Virus record (IMG/VR): IMGVR_UViG_3300029957_000006
Coordinates: 1 to 64,000 of that record
Origin: a virus
Direction: 5' to 3' (one strand)
DNA length: 64,000 nucleotides
The notes under the pieces are model-generated. The model was given only the letters and a program-made list of their open reading frames with translations, ran no database searches and was not told where the DNA came from. Positions 1 through 64,000 of the stretch are shown here, piece after piece. How positions within the stretch are numbered: position 1 is the stretch's first letter; each line of letters starts with the position of its first letter. A program made the position numbers and the translations under genes.

Positions 1-167
1 GCTACATTACCACATTTAAATTCAATGGTAACTGGCAACTTTGCTACATTGCTTTGATACTTTACGGTTGCGTTCCACCATTCTTTTCGTGGCTCAACTT
101 CCTCTTTTTTGCAAGAGGTAAATACAATACCAACAAGGATTGCAATAAGGATGATAAAGTTTTTCAT
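1..167 (-). CDS. Lipoprotein, partial (runs off window)
   Basis: Hand translation from ATG 167: MKNFIILIAILVGIVFTSC-KKEEVEP; lipobox; own promoter at 206-238. Confidence 0.7.
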   Translation of the reverse strand, partial: MKNFIILIAILVGIVFTSCKKEEVEPRKEWWNATVKYQSNVAKLPVTIEFKCGNV

Positions 168-239
168 TTCTTTGGTTTTAAGTTTAACTATTCGTTTGAT
201 TGAGGCAAAGATAAGTAAAATAATCCGAACCACCAAATA

Positions 240-340
240 AAAATGTGAAGTTCTGCAACTATTATCATATCTGATAATATTTAAACTTGTTATTCTCCGT
301 CAGAAGTATTATCACAAGTTATTGCAAAGCTTCACATTTT
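240..340 (-). ncRNA. Candidate 101-nt three-way-junction RNA
   Basis: TACCTTTG at 352-345, predicted +1 at 340 = first base of 11-bp stem AAAAUGUGAAG/CUUCACAUUUU; inner stems AACUUGU/ACAAGUU and UAUUAUCA/UGAUAAUA; no ORF. Confidence 0.55.
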
Positions 341-355
341 AAAGCAAAGGTATCT

Positions 356-598
356 TTATTTATTATCAGCTCGATACATTGAGTCTAAAATTGGTAATGT
401 ATCAGCATACTCTACTTCATAAATGACATTCATACTAGTATCACCAATACTTTCACTTGTCTTTTTTTCATTAAAATACTTAGCATAAGCACGACTAATC
501 GCAAGTTGTTTTTCAAGCATTTTAGTTTTTTCGCTTTTGTATTCACCACAACTAGTTATTACTAATAAGGCAAAAAGGAGCATAGAAATTGTTTTCAT
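356..598 (-). CDS. Lipoprotein
   Basis: Signal peptide with ITSC lipobox; promoter at 617. Confidence 0.65.
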   Translation of the reverse strand: MKTISMLLFALLVITSCGEYKSEKTKMLEKQLAISRAYAKYFNEKKTSESIGDTSMNVIYEVEYADTLPILDSMYRADNK

Positions 599-648
599 AA
601 TTATTTGTTTAGTTTACAAAGGTATATAAAATTATTGAATTTACCAAG

Positions 649-924
649 TTAAAGTCTAAATTTCTTTTCTATTTGATCATCTGTAAATCTGTCACTACCT
701 TGCACTTTTAAATCTAATCTTCCTTTTGTATTAGGATGACATTTATGGCGAAATTCGTGAATGATTCGTTTATCCTCTCTAAAACTTCCCATATATGCCC
801 AAGATTCTCCTTCATTAGTAGCAATTGAAGGTTCTATTAATTTCTCATTTATTGGATGAGAACTCAACCAATTCCACGCATATTCCCATTCAATAGAACC
901 TATTTTCAACAATATTAATTCCAT
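649..924 (-). CDS. Hypothetical protein
   Basis: ORF; ATG at 924 just downstream of TATATTTG box. Confidence 0.7.
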   Translation of the reverse strand: MELILLKIGSIEWEYAWNWLSSHPINEKLIEPSIATNEGESWAYMGSFREDKRIIHEFRHKCHPNTKGRLDLKVQGSDRFTDDQIEKKFRL

Positions 925-1001
925 AAACAAATATACTATTTTAATTCAAACAAATCAAATAAAACTTGAAATATTTCTTACTTATTAGTATATTTGTAAT
1001 A

Positions 1002-1535
1002 ATGAGAGACAAAATCAAAGCTAGTATAACCAATGCTTTACATCATGAAAAACATAAAGCTGAGATTAAAGAACGTAAACGTTTATGGTATTTAGCAAAT
1101 AAAAAAGACGTAAAAATTAAGAATAAAATTTGGCGTAATGCAAACAAGACACATCTAAACTCTTATCAGATAGAATATTCTAATAAGCAGTATAAAACTA
1201 ATAGTACCTATAAACTTAAAACTAGAATTCGTAAAGCTATTAGAGAATCGTTTAATAGTCATGGATTTAAAAAAACGTCAAAAACTCAAATAATATTGGG
1301 ATGTTCATTTGATGAATTTAAAATACATATTGAAAATCAGTTTGAATCATGGATGACTTGGGAAAATCATGGTTTATTTAATTCTCAACCTAATTACGGA
1401 TGGGATATTGACCATATCATTCCATTAGCAAGTAGTAAATGTAAAGAAGATATAATAAAACTAAATCATTATACCAATCTCAGACCACTTTGTAGTTATA
1501 CTAATAGAATTGTTAAACGAGACAAATTATTTTGA
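1002..1535 (+). CDS. HNH endonuclease (LGCS..F..H.E..F..WM.W.NHG...WDIDHIIPL type)
   Basis: WDIDHIIP and HYTNLRPL motifs; paralog of 19275; likely start ATG 1002 after TATATTTG 989-996. Confidence 0.85.
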   Translation: MRDKIKASITNALHHEKHKAEIKERKRLWYLANKKDVKIKNKIWRNANKTHLNSYQIEYSNKQYKTNSTYKLKTRIRKAIRESFNSHGFKKTSKTQIILGCSFDEFKIHIENQFESWMTWENHGLFNSQPNYGWDIDHIIPLASSKCKEDIIKLNHYTNLRPLCSYTNRIVKRDKLF

Positions 1536-3034
1536 TTTGATAAACTTTTCCTTAAGAGACTTCTCAAGAGTTTGAGCAAAATCATTAAAGTCACCTCTAT
1601 TTGGTGGCATATAAGTTGATCGTATTTGCAACCCTTTTTGAGGTTCGCAAACTTGTTTTTCTTTTTTAAATAAAAAGTATCTCATAAAAATTTAATTAGG
1701 ATAATTACCAAGACTAAAGATACAAATTTCTTCCAAAGCTTCTATTTTACCATCTCTATAATCTTCTTCTTCCAATATTGCATAAATCCGTATGTTTTCG
1801 TTTTTAGTTTTAATCAATTCGTCTTTTTTAGCATAAGCTTGTTTTTTAGCTTCACCATATCCGAGTTTCTTAATATCAAAATGGTAATCTTGATTATCAG
1901 TAAAAACATGGAGATAATGATAGTCTTTAACCTTTAAATATTTTTTAGGCACATTGTTATAAGTTGCAGACATATTAAGTGTTTTATTAGTTAAAGCAAA
2001 GATAAGTTAAATAAATGAAACCACCAAATAAATGGTGGATTAATTTATCCTTCGAGTATAATATTCTCTAAAAATTCAAATTGTTTATCTGTAAAATTTC
2101 CAACTGTATGTATTTCATATTTGATATTTTCAAATATTTCTCCTTCAATTTCAACAGTAGTAATTGTTGCTACATCTAACATAGCACCAATAAGACTTTC
2201 ATAGCCCATACCACTATCTAAGCTACCGTTTTCCACTCGATTTTCAGCTTCTTTTAATAGTTCATCAATGGTATTAGCTTTAAGTGTTAGAGCTTTATAA
2301 GCACCTTCACCACCACCCCAATAATTGCCATATACTAAACCAGTGGATTGGTATTTAATTTTTTTGTTTGTTGCTTTTAACATTGTATATATGTTTTAAT
2401 TAGTATAAGGCAAAGATAAGTAAAAGATTTGAGACCACCAAATTTATTTGATAATTAAATAATCTTCAATCGTTCCGTTAAGGATAGCATCAAGATGTTC
2501 GTCACTTCCAAGTACCAGTAAAATTTCAACACCTGTAAGTGGTATCATAAAGAGACTCTTCCAATAAACAAGTCCTTCAAGTGTTACGTCAATTTCAGAT
2601 AACTCAGGAGTATCAATATAATCAAGATTAATGTCATCTACTTGACACTCCAACTCCTCAGCAATGATACCTTTCATCTTTTCGATTCCATTAATTTCTA
2701 GGTCTCGATCTTCGATGTAAACTACCTCACCATTGATTTTAAATAATATCTTCTTATTCATAATTAAATTTTAATACTAATTCAACTCTACCTTTATTCT
2801 TTTTGATTGGTTTACCCGACTTATTCCATTGAGCGCAAATGTACCCTTCATGCAAATTTTCACTGCCAAATAGAGGGTCTTTAACCAAGCCGACAAATAT
2901 ATTATCAACTGGGAGCCAACGTAAATCCTTTACTGGATAGCCTTCAATCGTTTCTGTGATATTGGTTATGTTTTCTGCCATGGGGTAAAGATAGATATAA
3001 AAAATGAATCCCCCAAATATTTGGAGGATTATTT

Positions 3035-3814
3035 TTATGCTACCTTTTCTTTTTTCATTCGGCTAAACATCTTTTCAATTTCTGCCTTTGTAAGGACTTC
3101 AAATTTATCAAATCCCTTGCTTGCTTTAAGATTGGTTTTGATATTGCTGTTTACGATCTTTTGTTGATCTTCAACACTCATTTTAACCTTGCTTCGGTCA
3201 TGGTCACCAAAATAATACGGGTTTGTACTTTCAATGGTTTCACCGTAATAAGCAGATACATATTCCTTTGCACTTACTGGAGTAAGACTTGGCAAACGAC
3301 TTGCACTATAAGAGTCTTTAAGGTCTTGCTCATAAATATTCATATAGCAATACTTGTTTTCCACCAAGTCAATAATGGTAATTCCATCGTTATTATCACC
3401 AAGTGTATAATCAAAATTGATACCCTCATCTTCTTTACCGATGTACCAAGCACTACCTATCCCTGCATCCAAAGAGGTTGTCGCTTTTGGTCTGTAATTA
3501 AGGATAAAAGCAATAGCACTGATAATACGATCTTTGCTGTTAAAATTACCCTCCATACCTCTTACACTAAAAGGACAATCGTAAGCTTCTTTACTTTCTG
3601 TTTTTTGTTCACGTGTAAATTGCTTACCAAATTGCAATAGTCCTAATGCTGTGTGCAAGGCACTACGACCATAAAGCCATTGGTGGTGATATGCAAGGAT
3701 TGCAAATTCTCCAGTGCCAAACTCCTTTTCGAGTTCTTTACGTTCTTTTGGTTGTGCTGACAAATGTTTTGCAGGGTTTGCAATTTTGATAAAAAGTTGG
3801 TGTCTTTGTCCCAT
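3035..3814 (-). CDS. Hypothetical protein (MGQRHQ N-terminus)
   Basis: 259-aa ORF with promoter at 3841. Confidence 0.75.
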   Translation of the reverse strand: MGQRHQLFIKIANPAKHLSAQPKERKELEKEFGTGEFAILAYHHQWLYGRSALHTALGLLQFGKQFTREQKTESKEAYDCPFSVRGMEGNFNSKDRIISAIAFILNYRPKATTSLDAGIGSAWYIGKEDEGINFDYTLGDNNDGITIIDLVENKYCYMNIYEQDLKDSYSASRLPSLTPVSAKEYVSAYYGETIESTNPYYFGDHDRSKVKMSVEDQQKIVNSNIKTNLKASKGFDKFEVLTKAEIEKMFSRMKKEKVA

Positions 3815-3872
3815 GTTGTTTTTTTTTTAATTGGTATGTGCAAATATAGATAATAAAAACTAATCCACCAAA

Positions 3873-4430
3873 TTAATGGCTATTTTCTTTTATTAATTCT
3901 TTTATTCTAGTTGTGTAGGTTGAGTCCCCTGCATACGTTTGTGCAAGATAATCAAATAATTCATCCTTAGTTTTAATATCCGATAAATATTGTGCTGAGT
4001 AAAAAGCATAATCCACCACACACTCACGCCAATTGTCATAATAAGCAAATCCATTCTCCTCTCCCTTATTGGTAGTTGGTCGCTTAGTCGCAACCCTCAT
4101 ACCAAACATATTGTTATTCTCCTTAAAAATAGGACTGGTAAAGTTTCCGCTTTCCAATTCAGCTTGTGCCAATACAACCTCAGGATATTTGATATTCAAT
4201 TCTAGGATATAAGCTTTCAATTTTTCACGGCTAAATTCATTTTGCTTATCAGCTTCCTTAAGGATAATTTGCTTGGTTTCTTCACTGATAAAACGTACAT
4301 CGTTTACATGATTCAAAGCTACCAATACAATAGCCAGTGTAAATAGGATAACAAATCCAAACATTACCAATACCATTCTACCTGTGATCTTTTTGTAGGT
4401 AAGACTGATTTTATCAAACTTGTATATCAT
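3873..4430 (-). CDS. GH73 glucosaminidase-family peptidoglycan hydrolase with N-terminal TM helix
   Basis: AQAELESG..S....NNMFGM and Y..W..C..DY...YA motifs of FlgJ/GH73. Confidence 0.8.
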   Translation of the reverse strand: MIYKFDKISLTYKKITGRMVLVMFGFVILFTLAIVLVALNHVNDVRFISEETKQIILKEADKQNEFSREKLKAYILELNIKYPEVVLAQAELESGNFTSPIFKENNNMFGMRVATKRPTTNKGEENGFAYYDNWRECVVDYAFYSAQYLSDIKTKDELFDYLAQTYAGDSTYTTRIKELIKENSH

Positions 4431-7400
4431 AGTCGTTTAGTTTAGATGGCAAAGATAGTAATAAAAAACGAAACCTCCAAACTTATGGAGGTTTTATTTT
4501 TAACTCTGTGTGACCATTATATAATCACTTTCGATCATTTCTGCCAACTCATCCAATTGGTCAAGGACTTTTTTAGGTACTTGTTCATCATTGGGATATT
4601 CTGCCAATTCACTACTGATTTCTTCAAAGATACCACCATGATAAATCTTTTCACTTACTCGTGTAGCATCATCAAACGCTTCACGACCTTTCAACAACTT
4701 CACAACACCATCCAATAAAGCATTCTCAGGGATAGCAACCATACTCAAAGGAGCAAGGACGGTTGAGAGTTTAACCAATTCAATCTTCCCCTCAAACATA
4801 CGGGCTTTCTTAAGTGCTTCGCCTCGTGTATAGGTTTGTATTACACCAAACCCTGCAAGATACCCATCTTTAATTTGATCGGGTTGTGCATAGTGTTTAG
4901 CATTAAGTTTTACTCTGTATCGTTTCATGGCTTTGTTTATTGGTATGGTGCAAAGATAGATAATGTTTTTGAATCCACCAAATAAATCTAGGATTATTTT
5001 TAATCAGCTAATATTTGTTCCCATAAGGCTTTGCGTACTGGTGACCAAATTTTATACTCAGCATTGGCAAAGGCTTTTTTCGTTGCATACATTCTAGCAT
5101 ACTTAGGGTTATCTTTATCATTCTCATGTTTTGTAACACTCCCAAGACCAATAACAAGTCCATTGCGTTTAACCACGCATTGAGTCGTTTTAGCCCAATG
5201 CTTTCCCTTATGGGTTATTTGCATAGGATGACCAACTAAAAACTCAATACTAAAGATTAACCCTTCAAACGTATATGTAATTTCTTTTGTCATGGTGCAA
5301 AGATAAGTATTTATTTTGACTCTACCAAATGTTTTTTCATTTTTTCACTCATCCATGTATAACCCTTTTCTAGGTCTTCCATTAAACTAAGATAAGCTGA
5401 GTATTCATTGCTTACCATTTTCATTTTCCGATTAAGCATGATAACACTACCATTCTCATCACCATCGACAAAATTCACATAGTAAATATGCTTAGGAGTT
5501 TCCATCGCTCTCTCAAAGCTTCCCATGATGGATTTCAACCTCGTTTGTTTTCTCAGATTCATAAAAGATTATTTAGGGTTTTTAAGATTGTAATCAGCAA
5601 CAACTTTTTTATACTCTCCCATCAACTCCTCATACATTCCCTCATTGAGTGGCTTGAGCTTGGTAAATTGTGAGCCAACATTTGCTTCTTGTGGTGTCCT
5701 CGTTCCTAAACGAATTCCACGTATGCCATTCTTAATATTTTTGATATACAAGTCTTCGCTTCCCATATAGATTATTTGTGAAAGGGCTTAGCCCTTAAAT
5801 TTATCATTGTACAAATACACGTGCCATCCAATAATTACTGAGGCTCTCAAACTCTTGCTCATTACAAGCATTTGCAAACCCTTCCACTGAGTAAACCAAT
5901 ACACGTTCAGCTTCGTCATCATCTTCACCAATTAATTCGGCTGTAATTCTCTCAGCAACATCACCAAGTTTTACAAATACTTCACCTTTGTTTTTTTGAG
6001 CAACTTCTTTTGAGTTTTCAAAATCAACAGGGATCAATACAATATATTCTCTTAACATGGTTATTTGTTTTTATATGAAAGGGTTATTAACCCTTAGATT
6101 ATTTTGTTCGTTCAATGATAGATAGGATTTCTAAAGCATCTGTTATTCCAAGTTCTTTTAATGGATATAACAAACCATCTTCACCAAGATCAGGGTCGGT
6201 ACAATATACCCCATCTTTACAAACAGCTTCCAAGTCATTGTTTGCTTCGTCTTCAAAGACTTCAAACTTTATAACCCGTCCACCTAGTGCTTTTTTAATA
6301 GCATCAATAACACTTTTATGGAGTTGATTATATTGTTTTCTAAAACCAATTGATTGTCTAACCTTTTTAGTCAATCGCTTAGCCTTTTCTTCTTTGCTTT
6401 CAGCATATTGATTGCGACCTTTTTGTGTTGATAAATCGTGTATCATATTTAGTGTTTTAATGTGAATGCAAATATAGATATTAATATCCATATTTGCAAA
6501 TTTATTATCGGTAATAAATCTTTGCGTAAACCAATGGATAACCACTATTTCCCCAAACTATATACCCATCATCCACCACTTCATAATTTCCATTTACTAA
6601 TTCAGTGTAATAAGTATAACACTCTTTTAATACCTTTGGATTGGTTGTTTCAATTTCAGGATAAAAAGCAAAACAATTTTCTTTTGGGTGTCCAGTATAA
6701 AGGATTTTTCGTTTGGTACGACCACGACCATAATCGCTTATGCTTACAGCTTCATAAAATGCTCTAGCTGTTACTGGTTTTCCATCAATGATAAGTCCCA
6801 ATTCTTTTAATTTCTCATGCAAAAATGGGATATACAATTCAAAACACGCTTCAAAATCTTTCATGCTCATCCACTCACCAAACACAATACATCCATTACG
6901 ATCTTCGTCAAACGATACACGGTAAGGATTAAAGGGTTTAAATATGGAGTGCCCTATTGTTAAGGATAACATACCACGCTTCATCATACAAAGCGTATTT
7001 TCAGGATACTGGATAGTTGCTTTCATGGGACAAAGATAATACTATTTATCGACCTGTGCAAATTTTTTGTAAACATTATTGATCTTCATTGATAAACTCA
7101 CCATATTCCTTACGATCTTTATACATTCCTTTGTTATCAATCAAAACACCATCCACCTCAATCAATACATGACAAATATCAATATCATCTTCGTCAATGG
7201 TTTTGCCATCATTAAAAACCAATAACTCTTTAGGTTTCTCTGTGATAACATAAATCTTTGGGTTGAGTTCCAAATCATTCAATACCGTATATAATTCTTC
7301 GGCAAATACACAACATCCACCATATTCAATATATGGGACTTTAGTATTGAGTTTTGGGAGTTCGGCTACAACGTATTGGTACATAGTGTTTCTCTTTTGT

Positions 7401-8067
7401 TATGAGACAAATGTAAACTAAATAATTGAAACCTCCAAATAAATGGAGGATTATTTTTACGGTTGGATTATTTCCAAAAATACACGTGCAATTTGTGTTA
7501 CACGGTTACGATTGTGCCACTCCACAAAATCATCAACATTTTGGTGATCAAGGTCTTCGTCATGTTCCTCTAACTTATTAAACTCTTCCCAAGATTCTTC
7601 AATCTCTTCTTTAGCATCAATAAGTTTATCAGCTTGGATTACAGATACAAGTCCAAGACTCTCTTCTGATTCGCTGTCATTTAATTGATAAAGCATAGTA
7701 GTTTGTTTTAATTGGTTAAGGCAAAGATAAACTATTTTTCTGACTCTTCCAAATTTATTTTATGTAAATTAAATGGCTCAGCATCCAAATAATACTCACA
7801 GGTATAACCTACCTTTTCCAAATCTTCCACCAAGTCACGACAAGCCTTATACCCGTCTTTCTTATCCCATGTCTTCTCATGCTTCTTTAATACCTTTTGC
7901 ACATCTTTCGGGAGGTCTTCGATATGCTCAAACATATCAATCTCGTTTGCTTCGTTATTATCCATGAGACAAATATAAATAAGATAATTGAATCTACCAA
8001 ATAAAATAAGAAAATAATTCCATCAAATAAATTTGGTAGTCTCGAAAACATTCCCTACATTTGTCCT

Positions 8068-8135
8068 GTTGATTGAATGATCAACGTGACGTGGCTCGAA
8101 AGATGACGGGAGGTATACTCCGACCTACCTTATAT
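8068..8135 (+). ncRNA. Structured RNA family, copy 1
   Basis: Promoter TTTG 8032/TACATTTG 8056-8063; P1 GUUGAU/AUCAAC, P2 CG..CG, then GGAGGUAUACUCC 8109-8121. Confidence 0.65.
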
Positions 8136-8224
8136 TTTCATAGGACCAAAAAACGAAAAACCCTAACCGACAAAGATAGGGCTTTTCTACCAATTAAACA
8201 AATTTACTTTTCAACAAATAATGA

Positions 8225-8244
8225 ACAAGGGTTTTACCCCTTGT
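8225..8244 (-). terminator. Hairpin after DUF932 gene
   Basis: acaaggg-ttttac-cccttgt directly after the stop codon. Confidence 0.5.
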
Positions 8245-8247
8245 CAT

Positions 8248-9156
8248 TTATGCCATTTCCAATAATCCGCTTTTACGCATTGCAAACTTAAGTGAGGCTT
8301 GATTCATTTTGTAACCCCCACCAATCAACACACTTTCCATACGTGCATTATCACGTTTTGGGATGCTCATTTCATGAGTGGTAAAGCTTGTCACACCACT
8401 GTGCAGTCCCCAAACATTATCGCCTTTATCAGCCATTTCACGGTCAATATGGTTATAGAGTTTGTCCATCAAATTAATACTACGTGTTGACTTTTTGGAG
8501 ATTTCGTCAACACTAGTCAATACACGGTCATAACCCAATACATACTTCACCAATTCATGAGCCATTGCCTTAGATACTTCTGTACTTGCAAATCGGTTAT
8601 ATACTTCGATTTGACGTAAAGACTCATTTAAAGCAATTTCAATCAATTGTGGGATAGTACGCAACTTTTGCTCAAGAGTTGCTGTATGTCTAAATTTAGC
8701 ATCCCCTTTCGCATAAAATTTAGCAAACTGATTTGAGCAACTCATTGTCAAATCACCAATACCAATTGACAAACTGGTACTTCCATCATTGCTATCAATG
8801 ATCGTTACATAACGTTTGATAATGTCATTTGCAACCTTTCCAACTCCCTCAATTCCCAATTGCATAAACACCTTGCGACCACCATTAAGGCTACCCGCTT
8901 TTGTAACGGTCAAATCATTTCCAAAAAGTTCCATTCCACGCAAAACAAGCTCAACAATATCCTTGTTCTGAGATACGGTATAACCTTCTTTTACGGTATT
9001 GATAACTTCATTTGTCTTGCTGTTAATCAGCCCAAAATAAGGGCTAACAACTTGTTTACCATCTTTACTGAGGGCTACCATTGGAGCCTTCTCAATTGTA
9101 AAATCCAAACCATTTTCTGTAAGGATTGTGTCAACTTTGTTTTGGTTGTTTGTCAT
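8248..9156 (-). CDS. DUF932 family (phage/plasmid-like, TIGR03299-type) protein
   Basis: Y...QN, AGSL.GG.KVF, SNDGS, CSNQF..RHT, NVWGL..GVT motifs; start moved to ATG 9156 because a promoter lies at 9186. Confidence 0.75.
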   Translation of the reverse strand: MTNNQNKVDTILTENGLDFTIEKAPMVALSKDGKQVVSPYFGLINSKTNEVINTVKEGYTVSQNKDIVELVLRGMELFGNDLTVTKAGSLNGGRKVFMQLGIEGVGKVANDIIKRYVTIIDSNDGSTSLSIGIGDLTMSCSNQFAKFYAKGDAKFRHTATLEQKLRTIPQLIEIALNESLRQIEVYNRFASTEVSKAMAHELVKYVLGYDRVLTSVDEISKKSTRSINLMDKLYNHIDREMADKGDNVWGLHSGVTSFTTHEMSIPKRDNARMESVLIGGGYKMNQASLKFAMRKSGLLEMA

Positions 9157-9254
9157 AAGAGTAGTATTTGTTTGTTGGTATGGTGCAAAGATAGATAATG
9201 TTTTTGAATCTACCAAATAAATCTAAGGTTATTTTAAATTATTTTTGGACCATC

Positions 9255-9322
9255 CTAAATTCGCCTAAGGTGGAGTATACCTCCCGTTCTCCTCAAGAAA
9301 AACGTCCCGTTGAATTAACAAC
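9255..9322 (-). ncRNA. Structured RNA family, copy 2
   Basis: Promoter TTTG 9358-9355/TACCTTCG 9334-9327; GUUG-UUAAUU-CAAC GGGA CGUUUUUC-UUGA-GGAGAACG GGAGGUAUACUCC ACC. Confidence 0.65.
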
Positions 9323-9373
9323 AGGACGAAGGTAAGTAAAATATTTTAATCTACCAAATATTCTTACAGATTC

Positions 9374-9754
9374 TTACAGATTCTTTTCAATGTAACTGGC
9401 AATCATTTTAAACGACTTACCATCATCATTCATTGTTGATAATTTGTCAACGATTGGATTATAGTCCTCATCCATAGTATTGTTGCTACCTTTTAGGATG
9501 TTAGGTACTTTTATATTTTTCAATTTTTTTCCAAAATCATCTTTATCCATAAAACCTTTATTGATAATATCCATTTTTGGGTGTGCTACTCGGCAAGCTA
9601 CACCTAAACAACAATACCCACCACCATTGCTAAACAATACTCTTTTAGCTTGTTCAAATTTACCACTTCGCAATGCTTCAAGCCATTTCTTTTTAAATGC
9701 TTTAGGCAATCGCACATCACTTACTTTATTGGTTTTTGAATTTCTGATTTTCAT
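9374..9754 (-). CDS. Conserved phage hypothetical protein (W..ALRSG..Q...YCCLGV...ND.G.SF..IA)
   Basis: Recognisable phage motif pattern, function unknown. Confidence 0.7.
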   Translation of the reverse strand: MKIRNSKTNKVSDVRLPKAFKKKWLEALRSGKFEQAKRVLFSNGGGYCCLGVACRVAHPKMDIINKGFMDKDDFGKKLKNIKVPNILKGSNNTMDEDYNPIVDKLSTMNDDGKSFKMIASYIEKNL

Positions 9755-10662
9755 AGGTTGAGTTATTGATTAGGACAAAGGTAATATAAATAATTAAGAC
9801 TACCAAATTTATTTTAAAAATTCGTGGACTCCTTAAAGTCAGGGTTATTTCTGATCAGGTTTTTTATATCCATTTGTACGGGAGAGGGTTTTTCAATCTT
9901 CTCAATAGCACTGACAATAGCTAAGAGTTTACCAATACTAACCCCAGTCAAATCAAATGTACCTTGTTTATTTCGCTTAACGATCATTGTAGTATAGTTT
10001 ATGTGAAACCACCATTCGGTGGTTCGATGCTAACCTTGTGCGATTTCAAATCGGTAGGCTTTTTTGCCCTTAAGGTTGCATACACGGATAAAGGATTTTA
10101 CCTTGTGATCTTCCCCAGTTACAAACATTGTTGTAGTTGCACCTGAGTAATTTGCTTTAACACCATAAGCATTGGCGTTTCCGATAAATGTTGCTTTGTT
10201 CATAGAGTGGTTTTTATTATTTAATTGAGTGAGGCAAAGATAAGTTATTTATTTGAGACTACCAAATTAATTTTCAATATATAAAAATTTAATCTTTTTA
10301 ACTGTTTCTTCACCTAATGGGCTTAAGCCTGTTTCAGTCCAGTTATTATCAACATCGTGTAAGGTTTGCAAATGACTCAAAAAAGCTCGTCCCATTTCTT
10401 GTAATTCACTTGGGAGTTTATCAAATACTTTATCATTGGAGACACCACCTAATTTATCCAATTGCTTACAGAGTTCCTTTAAACGACCAACAGCACATCC
10501 TTCACTTACACCTTCAATTGGTGAGTATAAACAAGCAGTTACTAATTCAGCCCTATTTTTACTTGTAAAGTAATTGAGTGTTGATTCCAATACTGCTAGT
10601 CGTTTCTTTTGGATTTCATTCATGGTAATGATGTTTTAATTGGTTAAGGCAAAGATAATAAC

Positions 10663-11448
10663 TTATTTCGAGACTGCCAAACTTTTCTTCACTTTTTTAT
10701 AAACCCCTTCCAATTTATTCTCAATAGCTAAGGTACGGATAGCAAAACCACTTTCAAACGCTTTAAGATTATTTGCACCCTTACCAGTCATTTTCTTATA
10801 ACGCAACCCACATATAACCCCCTTAGGGTCTAAAAAACGTAGGTCATCCTTATCAGCGTCAATAACTTCGTACCCTTCATATTCCTTTGGCGTAACATCA
10901 AATACCATTGCTACATTAATTCCACGACCTAACAACTCCATTGCTTTCTTATGGTTCGTTTCAGAGCGACTAAAAGTCAAATGATAGTTAGAGGGTAGAG
11001 CCTTGTCAAAACGTGTCCAGTTCTTTGTATAATCGTAAAACTGTACGTCAGGGTAAACTTCAAAAATATTCTTACCATTAAAAATTTTAAAGTTTTCGTA
11101 TGGCAAATCACTTGTACCATTCAAACGGATAGTAATATTTGCTTTACCTTCATTCTTTTTAACCGCTTTAGCAATTTCAGTTTTAACTTGATTCAAAAAC
11201 TCAATACGATCTTTCAAAAAATACTCCGTTTTATTCATTCGACCTTTCATTACAGCCGTATACATCCCACCAAAACCACTACCAACTAAACAACTTTCAG
11301 CACATCCCTTACTTGCATGACTGCAAACATTCTTACCTAAGCTATTAGACTTAAAAGGAGACATATAAAGGATATAGGTAATATAACCTAATTTTTCACC
11401 TTTAATTGTTTTCTTATTGTTGGTAGATAAAAGTGGTGTACGTTTCAT
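10663..11448 (-). CDS. Gp88-like protein (Cys-cluster, radical-SAM-like)
   Basis: C.HAS.GC...CL, RLNGTSD, FYDYTK, YHLTFS, D.DDLRFLDP motifs. Confidence 0.75.
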   Translation of the reverse strand: MKRTPLLSTNNKKTIKGEKLGYITYILYMSPFKSNSLGKNVCSHASKGCAESCLVGSGFGGMYTAVMKGRMNKTEYFLKDRIEFLNQVKTEIAKAVKKNEGKANITIRLNGTSDLPYENFKIFNGKNIFEVYPDVQFYDYTKNWTRFDKALPSNYHLTFSRSETNHKKAMELLGRGINVAMVFDVTPKEYEGYEVIDADKDDLRFLDPKGVICGLRYKKMTGKGANNLKAFESGFAIRTLAIENKLEGVYKKVKKSLAVSK

Positions 11449-11573
11449 AAATAAGTAGTTTTAATTGGTATGGGACAAATGTAGTCTATTTATTCCATTC
11501 CACCAAATTTATTTAATAAATTTATTCTACAAATTTATTTGGTAGTCTCGTTTTTTATTCCTACATTTGTCTT

Positions 11574-11636
11574 GTCAATATGACGGGACGGTAGCCCACT
11601 CGCTAGCGGAAGGTATACTCCACCCTACCTTATATT
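11574..11636 (+). ncRNA. Structured RNA family, copy 3
   Basis: Promoter TTTG 11538/TACATTTG 11562-11569; GUCA-AUA-UGAC GGGA CGGUAGC-CCACUC-GCUAGCG GAAGGUAUACUCC ACCCUACCUUAUAU. Confidence 0.65.
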
Positions 11637-23983: not shown

Positions 23984-24697
23984 TTAGTTTCCAAACTCTT
24001 TTTGCAAGCTATCAAAATGTGCATCTCGTGCTTCTTTGGTTGGATAATTGCCAATAGCATCACGATCTTCTTGTTCTTTTTGATCCTTCTTTTGCGCTTC
24101 AACATTTTCAATATTGGACTCAACCCACCCCTTATGCTTTTTAGTTACACTCACACCTACACTAAATCCAATCAATCCAATGATAAAGATAATCACAGCA
24201 AACCCAATCAATCGTTTAGTAAGCTGTCCATTCAAATTAGTTCGCTCTGTTGTTGTCAAGTACTGAGCATCTAACTCATTGATATCCTTAACTGGTGAGT
24301 TGATGATACCATAGATGGTTCCTCCAAACAAGATCAAGATAAGACTAATCAGTAATGATGCAGTATTAATACTGACTAGTAAATTGATTGTAGGTTCAGT
24401 AAAAAAGATATTGATCGCTGATATTGTGATCCAACCATTGTGGCAATCCAACAAAAAATAACCACTGATTAATGCTGAGAGGATAAATCCCATATTAAGC
24501 CTACCATTAAAGGCTAAAAGGCTAAACAATAATATAACTGGGGATGCAATTGATGATGTGATGAGACCGACCACCAATCCAACCAACAAACCAGTTGTTT
24601 GCATATTGGAGATAGTGTTAAAATCCCATTGGGCAACACTAAAACTACTACCATCACTGTTTCTCCCTTTGAGTATGCTTCTTGGTGTAATATTCAT
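23984..24697 (-). CDS. Multi-pass membrane protein
   Basis: Several hydrophobic segments; promoter at 24721. Confidence 0.7.
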   Translation of the reverse strand: MNITPRSILKGRNSDGSSFSVAQWDFNTISNMQTTGLLVGLVVGLITSSIASPVILLFSLLAFNGRLNMGFILSALISGYFLLDCHNGWITISAINIFFTEPTINLLVSINTASLLISLILILFGGTIYGIINSPVKDINELDAQYLTTTERTNLNGQLTKRLIGFAVIIFIIGLIGFSVGVSVTKKHKGWVESNIENVEAQKKDQKEQEDRDAIGNYPTKEARDAHFDSLQKEFGN

Positions 24698-25127
24698 GAT
24701 TAGTGTTTTTGATTATGATCCAAAGGTAAACAAAAAAAACGAAACCACCAAATTACTGGTGGTTTTATTTTATTATTTTTTAGCACCAAAAAATTCATTG
24801 GATGCATTAATCACCCACATTGGTACATCTTCCCAATCACTATCCAATTCTTCTGCTCTTTTTCGCAAAAACTTCTCAAGTGGAGTAGCATTAACTTGTT
24901 CCACATTTAGTGTCGATAAACACTGTTCGACTACTAAATTCCATGTACCACTTGGATCAGATTCTTGCTCTGATGGATACATTTCAAGTACTTCATTGAT
25001 TTGGGCTTCAGTTGGTTTATAACCTAATTGGTTCGCAACTTGTAATACATCTTCTCTAGATATTTTTGTCATGGCTATTGGTTTTTGGTATGATGTAAAG
25101 GTAGATATTATAATTGATAAATGCAAA

Positions 25128-25658
25128 TTATAGATCAATTATTTTCCAGTATTTTTTATTGCGTTTTAAGGTAAATTTAGCAGGGGATTCATCCCAATCC
25201 AAAAATTTTTGGATTCCTTTTTTCACATCACCTTCACTAAATTCAAGATTAATTTTAACCTTGTCATACATTTCTCCACTTACAACGTCAGCTTTTGCAT
25301 ATTCACTCACCAATTGAGCATATACTTCCTCAGATCGATCACCATCAATATCAAAACTTGATTGACATTTAGGGCAAGTGCAATGCTTACCAAGAGCATC
25401 TGTGTGAGTATTTAATTTGGTTGAGATAAAATCAAACCCACAATTAAGGCAAACTACTTCAGCTCCATCAAATTCAGGATCATAAGGACACTCAGTATCA
25501 TCTTCAATTGAGGTAATATTTTCACCAACTTCTCGGTTATCTAAGCTTGCTTGTAATTTTGGATATGTAGCTTCGATGATTTGATCTTCTGTTGCCTCAC
25601 TATCAATGATGATTCTCACCATTAAAGATACTTCAACAAGTTTTGCAATTTTTGTCAT
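25128..25658 (-). CDS. Zn-ribbon-containing hypothetical protein
   Basis: CxxC...CxCxxC motifs. Confidence 0.6.
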   Translation of the reverse strand: MTKIAKLVEVSLMVRIIIDSEATEDQIIEATYPKLQASLDNREVGENITSIEDDTECPYDPEFDGAEVVCLNCGFDFISTKLNTHTDALGKHCTCPKCQSSFDIDGDRSEEVYAQLVSEYAKADVVSGEMYDKVKINLEFSEGDVKKGIQKFLDWDESPAKFTLKRNKKYWKIIDL

Positions 25659-26173
25659 GGCTGTTTGGTTTTATGTAACTGATTAGGTTACTGGTTAAGG
25701 CAAAGGTAGAAAAAAAAAGTCGATCTACCAAATTATAGACCGACTTTTTTAAAATTATTTTTTTTACTTTTTGATCTTCACAATCCATTCAACTGACATC
25801 TCACCAAAGTTGACCAATTTAGTATCAACATTGTGGAGACACAACAGTTTTTTGTATGCGTCAAGATACTTTGGTTTCAAATCACTTACACCCCAACCAG
25901 TAGTACTGACGTTTGCTTTGTGATGACTACGGTTTGTTGTAAATACAACAACACTCTTATCACCATTCTTAGTTGCAGTCTTGATAACGGCTAGCATTTT
26001 ATCCAGTTCTTTATTGCCACTGGATTTTACAGAAGTAGTCTTTGCTACTGCCTTTTTGGTAGCCACTTTTTTAGAATTTGCTTTTTTAATCGTTTTTGCC
26101 ATTTTAGTTTTTATTAATGAATATCTATTGCCTAACAAAGGTAAGGAAAAAATACCATACATCCAAATTTATC

Positions 26174-26761
26174 TTATTTTTTCTTAAGTATCATTTTTAA
26201 CTTGTTCTTCACCAGTGTAATGGTTGATCGAATTTCACGATAATCTTCATCTGTGAGCGTGTTTTTATCAGTAAGCATATCTTTTATCAATCTAGCATTT
26301 AAGTTCACGTAAACGTTCTTTAAATCGTTTAGGGCTAATGCTGTTATCTGAGCATTGGTTGGTTTACCACCTTGCTTCTGAATATCTTTTTGAATTAAAG
26401 CTTTTCCATATCTTCTTGGTAAAACTTTTTCTTTTTTTGTTGTCTTATTAATTTGAACTTCTTCAATGATTACTGGAATATCATCTAGAACTTTAATCGT
26501 TTTACCAATGGATTGTGCTAGATTGGTATACTTGTTTATAAGATCGGTTTTAGTTAATATTACCTTATCAAATAAAGTTCTCATTAGTGATTTTGTATTA
26601 TCACTTAGTTTATTTTCCTTTGCTAGAGTTCTTAAGACATTGAAAGATAGGTTTATCTCTTCTTTGAAGATGGTAGATAAATCTTCATCTTTCTCAATAA
26701 CACCTAAAGTAATAAGTTCATCATACTCTAGTTCTTTCAATTTTTTTACTTCTGTCGCCAT
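26174..26761 (-). CDS. Hypothetical protein
   Basis: Start moved to ATG 26761 after TAGATTTG box (26774-26767). Confidence 0.7.
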   Translation of the reverse strand: MATEVKKLKELEYDELITLGVIEKDEDLSTIFKEEINLSFNVLRTLAKENKLSDNTKSLMRTLFDKVILTKTDLINKYTNLAQSIGKTIKVLDDIPVIIEEVQINKTTKKEKVLPRRYGKALIQKDIQKQGGKPTNAQITALALNDLKNVYVNLNARLIKDMLTDKNTLTDEDYREIRSTITLVKNKLKMILKKK

Positions 26762-26853
26762 ATTTACAAATCTACGAAAATGTTTCAATAACACCAAGTG
26801 ATTTTTATCTTAATATATTTGGTTAAGTCAAAATGATTCATTACCTTTACTTC

Positions 26854-26930
26854 AATAATCAAACCTGTGGTCTAACCAACTACATTGAAGCCATGCGACC
26901 CAACCACTGTTAAAGTGTTGGGCTTTCGTT
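26854..26930 (+). ncRNA. Candidate small RNA
   Basis: Promoter TTTG 26818/TACCTTTA 26842-26849, no ORF longer than 6 codons, ends in CCCAAC..GTTGGG hairpin + T-rich tail. Confidence 0.4.
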
Positions 26931-27040
26931 ATTATTTTCATCTCAAAAAAAGATGTTAATAACTTTTGAATAAAATATCGGAAAAAATTTGGAAAATAAA
27001 ATTTTTTTATTTATCTTCCCAGATTTTTGCATAAATGGAA

Positions 27041-27062
27041 ATCCCCAACACTAGTCGGGGAT
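27041..27062. terminator. Hairpin ATCCCC/GGGGAT
   Basis: Downstream of stop of 27070..27417. Confidence 0.5.
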
Positions 27063-27069
27063 TTGGGAG

Positions 27070-27417
27070 TTATTGTTTTTTAACGTTTAGATAAGCTGCT
27101 GGGTTATTCAATACCTTGATAACAGCTGCTAGCTCCTTGTCATCGAACATATAGGTGCCACCTTCATCGTTGGTGTCCTTACGAACTTTTTTGCTAAACA
27201 AAGACCTATCAGTAGCGTCTTTTGGATTTCCCAACCCAGCAGCTGCCATAACCTGGCTTTGTTTCAACATTGTATCTTGAAGTTTCGTCTGAACTTCAGA
27301 ATACTCTTTGTCATAATCTCTCTCATTTCTCTGTGCAGATGGCTCTTTTGGGGCCTTTTCTTGTATTGGGATCGAAAGTGATTCACGTAGTTTCTTTTTG
27401 ATGTCGTTCTTGTTCAT
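27070..27417 (-). CDS. Hypothetical protein, preceded by ATATTTAT motif
   Basis: 115-aa ORF. Confidence 0.75.
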   Translation of the reverse strand: MNKNDIKKKLRESLSIPIQEKAPKEPSAQRNERDYDKEYSEVQTKLQDTMLKQSQVMAAAGLGNPKDATDRSLFSKKVRKDTNDEGGTYMFDDKELAAVIKVLNNPAAYLNVKKQ

Positions 27418-27468
27418 AACCTATTGGTTTCCTAATAAATATCCTAAAAAAGCCAAAAATCAGCTTTT

Positions 27469-27488
27469 ATGTACACAAATGTGTACAT
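27469..27488. repeat. ATGTACAC-AAAT-GTGTACAT palindrome
   Basis: Identical to 12536-12555; intergenic. Confidence 0.9.
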
Positions 27489-27502
27489 GAATCACTTGTT
27501 GT

Positions 27503-27838
27503 TCAGATACCTCTTTCATAATATGCTTCTTCCTCACTAATAAAAGTATTTACTTCAACTGGAGATAGCCGTATTGCTCTCCCTGTTTCTATAAATATTT
27601 TTGTTTGTATATCTACAATTCTATTGTTTAATTCAATTTCTTTTTGTTCAGCCCATTCAACATAGATACGTTCTATTTCTGACTTATCTAATTCAAATAT
27701 TGATTCTAGTGATGATAATACATCAAGTGATCTAACTTCACATTTTTGAATGCGATCAAACAAGAAATATGAAACGTATGTTGAAAGAGTTATACGATAG
27801 TTTTTATCTAAGTATTTAACTACAATGTCTTTCATCAC
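27503..27838 (-). CDS. Paralog family protein (V..YL.KNY)
   Basis: Similar N-terminus to 27835, 35081, 44375. Confidence 0.7.
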   Translation of the reverse strand: MMKDIVVKYLDKNYRITLSTYVSYFLFDRIQKCEVRSLDVLSSLESIFELDKSEIERIYVEWAEQKEIELNNRIVDIQTKIFIETGRAIRLSPVEVNTFISEEEAYYERGI

Positions 27839-28050
27839 TTAACATAATAATCATTAAACTGCTTATCAATCCACTCATTATAAATTGATAGAGTATCCTC
27901 TTCTGTAATATTGAAGATGAGTTGTAGACTAGCAAATAGTGTTTTAATACCAACTGGTTCTCTATTAAAACGATCAATTAACGTATATGAAACAGTTGAA
28001 AGAGGGACATAATAATTTTTATCCAAATATCTTATAACTATTGTTTTCAT
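27835..28050 (-). CDS. Paralog family protein (V..YL.KNY)
   Basis: MKTIVIRYLDKNY vs MKDIVVKYLDKNY. Confidence 0.7.
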   Translation of the reverse strand: MKTIVIRYLDKNYYVPLSTVSYTLIDRFNREPVGIKTLFASLQLIFNITEEDTLSIYNEWIDKQFNDYYVK

Positions 28051-28189
28051 TTGAACAATAGGATTTAAAACGCATTGAATATCTTCAATGACATAAAAAT
28101 TAAAAGTCCTAGAACAATAAACTTAAGCCATCTCCAGTTTTTTGTAATAAGATAAATCATATAAAGTTTTAAGTCACCTCTATTCATAA

Positions 28190-29098
28190 TTAAGAATTTC
28201 TAATATTAGAATGGAGAAGTCTTTTTTTCAATTTCAATAAATTCTTCTCTCTTATTTGACGAATCATTTCACGTGTTACGCCAATTTCATCACCTAGGTC
28301 TTTTAATGATCTTGGAATATTGCCATCCAATCCATACAAAGCAATCATGATGTATTTATCTCTTGGTTTAAGAGCATCTAACATCTTGGCCACTTCAGAT
28401 TTAATACTAGATTCCATCACACCATGATCAGTAGCTTTAAATGTTGTATCATCTGAAAGTGTATCACCTAAACAAGTGCTATTGCCATTATCATTGCTGA
28501 TTTCTCGATCCAATGAGTCAACACTATATCCATTCAACACATCCAAGAATTCAAATTCATCACTTAATTTTTTATATGGTGATTCATCAGATGCTAATCC
28601 AAGCTCTTCTCCATACACATCAATGATTTCTTGAATATCAACATTACGACCTAGCTTTTGTTCTAGTTCATTGATCTTTTTATCAAGCTTGTTTAAGCTG
28701 TTAATTTTATTGGATGGAAGACGGACCAAACGGCCATTTTTAGCCAAGTATTCTAAAATGATCTTTCTTATCCACCATACAGCATAAGAAATGAATTTAT
28801 ATCCAGTAGCTGGATCAAATCGTTTAGAGGCAATGATTAAGCCAATGTTACCTTCATTTACTAAGTCTTCCAATGGATTTAATGAAGTAGCATATTGTTT
28901 AGCTACTGATACAACAAAGCGTAGATTTCTTTGGACCAATTCATCCATCGCTTTTTTATCACCACGACTAGCTTTTTCTGCACAAATCATTTCTTCTTTT
29001 GGAGTAAAAATCGCAATCTCTGAAATATCCTTAAGATATTGATTGAAGGAAACCGTCTCTCTATTCGTAACTCTGTTGGTGATGACTAACTGCTTCAT
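28190..29098 (-). CDS. rpoD: RNA polymerase sigma-70 factor, Bacteroidota RpoD/SigA-like
   Basis: MKQL.IT..VTNRE N-terminus, NLRFVVSVAKQY, DLVNEGNIGL, KFISYAVWWIR, region 4 HTH (VTREMIRQI). Confidence 0.92.
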   Translation of the reverse strand: MKQLVITNRVTNRETVSFNQYLKDISEIAIFTPKEEMICAEKASRGDKKAMDELVQRNLRFVVSVAKQYATSLNPLEDLVNEGNIGLIIASKRFDPATGYKFISYAVWWIRKIILEYLAKNGRLVRLPSNKINSLNKLDKKINELEQKLGRNVDIQEIIDVYGEELGLASDESPYKKLSDEFEFLDVLNGYSVDSLDREISNDNGNSTCLGDTLSDDTTFKATDHGVMESSIKSEVAKMLDALKPRDKYIMIALYGLDGNIPRSLKDLGDEIGVTREMIRQIREKNLLKLKKRLLHSNIRNS

Positions 29099-29409
29099 AA
29101 ATTGGTATTAGGTGGGTATTATTGAAAGGGGTGTCTGCGAAGATACTACTTAATTGTTATTGATGCAAGTAAAATTTTAGGTATATAATGGTATATCTTT
29201 TGATACCTTAACTGCTTCATCTAATTTTAATGTTGTTCCACAATGAAGATATAAAATTACACCTTGAAATACAGAAGCATCTTTTCTTTCAACACGATAA
29301 ACCATTTTAGTCATGTGTTGTTTAAAAGAACCAGTAAATTCTGATAATGCTTTTTCTGATAATTTTACATGATCACCTTCTTCTATTTTTTCTAACATTA
29401 GTTGTTGGG

Positions 29410-29850
29410 TTATATGTTTCCTTCTAATTCTCGTTTAAGGTCCTTATCCTTTAACGAAGTCCGTTTATCGTATAGGTTTTTGCCTCTAGCAAGACCAATT
29501 TCCAGTTTAATAAAACCAGTGGGAGATAAGATAATCTCTAAAGGTACAATAGTCAAGCCCTTTTGTGACATTTTTTCCTCTAATTTAATTATTTCTTTTT
29601 TCTTAAGAAGAAGCTTTCTATCTCTAGTCGGCACATGATTGTTGTGTGTTCCACCTTCTTTATGCTCAGTAACATGCATTCCCTTAATGAATATTTCACC
29701 ATCTGTAATAAAACAATAAGCTTCAGATATTGAAACCTTGCTATCTTTTATAGATTTAACTTCTGATCCTTGTAATTTAATTCCAGCAATATATCTCTCT
29801 AGAATTGAGTATTCAAAAGTCGCTTTTTTATTCTTAACTAATGATTTCAT
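29410..29850 (-). CDS. smpB: SsrA-binding protein
   Basis: NKKA.FEY.ILE..AGI.L.GSEVKS, R.RKLLL.KKEI, GK.LYDKR. Confidence 0.95.
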   Translation of the reverse strand: MKSLVKNKKATFEYSILERYIAGIKLQGSEVKSIKDSKVSISEAYCFITDGEIFIKGMHVTEHKEGGTHNNHVPTRDRKLLLKKKEIIKLEEKMSQKGLTIVPLEIILSPTGFIKLEIGLARGKNLYDKRTSLKDKDLKRELEGNI

Positions 29851-30388
29851 TATTTTTTATTTTTAACCCTAAAGCTTCTAATCCCTTATCATGACAATCT
29901 TTAACTTTTTTCATTCCATATTTAGTAGCAATAGATTCAAGTGCTTTTGCATGATAAGCTTCTTCTGGTTCAATTATTTTAAATAATTCTTTTAAATCTT
30001 CTGGTGTATTTTGGTCCTTAATGATTACTCTCATACGTTTGAGAGAAAGTCCTTCAGCATAAGCTCCAATTGCTGCTGCTGTTTGCATATCACATACACA
30101 AGGAAGAGTGTTTCTCCAATATCTTCCATTGTTAGAAGATTTTTCATATAATGTAATATTACGCTTTTTTAGTATTTCGTCAACTAAGATAGCGTGATGT
30201 CTTTCTTGTTCTGCAATCAACATGAAAATCTTATAACTTTCTTTATCATTATAACAATAATCAATTCCAAAAGATGTAAATCTAAATTCAGCATCTTTTT
30301 CATTATTATATAATGCTACAAGCCAATGCTCTAATTTTTCTTTATCATTAAGACATTTTGTCCACCATGATTCAGTTATTTTTTTCAT
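29834..30388 (-). CDS. Ferritin-like (diiron) domain protein
   Basis: E..A...EQE.HH...AEG...EE..H four-helix ligands. Confidence 0.7.
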   Translation of the reverse strand: MKKITESWWTKCLNDKEKLEHWLVALYNNEKDAEFRFTSFGIDYCYNDKESYKIFMLIAEQERHHAILVDEILKKRNITLYEKSSNNGRYWRNTLPCVCDMQTAAAIGAYAEGLSLKRMRVIIKDQNTPEDLKELFKIIEPEEAYHAKALESIATKYGMKKVKDCHDKGLEALGLKIKNNEIIS

Positions 30389-30390
30389 TT

Positions 30391-30804
30391 TTAGCGATGT
30401 TTAAATATGAAATCACAATCCTCACACATAAATGGGCTATCTCCATAATCAACCAAAACAATTTTACCATCTAGTTTACCAAAATTTTGAATCTTGTTAT
30501 CTAGTGGTAATGCTTTAAATTCATTTGCAAATGCTTCTTTGTTATACTCCTCAATACTTAATGATTCAGCCCTCTTCATAATTATTACCACACTAAGTGG
30601 TAATCTAAATAACACAGGACATAATTTATCTTTTTGATGGGAATGCTTATACCAATAAACTTCATCGATGTTACTAAGAATTCCCCTAAGAAAAGACTTC
30701 CAACGATAACCAGAATTTGAATGCCAGAATCTAGCTATTTTAATAGCGTATGGACCAATAAGAATAACGCTTCGACATGTTCCCTTCTTGATTTGTAATC
30801 CCAT
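30391..30804 (-). CDS. Protein kinase-like fold protein
   Basis: G..R.V...AIKIA, N..E, D.K..NFG.....VLVDYG. Confidence 0.6.
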   Translation of the reverse strand: MGLQIKKGTCRSVILIGPYAIKIARFWHSNSGYRWKSFLRGILSNIDEVYWYKHSHQKDKLCPVLFRLPLSVVIIMKRAESLSIEEYNKEAFANEFKALPLDNKIQNFGKLDGKIVLVDYGDSPFMCEDCDFIFKHR

Positions 30805-30807
30805 TAT

Positions 30808-31419
30808 TTATGATGTATACCAATCCCACATGATAGCCTTATCTAATGCTTTTACTTGCTTGGTTAATACATCCAAGCTATCAATTAAATCTGTTCCATT
30901 GTTGAAAATGATATAATCAGATGCAGCTATTTTTTTGTCTTCTGGCCATTGATTACGAAGCTTGCCTTCAACATCTTCTAGTGTTGAATTATCACGAGTC
31001 ATAGCCCTTTTAATTCTGGTATCTGTGTCAGCTGTAACTGTTATGATAATATCAAAACCATCATTAGCTCCAGTTTCAAATAAGATTGCTGATTCAAGAA
31101 TTACATATCGTTTATGTTTATTCTCAATACAGAATTCTTCAAAACGTGCTTTGATGTAAGGTGTTATTACTTTATTGATTCGAATAAGCTTATCCTTATC
31201 GTTGAATATGATCTTTCTCATTTCAGCTCTATCAAGCTTTCCATCAACAAAGATATTTTCATGAATGATTTCTTGAATGGCTTTTTGAATTTCTGGATCA
31301 CTCTCAGATTCTCTAGCACAAAGATCACTGTTAAATACAGGAACACCTAATTCCTTGAATAATTTAGAAACGGTGGTTTTACCAACCCCAATACCGCCTG
31401 TGAGACCAACTCTAATCAT
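30808..31419 (-). CDS. coaE: Dephospho-CoA kinase
   Basis: VGLTGGIGVGKTTV, ESAILFE, R..R...RD. Confidence 0.92.
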   Translation of the reverse strand: MIRVGLTGGIGVGKTTVSKLFKELGVPVFNSDLCARESESDPEIQKAIQEIIHENIFVDGKLDRAEMRKIIFNDKDKLIRINKVITPYIKARFEEFCIENKHKRYVILESAILFETGANDGFDIIITVTADTDTRIKRAMTRDNSTLEDVEGKLRNQWPEDKKIAASDYIIFNNGTDLIDSLDVLTKQVKALDKAIMWDWYTS

Positions 31420-31471
31420 TTTAGTTTTTATTTAACGTACAAAGGTAAGAAGAATAATCTAAATAAACAAA

Positions 31472-32191
31472 CTATTTTGCAACTCTTAGGACATTATTTT
31501 CAATGACCAAATACTCCCCACTGGTTCCAAGACAATCAATTAAAATTAAATTAGGGAATTCTTCATTCAAATCTAATCTTTTTACTGTTGTATGTCCAAC
31601 AACACATGTGATTCCATCAACCATATCTTTCAATAATGATACTGGTCTAACCCAAATAGGTCCTTGTGTTACATCATTACCTGTTTGACTTAAATTATTA
31701 CCCATTCTAAATTTAAACACATTTGGAGTGTATTTAAATAGGTCATTAATACCTTGAACTAATACTTCGTTTATCATAGGATTAGAATTACCTATGAATT
31801 TTTCAGCCCATGTCTTTGTTAATCCAGCATGACTAAAGAAAAACTTATCATGTAAATAGCACATTTGAACCAAGTCTTCTTTGATTACCAAATCAATCAA
31901 TTCTCCAATATCATGTGCATATCCAGCACTATATCCGCTATATGTTTCACCAATATTACGAATGTAATGAAAATCATGGTTGCCAAATAATAAAATAACC
32001 TTATTTGGATTAGCTTTTTTATATGCTAAAATATCTTTAAAATTTTCAATCTGACGATTAGGACTATGACCTTGATCATGGGTATCAAAATAATCACCAA
32101 TGAAGATTACCTTATCGGCATCATCTTCTTTAGCAGTTATTTCTTTCCATTTATTTCTTCCGTGGGTATCTCCAAGAGCAATTATTTTCAT
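31472..32191 (-). CDS. Calcineurin-like metallophosphoesterase
   Basis: GDTHG, GDYFD, GNHD, SHAG, GHT. Confidence 0.9.
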   Translation of the reverse strand: MKIIALGDTHGRNKWKEITAKEDDADKVIFIGDYFDTHDQGHSPNRQIENFKDILAYKKANPNKVILLFGNHDFHYIRNIGETYSGYSAGYAHDIGELIDLVIKEDLVQMCYLHDKFFFSHAGLTKTWAEKFIGNSNPMINEVLVQGINDLFKYTPNVFKFRMGNNLSQTGNDVTQGPIWVRPVSLLKDMVDGITCVVGHTTVKRLDLNEEFPNLILIDCLGTSGEYLVIENNVLRVAK

Positions 32192-32775
32192 TTTTGTTTA
32201 TGTTTTAAAATAGCAACAGATAATTTCTTATATTCCATACATTTAGGAATGAACCTACTTATTTTTTTCATAAATAATTCACAATCTTTTCTGTTAACTA
32301 ATCGTATTGATTTTCTAGATACTCTAAAAATTATTGAGAATTTCTTTTTGAAATAGTTAATGATAAGTTTTCGTTCATTATCCGTAAAACTATCTACAGA
32401 TAATGAAATATGACAATTATTTCCATTATAATATACACTACCATCATCTAAATACCAAAGACAAATTCCTTTATTTGTTAATTTATTTAATATTTCTGTG
32501 GTAACAATTTTATTCGGTTTATAAAATTTATCATATATTCTTTTTCGTTTACTTAATGGAATTTTAACAACTATTGTTAAATTTGTATAATATTTTTTAG
32601 TTCTAATGTCATATCTTTTTCTATTATACTCTCCATATGGATATCCCAATATATTTGCTTTCCACTTGGCATATTCTTTATTTTTTTGAGAAAAAGAAAA
32701 CACATAATCTCCTTTTTCATTCTTAAAAATCCAAGAATCACCTAATAATGTTCCATATATAAGTGAATCTTTCAT
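32188..32775 (-). CDS. Free-standing LAGLIDADG homing endonuclease
   Basis: IYGTLLGDS and LWYLDDGS helices. Confidence 0.85.
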   Translation of the reverse strand: MKDSLIYGTLLGDSWIFKNEKGDYVFSFSQKNKEYAKWKANILGYPYGEYNRKRYDIRTKKYYTNLTIVVKIPLSKRKRIYDKFYKPNKIVTTEILNKLTNKGICLWYLDDGSVYYNGNNCHISLSVDSFTDNERKLIINYFKKKFSIIFRVSRKSIRLVNRKDCELFMKKISRFIPKCMEYKKLSVAILKHKQK

Positions 32776-33446
32776 AGAACTACTTCTATTATGATTGGTT
32801 TATTTTGCATTACATAATTATGATTCAATACACTAGCATTTACAAATGTACCTCCATCTGGAAAATCAACACGTCCATAACCTTCATGTATATGTCCACA
32901 TACATGAAGTTTTAAATTAACCAACTCACTTATCTTTTCCAATAAATAAGGACAACCAGTTATATCACCTTGCATAGTCATATCCAAATATCCCTTAACT
33001 GGTCCGTGTGTGATCAATATATTTGTATCCAAAGGAATGAGGTCCCAATGTTTACAAATCGCAGGGCCTACACGATTAAATGCCCAATTATAAAACCAAG
33101 GTTGAACTGGACTTCCCCATATCTTTATTCCATCAATCTCACATCCTGTATCATTAAGATAAATGATATTTGGATATTTAGCTAATAGTGTTTTAATATC
33201 TTCTGGTTTAGCTTGTTCAAAATAAAAATCATGATTACCAGCTATGAGTATTTTATTCTTAAATGGCAAATCATTATACCATCGTAAAAAAGCGACTACT
33301 TCATCAATATATCCACGACCAGTCATATCACCAGAATGGATGATAGTCTCAATACTTCCATCAGTATTTTCCAAATACTTATTTGGTATTTTATTGTGTT
33401 GATTGTGTGTATCACTAATGCAAATTACTTTCATAATCTTAATCAA
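32772..33446 (-). CDS. Metallophosphoesterase (MPPED-like)
   Basis: ISDTH, HSGD, AGNHD, ITHGP, GHIHEGYG. Confidence 0.9.
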   Translation of the reverse strand: MIKIMKVICISDTHNQHNKIPNKYLENTDGSIETIIHSGDMTGRGYIDEVVAFLRWYNDLPFKNKILIAGNHDFYFEQAKPEDIKTLLAKYPNIIYLNDTGCEIDGIKIWGSPVQPWFYNWAFNRVGPAICKHWDLIPLDTNILITHGPVKGYLDMTMQGDITGCPYLLEKISELVNLKLHVCGHIHEGYGRVDFPDGGTFVNASVLNHNYVMQNKPIIIEVVL

Positions 33447-33726
33447 TCATTGTTGTATAATTATCCCACGCTTGTTGTGGTGTCATTTTTTTATCATAAT
33501 AAACTTCTTTCCAGAACTCTATCATCCATTTACTATTTAGTGGATACTGATGTGGTGAGAATTTAAAAGCAATCATTTTTAATTCATCCATCCAATTATT
33601 AAATAGATTGAACTTTAATACCACACCTAGTGTTGGTAGTGGAAAGAAATATAGCCATTTGTTTTTTCTATCCCATAAAAATCCAATCCAAATGTCATAC
33701 CAAGCAAATAAAAATTCCAGTTTCAT

Positions 33727-35028
33727 TTATGAGAAATTTTCGCTATGTGTGTAATCAGTTGAATCTGTTGGAGCAGCATCAAATCCACCAAGACTTGCAT
33801 TACCTTGAACTCCAAGATCAAGTGGTGTATCTACTTGTTGTATGGTTTGTTGATCATCATTGTTTAAAGCATCTCCAATCATTGCACCCATCATATTACC
33901 ACCCATCATGGTTCCCATAAGAGTTGAATTAGTTACATAACCCCAAATCAGTGATTCAATGAATGAATCATCACCATTTGGATACTGTTGTTGAAGTTGT
34001 GAACGTTTTTCATAATATGATGAATCCTTTACTCGTTCAGTTTTAACTTCACGATGATTAAAGTAATCTCTTACATAGGTATCATCCTTTGTTATATGTA
34101 AGCCATTTGAATCTCTTTCAGTTATAGTTTTAACTGTTGGTGTGAATTCTTGAACTCGTTTCAAATACTGACGTTTAGCTATGTCACCATGCCAAATATG
34201 ATACAAGTCACCTTTAGCATATCCAATTTTACCTTTTACTACATTATAAAATTGCTTGGACCAAGCATTGATCTCATCCAGATTTTCAGTAAATGATTTT
34301 TGAATGCAAGAATGATCAAAGTGACCAGCAGCTGCATGTGCAATGACATGATCAGCACCACCAACCAAAGCACGATCATACAATGGAACAGCATCTAAAA
34401 CTTCACGTCTTGCACCCCATGCAAATCCGACATGACCATGCTTATCATAATTGGAATTACATGAAAGAATACCATGAGTATCAGCATGATTTGCTGAGAA
34501 GCTTCTCCACATTTTTGGATGTCTTGTTTTTGGATCACTTACATATTCATATTCATGTGTTACATCAAAGTCTGGTTCCATTTGATCTTGATCCAAATGG
34601 ATACAGTATTCAAATGGTTGAACTATGTTGTTTGTCTGTAAGGATTTAACACTATCAACCAACCAATTCTTATTGGTAAAGATGACATCTGCATCAACCC
34701 AGAACACATATTTGTATTTAGGGTCCAATCGTTTAACAATAAGATTCAATAGGGTTTCTTTATGCCAGAGTAAATTTTCTGTTTTTATTGTCGTAATATG
34801 CGGATTCTCAGGCCAATTAGGTAATAATTGTGGTTGAGCACCATCAATCAAGCACTCAATAATCTCATGATTAAGATGCTTGATTGAATCATAAAACTTG
34901 TTGAATGCCTTTAAACGATAAGGATTGTTTTGCGGATTGAAGTAGCAAGAAATGATTATTGCTTCTGAATGCGTTTTGTATTTATTTCCGAATAGGAAAT
35001 TGTTTTTGAAAGCGTCTATAAGTGTCAT
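33727..35028 (-). CDS. GT-A-fold glycosyltransferase-like protein with low-complexity C-terminus
   Basis: WHKETLLN, WVDADV (DxD), GFAWGARR, GGADH, HIWHG. Confidence 0.65.
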   Translation of the reverse strand: MTLIDAFKNNFLFGNKYKTHSEAIIISCYFNPQNNPYRLKAFNKFYDSIKHLNHEIIECLIDGAQPQLLPNWPENPHITTIKTENLLWHKETLLNLIVKRLDPKYKYVFWVDADVIFTNKNWLVDSVKSLQTNNIVQPFEYCIHLDQDQMEPDFDVTHEYEYVSDPKTRHPKMWRSFSANHADTHGILSCNSNYDKHGHVGFAWGARREVLDAVPLYDRALVGGADHVIAHAAAGHFDHSCIQKSFTENLDEINAWSKQFYNVVKGKIGYAKGDLYHIWHGDIAKRQYLKRVQEFTPTVKTITERDSNGLHITKDDTYVRDYFNHREVKTERVKDSSYYEKRSQLQQQYPNGDDSFIESLIWGYVTNSTLMGTMMGGNMMGAMIGDALNNDDQQTIQQVDTPLDLGVQGNASLGGFDAAPTDSTDYTHSENFS

Positions 35029-35080
35029 TTGATTATTTTTTACAAAGGTACAACATTAATGTGATCCATACAAGATATTT

Positions 35081-35512
35081 TTAACTATATCCCATCATTT
35101 TTTCTGAAGCTTCAATTACTTTATCATCATACCATTGATTAAAAAGTTTATTCAAAGCTGATTTATGCTTCAATATTTCATCATTTTCCACAATATAATT
35201 AGCTAAAAAATTGGGATTTATTTTTCCATAAACAACATGATTTACACTCCAATTTGTTTGTCCAAGTTGTACACTACATTTAGATAAAAAATCACTAAAA
35301 TTAGCTGCAAAAACTTTAACTCCATTTGCAAACCAATCATCATAAACCTTATTTAAACATGGTAAATGTCCAAATATAATTCTAAGATTAACTTTTAATA
35401 AGTTAAAATCCAATTTTGAATTATAAATAACATCAATGATTATAATATCATCAGCTAATGTGACTTTATAATTTCTGTTTAAAAAGTTACTAACTAATAA
35501 TTCATCACTCAT
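35081..35512 (-). CDS. Paralog family protein
   Basis: LVSNFLNRNY...L..IF...Y..W pattern. Confidence 0.6.
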   Translation of the reverse strand: MSDELLVSNFLNRNYKVTLADDIIIIDVIYNSKLDFNLLKVNLRIIFGHLPCLNKVYDDWFANGVKVFAANFSDFLSKCSVQLGQTNWSVNHVVYGKINPNFLANYIVENDEILKHKSALNKLFNQWYDDKVIEASEKMMGYS

Positions 35513-35513
35513 C

Positions 35514-37130
35514 TTACTTTTTGTCTTTAGACCATGAATCCTTAAGTGTAACAGTCCGATTGAAAATCAATTTATTTGGACCTGATTCCTTATCAGCACA
35601 GAAATATCCCAAGCGAATAAATTGAAACTTATCACCAGCATTTGCATTAATCAAATCTGGTTCACCATAAGCTGTGTCGATTATCTTTAAACTATTTGGG
35701 TTAATATCTGCAAGTCCTTCTGGTTCTTCTACATTAAATAATCGATCATATAAATTTACTTGCACAGGAATTGCATGCTCAGCACTAACAAAATGAATAG
35801 TACCTTTTGCCTTAATACCACTTACATCATTTCCACTTTTACTATCAGGATAATATGTGCAATGAACTTCTGTTACATTTCCATTATCATCCTTCAAGAA
35901 GGATTCACATTTTACAATATAAGCACTTTTCAATCGTACATTTAATCCAACAGCAAGACGAAAAAAACCTTTGATTGGTTCTTCCATAAAGTCATCTCGT
36001 TCAATCCATAATTCTCGACCAAATGGAATATTTCGTTCTCCACTACCTTCCAATTCTGGATTATTTTCACTAGATAAATTTTCTGTTTTTCCTTCTTCGT
36101 AATTATCAATGATTAACTTCAAAGGATTAACAACAACCATTCTACGTGTAGCAGTTTTGTTTAATTCTTCACGAATACAAAATTCCAAAAGACTCACATC
36201 AATGATATTTTCTCTTCGAGCAACACCAACTAGATCACAGAATTTACGAATGCTATCTGATGTATATCCACGTCTCCTTAACCCACTGATTGTTGGCATA
36301 CGAGGATCATCCCATCCATTAACATGTTTATCATTAACCAATTCAAGTAGTTTACGCTTACTCATTATGGTATAGTTCATATTCAAACGAGCAAACTCAT
36401 ATTGAGTTGATGGATAGATTTCCAGCTTATCAATAAACCAATCATAAAGAGGTCTGTGTGGTTCAAACTCTAGTGTGCAAATTGAATGTGTAATTTTTTC
36501 AATTGAATCACTTTGTCCATGAGCAAAATCATACATTGGATAAATGCACCAACGATCACCTGTACGATAATGATTTATGTGTTTGATTCGATAAAGCAAT
36601 GGATCACGCATTAGCATATTTGGTGATGCCATATCAATTCTAGCTCGGAGAGTTTTTTCACCATCACCAAATTCTCTGTTTTTCATTCGAAAGAACAAGT
36701 CTAAATTTTCTGATATAGTACGATTTCTATATGGAGAATCAATACCAGCACTTGTAGGTGTTCCTTTCATTGCTGCTATTTCTTCAGCACTGGAATCATC
36801 AACATAAGCTAACCCATTAAAAATTAATTTTAATGCGTATCTAAATAAATGATCAAAATAATCACTAGTGTATGTTTCTTTGTTCCATTTAAATCCTAAC
36901 CAAGTAATATCTTCTTTGATACTATTTACATAGGTTAAATCTTCAGTCGTTGGATTTGTATCATCAAAACGAAGATTTGTTTTTCCACCAAATTTTTCAG
37001 CCAAGCCAAAATTAAGTACAATGCTTTTAGCATGTCCTATGTGTAGATAGCCATTTGGTTCTGGTGGAAATCTTGTGATTAATCCTTCACCTATATTTTC
37101 TTCTGTTATGATTTCTTCTAAAAAATTCAT
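35514..37130 (-). CDS. glnS: Glutaminyl-tRNA synthetase
   Basis: TRFPPEPNGYLHIGHAKS, MSKRK, FNRTVTLKD. Confidence 0.96.
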   Translation of the reverse strand: MNFLEEIITEENIGEGLITRFPPEPNGYLHIGHAKSIVLNFGLAEKFGGKTNLRFDDTNPTTEDLTYVNSIKEDITWLGFKWNKETYTSDYFDHLFRYALKLIFNGLAYVDDSSAEEIAAMKGTPTSAGIDSPYRNRTISENLDLFFRMKNREFGDGEKTLRARIDMASPNMLMRDPLLYRIKHINHYRTGDRWCIYPMYDFAHGQSDSIEKITHSICTLEFEPHRPLYDWFIDKLEIYPSTQYEFARLNMNYTIMSKRKLLELVNDKHVNGWDDPRMPTISGLRRRGYTSDSIRKFCDLVGVARRENIIDVSLLEFCIREELNKTATRRMVVVNPLKLIIDNYEEGKTENLSSENNPELEGSGERNIPFGRELWIERDDFMEEPIKGFFRLAVGLNVRLKSAYIVKCESFLKDDNGNVTEVHCTYYPDSKSGNDVSGIKAKGTIHFVSAEHAIPVQVNLYDRLFNVEEPEGLADINPNSLKIIDTAYGEPDLINANAGDKFQFIRLGYFCADKESGPNKLIFNRTVTLKDSWSKDKK

Positions 37131-37135
37131 AAATA

Positions 37136-37594
37136 TTATTTTAAGTCACAGTTAATTAATGTTTGTTCGTGAAATTCTTCTGGTGTGTATTTCACATAAC
37201 CTTCTGATTGATATAACCACATATATTTAAGTCCAGCAGCTAGAATAAGCTTAGAACACTGCCAACAACTAGGTTTCTCACTTGTAACCGCTTTCCCATC
37301 AACAACCTTTACATGAAGCATTTCACATTCACCAATACCTCCAGCTGCTTCTATAATAAAAGGAACCATTGGTAATTTCATCAGAGCTGATTGTTCAGCA
37401 TGTACAGCAGTTTTAGCACAATTAGCTCTACATTTTTCACTACCATCACAAACATGTGGTAATGGTGGTGCATTCCAACCATAACTAACCAATCCTACTT
37501 TACGATTCCAAATAACTACACCACGCTGGCTTTTACATTTAGAGTTATTGGCTGAATCAACTGCCATTTTTAATGCCCATTGTTCATCAAACAT
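37136..37594 (-). CDS. Zn-dependent cytidine/dCMP deaminase family
   Basis: HAEQ and PSCWQC. Confidence 0.75.
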   Translation of the reverse strand: MFDEQWALKMAVDSANNSKCKSQRGVVIWNRKVGLVSYGWNAPPLPHVCDGSEKCRANCAKTAVHAEQSALMKLPMVPFIIEAAGGIGECEMLHVKVVDGKAVTSEKPSCWQCSKLILAAGLKYMWLYQSEGYVKYTPEEFHEQTLINCDLK

Positions 37595-37596
37595 AA

Positions 37597-39543
37597 TTAT
37601 AGTCTTATAAGTGTTAAATTAATATTCTTTCTTTCAACATCAACTGATTTAACTACGATCATTACTTCATCACCAAGTCTAATACGTTCACCTGTATTAA
37701 TTCCTTTCACACAATAGTTACTTGTATCAGCTGTGAAGGTATCACCACCAATTTCTGATAATCTCACAAGCCCTTCGCATTTGTTTTCTAGGATTTCAAC
37801 AAAGACACCATAATCAGCTACTGATGTAATGATTCCTTTGTAAACTTTTCCTACACGTTCTGACATGTAAATACACTGCATGTATTTGATTGATTCACGT
37901 TCAGCTTTTTGTGCTTTCTTTTCTCTTTCAGACAAGTATAAACATCTTCCTTCAAGTCGTTCCAATTTAGGTGTTGGTTTATTATCAAGATATCTTCCTA
38001 ATAATCTATGAACCATTACATCTGGATAACGTCTGATAGGACTTGTGAAGTGTGTGTAGTCTTTAAATCCAAGACCATAATGACCAATATTTGCTGTTCG
38101 ATAATCAGCTTTTTGCATTGTACGAACAACCAAGTTACTAATGATATCTTCTTCTGACGTTCCTTTAACATCAGTAAGAAGCTTATTAAGTGTAGTTGTA
38201 ATTTCAACTGGGTCTTGTGTTTTGATATCGTAACCAAATTGCTTAATGAAGTCTTTAAGGTTTTCCAATTTTTCTTCATTAGGTTTATCATGGGCACGAT
38301 TAACCATTGGCAATTTCTTGTCATTGATGAACTTTGCAACACGTCTATTTGCCAACAACATGTATTCTTCAATCAACTTGTTTGAATCTTTTCCAACCTT
38401 GAAAATAATTCCTGTTGGTTTATTGTTCTCATCCAATTTGAAACGAACTTCTTGTTTATCAAAAGAAATAGAACCCTTAGCTAATCGAGCTTTACGCATT
38501 CTCTTAGCTATTTGATCTAGGGTGATAATTGCATTTTTCAAATCAATTTCTTCTGCCAATGAAAAGAATGATTTTTTCACAAGTTCAGCTTCAATTATTT
38601 CTTGAGCTTCTTCATACGAATATCTATGATTTGAATTGATAACTGTTCTTCCAAACCATTCTTCAAGTACATGACCATTTTCATTAAGCTTAAATATTGC
38701 TGAGAAGCATAATTTATCTTCATGTGGTCTTAGACTACACAATCCATTTGAAAGTCGCTCTGGAAGCATAGGAACACATCTATCAACAAGATAAACGCTG
38801 GTTCCTCTCATGTATGCTTCTTTATCTAATGCAGTATCTGGACGCAAATAATGGCTTACATCGGCAATGTGAACACCAACAATATAAACTCGTTCCATTG
38901 TCTCACCATCAATAATGCTTTCAAACGATAACGCATCATCAAAGTCTTTTGCATCAACTGGATCAATGGTAAAGGTTAATACATCACGCATATCTCTACG
39001 CTTATCAATCTCTGATTGAGGGATGATATCTGAAATAGCTTCTGCTTCTGCAATCACATCACCATCAAAATCATAAGGAAGACCATATTCTTCTAGGATG
39101 CTATGTATTTCTGTTTCATGTTCACCAGCATCACCGATTACTCGAATGATCTCACCATTAGGATTTTTAGCATCATCTTTCCATTCAGTTAAACGAGCAA
39201 TAACCTTTTGTCCATCCTTAGCACCAAGTATCTTGGTGATTGGAATGAAGAAATCTATTGGTAATTTATTGCTATCTGGAACAAAGAAAGCATAACGTGG
39301 TGATACTTGTATCACACCAACAAATTCTGTCCTAAATCGTTCAAGTATTACTAATACTTCACCTTCAAGTGCTCGTCCATTACCTGGTATAACCTTGATC
39401 CTAACTGTATCTAAATGTAATGCTTTATTCGTATTGTTTTTGTGGATATAAATATCCTTTGGTAAATCATTACTTACCAAGTATGCTGAGCCACTAGCAT
39501 TCATTGCTATCTTCCCCTCTAAAATGTCTCCTATATTAATCAT
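37597..39543 (-). CDS. rnr: Ribonuclease R
   Basis: TIDP.DAKDFDDA, HFTSPIRRYPD, C-terminal S1. Confidence 0.95.
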   Translation of the reverse strand: MINIGDILEGKIAMNASGSAYLVSNDLPKDIYIHKNNTNKALHLDTVRIKVIPGNGRALEGEVLVILERFRTEFVGVIQVSPRYAFFVPDSNKLPIDFFIPITKILGAKDGQKVIARLTEWKDDAKNPNGEIIRVIGDAGEHETEIHSILEEYGLPYDFDGDVIAEAEAISDIIPQSEIDKRRDMRDVLTFTIDPVDAKDFDDALSFESIIDGETMERVYIVGVHIADVSHYLRPDTALDKEAYMRGTSVYLVDRCVPMLPERLSNGLCSLRPHEDKLCFSAIFKLNENGHVLEEWFGRTVINSNHRYSYEEAQEIIEAELVKKSFFSLAEEIDLKNAIITLDQIAKRMRKARLAKGSISFDKQEVRFKLDENNKPTGIIFKVGKDSNKLIEEYMLLANRRVAKFINDKKLPMVNRAHDKPNEEKLENLKDFIKQFGYDIKTQDPVEITTTLNKLLTDVKGTSEEDIISNLVVRTMQKADYRTANIGHYGLGFKDYTHFTSPIRRYPDVMVHRLLGRYLDNKPTPKLERLEGRCLYLSEREKKAQKAERESIKYMQCIYMSERVGKVYKGIITSVADYGVFVEILENKCEGLVRLSEIGGDTFTADTSNYCVKGINTGERIRLGDEVMIVVKSVDVERKNINLTLIRL

Positions 39544-39561
39544 ATTTTTGTTTTTATTTTA

Positions 39562-40527
39562 TTAAATTTCTTTCATTATAACGTAATCATCTCCATCTTC
39601 AAAATCATCTCCATCAATATTTTTCAATCCATTTGATTTACAGTATTCAGATACTGTTCCAATAATTGTAAACCCTTCTCTTTTGTAAAAAGATAATGGA
39701 GCACCACCTTTATCAACATAAGATAATATTTTACTACAACCAAAATCTTTAGCTTTTTCATATAAATGCATCATGATTTGCTTGCCAAATCCCATATTTC
39801 TTAATTCTGGTATTACACCAAGCCATCCAAGCCAAAGTTCATTTGTATCTTTAGCTTCATTCAGTGTATATAATCCACAAATACCAATTGGTTTATTACC
39901 TAATTTCACCAGCCATACTTCCCATAGTCTATCTGTTTTGCCATGAGTAGAAGGAATTACTTTACACCATACCAATGATGTTTGATAAAATACTAAATCG
40001 AAATCTTCAACTAAAGGTTTTAATATGGGACCAAACTCATAAATGTTTCGTGTTTGATTGAATGAGAGCTTATCATCAAGTATTAATTGCATGATAGTAA
40101 ATTCTTCATCTTCATAGATTAGATGTTTGACAATCTTCCAACCATATTTATCATGATATTTTGCAGCATCCAATGTATCCAGATAAATTATTTGATATCC
40201 TTTGGATAAGGCCCAATCAAATCTTAATTTTGACATTATTCTTCCATATCCATTACCACGATATTCTGGTTCTATCCATAATAATGTATTATATGGTGAA
40301 ATATCCATTCCATCTTCATCTCTTACTGTGTCAAATACCCCAGTACCAATTGGTTTATCACCATCTAATGCTATAAAACAAATAGAGTCTTTATCATGAA
40401 TCAACCATCTGTCAAATTCTGAATTTGCTTCTTCCAATGATATACCCCATCTTTTTAAAATGATAGATATAACATATCCTCGATAAAATTCAATTGCTTG
40501 TATTGTTTTGAAATTTGAATTGATCAT
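39562..40527 (-). CDS. Tandem GNAT acetyltransferase
   Basis: PEYRGNGYG and PELRNMGFG acetyl-CoA motifs. Confidence 0.85.
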   Translation of the reverse strand: MINSNFKTIQAIEFYRGYVISIILKRWGISLEEANSEFDRWLIHDKDSICFIALDGDKPIGTGVFDTVRDEDGMDISPYNTLLWIEPEYRGNGYGRIMSKLRFDWALSKGYQIIYLDTLDAAKYHDKYGWKIVKHLIYEDEEFTIMQLILDDKLSFNQTRNIYEFGPILKPLVEDFDLVFYQTSLVWCKVIPSTHGKTDRLWEVWLVKLGNKPIGICGLYTLNEAKDTNELWLGWLGVIPELRNMGFGKQIMMHLYEKAKDFGCSKILSYVDKGGAPLSFYKREGFTIIGTVSEYCKSNGLKNIDGDDFEDGDDYVIMKEI

Positions 40528-40912
40528 ATTAACACATATTTTCTATTTCATCTTCAAATAAGAAGACTTGTTCTTTGAACCACATAATATTTTTCCAATT
40601 ATTACCTCTATTAGTGGTAAAATTTTCAATTAATTTATAAACTCGTTGTCTTTGATAAAAACCAGAATTTGCAACTCCATCTGGATAGCCTAAAGCAATC
40701 TCTTCTTCTGTCCAAGACTCACTCATATTAGGTTCTTCTTGTTTAGTATTGAAGATATCTGGATGCCAATAATCCATATAACATGTTGCATAATCAATCT
40801 CACGAAGCATTCGATTATTCAAATCTTCAACGTTATCTGGTAAATGCTTATAGATTTCTGGATCATCTAGATCAACTTTTTCCCTACTAAAGCTTTCAGT
40901 GTGTTCTCTCAT

Positions 40913-41665
40913 TTATTTTAATGTATTTGGGTATTCCATTTTCAGTGCTTCTAATTTTGCAACTAGAATTTTTGCAATCCAAAAATCTCTATACCATTTA
41001 TTATCAGCTGGAACAACATTCCATTTTATCTTTGATTCATTGAAAATTCTCTCGTAGACTTTCATGTAATCATCCCAAAGCTTCGATTCAATCAAGTCAT
41101 TGGCATTATACTTCCATTTCTTCTCAAGTGATGTTGCACGTTCTTTAAATCTAGCTACTTGTTCCTTCTTGGAAATATGGAGATAAAATTTGATAACATG
41201 TGTATTGTTATCTTCAAGCATTTCTTCAAAATTATTGATATGTTTATAACGTTTTTCAATAACTTTCTCTGGGAAGGTTTTATGAACACTAGGATAAAGA
41301 ATATCTTCGTAATGTGATCTATTGAATATTTCAATATTACCCTTTGAAGGCATGAGATTATGAATACGCCATAAGTAATCTTTTGATGCTTCAAAATCAT
41401 TTGGAGCCTTGAATGAATGGACATTTACTGCCATTGGATATAACCCATGATAAAGCTTATCAACTGTACTATCTTTACCAGCTGCATCAACACCTTGTAA
41501 CACAATTAGAATTGAATGTTTAGATTCAGCTCTCATTGTTTTATGAAGTTGTTCCAGCTTGATGTAAAGCTTTGCTGTCTCAGCCTTAATAGTTTCTTTA
41601 TCAAGTGCTTTTGGTGCTTTTGTGGAAATCTTATTTAGCATTTTATAATTTTTTATACCCATCAT
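40913..41665 (-). CDS. ppk2: Polyphosphate kinase 2 family
   Basis: QG.DAAGKD, FKAP, FNRSHYED, KWK...D, VPADNKW. Confidence 0.92.
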   Translation of the reverse strand: MMGIKNYKMLNKISTKAPKALDKETIKAETAKLYIKLEQLHKTMRAESKHSILIVLQGVDAAGKDSTVDKLYHGLYPMAVNVHSFKAPNDFEASKDYLWRIHNLMPSKGNIEIFNRSHYEDILYPSVHKTFPEKVIEKRYKHINNFEEMLEDNNTHVIKFYLHISKKEQVARFKERATSLEKKWKYNANDLIESKLWDDYMKVYERIFNESKIKWNVVPADNKWYRDFWIAKILVAKLEALKMEYPNTLK

Positions 41666-42127
41666 TAAATAAATTGATAGCCAGTTCAGTTGTTAATTCA
41701 ATAGTAATCATTTTAATTTGGGATTCAAATTCTGGTACTGGTTCATATTCTTTTATTTCAATGTATGATTTATATATAAGTTTTAATTTAGGGTTAGCCT
41801 TATCTGTCATTACAAATAAATGAACAATAATATTATCTGGTTTTACATGGTTAGATTCATTTGGTGAATTCCCAAAAAGACCATTTAATTGATTATAAGA
41901 GTGAATGCTTGTTGATCCACTCATGAATGACATTTTATTATTATCTCTATCACCTTTGGATGCATTTACTACTTTATCCCAAACTTGTCCATCAAACAAT
42001 TCCATTGCAATCATCATAGCATCTAATTCAGTATAGCTTGCTAATTTGAAATAATCAAATGCTTCCCAAAAACAAGAGAATTTCCTACGTTCATGAATTG
42101 CTAATATCGTTTCGTTAACTTTTTTGG

Positions 42128-42643
42128 TCATACTAAAAAACTCTCCAATAAATTTTTGTAATTTTCTTCATCATTTTTTATCACACCAAATAAACGAGCA
42201 GCTATTGGTCTATAATTGTTTCGTTTATCCTCTTTAAATAATTCTTGGGTCCATATTGATGGAAATGTTTCTTTATTAAACCATAAATAAAGCAATGACG
42301 CATATCTATCAGCTATTATTTCTTCGCCAACGACATGCTCAAAAAAGGTTTCAAAATTTTCAGCTGATAATGCTTTGATTAAAGCTTCTTTACCCATCTT
42401 CTGTATGCGTTTATAATGGGCAATCTCGTGTAAAATAACATAGAATATTATACTATCATTATAGCGATTCAATTCCTCAGAATTAATGAATAGACCATAC
42501 ATTGTTGCAACACCAAGAGTATTGAATTTAATCTTTCTGTCTTTAAAATCAATCCCTGAAGCTTCCATAAATTCAAGTAACTTCTTGAAATTATGCCTTC
42601 CATTCTTTTTTGTCAATGCTATTTTCAAGGATTTATCAATCAT
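42128..42643 (-). CDS. Zincin-like (HExxH) protein
   Basis: ILHEIAH...E..AD; start moved to 42643, 4 nt after -7 box. Confidence 0.6.
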   Translation of the reverse strand: MIDKSLKIALTKKNGRHNFKKLLEFMEASGIDFKDRKIKFNTLGVATMYGLFINSEELNRYNDSIIFYVILHEIAHYKRIQKMGKEALIKALSAENFETFFEHVVGEEIIADRYASLLYLWFNKETFPSIWTQELFKEDKRNNYRPIAARLFGVIKNDEENYKNLLESFLV

Positions 42644-42704
42644 CATACAAAGGTACAAATAAAAAAGCAATTATCCAAATGTAATCCTTTGATGAAATTA
42701 AAGA

Positions 42705-42731
42705 ATAACCACGGTTATTTGCCGTGGTTAT
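42705..42731. terminator. 10-bp hairpin ATAACCACGG/CCGTGGTTAT
   Basis: Spans the stop of the HAD gene. Confidence 0.55.
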
Positions 42732-43260
42732 CACTTAGTACAAAATTGATTTTAAAATCAGTGAGTCTCCCACTTAGACATTTCTCTTTGCCCCAAGCTT
42801 CAAACACTGGGATATGTTCTAAACGATCATCCCACATTTCAACACTAGTAACTGATTGATGTTCGTCCAATAGCTTGTTAAGTGTTTTAACCTTAGCTAT
42901 TTCAGTTGCACCACCTTTGTTAAAATGATGACCATCAAAGGTCAAGCCTTTAATTTCAAGGATATCCCTAACATGATCAGCCAAGTGTTGTAGACGACCA
43001 GTCAACATAATAACACCTGTTTCAGGTAATGCTCGTTCTTTCTCGTAATCTGCAATGACAAGTGGATTGGATGGCATATCAAAGATTCTATGATCAAGTG
43101 ATTCCTCTCGACCCCACCAACCTTTATGTGGCCATTCTTTGCCAGTCTTTTTCTGAAAGTGCAGCTTTCCCGTCTCAGGCAATGGTGTATTAATAAGCGT
43201 TCCATCAAAGTCGAAGATGGCCAATTTAGTTATTTTTCTTGTATTTCCAAAGGTATCCAT
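42715..43260 (-). CDS. HAD phosphatase, Swiss-Army-knife RNA-repair-like
   Basis: FDFDGTL, WW..ESL, MLTGR, K, WDDR.EH. Confidence 0.8.
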   Translation of the reverse strand: MDTFGNTRKITKLAIFDFDGTLINTPLPETGKLHFQKKTGKEWPHKGWWGREESLDHRIFDMPSNPLVIADYEKERALPETGVIMLTGRLQHLADHVRDILEIKGLTFDGHHFNKGGATEIAKVKTLNKLLDEHQSVTSVEMWDDRLEHIPVFEAWGKEKCLSGRLTDFKINFVLSDNHGK

Positions 43261-43918
43261 AAGCTGTTTTTGATTTTTTTGTTAAATTCATACTAATATT
43301 TTTTCTAGAAAAACCTAATTCTTCCTCCACATCTTTAGCACTTTTCCATTCTTTAATTTGTTCACCATCTAAATTATATTGAATTATGGGTTTTTTAATA
43401 CTTTCAGCGTTATTACTAATCCAAATTTCATTTTTTATTATTTTTCTTCCTTTAGATTTTTCACAAGCTAATTTATGTGCTGATGTGCTACCTGTTTTTT
43501 TTCTAGTTTCTGAAATTAATTTTTTTGTTTCTTCAGTGTGTTTTTTATAAACCTTTGTTTTATTATAAGCTATTATTTTCTTACGATGTTCATCACTTAT
43601 TTTTCTACCAAATCCACCATCACCACCTAAAGTTAAATTAATACCATTTTCATTACTCCCATGAAATGAATTGAAAAATCCAATATAAAAAATTTCTAAC
43701 TCATTTAATTCGATTAATGTATTTTCGCCTTCATATATTATTTCAAATGTATGACCACTAAAACCATGCTTTGATAATGAATTAAATAAAAGTGGTTGTT
43801 TTTTACATTTTAATCGTCTATAATAATCAATCCTAAGAGTTAAGTTAGTTGTTTTTCCAATATAAATTCGACCAGTTGGTGATGTTATTTTGTAAATGTA
43901 TCCATATTTCTTTTCCAT
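43226..43918 (-). mobile_element. GIY-YIG homing endonuclease with NUMOD3/NUMOD1 repeats
   Basis: GYIYKITSPTGRIYIG, N.TLGGDG, H.EETKKLIS, KPIIQY.LDG...AYGYLW; start ATG 43918 after ATATTTAT. Confidence 0.88.
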
Positions 43919-43956
43919 AAACGAGTTTATTATAAATATCTCGTTTTTTATCAAAA

Positions 43957-44010
43957 TCAAAATAATGTGCCATCAAAATCAAATATCGCTAGTTTTGTAA
44001 AGGTTGTCAT
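43957..44010 (-). pseudogene. Orphaned 17-codon N-terminus of the HAD gene (MTTFTKLAIFDFDGTLF*)
   Basis: Hand translation; ATGA overlap with upstream gene stop; 12 aa identical to HAD at 43230-43195. Confidence 0.85.
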
Positions 44011-44374
44011 TTTATATGTAATTTTTTTAATATTCTTTGCATTAATGTTAATGGTGGTGGTTCCAATAAAGAACCATATATACGCTTTGTTGCACTTCCT
44101 ATGAGGATTTTAGTTATTGGACCATGAGCATTTATTGCATTCTTTAATGCACCATTAATCTTTGTTGTTGTTACTACTTTTATCTTTTTTAACTGTTCAA
44201 TGGTAGCTAAATTATCTTTCTCATATTCATCAACAAACATCAGTATTGCTTCAATATCAGTTGAACTAACCTTATTTTTTAAAGCTTGTTCCAGTTTATT
44301 TTGTAATTTGCCACGTCTTGTTTTAAATTTCATCTTTGACAAAGGTAGTGATTTATTTTCATTTTTCCAAATTT

Positions 44375-44872
44375 TTAATATAAACGATTAAACCAAGATT
44401 GTCTTGATCTTTCTTCATTTATTTGATGTATTTCTCGTTGAATTCTGTCTTCCTGTTCCTCATGTAATCTTCTGATCATGTCATTTCTATTTGGTGAAGG
44501 ATTTCCAGAATATATATAATCCATGTAAACAAGTTGACCTGTTGGACCATCCATTGGTTGAACTGAAATTAAATCATTTGAAAATGTATTAGGAACAAAA
44601 TTTGAAATTAATGGAAAAAAGGCTTCAATGGTTTTCCAATAAAATTCAAGATCGATATCTCCTTTTATCCAAACAGCCCAATCATTTATTATTTTCTTGA
44701 CGATTTCAGCATCAAGAAAAAATATTATAGAAAGTTCATTAACTAATCTTTCTGCATATATTGGTGCTTTATGTCTTCTGGTATCACTTAATTCATAGAT
44801 ACCATCATTTCCTATGTCACTAATTCCAACATAGTAGTGTCTGGTGAGGTATGATCGTACAAGGTTTTCCAT
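44375..44872 (-). CDS. Paralog-family domain fused to a T4 gp23 (major capsid) Gol-like segment
   Basis: PN....D...VQPMDGPTGQLVYMDY; ATATTTAT upstream. Confidence 0.65.
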   Translation of the reverse strand: MENLVRSYLTRHYYVGISDIGNDGIYELSDTRRHKAPIYAERLVNELSIIFFLDAEIVKKIINDWAVWIKGDIDLEFYWKTIEAFFPLISNFVPNTFSNDLISVQPMDGPTGQLVYMDYIYSGNPSPNRNDMIRRLHEEQEDRIQREIHQINEERSRQSWFNRLY

Positions 44873-44908
44873 GTACAATCATAGCGATTTTCAATAAATA
44901 TGTAAAGT

Positions 44909-45403
44909 TTATTTGTTACTTTTAGGCTTAAGAGTAACAAACATTTTTTTACCTTCCATTGAAGGCATTGCTTCTGGAACACCATACTCTTCTACTGATA
45001 CGATAACCTTTAATAAAAGAGCTTTACCATTATCAATATAAGACATTTCACGTCCTTTGAATTGCATGCTAATCTTTACCTTATGACCTTTTTGAAGGAA
45101 TTCTATCATGTGTTTGAGACGATAACTCAAATCATTTTCAGAAGTATTTGGACCAAGTTTTATCTCTTTCATTTCAAGAGTTTTATTCTTTGGCTTTTTA
45201 CCCAATTCATAAATGAATTTTTCATAATTCATAATCTTACAAACTGGTGGTACAGAATGTTCATTGATTAAAACCAAATCCATTTCTTTTGATTCAGCTA
45301 ATGCAATTGCAGAATCCAAGGACATGATTCCACCTTCTGTTACTCGTACTTCATTTGCTCTGATTTCTCTATTAAGCAAATGTTGTTTTTTCTTTTTGTT
45401 CAT
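44909..45403 (-). CDS. infC: Translation initiation factor IF-3
   Basis: N.EIRA.EVR, DLVLI....PPVCKIM.Y.KF.YE, KEIKL.P, FL.KG.KVK....FKGRE. Confidence 0.93.
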   Translation of the reverse strand: MNKKKKQHLLNREIRANEVRVTEGGIMSLDSAIALAESKEMDLVLINEHSVPPVCKIMNYEKFIYELGKKPKNKTLEMKEIKLGPNTSENDLSYRLKHMIEFLQKGHKVKISMQFKGREMSYIDNGKALLLKVIVSVEEYGVPEAMPSMEGKKMFVTLKPKSNK

Positions 45404-45877
45404 TTATTTCACTTTGTTTTTTAAGTATTCAACTAATTCATCGTAAGTCTTAACTTGATCAACACCATATTTCTTACAAACGATATCAACGTTTCCTTTT
45501 CTCCAAAATCCTTCTGGACAAAGAACAACCATCTTTTTAGTTCTAGCATATAATCCTAATTCCAATAATGAAATAGGTGATTCGGTTTCTGGATCAAAAT
45601 ACATAACAACAATGTCACACATTTCAAGTCCATCCAATTCCCATGTTACTTGTCCATTAAAGTTTTTGTCTGTGATCTTTTGTTTCCAGCTAGAATCCCA
45701 ATCTTTTCGTCTTGGATTTAAGAAAACAAATGGTTTACTCTGCAATTCTTTTATTATTTTTTTCTGCCAGTTTTCAGCTAGGCCCATTTCAATGGAACCA
45801 GCTAGGAATACAGATGTGAATCCTTTTTCTACTTTCACCTCATTAGGTGGTTGTATTTCTATTGCTTTACTCATCAA
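45404..45877 (-). CDS. Nucleoside 2-deoxyribosyltransferase-like
   Basis: VFLAGSIE...W, NPRR, QV.WEL, SPISLLELG. Confidence 0.85.
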   Translation of the reverse strand: MMSKAIEIQPPNEVKVEKGFTSVFLAGSIEMGLAENWQKKIIKELQSKPFVFLNPRRKDWDSSWKQKITDKNFNGQVTWELDGLEMCDIVVMYFDPETESPISLLELGLYARTKKMVVLCPEGFWRKGNVDIVCKKYGVDQVKTYDELVEYLKNKVK

Positions 45878-46261
45878 TTTAAATTTGGATTGATATCGTT
45901 ATTATTTTCTTCTTCATTAATTATTTCAATATGCTCCACTTCATCGTGAAGCTCATCCAACACAGATACTTTTAAATATCCATTACCATTATCATTGTAT
46001 GTTATACGAATGATATATTCACCCAAATCAATTTCTTTTTTTACCTTCATTAAATTAATGGTAATGCAGCAGCAAACATTATTTCATTCATGATAGTTGC
46101 TTCATAAGCATCTTCCAATTCAACTTGAAAATCTTGATCATAAATTTCTTTATCAAAACCATTTTTGGAATAGAACCATTTGATAAAGTGAACATCACCC
46201 ATCATCTCCACATCTCTACGATATGTCTTTCCATTGTAAACAAAATACATTTCTTTCATAA

Positions 46262-46729
46262 TTATTTGGTTGGTATTGTTAAGAAGTCAGTTTCAATTAT
46301 TTCTTGAAGTAATGCTACATTTTCATAAAGATCATCACCATCTTTATCAGTGGCATTTGCCATTAAGAAAGCATGAATTTCTTCATCAGTTGGCTCTTTA
46401 TGGTGATTAATAAAATAAGTATAATGATCACCACTTTCACTTGTTGTATTCAAAAGGAATTTTTTCATCTTCACTTTTGTTGCATCAAGATGAGCAGCAA
46501 GTAAAGCAGCTGCTTTGATTATGTTTTCTCTTCGACTACGTTTGAATCGTTTTTCCTTCCATTCAATATCCCAACCATTTGGAAAATAATGAACATCACC
46601 AGTTAATAAAAACATGGCATATTCTTCCAATTCATTATTTTTATAAGCTAAATCATGTTTTTCACTAAATCCTTCTTTTTCTATTTGACGATTTCGTTCT
46701 TCAGCTATTAAATCAATTCCTGTTTTCAT
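46262..46729 (-). CDS. Conserved phage protein (I.EER.RQI.KEG...HD...KAAAL..A)
   Basis: Common phage motif, function unknown. Confidence 0.6.
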   Translation of the reverse strand: MKTGIDLIAEERNRQIEKEGFSEKHDLAYKNNELEEYAMFLLTGDVHYFPNGWDIEWKEKRFKRSRRENIIKAAALLAAHLDATKVKMKKFLLNTTSESGDHYTYFINHHKEPTDEEIHAFLMANATDKDGDDLYENVALLQEIIETDFLTIPTK

Positions 46730-46961
46730 TTATCAATTTTAATTTTTGCACTCTTGTTAGTTGTTTTATTCGATATTCTTCTTTACTAGCTTTGCTTCTA
46801 TTTTCAGCTTCAAATTCTGCTACTAGAATCACTGGTCTTCTAGTACGAGTATATTTGGCACCTTTACCATCATTATGTGCTTTAACTCTTTTATTTACAT
46901 CTGTTGTTATTCCAGTGTAAAGAGTCTCATCAATACATCTTACAATATAAACATACCACAT
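46713..46961 (-). CDS. Small GIY-YIG nuclease (UPF0213-like)
   Basis: WYVYI..C....LYTGIT...R...H..GKGAKYT. Confidence 0.88.
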   Translation of the reverse strand: MWYVYIVRCIDETLYTGITTDVNKRVKAHNDGKGAKYTRTRRPVILVAEFEAENRSKASKEEYRIKQLTRVQKLKLINENRN

Positions 46962-47185
46962 TATACAAGATTAATCATTACTTGTCCATTAGGTGAAAAC
47001 TCATCAGAAACATCAAAGCCATATTCAGCAACTACATTTTTTACTATTTGTTTCATTGTTGAACTATTACCAGTTACAACTTGAATGTAGGTTGATTTCT
47101 TTTGCATGTGTTCCCAAATAAATGCATCCATCAATCTAGGAACATCTTCATGCTTGATTCCGTGTAAGTCCAGCTTCATAATCAA
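46961..47185 (-). CDS. Smr domain protein
   Basis: LDLHG...VVTGNS...N.G. Confidence 0.75.
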   Translation of the reverse strand: MIMKLDLHGIKHEDVPRLMDAFIWEHMQKKSTYIQVVTGNSSTMKQIVKNVVAEYGFDVSDEFSPNGQVMINLV

Positions 47186-47651
47186 TTTTTGATGCTATTA
47201 TCTTTTCAATAAAAGGTAAACAAGCTGCTTGTGTTTCATGTACAAGAGGTTTAGCTTCTTCAAGACTTACCCATTTATAATCATCCATTTCTGGAAAACC
47301 ACCACGTTCAACTGGAACATTTGAATTACACTTGATCTCAAGATTATCCCAATCCATTTCAGTTAAATCATGCTCGATATAAATAAAAGGATAAATCATC
47401 TTTTTATTATGACCATAATTAACTGGTTCTAGGTAATGAACATTGAAAGATGCAACAGCCATTTGATGATTCAAATCAATGTTACTTTCTTCGAATGTTT
47501 CACGAATAGCTGCATCCATTATTCCTTCACCTTCTTCTACCTTCCCTTTAGGGATGGACCAAAAGTCTGGCTTATGATTTGTTGGATGACAAATCAATAG
47601 TTTCCTATCTCGTCTTATAATAAAAATTCCAGCTGCGATTGTCTTTGCCAT
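47148..47651 (-). CDS. NUDIX hydrolase
   Basis: WSIPKG..E.GE...AA.RE..EE. Confidence 0.9.
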   Translation of the reverse strand: MAKTIAAGIFIIRRDRKLLICHPTNHKPDFWSIPKGKVEEGEGIMDAAIRETFEESNIDLNHQMAVASFNVHYLEPVNYGHNKKMIYPFIYIEHDLTEMDWDNLEIKCNSNVPVERGGFPEMDDYKWVSLEEAKPLVHETQAACLPFIEKIIASKIDYEAGLTRNQA

Positions 47652-47652
47652 A

Positions 47653-48030
47653 TTATATTACTTCTATTTTACAAGGGATTAGTATATCTTCATTATAACG
47701 ATACACAGCACATAGTCTGTGATAACCATCAGCAATGATTACTTTACCATTGACTGAATCAACAACTAATAGTATTGGTGAAAGTTTTTCTCCTTTATCA
47801 ATCTTCTTGCAATTCTTTTTAACATGTGAATTGCTAACACCCAATAAAGATAAACCAGATGCTCTGAAAACGTCTTTAGCCTTAAATGTGGACATTGGAG
47901 CCTTCTTAAGTCTAGCTATGATTCCATCAACTCTAGATGGATGAATAACCAACCTTAAATATGATTTAGCAGCTGGGTAATCATGCTCTTCTGGTTTAAC
48001 AAACCATTTTATCTTAACCTTCTTGTCCAT
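47653..48030 (-). CDS. ParB/Srx-like domain protein
   Basis: PILLV......IIADGYHRL. Confidence 0.7.
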   Translation of the reverse strand: MDKKVKIKWFVKPEEHDYPAAKSYLRLVIHPSRVDGIIARLKKAPMSTFKAKDVFRASGLSLLGVSNSHVKKNCKKIDKGEKLSPILLVVDSVNGKVIIADGYHRLCAVYRYNEDILIPCKIEVI

Positions 48031-48383
48031 TAGATTAATTGTGTTCCAACAGAATAATCTTCGAATTGATCCTTACCATCAAGTGATTTACCAACCATTA
48101 TCATAACTTCACTTTTAACACCTTTGATTTCTGTTGGTGTTAAATTGGTAATGAATGGAACTTTAAGTGTAATTAAATTCTCTGGTTCATATTGTTTACC
48201 AAGATTGGTAAACGCTGTTTTTTCATCTTCTTGGTTTGGTCCAAAGATAACAGTCAATTTGATTCCATAACTCTTAGGAACACGTTCAGCTGCTATGATT
48301 TGACCAATACGAATTTCCAACTTGGATTCAATAGCCAAGAACTCATCAAATGATATTTGTGGTTTAGTCGATGTAGTATTCAT
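48030..48383 (-). CDS. tRNA-binding OB-fold (Trbp111/CsaA-like)
   Basis: I.FDEF...LEIRIG.I..AE, NL.P..I.GV.SE.MI. Confidence 0.8.
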   Translation of the reverse strand: MNTTSTKPQISFDEFLAIESKLEIRIGQIIAAERVPKSYGIKLTVIFGPNQEDEKTAFTNLGKQYEPENLITLKVPFITNLTPTEIKGVKSEVMIMVGKSLDGKDQFEDYSVGTQLI

Positions 48384-48550
48384 TCTTCAAAAGATTAATT
48401 TGTTTTGTGTTTTTGACAATTTGATTTTGAATTGTTTTATCTGTAACAATTACAGGTTTTCCCCCCATTTTAGAAACACGTATTTTTGCCAATAAATTAT
48501 TACTAGCTTCTAATTGTGATTTTAAAGACTTTAAGTCTTGTGTTCTTACT

Positions 48551-49018
48551 TTATACATTTTCGTCTGGATTAAATTTTTTCCCTTTTACTTTTGAAAAAT
48601 CAATATCTTTTACTTCTATTTCTGGCTTCCAAGCAATTAAACCTAAATCCAGCATCAGTATACTCTCAACTCTAGCCCAATCAACAAATGGTCGATCAGA
48701 TAAGGTTGAATCTACTTTTAATGGACATCCCAATGCTGCATCATCAATGATTAATTGACCGTAAGCTTTAGGACTTTTAGTCCAATATGATTGAGTTGGA
48801 TTCGATTGAATACCAAATAATGTTATATCATTTATCTTAAACCAATTAACAGCTTCATCTAAAGTATTACCTTTAAAATTACTTCTCATAGTAAATAAGA
48901 TAAGCCTATGACCATTTTCCACAAGCTTTTTCAAAACTGGAATAGCACCAATATCTTTTCCTATACGTGGAAAATCATGTGTAGTGACAGTTCCATCAAA
49001 ATCAATAACAATATCCAT
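48551..49018 (-). CDS. HAD-like phosphatase (BT0820 type)
   Basis: IDFDGT, LILFTMR, SPK...IDD. Confidence 0.8.
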   Translation of the reverse strand: MDIVIDFDGTVTTHDFPRIGKDIGAIPVLKKLVENGHRLILFTMRSNFKGNTLDEAVNWFKINDITLFGIQSNPTQSYWTKSPKAYGQLIIDDAALGCPLKVDSTLSDRPFVDWARVESILMLDLGLIAWKPEIEVKDIDFSKVKGKKFNPDENV

Positions 49019-49494
49019 TACTTTTTAAACTTCAAATTTTTCTTAGCAAGTGCAATATTAGAGAACTTGCTGATTCCTGTTATTTCTTGACCAAGCCATT
49101 TAGGTTTGATCCATTTCTTCATATCTTTTATGGACTTGAATTCCACTTCGATAACAACCATCCCATTTGGATAAGTATCAATATCGTAGTGTTCTTTTCC
49201 AATACTAAAACTAAGTCGTTTCTTTTCTAGAGTCCATTTGCATTTTTTGTATAAATCCTTAGCCTCTTTAAGCTCAGTAACTCTGAATTCAAATTCATCA
49301 CGAACCAGTTTAGCTGTATATTTTATACATACATTGGCAAATTCCTTATCATGCCATTTGGTTAATCTAATTCGAACTTGCTTGCCCTTCTCAACGTGAA
49401 TATACCCTTGTTTGATACGCATTTTTTCATGTGCATCAGGTATTGGTATTGGGGAATTCCCCATTAAAAATCTACGTTCTATTTCTTTTCCCAT
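49018..49494 (-). CDS. CYTH-domain triphosphatase
   Basis: EIERRFL, I.QGY, EVEF, P.WLG.EIT...SN. Confidence 0.88.
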   Translation of the reverse strand: MGKEIERRFLMGNSPIPIPDAHEKMRIKQGYIHVEKGKQVRIRLTKWHDKEFANVCIKYTAKLVRDEFEFRVTELKEAKDLYKKCKWTLEKKRLSFSIGKEHYDIDTYPNGMVVIEVEFKSIKDMKKWIKPKWLGQEITGISKFSNIALAKKNLKFKK

Positions 49495-50039
49495 TTTACA
49501 AAGGTACAGCTTTTTTCTTAAATTAACAACTTATTTAATAAATTTCACGAGTCACTTTAACAAGAGATGGGTCTGAAAAATCATCATATGCTATCATTTC
49601 AAGTATTTCAACTTTGCTAGGTAAAGGTAAATTAATTGGTAACATTAATTTATTACCTTCATATATTCCATCAAAAAAATTTTCAACTTTAATATTTTTT
49701 GTTACATCATCATAAGATGACATATTTCTAAATATGTTTTGCACTTCATCTTCAGTAAATATTTTATTTCCATATTCATACGGTTCTTCGAATTTTTCTA
49801 AGTATGTTATAAATAGTTGATTACACGCTCTTTTATATGCCTCAACTGCTGTAAAGTATTTCATTTCTGTATAATCAGAAGCTGAATTATTATACCATTT
49901 AATTAATTCTTCTTTATTTTTGAAAGTTTTAGCATAGAAAACAACATCATTATGTTTTTCAACATATACTATTCTATTTCCTAAAATAGCTTCAGTTATC
50001 ATTTTCTCATAATTAATTTTAGTTGTCATTTCTTTTATA

Positions 50040-51626
50040 TTATTTAAATGTAGTAAATTCTCCGTTTATGAAGTTGATGTGTTGTGCTCTACCATCTTCA
50101 TGGATAATGATGTGCGATTGTAACCATGAACTAGGTCCAAGATTGTAACCAACACGCATTGTTGTAGAAGTTCCGACAGCTAAGGCTCCATCCTTACGAC
50201 CTGGTGTGTGATAATGGCCAACAACTATCTTGGTATTAAGTCTTCTGAATTGAAGCAATGAACCTCTACTTCCATTAGAACCAATATCACCATGCTGTCC
50301 TAATTCCCATCCACCTTTAACTTTATATGATGAACTTCGATCTAGTGTAATAAACTTCGGATAACGTTGTTTAATCAACGCTGGAATTACGCCAGCAACT
50401 CTATGTGTATCTTTACTATATTGTTCCAATAACGTGTCAGAGAGCTGCATATAAAGCCTAGAATTCTTGTATGTTGGTTGTTTCTTCCAATCTTCATTGA
50501 TAAGCCATCTATCTAGGAAATCATCATGATTGCTTCTTACTATAACAACATTTTTGAATTTCTCAAATGCTTTTAATCCACCCATCATCACATCAAGTTC
50601 CTTCCCTAAATCATTGGTACCAGCGATCTCTTTACCATATTGAATGAATGGATTTTTCATTTCATGGTGTGAAATGGAATTACCATCAAACACATCGTGT
50701 AATACAACATGATTTGGTTTTATCTTTTCAAGCATCTTCATTGTAGAAGATAATACTTTTTCATCATGATGACCATAGTGAATATCACCAAAGATAACTG
50801 CTTCAATACTTTCAATCTTATTTACTTTTCCATCTTCTACACGATAATAAAGATCACTGAAATTTCCTGTTTTATCATCAGCTGTTACTTGACGAACAAA
50901 GAATACTTCATTGTCTTTAATTTCAATAATACAAAAACCAAGTGTATGGTGGAATTCACCTTTTTTACCAGACTTTGAATCACTGTAATTTAAAACGGTA
51001 ACAGCTCCTGTTGATAACATCATCTTTGGCTTATTACCATCAAGTACTGGAATCATTTCCAATTGAACCTTAGGACTACCAAAGATACATGAATTAATTC
51101 CACTCATACCTTGCATACCACTCATAGGATTGGTTGCAGTTGGTTGAATCTTGATATCTGACATGATAGAACAATACTTGTGAATATTGTGTCTGCTAGC
51201 ATCAGAATATTTAAGTACTTCTTCAACCCAATAATCTTCACCATTACCAGCTTCTTCTACTGTTGTTGGATTTCGATATCGGCCCAATACAATATGAATA
51301 TCAGCATCTATCTTTTTAGCATAGGCTTCCATATTGTTATAGAATTTCTTGTGAACCTTTGTTTTATTTTGTCCCCAAGTTATAATAAATCTATTTTTTG
51401 TTTTATCGAACTTACGTTGTTTTGCTTGTTCGTATTGTTCTGGTTCAACATCCACTTTCTCTTTCAATCCAAGTTTTTTAGAACACCAGTTTCTAATCGT
51501 TCTTTCACTTACTCCGAATTTTTCTCCCAACATGAAAGCTTTTTTTTCCCAAGATATATCGGTTATTTCTTGGTATACTTTTTTAATATACTCTTTTTGC
51601 TCTTCTGATAAATTTTTAAAGGTCAT
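50040..51626 (-). CDS. HTH + metallophosphoesterase nuclease, T5 A1-like
   Basis: N-terminal HTH; TGAVT.NY..K.G.K.EFHH.LG; GDIH, HD.FD, SNHD, HGD, GH.H. Confidence 0.65.
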   Translation of the reverse strand: MTFKNLSEEQKEYIKKVYQEITDISWEKKAFMLGEKFGVSERTIRNWCSKKLGLKEKVDVEPEQYEQAKQRKFDKTKNRFIITWGQNKTKVHKKFYNNMEAYAKKIDADIHIVLGRYRNPTTVEEAGNGEDYWVEEVLKYSDASRHNIHKYCSIMSDIKIQPTATNPMSGMQGMSGINSCIFGSPKVQLEMIPVLDGNKPKMMLSTGAVTVLNYSDSKSGKKGEFHHTLGFCIIEIKDNEVFFVRQVTADDKTGNFSDLYYRVEDGKVNKIESIEAVIFGDIHYGHHDEKVLSSTMKMLEKIKPNHVVLHDVFDGNSISHHEMKNPFIQYGKEIAGTNDLGKELDVMMGGLKAFEKFKNVVIVRSNHDDFLDRWLINEDWKKQPTYKNSRLYMQLSDTLLEQYSKDTHRVAGVIPALIKQRYPKFITLDRSSSYKVKGGWELGQHGDIGSNGSRGSLLQFRRLNTKIVVGHYHTPGRKDGALAVGTSTTMRVGYNLGPSSWLQSHIIIHEDGRAQHINFINGEFTTFK

Positions 51627-51699
51627 CTGTTAAGTTTAAATCCCTGTTATTTTTACAAATTTACGAATTAATACTCTAGGATGCAAGTAAAAATCCCAA

Positions 51700-52512
51700 C
51701 TATTTGATAGTCGGGATTAGATTGTAAAGATATTCTTTTTCTTTTGTAAATATCGGAGAATTATAATCTGGTAACCATTTGGCTCGTTGTACTGGAATGC
51801 CATTTTCACCATCTAATGTTACAATATTTCGTTTGATGATCGTTCCACGTTTATACTTCGTCTTATAGTCATTCCAATTGATACCCTTTTGAGAAAATAA
51901 CATCTCTTGCTTTTGACTACTTGATTTTCCTTCAAGTTGCTTGTGTGGGAAATATGCATCACTAGCCATGCTTACACTATTACGTGTACAGTCTTGTTGT
52001 CTCCAGATAAAATAATTGGATACTTCACGGAAGTCTGGGATGATATAAACACGTGAATCAAATACAGCATCAATCTCAGCAAAATCACCACTAATAAGCT
52101 TGCTTGCAAGTTCTTCTTTGCTATATTTAAACATAGCCATTAATTGAAGCATTTTCTTATTGAAAGCAGCTGTTACTTTTGATGCTGAAATACTACATAG
52201 CTTTTGAATCTTACCATCAAAGATAAGCTCTGATTCAATGTTTTCAATATCTGTAAACATCAAGCTGATTTCATCAGATTGAGTATAAGCAAACTTAGGA
52301 TTTAAGTATTTACATAATTCGATTGTAGCAAAATCCATTACATTTGATAAATTATCATCAAATGGTTTATTGAACATCTGTGTGTATTTGCTAAATCCTT
52401 TACCATCAAGTCTCATTATGACATAAGTTCTAGCTGGTACCTTTATATCATAACATGCTTCATACGCTCTCATGCGTGAAGACAAGTCAGTTTTATTTGT
52501 TTTCTTTTTCAT
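51700..52512 (-). CDS. thg1: tRNA(His) guanylyltransferase Thg1-like
   Basis: RLDGKGFS...KPFD, YTQSDEISL, FDSR, YFIWRQ.D..RNS. Confidence 0.92.
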   Translation of the reverse strand: MKKKTNKTDLSSRMRAYEACYDIKVPARTYVIMRLDGKGFSKYTQMFNKPFDDNLSNVMDFATIELCKYLNPKFAYTQSDEISLMFTDIENIESELIFDGKIQKLCSISASKVTAAFNKKMLQLMAMFKYSKEELASKLISGDFAEIDAVFDSRVYIIPDFREVSNYFIWRQQDCTRNSVSMASDAYFPHKQLEGKSSSQKQEMLFSQKGINWNDYKTKYKRGTIIKRNIVTLDGENGIPVQRAKWLPDYNSPIFTKEKEYLYNLIPTIK

Positions 52513-53293
52513 TTTGAATATTTAACCAAGTTATAAATCTTTGCATCCCTGCCCATATTTCTGCTTCATGATGGAATGGTTCTTCAGCATCAGGTAATTC
52601 TTCTGATTTGAATTTATCTATCAAAGTTTTTATATGTAGTGTTGGATGTGATTCCTTTTTTACCTTTTCATTCATTGCATCAGCAATGAATTTACCAAGA
52701 TCATCTTGAAATTTCTCCGCTTTTTCGAAATCAATTTCTCCTTTTGAATTCTTGAATAGATTTTGAATGGCACCCCATGCTCTTACATCAGCTAACATTT
52801 GGTGATCACCTTTTTTATCAATACCCCAAATATATCCTGATCCATGTTCATCAAACTTTGTTGTTCCGATGAATTCAATTAGTGTTGGTATTTTAGATTC
52901 CATTGTTATTCCTTTGTTTAGTTTATTTAACCGCCTCTACACTCTTATTTTCATTTTCATGCTTCTCAAATTTATCCCATACTTCAACTTCTGTTTCTCC
53001 GTATTCATTTTCAAACCATTCCCAAAAATCATCATACCTCGCTAATCTGTATTTCAGTTCATCTCGCTCCTCTCTCAAATGAGAAGCTATATCTAATTGT
53101 TCACTTTTAATTCCTTCCAACATCTTTATCAATTTATGCCATCGCTGACGGTTAATTACAGTGTTATTATTAAAGCAAACATTAACCAACCCCAACCATC
53201 CATGTTATTGGAAGCCAGAATGATTATCCCCACAATTAAAGAGAATTGAATGAATCTTAATCCTCGTGTGTTATCAAAAAAATCTTTCATAGT

Positions 53294-54346
53294 TTATTTG
53301 TTGTGAGACCTTAATGCCTCGTAACTTAAATTGTTATTTAATGCTGCCATTGCAAATCCAATTTGTTTAGCAACACTTATCACTCTAATCTTATCACAGC
53401 CTTTTTTAATACTTATACAAGCTGATTCATTATAATTACGTCCACATAATTGAAGATAATTTGGCTTAATCAATGAATCACTGATTATTAATTCAGTTAA
53501 TACTGACTCACCAATATTTTCAAAAGCATGACCAGATAACACACCATGACTGATAATTGCTCTTACACTTGTTGCACCAGCAGTCATAAGAACTTCAGCT
53601 GCTTTACACAATGTTCCTCCAGTATCAACCATATCATCAAGAATGATTACATCTTTACCAGTTACATCACCAATGATGATCATCTCATCAATTACATTTG
53701 CTGCTTTTCTTGTCTTATCCAACATGACATAATTGAATGCAAGATTATGATATTTCATCATTTGATCTTTCATACGTTTAACACGTTTTCCAGAACCAGC
53801 ATCTGGTCCACAGAAAACAAAGTTATGGGTTTCACCAGTAACTAGTGATTCAATATAGTCATCAAAAACAGTTTTTCCTTCAATATGTGTTACTGGAATA
53901 TTGAAGAATCCTTGAATTTGATCAGCATGCAAATCATACGTAATCACAGAAGTTGCACCACGTTGTTCAAGCATTTCAGCCATCACCTTAGCACCAATAG
54001 GACCACGTGATTGATCTTTCTTATCTTGACGTGCATAAGGAAAGTAAGGAAGGATTGGAATGATTTCTTTTGCAGCTGCACGTTTAGCAGCATCAATAGC
54101 CAATAATAGCTTCATGATTTCATCAGAAGTATTAGGACTTGATAAAATGTAAACACGTTTACCACGAACTGAATCAGTGAAATCAACACAAAGCTCTCCA
54201 TCAGAGAATTTTTGTGAATTCAAAATACCAAGTTCTACTCGTCCTTCTTTAGTAGGAGATTCTGGTTGACAAAATTGATTAGTATTATTGACAATTTCAT
54301 TTGCCAAATCAATTCTACCGTCTAATGAAAACAATAAAGAGTCCAT
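53294..54346 (-). CDS. prs: Ribose-phosphate pyrophosphokinase family (Prs or Adps-like)
   Basis: FSDGE, PYFPYARQD, DLHADQIQGFF, PDAG, DDMVDTGGT. Confidence 0.9.
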   Translation of the reverse strand: MDSLLFSLDGRIDLANEIVNNTNQFCQPESPTKEGRVELGILNSQKFSDGELCVDFTDSVRGKRVYILSSPNTSDEIMKLLLAIDAAKRAAAKEIIPILPYFPYARQDKKDQSRGPIGAKVMAEMLEQRGATSVITYDLHADQIQGFFNIPVTHIEGKTVFDDYIESLVTGETHNFVFCGPDAGSGKRVKRMKDQMMKYHNLAFNYVMLDKTRKAANVIDEMIIIGDVTGKDVIILDDMVDTGGTLCKAAEVLMTAGATSVRAIISHGVLSGHAFENIGESVLTELIISDSLIKPNYLQLCGRNYNESACISIKKGCDKIRVISVAKQIGFAMAALNNNLSYEALRSHNK

Positions 54347-54573
54347 GTTTTAGTTTTTATATGCGATTACTTTGTAAATTCCACATCCGAAAATTTTTCT
54401 CCAAAGAGATGTTTCAAATTTTATTGTAAAACCATTCTTTTCATAATTTGAAATAGTATTTAAGAAAAGTTCAGTAGTTGCACCCCACCCACCATTTGAT
54501 TCACCAGACTCCATTTGTTTTCTGGTATAATCCGATCTTCCTATTAAAAATCCTTTAGTAGTATTTTCCATTA

Positions 54574-54993
54574 CTATTTTAATTTGTTTTCTAGTGTTTT
54601 TAATATAATAGAAACACCTAGTAATCCAATTGTTATGATTAAGCTTGAAAATAAATAACCAATTCCGACCAATACACCAACACTAGCTATAAACCAAATA
54701 AAAGCTGCTGATGTTACTCCAACAACCTTATCTTCATGTTTAAAAATAACTCCACCACCAAGAAATCCAATTCCTGTAATTATTTGACCAATAACTCGTG
54801 TCGGATCAACATTGTGATTGACTAAGATAAAACTTGTAGTGGTAAATAAACAAGACCCTACACAGACTAATACATGTGTTCTTATACCAGCAACCTTATT
54901 CTTCATTTCTCGTTCCCAACCAATAATAATTCCACATAAGGTGGCTACTATTAGTTTTGGAAATAAATATAAGATCAATTCTATTTCAGTCAT
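54574..54993 (-). CDS. MgtC/SapB family membrane protein
   Basis: IGWERE...AGIRTH.LV, DP.RV..QI.TGIGFLG.G. Confidence 0.9.
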   Translation of the reverse strand: MTEIELILYLFPKLIVATLCGIIIGWEREMKNKVAGIRTHVLVCVGSCLFTTTSFILVNHNVDPTRVIGQIITGIGFLGGGVIFKHEDKVVGVTSAAFIWFIASVGVLVGIGYLFSSLIITIGLLGVSIILKTLENKLK

Positions 54994-55030
54994 CGACACA
55001 AAGGTATGAATAATTTATCGAAATAACAAA

Positions 55031-55471
55031 TTATTCAATCAAATAATCTTTATATGTCTCATTACCATATTTCACGAAACTTCTAACCAGACTACTTGAA
55101 ATATGTGGTAAAAGCCTATCAGTAAAGATACTAACCATTTGAATATCTGGCATGAGGTCTTGAAGAATATAATAATAATTGATCTCTGCTTGAAGATCAT
55201 GAGTATTTCTAAGGCCACGAATCAATGTGACTTTATTTTCACCATCACCTTGTAATTTCTTAACAACATCTGTAATCAATTCTAACTCAGTTAAAATGAT
55301 TACTTCTCTGTTCATTAAGGTTTTAGGTAGGACCCAAGAACTAGCAGCTTTATCTGGATTAACACCTCGTACTATGATGACCTTATCAAAGATTTTTTCA
55401 GCCTTTAATAATATATCGTAGTGTCCTTTATGAAAAGGATTAAAGCTTCCAGCATATATGCCTATTGTCAT
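55031..55471 (-). CDS. coaD: Phosphopantetheine adenylyltransferase-like
   Basis: YAGSFNPFHKGH, N..K, IRGLR, ISSSLVR. Confidence 0.82.
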   Translation of the reverse strand: MTIGIYAGSFNPFHKGHYDILLKAEKIFDKVIIVRGVNPDKAASSWVLPKTLMNREVIILTELELITDVVKKLQGDGENKVTLIRGLRNTHDLQAEINYYYILQDLMPDIQMVSIFTDRLLPHISSSLVRSFVKYGNETYKDYLIE

Positions 55472-56007
55472 TTTCTTATGAATTTAAAGTAGAGATAAAT
55501 AAGTCCAGTGATAAGTCCAGCGATAAACGCAAGCTTCAACCAAAAGAAGAAGAACATGAATCCTAATATCATTCCTTTGATCATGAATACTACCAGTAAT
55601 ACTAGTAAAAATATTCCAATAATTTTAATTGTTTTCATAGTTAGTTTATTGTTTAAGTTTTTTCCAAATTCTATCATGATACTTTGTCTTGAACTTACCT
55701 AATTCAAAACTTCCATTAAATAATATTACTTCCAAAGCTATTGGTAATTCGTTATAAAGCTTATCCCATTCTGATTTTTGTTCATCTGAATAAATTTTAA
55801 TCTCACTAGTATTCAATGGGTCAAAATCAGCTGGCTGTCCATTAAGAATAAGGTCCATAGCATCATAGATATTATTTTCACCAAATGGTGGCGCAATATC
55901 ATCACCATCATCAGCAACTCCGCTAATGATCTTTTCCTTATTCATACTCCAACGTAAGTATTTTAAAAGCTTTACGTGTTGTTCTGTTAGTTCAAATATA
56001 ATTACAC

Positions 56008-56304
56008 TCATTTTTGTGGATCGTATAATGTGTAGCTGGCTGTTATTTCTTCACCAGCTTTTATTTCTCTTAATGAAATCAATCTAATAAAATCACCTTC
56101 TATTTCAACATAACAGTTTGGTTCAGTTGAATGATTGAAGAAGCCACCTAATGGTGTTCTGATATAACCATCTTGAAATCTATCATCACGAACATGTGTT
56201 ATCCCCAATAGATGTTGTGCATCTATATTATCATTTGTGAATAACCCTAGTCCATCAATTTTAGATGGTTTAATTGTCAGATATGTTGGTAATGGCTTAT
56301 ACAT
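56008..56304 (-). CDS. Minimal SET-domain methyltransferase
   Basis: S.I.GLGLF, FNHS..PNC, I..GEEIT..Y. Confidence 0.88.
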   Translation of the reverse strand: MYKPLPTYLTIKPSKIDGLGLFTNDNIDAQHLLGITHVRDDRFQDGYIRTPLGGFFNHSTEPNCYVEIEGDFIRLISLREIKAGEEITASYTLYDPQK

Positions 56305-56305
56305 T

Positions 56306-57049
56306 TTAATTAGTGATTGATTCTCTGCTCATTATTTCTTTTACTACTTCAGCAACACCTTCAACTGCTTTTTTATTCACATATTGTACTTTGATCCCAT
56401 AATTATCCAAGTATTTCATTGGCGATGGATCAATGTAATAAACCTCACATTGTTCTGGAACACGTTTTACGTTATTCAGCATTGGAAGTGTATAACCAAT
56501 TTGTAGACTGGTTCCAATAATAAGTAAGATATCAGCATCAAGTATTGCTCGTGTTGCTTCAGATACACCAAATGGATATTCACCAAACCATACAATATGT
56601 GGACGTAATTGTGAACCTGTCGTAGGACACTTATCACCTAGATTGATATCATTGTAACCAATATCAATGATCGTGTCAGCTGGGCTAGATTTATGTGCAT
56701 ATAAACAACCTCTAGCCTTGGTTAGATCACCATGCAAATGAATTATGTTTGTTGATCCAGCTCGTTCATGAAGGTTATCAACATTCTGTGTTATGATTGT
56801 TACATCATAATTCTTTTCCAATTCAACAAGTGATATGTGTGCTAGGTTAGGTTCAACATCTGGTAATTGCTTTCTACGTTCATTGTAGAAATTCAACACC
56901 ATTTCACGATTCTTCTTCCAACCTTCTGGTGTTGCGACATCTTCAATTCTATAGTTATTCCATAGACCATCCTTAACATCTCTAAATGTAAGGATACCGC
57001 TTTCTGCTGAAATTCCAGCACCAGTAAAAATTGCTATTTTCTTTTTCAT
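56306..57049 (-). CDS. Sirtuin (CobB-like) NAD-dependent deacylase
   Basis: TGAGISAESG..TFR, TQNVDNLHERAG, HLHG, RPHIVWFGE. Confidence 0.93.
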   Translation of the reverse strand: MKKKIAIFTGAGISAESGILTFRDVKDGLWNNYRIEDVATPEGWKKNREMVLNFYNERRKQLPDVEPNLAHISLVELEKNYDVTIITQNVDNLHERAGSTNIIHLHGDLTKARGCLYAHKSSPADTIIDIGYNDINLGDKCPTTGSQLRPHIVWFGEYPFGVSEATRAILDADILLIIGTSLQIGYTLPMLNNVKRVPEQCEVYYIDPSPMKYLDNYGIKVQYVNKKAVEGVAEVVKEIMSRESITN

Positions 57050-57474
57050 AATTTCGTTGTTTCGTCTCCACTTTTCTTTTCAAGGACCTTTCGGCCCCAA
57101 CCATACTTTACCCAAGTTTTTGTATCTGCAAAATATTCCCACCAGTGTGGTATCCATTTACCAAAGAAAACAATAGTCCAAGTACTAGGATCAGCTTTTA
57201 GTATTCTATGACAGTAATTCTTTGGTAGATATCTAGGCTTAAGCCATTGATGAACTACCTTGAATTTTATCTGACCATCTTCAATTACTTCTTCTGTGTA
57301 TTTTCCGTTTAAAAGAAACGCTATACTACTAAATGCGTGTGTATGAAATCTGTTTTGTTTAATGGTTTTCCAATTATACAACCAAATACCACCTAGATAC
57401 TTGCTTTCAAATATTGTATATTGAATGATATGACCATCGCCTAACTCAACTCGTTTCTTTTTAAAGAAGATCAT
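57046..57474 (-). CDS. Cupin-like protein
   Basis: FHTHAF...G.Y.E...HRI. Confidence 0.6.
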   Translation of the reverse strand: MIFFKKKRVELGDGHIIQYTIFESKYLGGIWLYNWKTIKQNRFHTHAFSSIAFLLNGKYTEEVIEDGQIKFKVVHQWLKPRYLPKNYCHRILKADPSTWTIVFFGKWIPHWWEYFADTKTWVKYGWGRKVLEKKSGDETTKL

Positions 57475-57770
57475 TATTTCTTGCTTCCTTTTATAATAAG
57501 ATTAAGCATTCTTAATAAGAACCAAAGACCACCAACGAATCCGAAGTTATACCAACCTCCATTATTATTCACAGCATAGACAGCAATATCATCACTGAAT
57601 AAGCTACCAATAAATGAGAATTGACAAATCATTCCATGCCATACACCACCCCAGAATCCATAAGTATGTTCAGATGCTAATAAGCAAGGTTGAATATGTG
57701 ATACGTCAGCACAGCCAGTTGCAAGTGCGATAACTAGCAATGCTAGTCCTAATAGTGTTAAATTTTTCAT
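57474..57770 (-). CDS. Lipoprotein/membrane protein (YGFW.G.WHG...Y...NNG.WY.FGF)
   Basis: ATGC lipobox; common phage family. Confidence 0.65.
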   Translation of the reverse strand: MKNLTLLGLALLVIALATGCADVSHIQPCLLASEHTYGFWGGVWHGMICQFSFIGSLFSDDIAVYAVNNNGGWYNFGFVGGLWFLLRMLNLIIKGSKK

Positions 57771-57898
57771 GTTTTTTTATTTATTTTTTATTTGTTATTC
57801 TAAATCCAGCAATCCATAAGTCTATTCTAAAAAACCATGAGCCATTATGTTTACCAAATCCTATTCGAAGCATTCGGTTATCTTTATCTAATGGTATT

Positions 57899-58339
57899 TT
57901 ATTGATTACCATATTTAGTTTTCATAAACTCCAAAACCTCAAGCCATTCAGTTTCTGGATCGAAACCAGCCTTGTCTTCAAATAAGACATTCATGTAAGG
58001 TTTTTTATCATAGCATCCATAACCATTGGGTTGTGTTTCAACTTCTGGATTCTCATTAATGAATTTGAATTTAATATCAAATTGTTTAAATAATTCAACA
58101 TATTGTTGAATTTCATGTGGATGAGAACAAGTATAAATTACCATTTCAACATCAGGTAATTTGGTCAAAAATTGAAGACACTCAATAGCATAAGGATAAA
58201 AATCCTTTGGTGTATTACCATATTCATAATTTGGTTTAAGTATGGTTCCATGTATGTCAAAGAACCAATAAGTTTTATCCCAATTACGTTTTTCTTTATA
58301 TTCGAAGTGATTAACTTCTATTGCCTTGATGATTCCCAT
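57899..58339 (-). CDS. HAD-like protein
   Basis: FDIHGT, INENPE, KPY..VLFEDKAGF. Confidence 0.7.
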   Translation of the reverse strand: MGIIKAIEVNHFEYKEKRNWDKTYWFFDIHGTILKPNYEYGNTPKDFYPYAIECLQFLTKLPDVEMVIYTCSHPHEIQQYVELFKQFDIKFKFINENPEVETQPNGYGCYDKKPYMNVLFEDKAGFDPETEWLEVLEFMKTKYGNQ

Positions 58340-58525
58340 GTTATTTTATTTCAAAAAATTTTACAAAATCAGTTCTTTTCATTGATACAAATGTCGTATC
58401 ATTTCTGAAAAAGACAGTATCACCAAATGCATTTACTTCTTTTGGGACCCATGCCTTTACAACATCAATATCCAAATTTAATTCTCCTTCGTTGGCAATA
58501 CCAACACTTACAGTTTCTTTTGTCA

Positions 58526-58966
58526 TTAGTCAATTAGAATTACTTCTACATTAGATTCTTCCAGCATTTGAAGAGCTGCTCGAAAATGCTCTCCCCATGT
58601 TTCATGTTCAACATCTGGTGTTGGTGAATAAAGTTTAATTATACCAGATTGAATAATACCTCTAGCACAATCGCTACAAGGGAACATTGTTACATACATG
58701 CTACAACCTTTTAGTGTAACACCATGTCTTGCAGCATGAAATATAGCATTTCGTTCTGCATGTTCGGTAAATAAGTATTTATGGGGTTTCACATAACGAG
58801 ATTCAACTGAATCATCACAACCTCTTGGGAAGCCATTATATCCAACTGAAATTACTATATGATCTGGATCAACAATTACAGCACCATTCTTGCGATTGGT
58901 ATCTTTACTCCATTGAGCAATATGTTTAGATAATTCAATAAATTTTAAATCCCAATGGTTTGTCAT
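58526..58966 (-). CDS. dCMP deaminase
   Basis: WSKD, GYNGFPRG, HAERNA, PCSDC. Confidence 0.9.
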   Translation of the reverse strand: MTNHWDLKFIELSKHIAQWSKDTNRKNGAVIVDPDHIVISVGYNGFPRGCDDSVESRYVKPHKYLFTEHAERNAIFHAARHGVTLKGCSMYVTMFPCSDCARGIIQSGIIKLYSPTPDVEHETWGEHFRAALQMLEESNVEVILID

Positions 58967-58997
58967 CTGTACAAAGGTACTAAAAATTTTCGAATAA

Positions 58998-59453
58998 TCA
59001 AATGTTTTTTTCGTAATTTACGATAGTAACATATTCACCAGCAAATTCTTCTTGAAGGATACGTTCAATAACAGTCCAATCACCTCCAGCTAATCCAGCA
59101 CCAAGCTTGGGTAGTGCAAAACGTTTACCAGTGAATTTCTGCTTCATTAAACGAAGTCCAGATCGCAATGCATTATAGTCTAGGTCCATTTCATTACGTC
59201 TACGTCCAGTATAATCATATTGGCCATAAATATTAACAATGATTGGAGTAGTGTTTTCAGTATAGGTAATGGTTCCAAGCTTTGATTTATCTCCTTTTAC
59301 CGTAGCATTATCTACAGCATAAGCTTCTGGAAATTTAGCTTTTATTTGTGGGGCAATGCCAGAACCCATCGTATTAAAGCAATTGCAACAGTGACCTATT
59401 ACGTCAAATTGTTCGGCATCTCTTACAAGATCACCAGTTATGTATGTTATCAT
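58998..59453 (-). CDS. Macro domain (ADP-ribose hydrolase)
   Basis: GDL, H.CNC..MGSGIA..I, PK.GAGLAGG.W. Confidence 0.9.
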   Translation of the reverse strand: MITYITGDLVRDAEQFDVIGHCCNCFNTMGSGIAPQIKAKFPEAYAVDNATVKGDKSKLGTITYTENTTPIIVNIYGQYDYTGRRRNEMDLDYNALRSGLRLMKQKFTGKRFALPKLGAGLAGGDWTVIERILQEEFAGEYVTIVNYEKNI

Positions 59454-59643
59454 AAATCTTAATTATCAAAGGCTTTTAATTGTCGTTTAATTTCATCTAT
59501 TTTAGCATTCGTAACTAGAATTAAATCACCAATATTATTTGTATCATATTGTGCTCTTGCTTCAATTAATCGATTTAATACTGCTGTTTCAATATTTAAT
59601 TGAGACTTCAAGATAATTTCTAATACGTCTTTTTGTAATCCTG

Positions 59644-60141
59644 TCATAATAATTTTTTAATTAAAATTTCTTGTTTTATTTTCTCTCTGACTTGCATGAT
59701 TGCTTCGCCAAGCCAATTAGTTCCTTGCCATTTAGATTTATCTAAAATATCTGGATGATTTTCGTCCATACCAATTCCCCAAATACGATCTTCAGGACTA
59801 GCTTCAACGATTTCTCTATCATCGCTTTTTAATAATTCAAGTTTCATTTTTGGGTTTTGAATAAACTTAGCAAGATTTGCATCATAAACAATCTTACGAC
59901 ATACTCGATTCCAAATATCAGCATTAAAGCCTTTTATTTGACGACCATAAGCTTTTTGTTCATTTGGCTGATCAGTATTCATTATGTTGTTCAAAGCTTC
60001 ATAATCACCGAAGACTAGAGCTTTTTTAGCCATCATGTACTGTTCAGTACAATTGTATTCCACACCATCTATTGTAAATGGCGAAGGGCACCATTGACTA
60101 AAGGTGCCTCCCCAAAAGAATATGAATTTTTCTGTTGTCAT
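59644..60141 (-). CDS. NADAR (YbiA-like) family
   Basis: FSQW, EQYMMA.KA..F.D, KF.QN, VEASP.D.IWGIG, G.N.LG..M. Confidence 0.92.
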   Translation of the reverse strand: MTTEKFIFFWGGTFSQWCPSPFTIDGVEYNCTEQYMMAKKALVFGDYEALNNIMNTDQPNEQKAYGRQIKGFNADIWNRVCRKIVYDANLAKFIQNPKMKLELLKSDDREIVEASPEDRIWGIGMDENHPDILDKSKWQGTNWLGEAIMQVREKIKQEILIKKLL

Positions 60142-60142
60142 T

Positions 60143-60658
60143 TTATTTACGTCTTAAATTAGCTTTTCTTATTGATGCTGATATCGTTTCTTCCATTGTA
60201 GAAAAGATATATGGAATGTAATTATTTCCATTTTTTTCTATTGATACCGCTTTCCACATGATATCTAAATAACCAATACGATAAGCATCATCTGGTCGGC
60301 CATAGATCATTTTTTCTGGTTCTCTACCTTGCCAAAAACCAAATTCCATATTGGTTGTTAATGCAATAAGCTCTCGTGTTCGTGGAATCCAGAACATTAT
60401 ACAATCAGCTTTTTTCAAGCCATTAAATTCCCATAATGGAATCCATGCCTTATTTTTATCCGATTCTGTTTTGCTGGTAAATTCTGGAACAATCAAGTCA
60501 CCAGTAAAACCTTGCTTTTCAAATTCTTCAATAGCTGCAAATCTCCAAGAAGTTAAATGTGGTTGATGACCTCTAACTGTTGGACCAGCAAGAAAAATTG
60601 ATGGTTTTGAAATAGTATTTATTTCAGTTTCTGATTCTTCGTATCTATGAACCTTCAT
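60143..60658 (-). CDS. Nucleoside 2-deoxyribosyltransferase-like
   Basis: IFLAGPT.R...SWR, WE..L..AD.I.FW.PR, TTN.EFG. Confidence 0.82.
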   Translation of the reverse strand: MKVHRYEESETEINTISKPSIFLAGPTVRGHQPHLTSWRFAAIEEFEKQGFTGDLIVPEFTSKTESDKNKAWIPLWEFNGLKKADCIMFWIPRTRELIALTTNMEFGFWQGREPEKMIYGRPDDAYRIGYLDIMWKAVSIEKNGNNYIPYIFSTMEETISASIRKANLRRK

Positions 60659-60663
60659 ACAAA

Positions 60664-62325
60664 TTATTGTTTTGCTGGTGCATACTCAATCAACAATGCT
60701 TGTTTAGTTGACATGATTTCAGCACTTGCTGGATAATTGTGATTTTCTGTTGTTCCAAGACTCAAAGGCATACTTGCCATTTGAGATTTAATATTTGCTT
60801 TGATAATCAAGAAGTCATCATCTTGTCCTTCACCAAATGGTTTATAAATGTTGGTACCATCGAAATAAGTAACCATTGCATCTTCACCTGATTCATGTTC
60901 AAAACAAATGGTTTTCTTAGCTCCCAATGCTTCTTTACTTCTGAGCAATTTGAAAGGACCTGGTAATGTTCCTTTACCAATTGTTTCGCTGAATTTCACA
61001 ACTGGACGATCTTCAGAACCAACAGATGATAAAGCATATTTTGCTGATAAGTTATCACGTTTCAAATTATTACGCAACCCACCACCTTGTCCGAATAATC
61101 CCCAAGTGTAGAATGCATATCCTTTTGCAATGAGTGCATCGATTTCTTCAAGAATATCTTCGCAAGATTTTCCATCACCGTCCAAGAAGTGAAATAATGT
61201 ACCACATTTCCAAGAACCAGTCTTGGTTGTCATTTCTGTGAACAGACCATTTGCAACTGAAAGATCGCAAATTTCAATGATTTGATCAAGTGTTGTATAT
61301 CCTTCTTTTGAAGAATCAGGACGAGCAACAACTACTTTACCATTACCTTCTTTGAGACTTCTCAAAGCTAGTGGCAATAACATATTTTTTACGGAGTTTT
61401 TAGCATCATAACAATCATCAACCATTGATACAATTTCATGGTTCTTACATGAGTTATAGATCGCTTCGTAACAATCATTTTCTTTTGTATATGATTGTAC
61501 GTTTCTGTGAGCAAGAGCATTTACACTTGAGAAGATGCCAATTGCTTCACCAGAATTTTTCCATGCTTGGTAAGCACCAGAAAACGTATCTGTACCACCA
61601 AAGGTGTATAAGTGAACCATTCCAAGTTCTTCTGATTCTTCAAGTGTCATACCAGCTCTGTCACCAAAGTCAGTAATCGTAATGCTGGCCCAGAAATTAA
61701 GCATTTCTTCTGACATATCTGGATCAACTTTAAGAATGCGTTCTTTGATACGCAATAAGAAGTGTTCATCTTGTGTAACACGTTCAGTAGTACTCCAAGT
61801 TTGGAGAATTTTAGATTCAAACCAAGCACCCAACACACCAAGTCCATCAACATCAGAGATGATTTCAATAGCTGGTTCATTTGGATAAATGACGCTTCCT
61901 TCACGCACAGCACGAATTTTAATTGGGGGACGGCCACCGAATTCATCAACAACTCTGCGCCAGATTTCTTCTGGGAATTCATATTCTTTGAATCCTTCCA
62001 TTGTAACCTTAGCATGAGCTAGGAAACGGATTGTTTCATCGATCTCAGCGTGTGTGATTGGTTCGTAGAATAATTTTTCAAGAATACGTTGGAGACCAAT
62101 AAAGATGATACGATTGTCAGCTTTACTGTAAATATGAGGATTAATCGTATTGAGATTTTTTCTGAATGTTACATAATAAACCGATTTTTCTTTAGCCTCT
62201 GGGCTTTCGAATTTATTAGAACCAATGGTATAAGCATCACCAAGCAATAGACGTGGTGTTTTATAAACTTTACGTTTTGGCAATACAACCGTTTTAACTT
62301 GTTCTGTTGTTGAGACTTCGTTCAT
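60664..62325 (-). CDS. Nicotinamide phosphoribosyltransferase family (Nampt/Namat)
   Basis: D.Y, GLQ..L, P.KIRAV.EG, DFG.R, F.GTD, A..H, RPDS, GDG, G.GG.L, RD....KY. Confidence 0.85.
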   Translation of the reverse strand: MNEVSTTEQVKTVVLPKRKVYKTPRLLLGDAYTIGSNKFESPEAKEKSVYYVTFRKNLNTINPHIYSKADNRIIFIGLQRILEKLFYEPITHAEIDETIRFLAHAKVTMEGFKEYEFPEEIWRRVVDEFGGRPPIKIRAVREGSVIYPNEPAIEIISDVDGLGVLGAWFESKILQTWSTTERVTQDEHFLLRIKERILKVDPDMSEEMLNFWASITITDFGDRAGMTLEESEELGMVHLYTFGGTDTFSGAYQAWKNSGEAIGIFSSVNALAHRNVQSYTKENDCYEAIYNSCKNHEIVSMVDDCYDAKNSVKNMLLPLALRSLKEGNGKVVVARPDSSKEGYTTLDQIIEICDLSVANGLFTEMTTKTGSWKCGTLFHFLDGDGKSCEDILEEIDALIAKGYAFYTWGLFGQGGGLRNNLKRDNLSAKYALSSVGSEDRPVVKFSETIGKGTLPGPFKLLRSKEALGAKKTICFEHESGEDAMVTYFDGTNIYKPFGEGQDDDFLIIKANIKSQMASMPLSLGTTENHNYPASAEIMSTKQALLIEYAPAKQ

Positions 62326-62327
62326 GG

Positions 62328-62660
62328 TTATTGATTTTTAAAATTAATATACGTGATTTTGATATTGTGTTCTTGTGCAAATTTAATTTCTTCTTGTACC
62401 CCAAGTGATCCTTCCCAACCATCAACCATTAAGACATGCATTTCATTACATAGTATAAGTAAGTCAAAACTTAATTTACACCAGAAATTAAAGTCACTTG
62501 GAAGTTCAGCATGTTGAAGGATTGTTACACCACTAGTTACTGGTGATATACAACTGATACCATCTTTTAAAAGCTTAGCTGAGTATTGAGATATAGATTT
62601 GACTCTGTATTCAATTACAGCCTTGTTTTTATCAGAATATGGTATTGATAGAAATATCAT
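62328..62660 (-). CDS. DUF1937 / deoxyribosyltransferase-like
   Basis: FLS.PYS, SP, W....L..C, GW..S.GV.EEI.FA. Confidence 0.7.
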   Translation of the reverse strand: MIFLSIPYSDKNKAVIEYRVKSISQYSAKLLKDGISCISPVTSGVTILQHAELPSDFNFWCKLSFDLLILCNEMHVLMVDGWEGSLGVQEEIKFAQEHNIKITYINFKNQ

Positions 62661-62903
62661 TTATACTTAATTACGACACAAAGGTACTAAATAAATTTTA
62701 ATTAAACAAGTTTAGTTTAACTTTTCTGTTTTGATCCTCTATTGTTATAATATACCACCCTTAATTCTTCTATTTTTTCTATAACTTCCGTTAACTTTTC
62801 CTTTTCATTTTTTGATAAAAGACTTGATTTACTTAATTTAATAAGATTGCCTTTTGTACCATTAATGGAAGCATAAATATGTTTTCGATGATCTGTATAT
62901 GTT

Positions 62904-63362
62904 TTATTCATATGCGTTTACCATTCTTTTATTCTGTGATTCAGCATATTGGATGCAATTCTTGGTTCCACCACTACTCCCATCAAACATTGCCAGTAAA
63001 ATATCACAATTATCAACCATCCAAATATTTCTTTTTTGCATGTATTCTACACTATAATCATCCATACCAGACACATTAACAACCTCTTGTGCCTTATCTA
63101 AAAGGTATTGATTATAAGCTTTGCTTTTATCGCTCCAAACCTTAGCTTGATCAGTGAATGGAATTGCTGCAATGAGGGGGATTTCTAAATTGATAGCTGC
63201 TTGAGCTAGTGCTTGATCCCAACCTAAAGCCATCCCTGAGATAACCTTACTGGCTTTGAGACCCTTTAACCATTTCTCGGCTATTGTGACTAAGCGATCA
63301 AAATTGGCTTCAGTATAACCACCCAATTTATCAGGTCTATGTCCAGTGCCAGCTATTATCAT
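62904..63362 (-). CDS. SLOG (YspA/DUF1273-like) protein
   Basis: TGHRP.KL, ISGMALG.D, RN.WMVD, GGT.NC..YA. Confidence 0.85.
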   Translation of the reverse strand: MIIAGTGHRPDKLGGYTEANFDRLVTIAEKWLKGLKASKVISGMALGWDQALAQAAINLEIPLIAAIPFTDQAKVWSDKSKAYNQYLLDKAQEVVNVSGMDDYSVEYMQKRNIWMVDNCDILLAMFDGSSGGTKNCIQYAESQNKRMVNAYE

Positions 63363-63561
63363 TCCTCACTTGAATTATATTTGAGAGAATTCTTTTCTAA
63401 CAACTCAGTCATGTCACATAATTCATTTTGAATACTAGCTCTAATCGTTCCTAATTGAAGATATTCATCCTTAGACAACTTATCAATTCCTTTTAATTCA
63501 TCTCTATTTGTATGAGCAATTGCAAGACATAATTTTAAAAATGATTTTGTTGTTTTTGGTT

Positions 63562-63933
63562 TCATCTTAACTTCTCTATTTTACTCAAAAATTTTTCATT
63601 GGAATACAATTGTCCCTCAAACCATTTAATATTTCTATGATTTGGTGTATGTTCTTTCATATATTCAATTTTCTTATTTAAATGAAGAACATTACCTTCT
63701 ATATCTGTTTTAAGTTGATCAATTAAATTTTGTTTTGAATACCAATGATTAAAATCATCTTCAGTAGGGACACTGTTTTCAAAAAATTTTTCGAAAGAAT
63801 CTTTCAAAATTAATGGTATTATCTTTTCTTCTATTTTTAATTTTTGTTCTGTTATATCAGAATTAAAATTTGATATTATTGGCTCACCTACTTTTTTTAA
63901 GTAATGAACAATATATCCTACTGAGTTTTCCAT
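63562..63933 (-). CDS. Hypothetical protein
   Basis: 123-aa ORF in operon. Confidence 0.6.
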   Translation of the reverse strand: MENSVGYIVHYLKKVGEPIISNFNSDITEQKLKIEEKIIPLILKDSFEKFFENSVPTEDDFNHWYSKQNLIDQLKTDIEGNVLHLNKKIEYMKEHTPNHRNIKWFEGQLYSNEKFLSKIEKLR

Positions 63934-64000
63934 ATTTATGCAATTCTAATTAAGTCCAACAATAAAGTGGTTATGTAATTTACAGCTTTTGATGTTCCCA

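Follow-up and report, generated by a model that had tools for sequence, protein, structure and literature searches.

Known homing elements and their relation to this locus

Homing endonuclease genes that replace one end of the gene they invade have been described in two settings. In Torulaspora and Lachancea yeasts, WHO elements at FBA1 carry a gene fragment that acts as a homology arm, the replaced end of the gene gives resistance, and repeated homing nests the fragments (Coughlan et al. 2020, PMC7282813). In fungal mitochondria, mobile ORFs (mORFs) form gene hybrids with atp6 in Allomyces macrogynus and with atp6, atp9, cox2 and nad3 in a Glomus sp. (PMC3630166). In phages, the Seg and Mob endonucleases of T4 spread by 'intronless homing'; a hairpin together with a late promoter controls T4 nuclease genes, and I-TevI has an operator (PMC2988022).

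Here we describe a locus in 64,000 nucleotides of viral DNA (positions 1 to 64,000 of IMG/VR record IMGVR_UViG_3300029957_000006, referred to as the window) that works like the WHO and mORF elements but is not a member of either group, as it replaces a 5′ end and supplies a new ATG, and its nuclease family also differs from that of WHO. Our reading, to which we assign a probability of about 0.8, is that a free-standing GIY-YIG cassette, predicted to home, sits in the first codons of a phage HAD phosphatase gene, whose start it has replaced.

Several features are shared with the WHO elements as described in the cited account. A homing nuclease gene lies beside its target gene with no need for splicing, and one end of that gene is replaced by another allele's copy, with the old end stranded beyond the nuclease gene. 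WHO fragments become nested by repeated homing, and an extra word here, TTTTGATTTTGA, may be a relic of the same kind. The differences are also clear: WHO elements replace the 3′ end of their target, whereas here it is the 5′ end, so that the insertion has to bring a new start codon with it; WHO elements encode an intein-derived LAGLIDADG/zinc-finger nuclease rather than a GIY-YIG enzyme; WHO elements act in yeast nuclear genomes at meiosis, this one in a phage; and cleavage and allele specificity of WHO were shown by experiment, whereas here they are predictions from sequence.

The initial annotation had pointed to the fungal mitochondrial genes as the established analogue, and that comparison holds (PMC3630166). 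In both arrangements a coding region is interrupted by an endonuclease ORF that comes with a diverged copy of a gene end (mORF types being LAGLIDADG or, in atp9, GIY-YIG), and in both the native end is stranded beyond the endonuclease ORF. In the mORFs, as in the L004/L005 pair described below, the native end is closer than the inserted end to the relative's allele. The mORFs described there nevertheless replace a C-terminal rather than an N-terminal end, they are mitochondrial, the gene is often continued in frame by the ORF and the end that it brings, and, unlike the cassette, they are presented without start-codon donation and without a regulatory hairpin.

With the T4 Seg and Mob enzymes, as reviewed in PMC2988022, the locus shares a GIY-YIG catalytic domain, possibly with NUMOD-type DNA-binding modules (the NUMOD scores in the window being below threshold), a sporadic presence among related phages, a target in a conserved neighbouring gene, apparent co-conversion of flanking DNA, a hairpin at the start codon, and an ORF that overlaps its neighbours; a late promoter within the hairpin is a T4 feature. 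The T4 enzymes reside between genes, or, in the case of Aeh1 mobE, split nrdA into two working pieces, whereas the cassette lies inside a gene that a copy of the start repairs. The same review describes how I-TevI represses its own expression at an operator resembling its homing site, and here the target-like TTTTGATTTTGA stands upstream of the box and hairpin; unlike the I-TevI operator, only 12 bases are target-like, and this candidate operator may instead be the remnant of an older stub. The string 'duplicat' is absent from the T4 review (PMC2988022), and a search of literature other than subscription journals, which took in PMC10448857, PMC12724721 and PMC2988022, turned up no published example from a phage in which a gene end is duplicated or replaced next to a homing endonuclease.

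Organization of the locus

Read from the letters, the order on the minus strand, which carries all of the features given here, is a stub, the GIY-YIG gene, and then the HAD gene. The gene upstream of the stub (44007..44342; 111 aa) belongs to no Pfam or PHROG family and is conserved in most relatives, where it lies to the left of the HAD gene; at nuclease-free loci its homologues abut the HAD gene directly. Its C-terminal end reads ...ATAAAATGA, and the TGA that closes it shares bases with the stub's ATG (ATGA). The stub itself (43957..44010) is an ORF of 17 codons reading MTTFTKLAIFDFDGTLF*, and represents the old start of the HAD gene, as its position is exactly that of the native HAD start in nuclease-free relatives, where it also overlaps the upstream gene's stop. 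It includes the TKLAIFDFD codons (part a, 43998-43972) and the GTL codons (part b′, 43971-43963), and its stop codon falls inside the cassette-borne left-end word TTTTGATTTTGA (a″, 43951..43962). The latter is an out-of-frame second copy of the FDFD-coding word and is its only exact match in the window.

Only 38 non-coding bases separate the stop of the stub from the nuclease ATG, and there are none after the nuclease gene. These 38 bases include a hairpin with arms AAACGAG and CTCGTTT (43919..43946), the end of which adjoins the nuclease ATG, and a conserved AT-rich box, GATATTTATAATAAA, in the hairpin loop (43940-43926). The nuclease gene (43226..43918) is an intact ORF of 230 aa, and its stop codon TAA (43228-43226) falls across ACT AAA, two codons of the HAD gene. 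The HAD ATG lies within the A-Y-G-Y codons of the nuclease (in TAT GGA), and the new start, MDTFGNTRKI (43231..43260), is thus read from another frame of the last nuclease codons. It runs into a replacement copy of the TKLAIFDFD codons (a′, 43204..43230), which shares 19 of 27 bases with the stub and encodes the same residues, and then into the body of the gene from the GTL codons on (42715..43203; PF10307, HAD_SAK_1), followed at the 3′ side by a terminator-like hairpin of 11 pairs with a T-rich tail (42704..42732). The resulting HAD ORF (43260-42715) encodes 181 aa with the N-terminus MDTFGNTRKITKLAIFDFDGTLINTP, and the insertion point is 16 codons into the gene. The coupling of the stub by its ATGA overlap and the restart of the HAD gene from an ATG within the 3′ end of the nuclease gene, both reported in the initial annotation, are borne out letter for letter. 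A second gene start with a new ATG, often from the A-Y-G-Y codons, means that no intron, intein or splicing is needed.

The arrangement is not an artefact of assembly, because contigs from three of four other sequencing runs bridge both junctions without a single differing letter, runs that may share the campaign of the source; nor is it a matter of chance, because the same arrangement is found in 10 further distinct lineages. No RNA run was found that contains this stretch.

The nuclease matches the Pfam GIY-YIG family PF01541 at 24.9 bits (cut-off 22.6) and PHROG 314, 'homing endonuclease', at E 9e-28. Its residues Y9, Y19-I20-G21, R29, E75 and N89 are invariant in four cassettes, and presumably are the equivalents of the catalytic residues of I-TevI. 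The NUMOD1 and NUMOD3 scores of the window nuclease are both below threshold (19.6 bits with a cut-off of 22.8, and 17.1 bits with a cut-off of 20.4), whereas those of its relative in L110 are above (NUMOD1 27.5, I-HmuI_NUMOD-like 31.8). Among solved structures its sole match covers 38 residues of T4 endonuclease II (E 0.005). The HAD protein scores 35.7 bits against Pfam HAD_SAK_1 (cut-off 25.6) and is polynucleotide kinase-like by PHROG. At 30 positions 12 homologues, four of them nuclease-bearing, show no variation, and the window protein agrees with them at every one, the DxD motif included; D17, D19, G20, T21, T87-G88-R89, K123 and D145 are among the invariant residues. The HAD gene is thus intact despite the insertion.

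Alleles with and without the cassette

The cassette is polymorphic at a single site, being present in L004 and absent from L005, L046 and L042. L004 and L005 are the most informative, with 1229 bases upstream, to the end of the upstream gene, that are 100% identical. The stub of L004 matches the L005 allele at 26 of 27 bases in part a and 6 of 9 in b′, and the restored a′ of L004 matches it at 20 of 27 bases, with the next 20 bases identical. Differences between the two are concentrated in a′, where 7 of 27 positions differ, whereas the remainder of the gene has 19 differences in 482 positions (Fisher p 1.8e-4). In L004 the stranded fragment is therefore resident-like, and it is the working end of the gene that is foreign. 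The foreign tract in this single measurable pair is only about 27 bases, and co-inheritance of a′ with the nuclease is an observation from this one pair. The pair places the insertion between GAT and GGT (DxD | GT codons), in agreement with the earlier proposal that the cassette interrupts the DxDGT-coding start of the gene. A contiguous gene had been expected in a relative lacking the insertion, and it is found in nuclease-free L042, which reads MDKITKLAVFDFDGTLIMTP where the stub of L004 reads MDKITKLAVFDFDSTLVVK*.

For the window itself no near-isogenic empty allele was found among viral and metagenome contigs, the best HAD identity being 65%; in the annotated phage collection the HAD protein has matches of only 30–39%, in five huge uncultured phages. 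No joint that skips the cassette was seen in contigs from four runs that share part of their sequence words with the stretch, which does not imply that such joints are absent. Because neither a near-isogenic nuclease-free relative nor a nuclease-free joint was found for the window, we infer the borders of its cassette by analogy. Two other pairs considered, L103/L050 and L099/L068, are only about 81% identical, too distant to delimit a 27-base tract.

Spelling of the two gene starts

The 12 residues TKLAIFDFDGTL are identical in the stub and the HAD copy, whereas 9 of the 12 codons differ and 25 of the 36 bases are alike, exactly as the initial annotation had it. It had also proposed that the replacement copy resists cleavage, and here the comparison lends the recoding no weight: stub and restored copy within a locus share on average 25.4 of 36 bases, and 741 random allele pairs share 25.4 of 36. 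The synonymous 'recoding' thus needs no special selection, because divergence within a locus equals that between random alleles of different phages, and selected resistance cannot be argued from the way the two copies are spelled. Almost all synonymous positions of the presumed target already vary among nuclease-free alleles, and no base is diagnostic of restored copies. Among nine cassettes a′ is not conserved beyond chance (18.2 of 27 bases, against about 19 of 27 for stubs and for within-locus pairs). For the first Asp, the codon GAC is used by 8 of 9 restored copies but by 2 of 9 stubs; among empty alleles our own count is 17 of 41.

Distribution and movement of the cassette

The nuclease clade (at least 53% identity) is represented in 11 lineages, and several patterns emerge. 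First, a gene starting with DxD[GS]T lies directly downstream in all 11, and an intact stub ORF is present in 10, the stub of L113 being degenerate; the same design is visible in the frameshift-ridden L092 contig. Outside the clade, none of 12 more distant nuclease relatives has a DxD[GS]T motif within 400 bases. Secondly, a duplicated in-frame start with its own ATG is present in every lineage, and spans 34 codons in L099. The target gene starts in the last nuclease codons in eight lineages with intact frames, in seven of them in the A-Y-G-Y motif and in L113 in other codons, while L103 and L099 have an ATG of their own downstream of the nuclease stop. Thirdly, the a″ word is at the same place, with at most one change, in 10 of the 10 lineages that have a separate stub, and the nuclease ORFs are intact in all 11 lineages (206–277 aa). 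The design is thus not unique to the window, and is found in about a dozen related uncultured phages.

The same association is seen when loci are collected by the target gene. Among 45 distinct HAD loci (at least 40% identity), the three with the nuclease all have a stub, and none of the 42 without it has a DxD-containing stub. Relatives with the duplication but no nuclease had been named in the initial annotation as a finding that would speak against its reading; the short stub of L029, which has no adjacent GIY-YIG gene, bears on this point but is compatible with the decay of an older cassette.

Two families of target gene are represented, the PF10307-type HADs and a second family (L110 and L113) of 134–137 aa with no Pfam hit. 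The L110 target protein has no match among solved structures or in Pfam; its nearest neighbours by protein language model are in HAD or 5′-nucleotidase clusters (0.88–0.91), which we treat as a lead only. Between cassettes in the two target families the block of high identity starts at a″ and the upstream flanks are unrelated, and the stubs are therefore outside the shared block. The two families share the DxD word.

Several comparisons indicate that the cassette moves horizontally. Nuclease identities among the four cassettes compared are 63–75%, whereas their HAD genes are only 39–65% identical. L004 and L103 have unrelated upstream DNA, are 87–93% identical over a block that begins with the stub and takes in most of the nuclease gene, and fall to 55–70% in the HAD gene; as this block stops at the 3′ end of the nuclease gene, with a′ outside it, a′ is not always co-inherited with the nuclease. 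The GC content of the cassette is 0.24–0.30 regardless of that of its flanks (0.22 to 0.40).

The spacer between stub and nuclease

A hairpin is found at the same place in 10 of the 11 lineages, judged from single folds per lineage, and is built from six different arm sequences. The window hairpin is weak when taken alone (z −1.49, with 16 of 200 shuffles folding equally well), and RNAalifold on the 11 spacers returns 0 consensus pairs because the arms are out of register. No sigma-70-like promoter was found in the spacer between stub and nuclease, and the loop box does not recur in the window (3 matches, 1.8 expected); a 'late promoter' is therefore an analogy only. By analogy with T4 I-TevI, segB and mobE, this hairpin and its box probably restrict how much of the nuclease is translated.

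Proposed mechanism

The locus, in order, comprises the old start left as a stub (a and b′), a″, the hairpin and box, the nuclease gene, and a′ joined in frame to an untouched gene body. The mode of spread of the cassette we infer from the near-isogenic pair and from the yeast WHO elements and T4 Seg and Mob enzymes. In a mixed infection, alleles that lack the cassette would be cut by its nuclease at, or close to, the DxD|GT(L) codons, where the gene is most conserved in DNA sequence. Repair would then use the cassette-bearing genome, with the right end pairing with the gene body and the left end with the donor's stub and the DNA upstream of it, so that the recipient's own start would become the new stub and b′-a″-nuclease-a′ would be copied in. 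The resident genome would escape cutting in that neither target-like copy is whole: the stub has the native left half and has lost the right half after 9 bases, and the restored copy has the native right half behind a left half of different spelling.

Alternative explanations

The strongest alternative is that the nuclease arrived with a complete foreign HAD gene that displaced the resident gene, leaving only a 16-codon stub as resident DNA; length of the tract, the whole gene, is then the sole difference from the mechanism above. It would account for stub and restored copies being as unlike as alleles of unrelated phages, the window has no near-isogenic empty allele with which to bound the tract, and the HAD gene has a GC content of 0.37–0.42 compared to 0.24–0.31 in the stub, the cassette and both flanks. 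The argument from GC is unsupported, however, as HAD genes are GC-richer than their flanks everywhere examined, including 10 of 10 nuclease-free loci, and third-position GC in the window HAD gene (0.30) equals that of the flanks. With the L004/L005 tract being only about 27 bases, we consider import of a whole gene unlikely.

A good deal less probable is a passive scar, in which an ordinary free-standing, domesticated or inactive nuclease has its target elsewhere, the gene start was duplicated by one illegitimate recombination, and the arrangement was then inherited. The activity of the enzyme is indeed a prediction, and the duplicated tracts show nothing beyond neutral divergence, but vertical inheritance cannot explain the same design in unrelated upstream contexts, nor its occurrence in two target families with upstream flanks and stubs outside the shared block; nuclease identity is far above that of the host genes, the cassette is present or absent among near-identical genomes, and all 11 nuclease ORFs remain intact.

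Removal of the insertion as a group I or II intron or an intein, or its bypass by the ribosome, would restore an intact gene, since no more than one codon separates the end of the stub from the point at which the second copy takes over, but we reject it as scarcely credible: a search of 42500-44500 on both strands gives no hit to any intron family up to E 10, the 38 non-coding bases leave no room for an intron, as first noted together with the second start that keeps the gene whole, an intein is ruled out by a nuclease in another frame with stops on both sides, and a duplicated start with its own ATG in every lineage would be pointless.

Implications for phage homing elements

To our knowledge, the ways in which a homing endonuclease can sit harmlessly inside a gene are introns and inteins, and gene splitting. 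A homing cassette that replaces the start of its target, as we favour here, would be a third way inside a phage gene, in which codons at the end of the nuclease gene provide the start codon. Earlier examples of the design concern 3′ ends, in yeast and fungal mitochondria; here it is found at a phage 5′ end, and its presence in a dozen-odd lineages and two target families suggests that it arises easily where recombination is frequent. There are also consequences for annotation, in that short 'orphan' ORFs beside nuclease genes can be stubs, and what looks like an N-terminal extension of a neighbouring gene can consist of nuclease codons read in a shifted frame. The locus offers a compact test system, with an enzyme of about 230 aa, a target of about 40 bp, and natural alleles both resident and (predicted) sensitive, in which the influence of target spelling, operator mimicry and homology arms on homing could be examined. 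The presumed target encodes an active site and is a word common to a huge enzyme superfamily.

A more tentative idea, possible although we regard it as somewhat doubtful, is that the nuclease clade recognises the DNA word for the HAD nucleophile motif (F-D-F-D) and no particular gene, and that the carried copy a″ is both an operator for self-repression and, when a new target is cut, the seed by which its broken end is caught. If so, the cassette would be a self-contained, motif-guided 'gene-start replacement' element that hops among unrelated members of an enzyme superfamily, each hop re-creating a stub and a working start, and part of the synonymous variation in the DxD codons of nuclease-free alleles, e.g. 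the counts of GAC at the first Asp, would be what an arms race has left behind.

Organization of the interrupted HAD locus

In the window, the gene upstream of the HAD phosphatase gene (44342–44007, minus strand, 111 aa) ends in ATGA, at which a 17-codon stub ORF, MTTFTKLAIFDFDGTLF*, begins (44010–43957, minus strand). A GIY-YIG homing endonuclease ORF (43918–43226, minus strand, 230 aa) starts 38 bases after the stub, and the HAD ORF (43260–42715, minus strand, 181 aa), reading MDTFGNTRKITKLAIFDFDGTLINTP..., takes its ATG from within the A-Y-G-Y codons of the nuclease, whose TAA stop (43228–43226, minus strand) shares bases with the HAD gene's ACT AAA codons. Twelve residues, TKLAIFDFDGTL, are common to the stub and the HAD gene, with 9 of 12 codons differing and 25 of 36 bases alike. 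These ORFs, overlaps and recoded residues were rechecked, and the initial annotation had described them correctly to the letter. The nuclease matches Pfam PF01541 (24.9 bits, cut-off 22.6) and PHROG 314 'homing endonuclease' (E 9e-28), with NUMOD1 and NUMOD3 matches both under their cut-offs; the HAD ORF matches PF10307 HAD_SAK_1 (35.7 bits, cut-off 25.6) and a PHROG annotated polynucleotide kinase. The HAD gene is intact, keeping all 30 residues that are invariant among 12 homologues. Contigs from three of four other runs, which may share one campaign, span both junctions with zero mismatches, and the arrangement is thus not a chimera of a single assembly.

The window belongs to a 124-kb IMG/VR virus record with a completeness estimate of 35%, which probably represents only part of a very large phage genome. 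A 46-residue stretch of a 167-aa protein (44375–44878, minus strand) matches the N-terminal portion of the major capsid protein family Gp23 in Pfam (28.7 bits, cut-off 24.4), and this position holds 1–3 tandem paralogues in relatives (e.g. L012:2210–3649; L numbers denote related viral or metagenome loci). Three minus-strand ORFs (44909–45403, 45404–45877 and 40913–41665) resemble by eye translation initiation factor IF-3, a nucleoside 2-deoxyribosyltransferase-like protein and a polyphosphate kinase 2-like protein, respectively. Just past the window end, at ~64.2–64.9 kb of the same record (L003:1489–2118), another GIY-YIG gene, encoding 209 aa with 34% identity to the first nuclease, adjoins a convergent 318-aa gene, where no duplicated gene end was noticed.

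Extent of the foreign DNA

L004, which carries the nuclease, and L005, which does not, form a near-isogenic pair: they agree at all of 1229 upstream bases, as far as the upstream gene's stop codon, and their HAD genes share 94% identity. In the L004 stub, the codons through DxD (TKLAVFDFD) have 26 of 27 bases as in the L005 native start, and the GTL codons that follow have 6 of 9. In the working copy the corresponding codons (TKLAVFDLD) differ from L005 at 7 of 27 bases, the next 20 bases are identical, and 19 of 482 bases differ in the remaining coding region (Fisher p 1.8e-4). From this pattern, a native-like stub start with unlike GTL codons and an unlike working start with identical sequence downstream, the foreign DNA in this pair comprises the stub's GTL codons, the nuclease gene and the second copy of the start, inserted at the GAT/GGT boundary within DxD|GT. 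The predicted uninterrupted allele is present in the nuclease-free L042, where MDKITKLAVFDFDGTLIMTP is contiguous and overlaps the upstream gene directly.

The left junction is the same in all lineages, the stub ending 1–4 codons past D-x-D-[GSK]-T, and the right side is variable. The HAD ATG is drawn from the A-Y-G-Y codons of the nuclease in seven intact lineages and from other codons at the nuclease 3′ end in L113; L103 has AYKY instead and its own ATG immediately past the nuclease stop, and in L099 the nuclease is followed, beyond a spacer, by a full second N-terminus spanning 34 codons. Since the left is uniform and the right is not, the DxDGT site is the fixed point, and the replaced piece always extends from the gene start to this site. 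That an entire foreign HAD gene arrived with the nuclease in the window is a less likely alternative; the window has no close empty allele and its HAD gene contrasts in GC, but the same GC contrast is seen in nuclease-free loci and the foreign tract in L004 is short.

Recurrence with the nuclease

Loci gathered via the HAD and upstream proteins gave 45 distinct sequences with at least 40% HAD identity after removal of 16 duplicates. The nuclease is present in three, L004, L006 and L036, each of which has a stub (MDKITKLAVFDFDSTLVVK*, MINIKKISVFDFDGTLF* and MEKRKLSVFDFDGTYF*, respectively) and a HAD gene that begins anew at MDT.../MHMDT.... A DxD-containing stub is absent from all 42 nuclease-free loci, and in most of these the upstream gene terminates in a stop codon that directly overlaps the start of the HAD gene, just as it overlaps the stub ATG in the window. 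L092, which lies under the 40% line, has the same layout as the window; its whole 2245-base contig has frameshifts throughout every gene, the nuclease included, more likely through sequencing error than decay, and it was not scored as a dead cassette.

Starting from the nuclease, 15 loci (53–75% identity) represent 10 distinct sequences, or 11 lineages with the window. All 11 have a gene starting DxD[GS]T directly downstream of the nuclease, and 10 have an intact stub ORF, the exception being the degenerate stub of L113 (MKRN, then a frameshift). No DxD[GS]T motif was found within 400 bases on either side of 12 more distant nuclease relatives (≤49% identity).

Divergence of the two gene starts

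In nine loci the stub and working copy share 23–29 of 36 bases, and the mean of 25.4 equals that of nuclease-free alleles paired at random across different phages (n = 741 pairs). The two copies within one genome are thus as diverged as unrelated alleles, which fits a foreign origin of one of them and requires no selection for resistance. The initial annotation was largely right in its interpretation, and it overreached in proposing a cleavage-resistant recoding, given this equality. At almost all synonymous sites the nuclease-free alleles vary, and the working starts of the various cassettes resemble one another no more than expected by chance. The longest identical run between stub and working copy is at most 8 bases in all nine loci (random median 8), and such short runs would also hinder loss of the cassette through recombination between repeats. 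The first Asp codon is GAC in 8/9 working copies, 2/9 stubs and 17/41 empty alleles (the last by our own count), a bias we regard only as a lead because the cassettes are not mutually independent. Resident copies may resist the nuclease: each has one native and one altered half, so that a long recognition site would be disrupted.

Horizontal movement and a second target family

Nuclease proteins are 63–75% identical in all pairs of four lineages, as compared to 39–65% for the HAD proteins (only 39–43% in pairs involving L036). Between L004 and L103 the upstream DNA is unrelated (~35% identity), with 87–93% identity from inside the stub across most of the nuclease gene, falling to 55–70% in the HAD gene. 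Cassette GC is 0.24–0.30 irrespective of flank GC (0.22–0.40). The targets in L110 and L113 (FDYDGTLSRPDVQEY... and MDFDSTMSRKDVQEY..., sharing 39% identity) come from another small gene family, which had zero matches in Pfam and PDB searches and is HAD-like only by motif and language-model neighbours. These patterns indicate that the cassette moves horizontally, and would be left unexplained by a passive scar, in which the arrangement is merely inherited. An intron, intein or bypass is rejected, as a search for intron families gave no hit at E up to 10, in line with the initial annotation that room for an intron core is not visible, only 38 bases are non-coding, and the frames are incompatible.

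The nucleases of the second target family (L110:410–1216, L113:1501–2334) are 40–50 aa longer, with an extra C-terminal helix-turn-helix-like module that may reflect altered target recognition.

The left end of the cassette

The word TTTTGATTT[TC]GA, an FDFD-coding word repeated out of frame, follows the stub in 10/10 lineages with a separate stub, has its sole exact copy in the window there, and in L113 is the stub itself. Between L105 (PF10307-type target) and L110 (second family), a block of high identity starts at the word TTTTTGATTTTGAG and extends across a hairpin to cover the initial 60 bases of the nuclease gene, with the stubs and flanks upstream lying outside it. Because the block begins there, the left-end word is cassette-borne; it is probably the remnant of an earlier stub, brought along at a change of target. 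It may be retained through binding by the nuclease, by analogy with I-TevI, which binds an operator mimicking its own homing site (PMC2988022).

Ten of the 11 lineages have a hairpin that ends at or includes the nuclease ATG, and its arms come in six distinct sequences. It is well supported singly in L006, L099, L103, L105, L106 and L108 (0–2 of 200 shuffles fold equally well) and weak in the window, L004, L036 and L113 (16–28 of 200); RNAalifold found no consensus structure of the region across lineages. The loop contains a conserved box, ATATTTAT(T)AATAAA, which is not a recurrent motif within the window, and no sigma-70-like site was found at the hairpin or box. The layout is similar to start-site control in T4, where the start site is hidden by a hairpin in early transcripts and freed by a late promoter inside the hairpin (PMC2988022).

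Other occupants of the same gene start

Several nuclease-free relatives (L005:3787–4008; also L007, L046 and L029) have a 71–73-aa ORF with zero PHROG match at the same gene start. It uses the native MDKI start codons overlapping the upstream gene, its TAA stop overlaps the same ACT AAA codons as that of the nuclease, and the HAD gene restarts at MKNI; this ORF is a second, unrelated insertion likewise re-creating the gene start. In L033 (1789–2400) an HNH endonuclease (203 aa; PHROG endonuclease VII) lies between the upstream and HAD genes and overlaps the HAD start. L029 (4327–6800) has a short stub, MKNITKLS*, then ~30 bases like the left end of the GIY-YIG cassette, a 2.2-kb insert with a 313-aa ORF (IS transposase-like by eye) and an HNH fragment, and a HAD gene that departs from its relatives over the first ~60 codons. 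From these layouts the start of the HAD gene seems to be an insertion hotspot shared by several nuclease families. A 280-aa hydrophobic ORF is another occupant of the junction in three other lineages (L016:3180–4022, L049:193–1038, L050:1025–1867).

Relationship to known systems

The closest mechanistic match to the cassette is the WHO elements of yeasts, which exchange the 3′ end of FBA1 every time they integrate, keep the displaced end as a fragment used as a recombination arm, and build up nested fragments (PMC7282813). The same kind of gene hybrid is described for fungal mitochondrial mORFs, at C-termini and with the native end nearer to a relative's allele (PMC3630166). The T4 Seg/Mob enzymes have enzyme type and regulatory style in common with the cassette, but lie between genes or split a gene, and the term 'duplicat' is absent from the T4 review (PMC2988022). 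The present case is unlike all three, with a 5′ end replaced, a phage host, and a new start codon often drawn from the last codons of the nuclease; literature searches outside subscription journals found no published phage example of such a design. The case contributes breadth of evidence, covering 11 lineages and two target families, with an empty allele from a near-isogenic relative and an insertion point placed by comparison; a further addition is the conserved target-like word found at the left end of the cassette.
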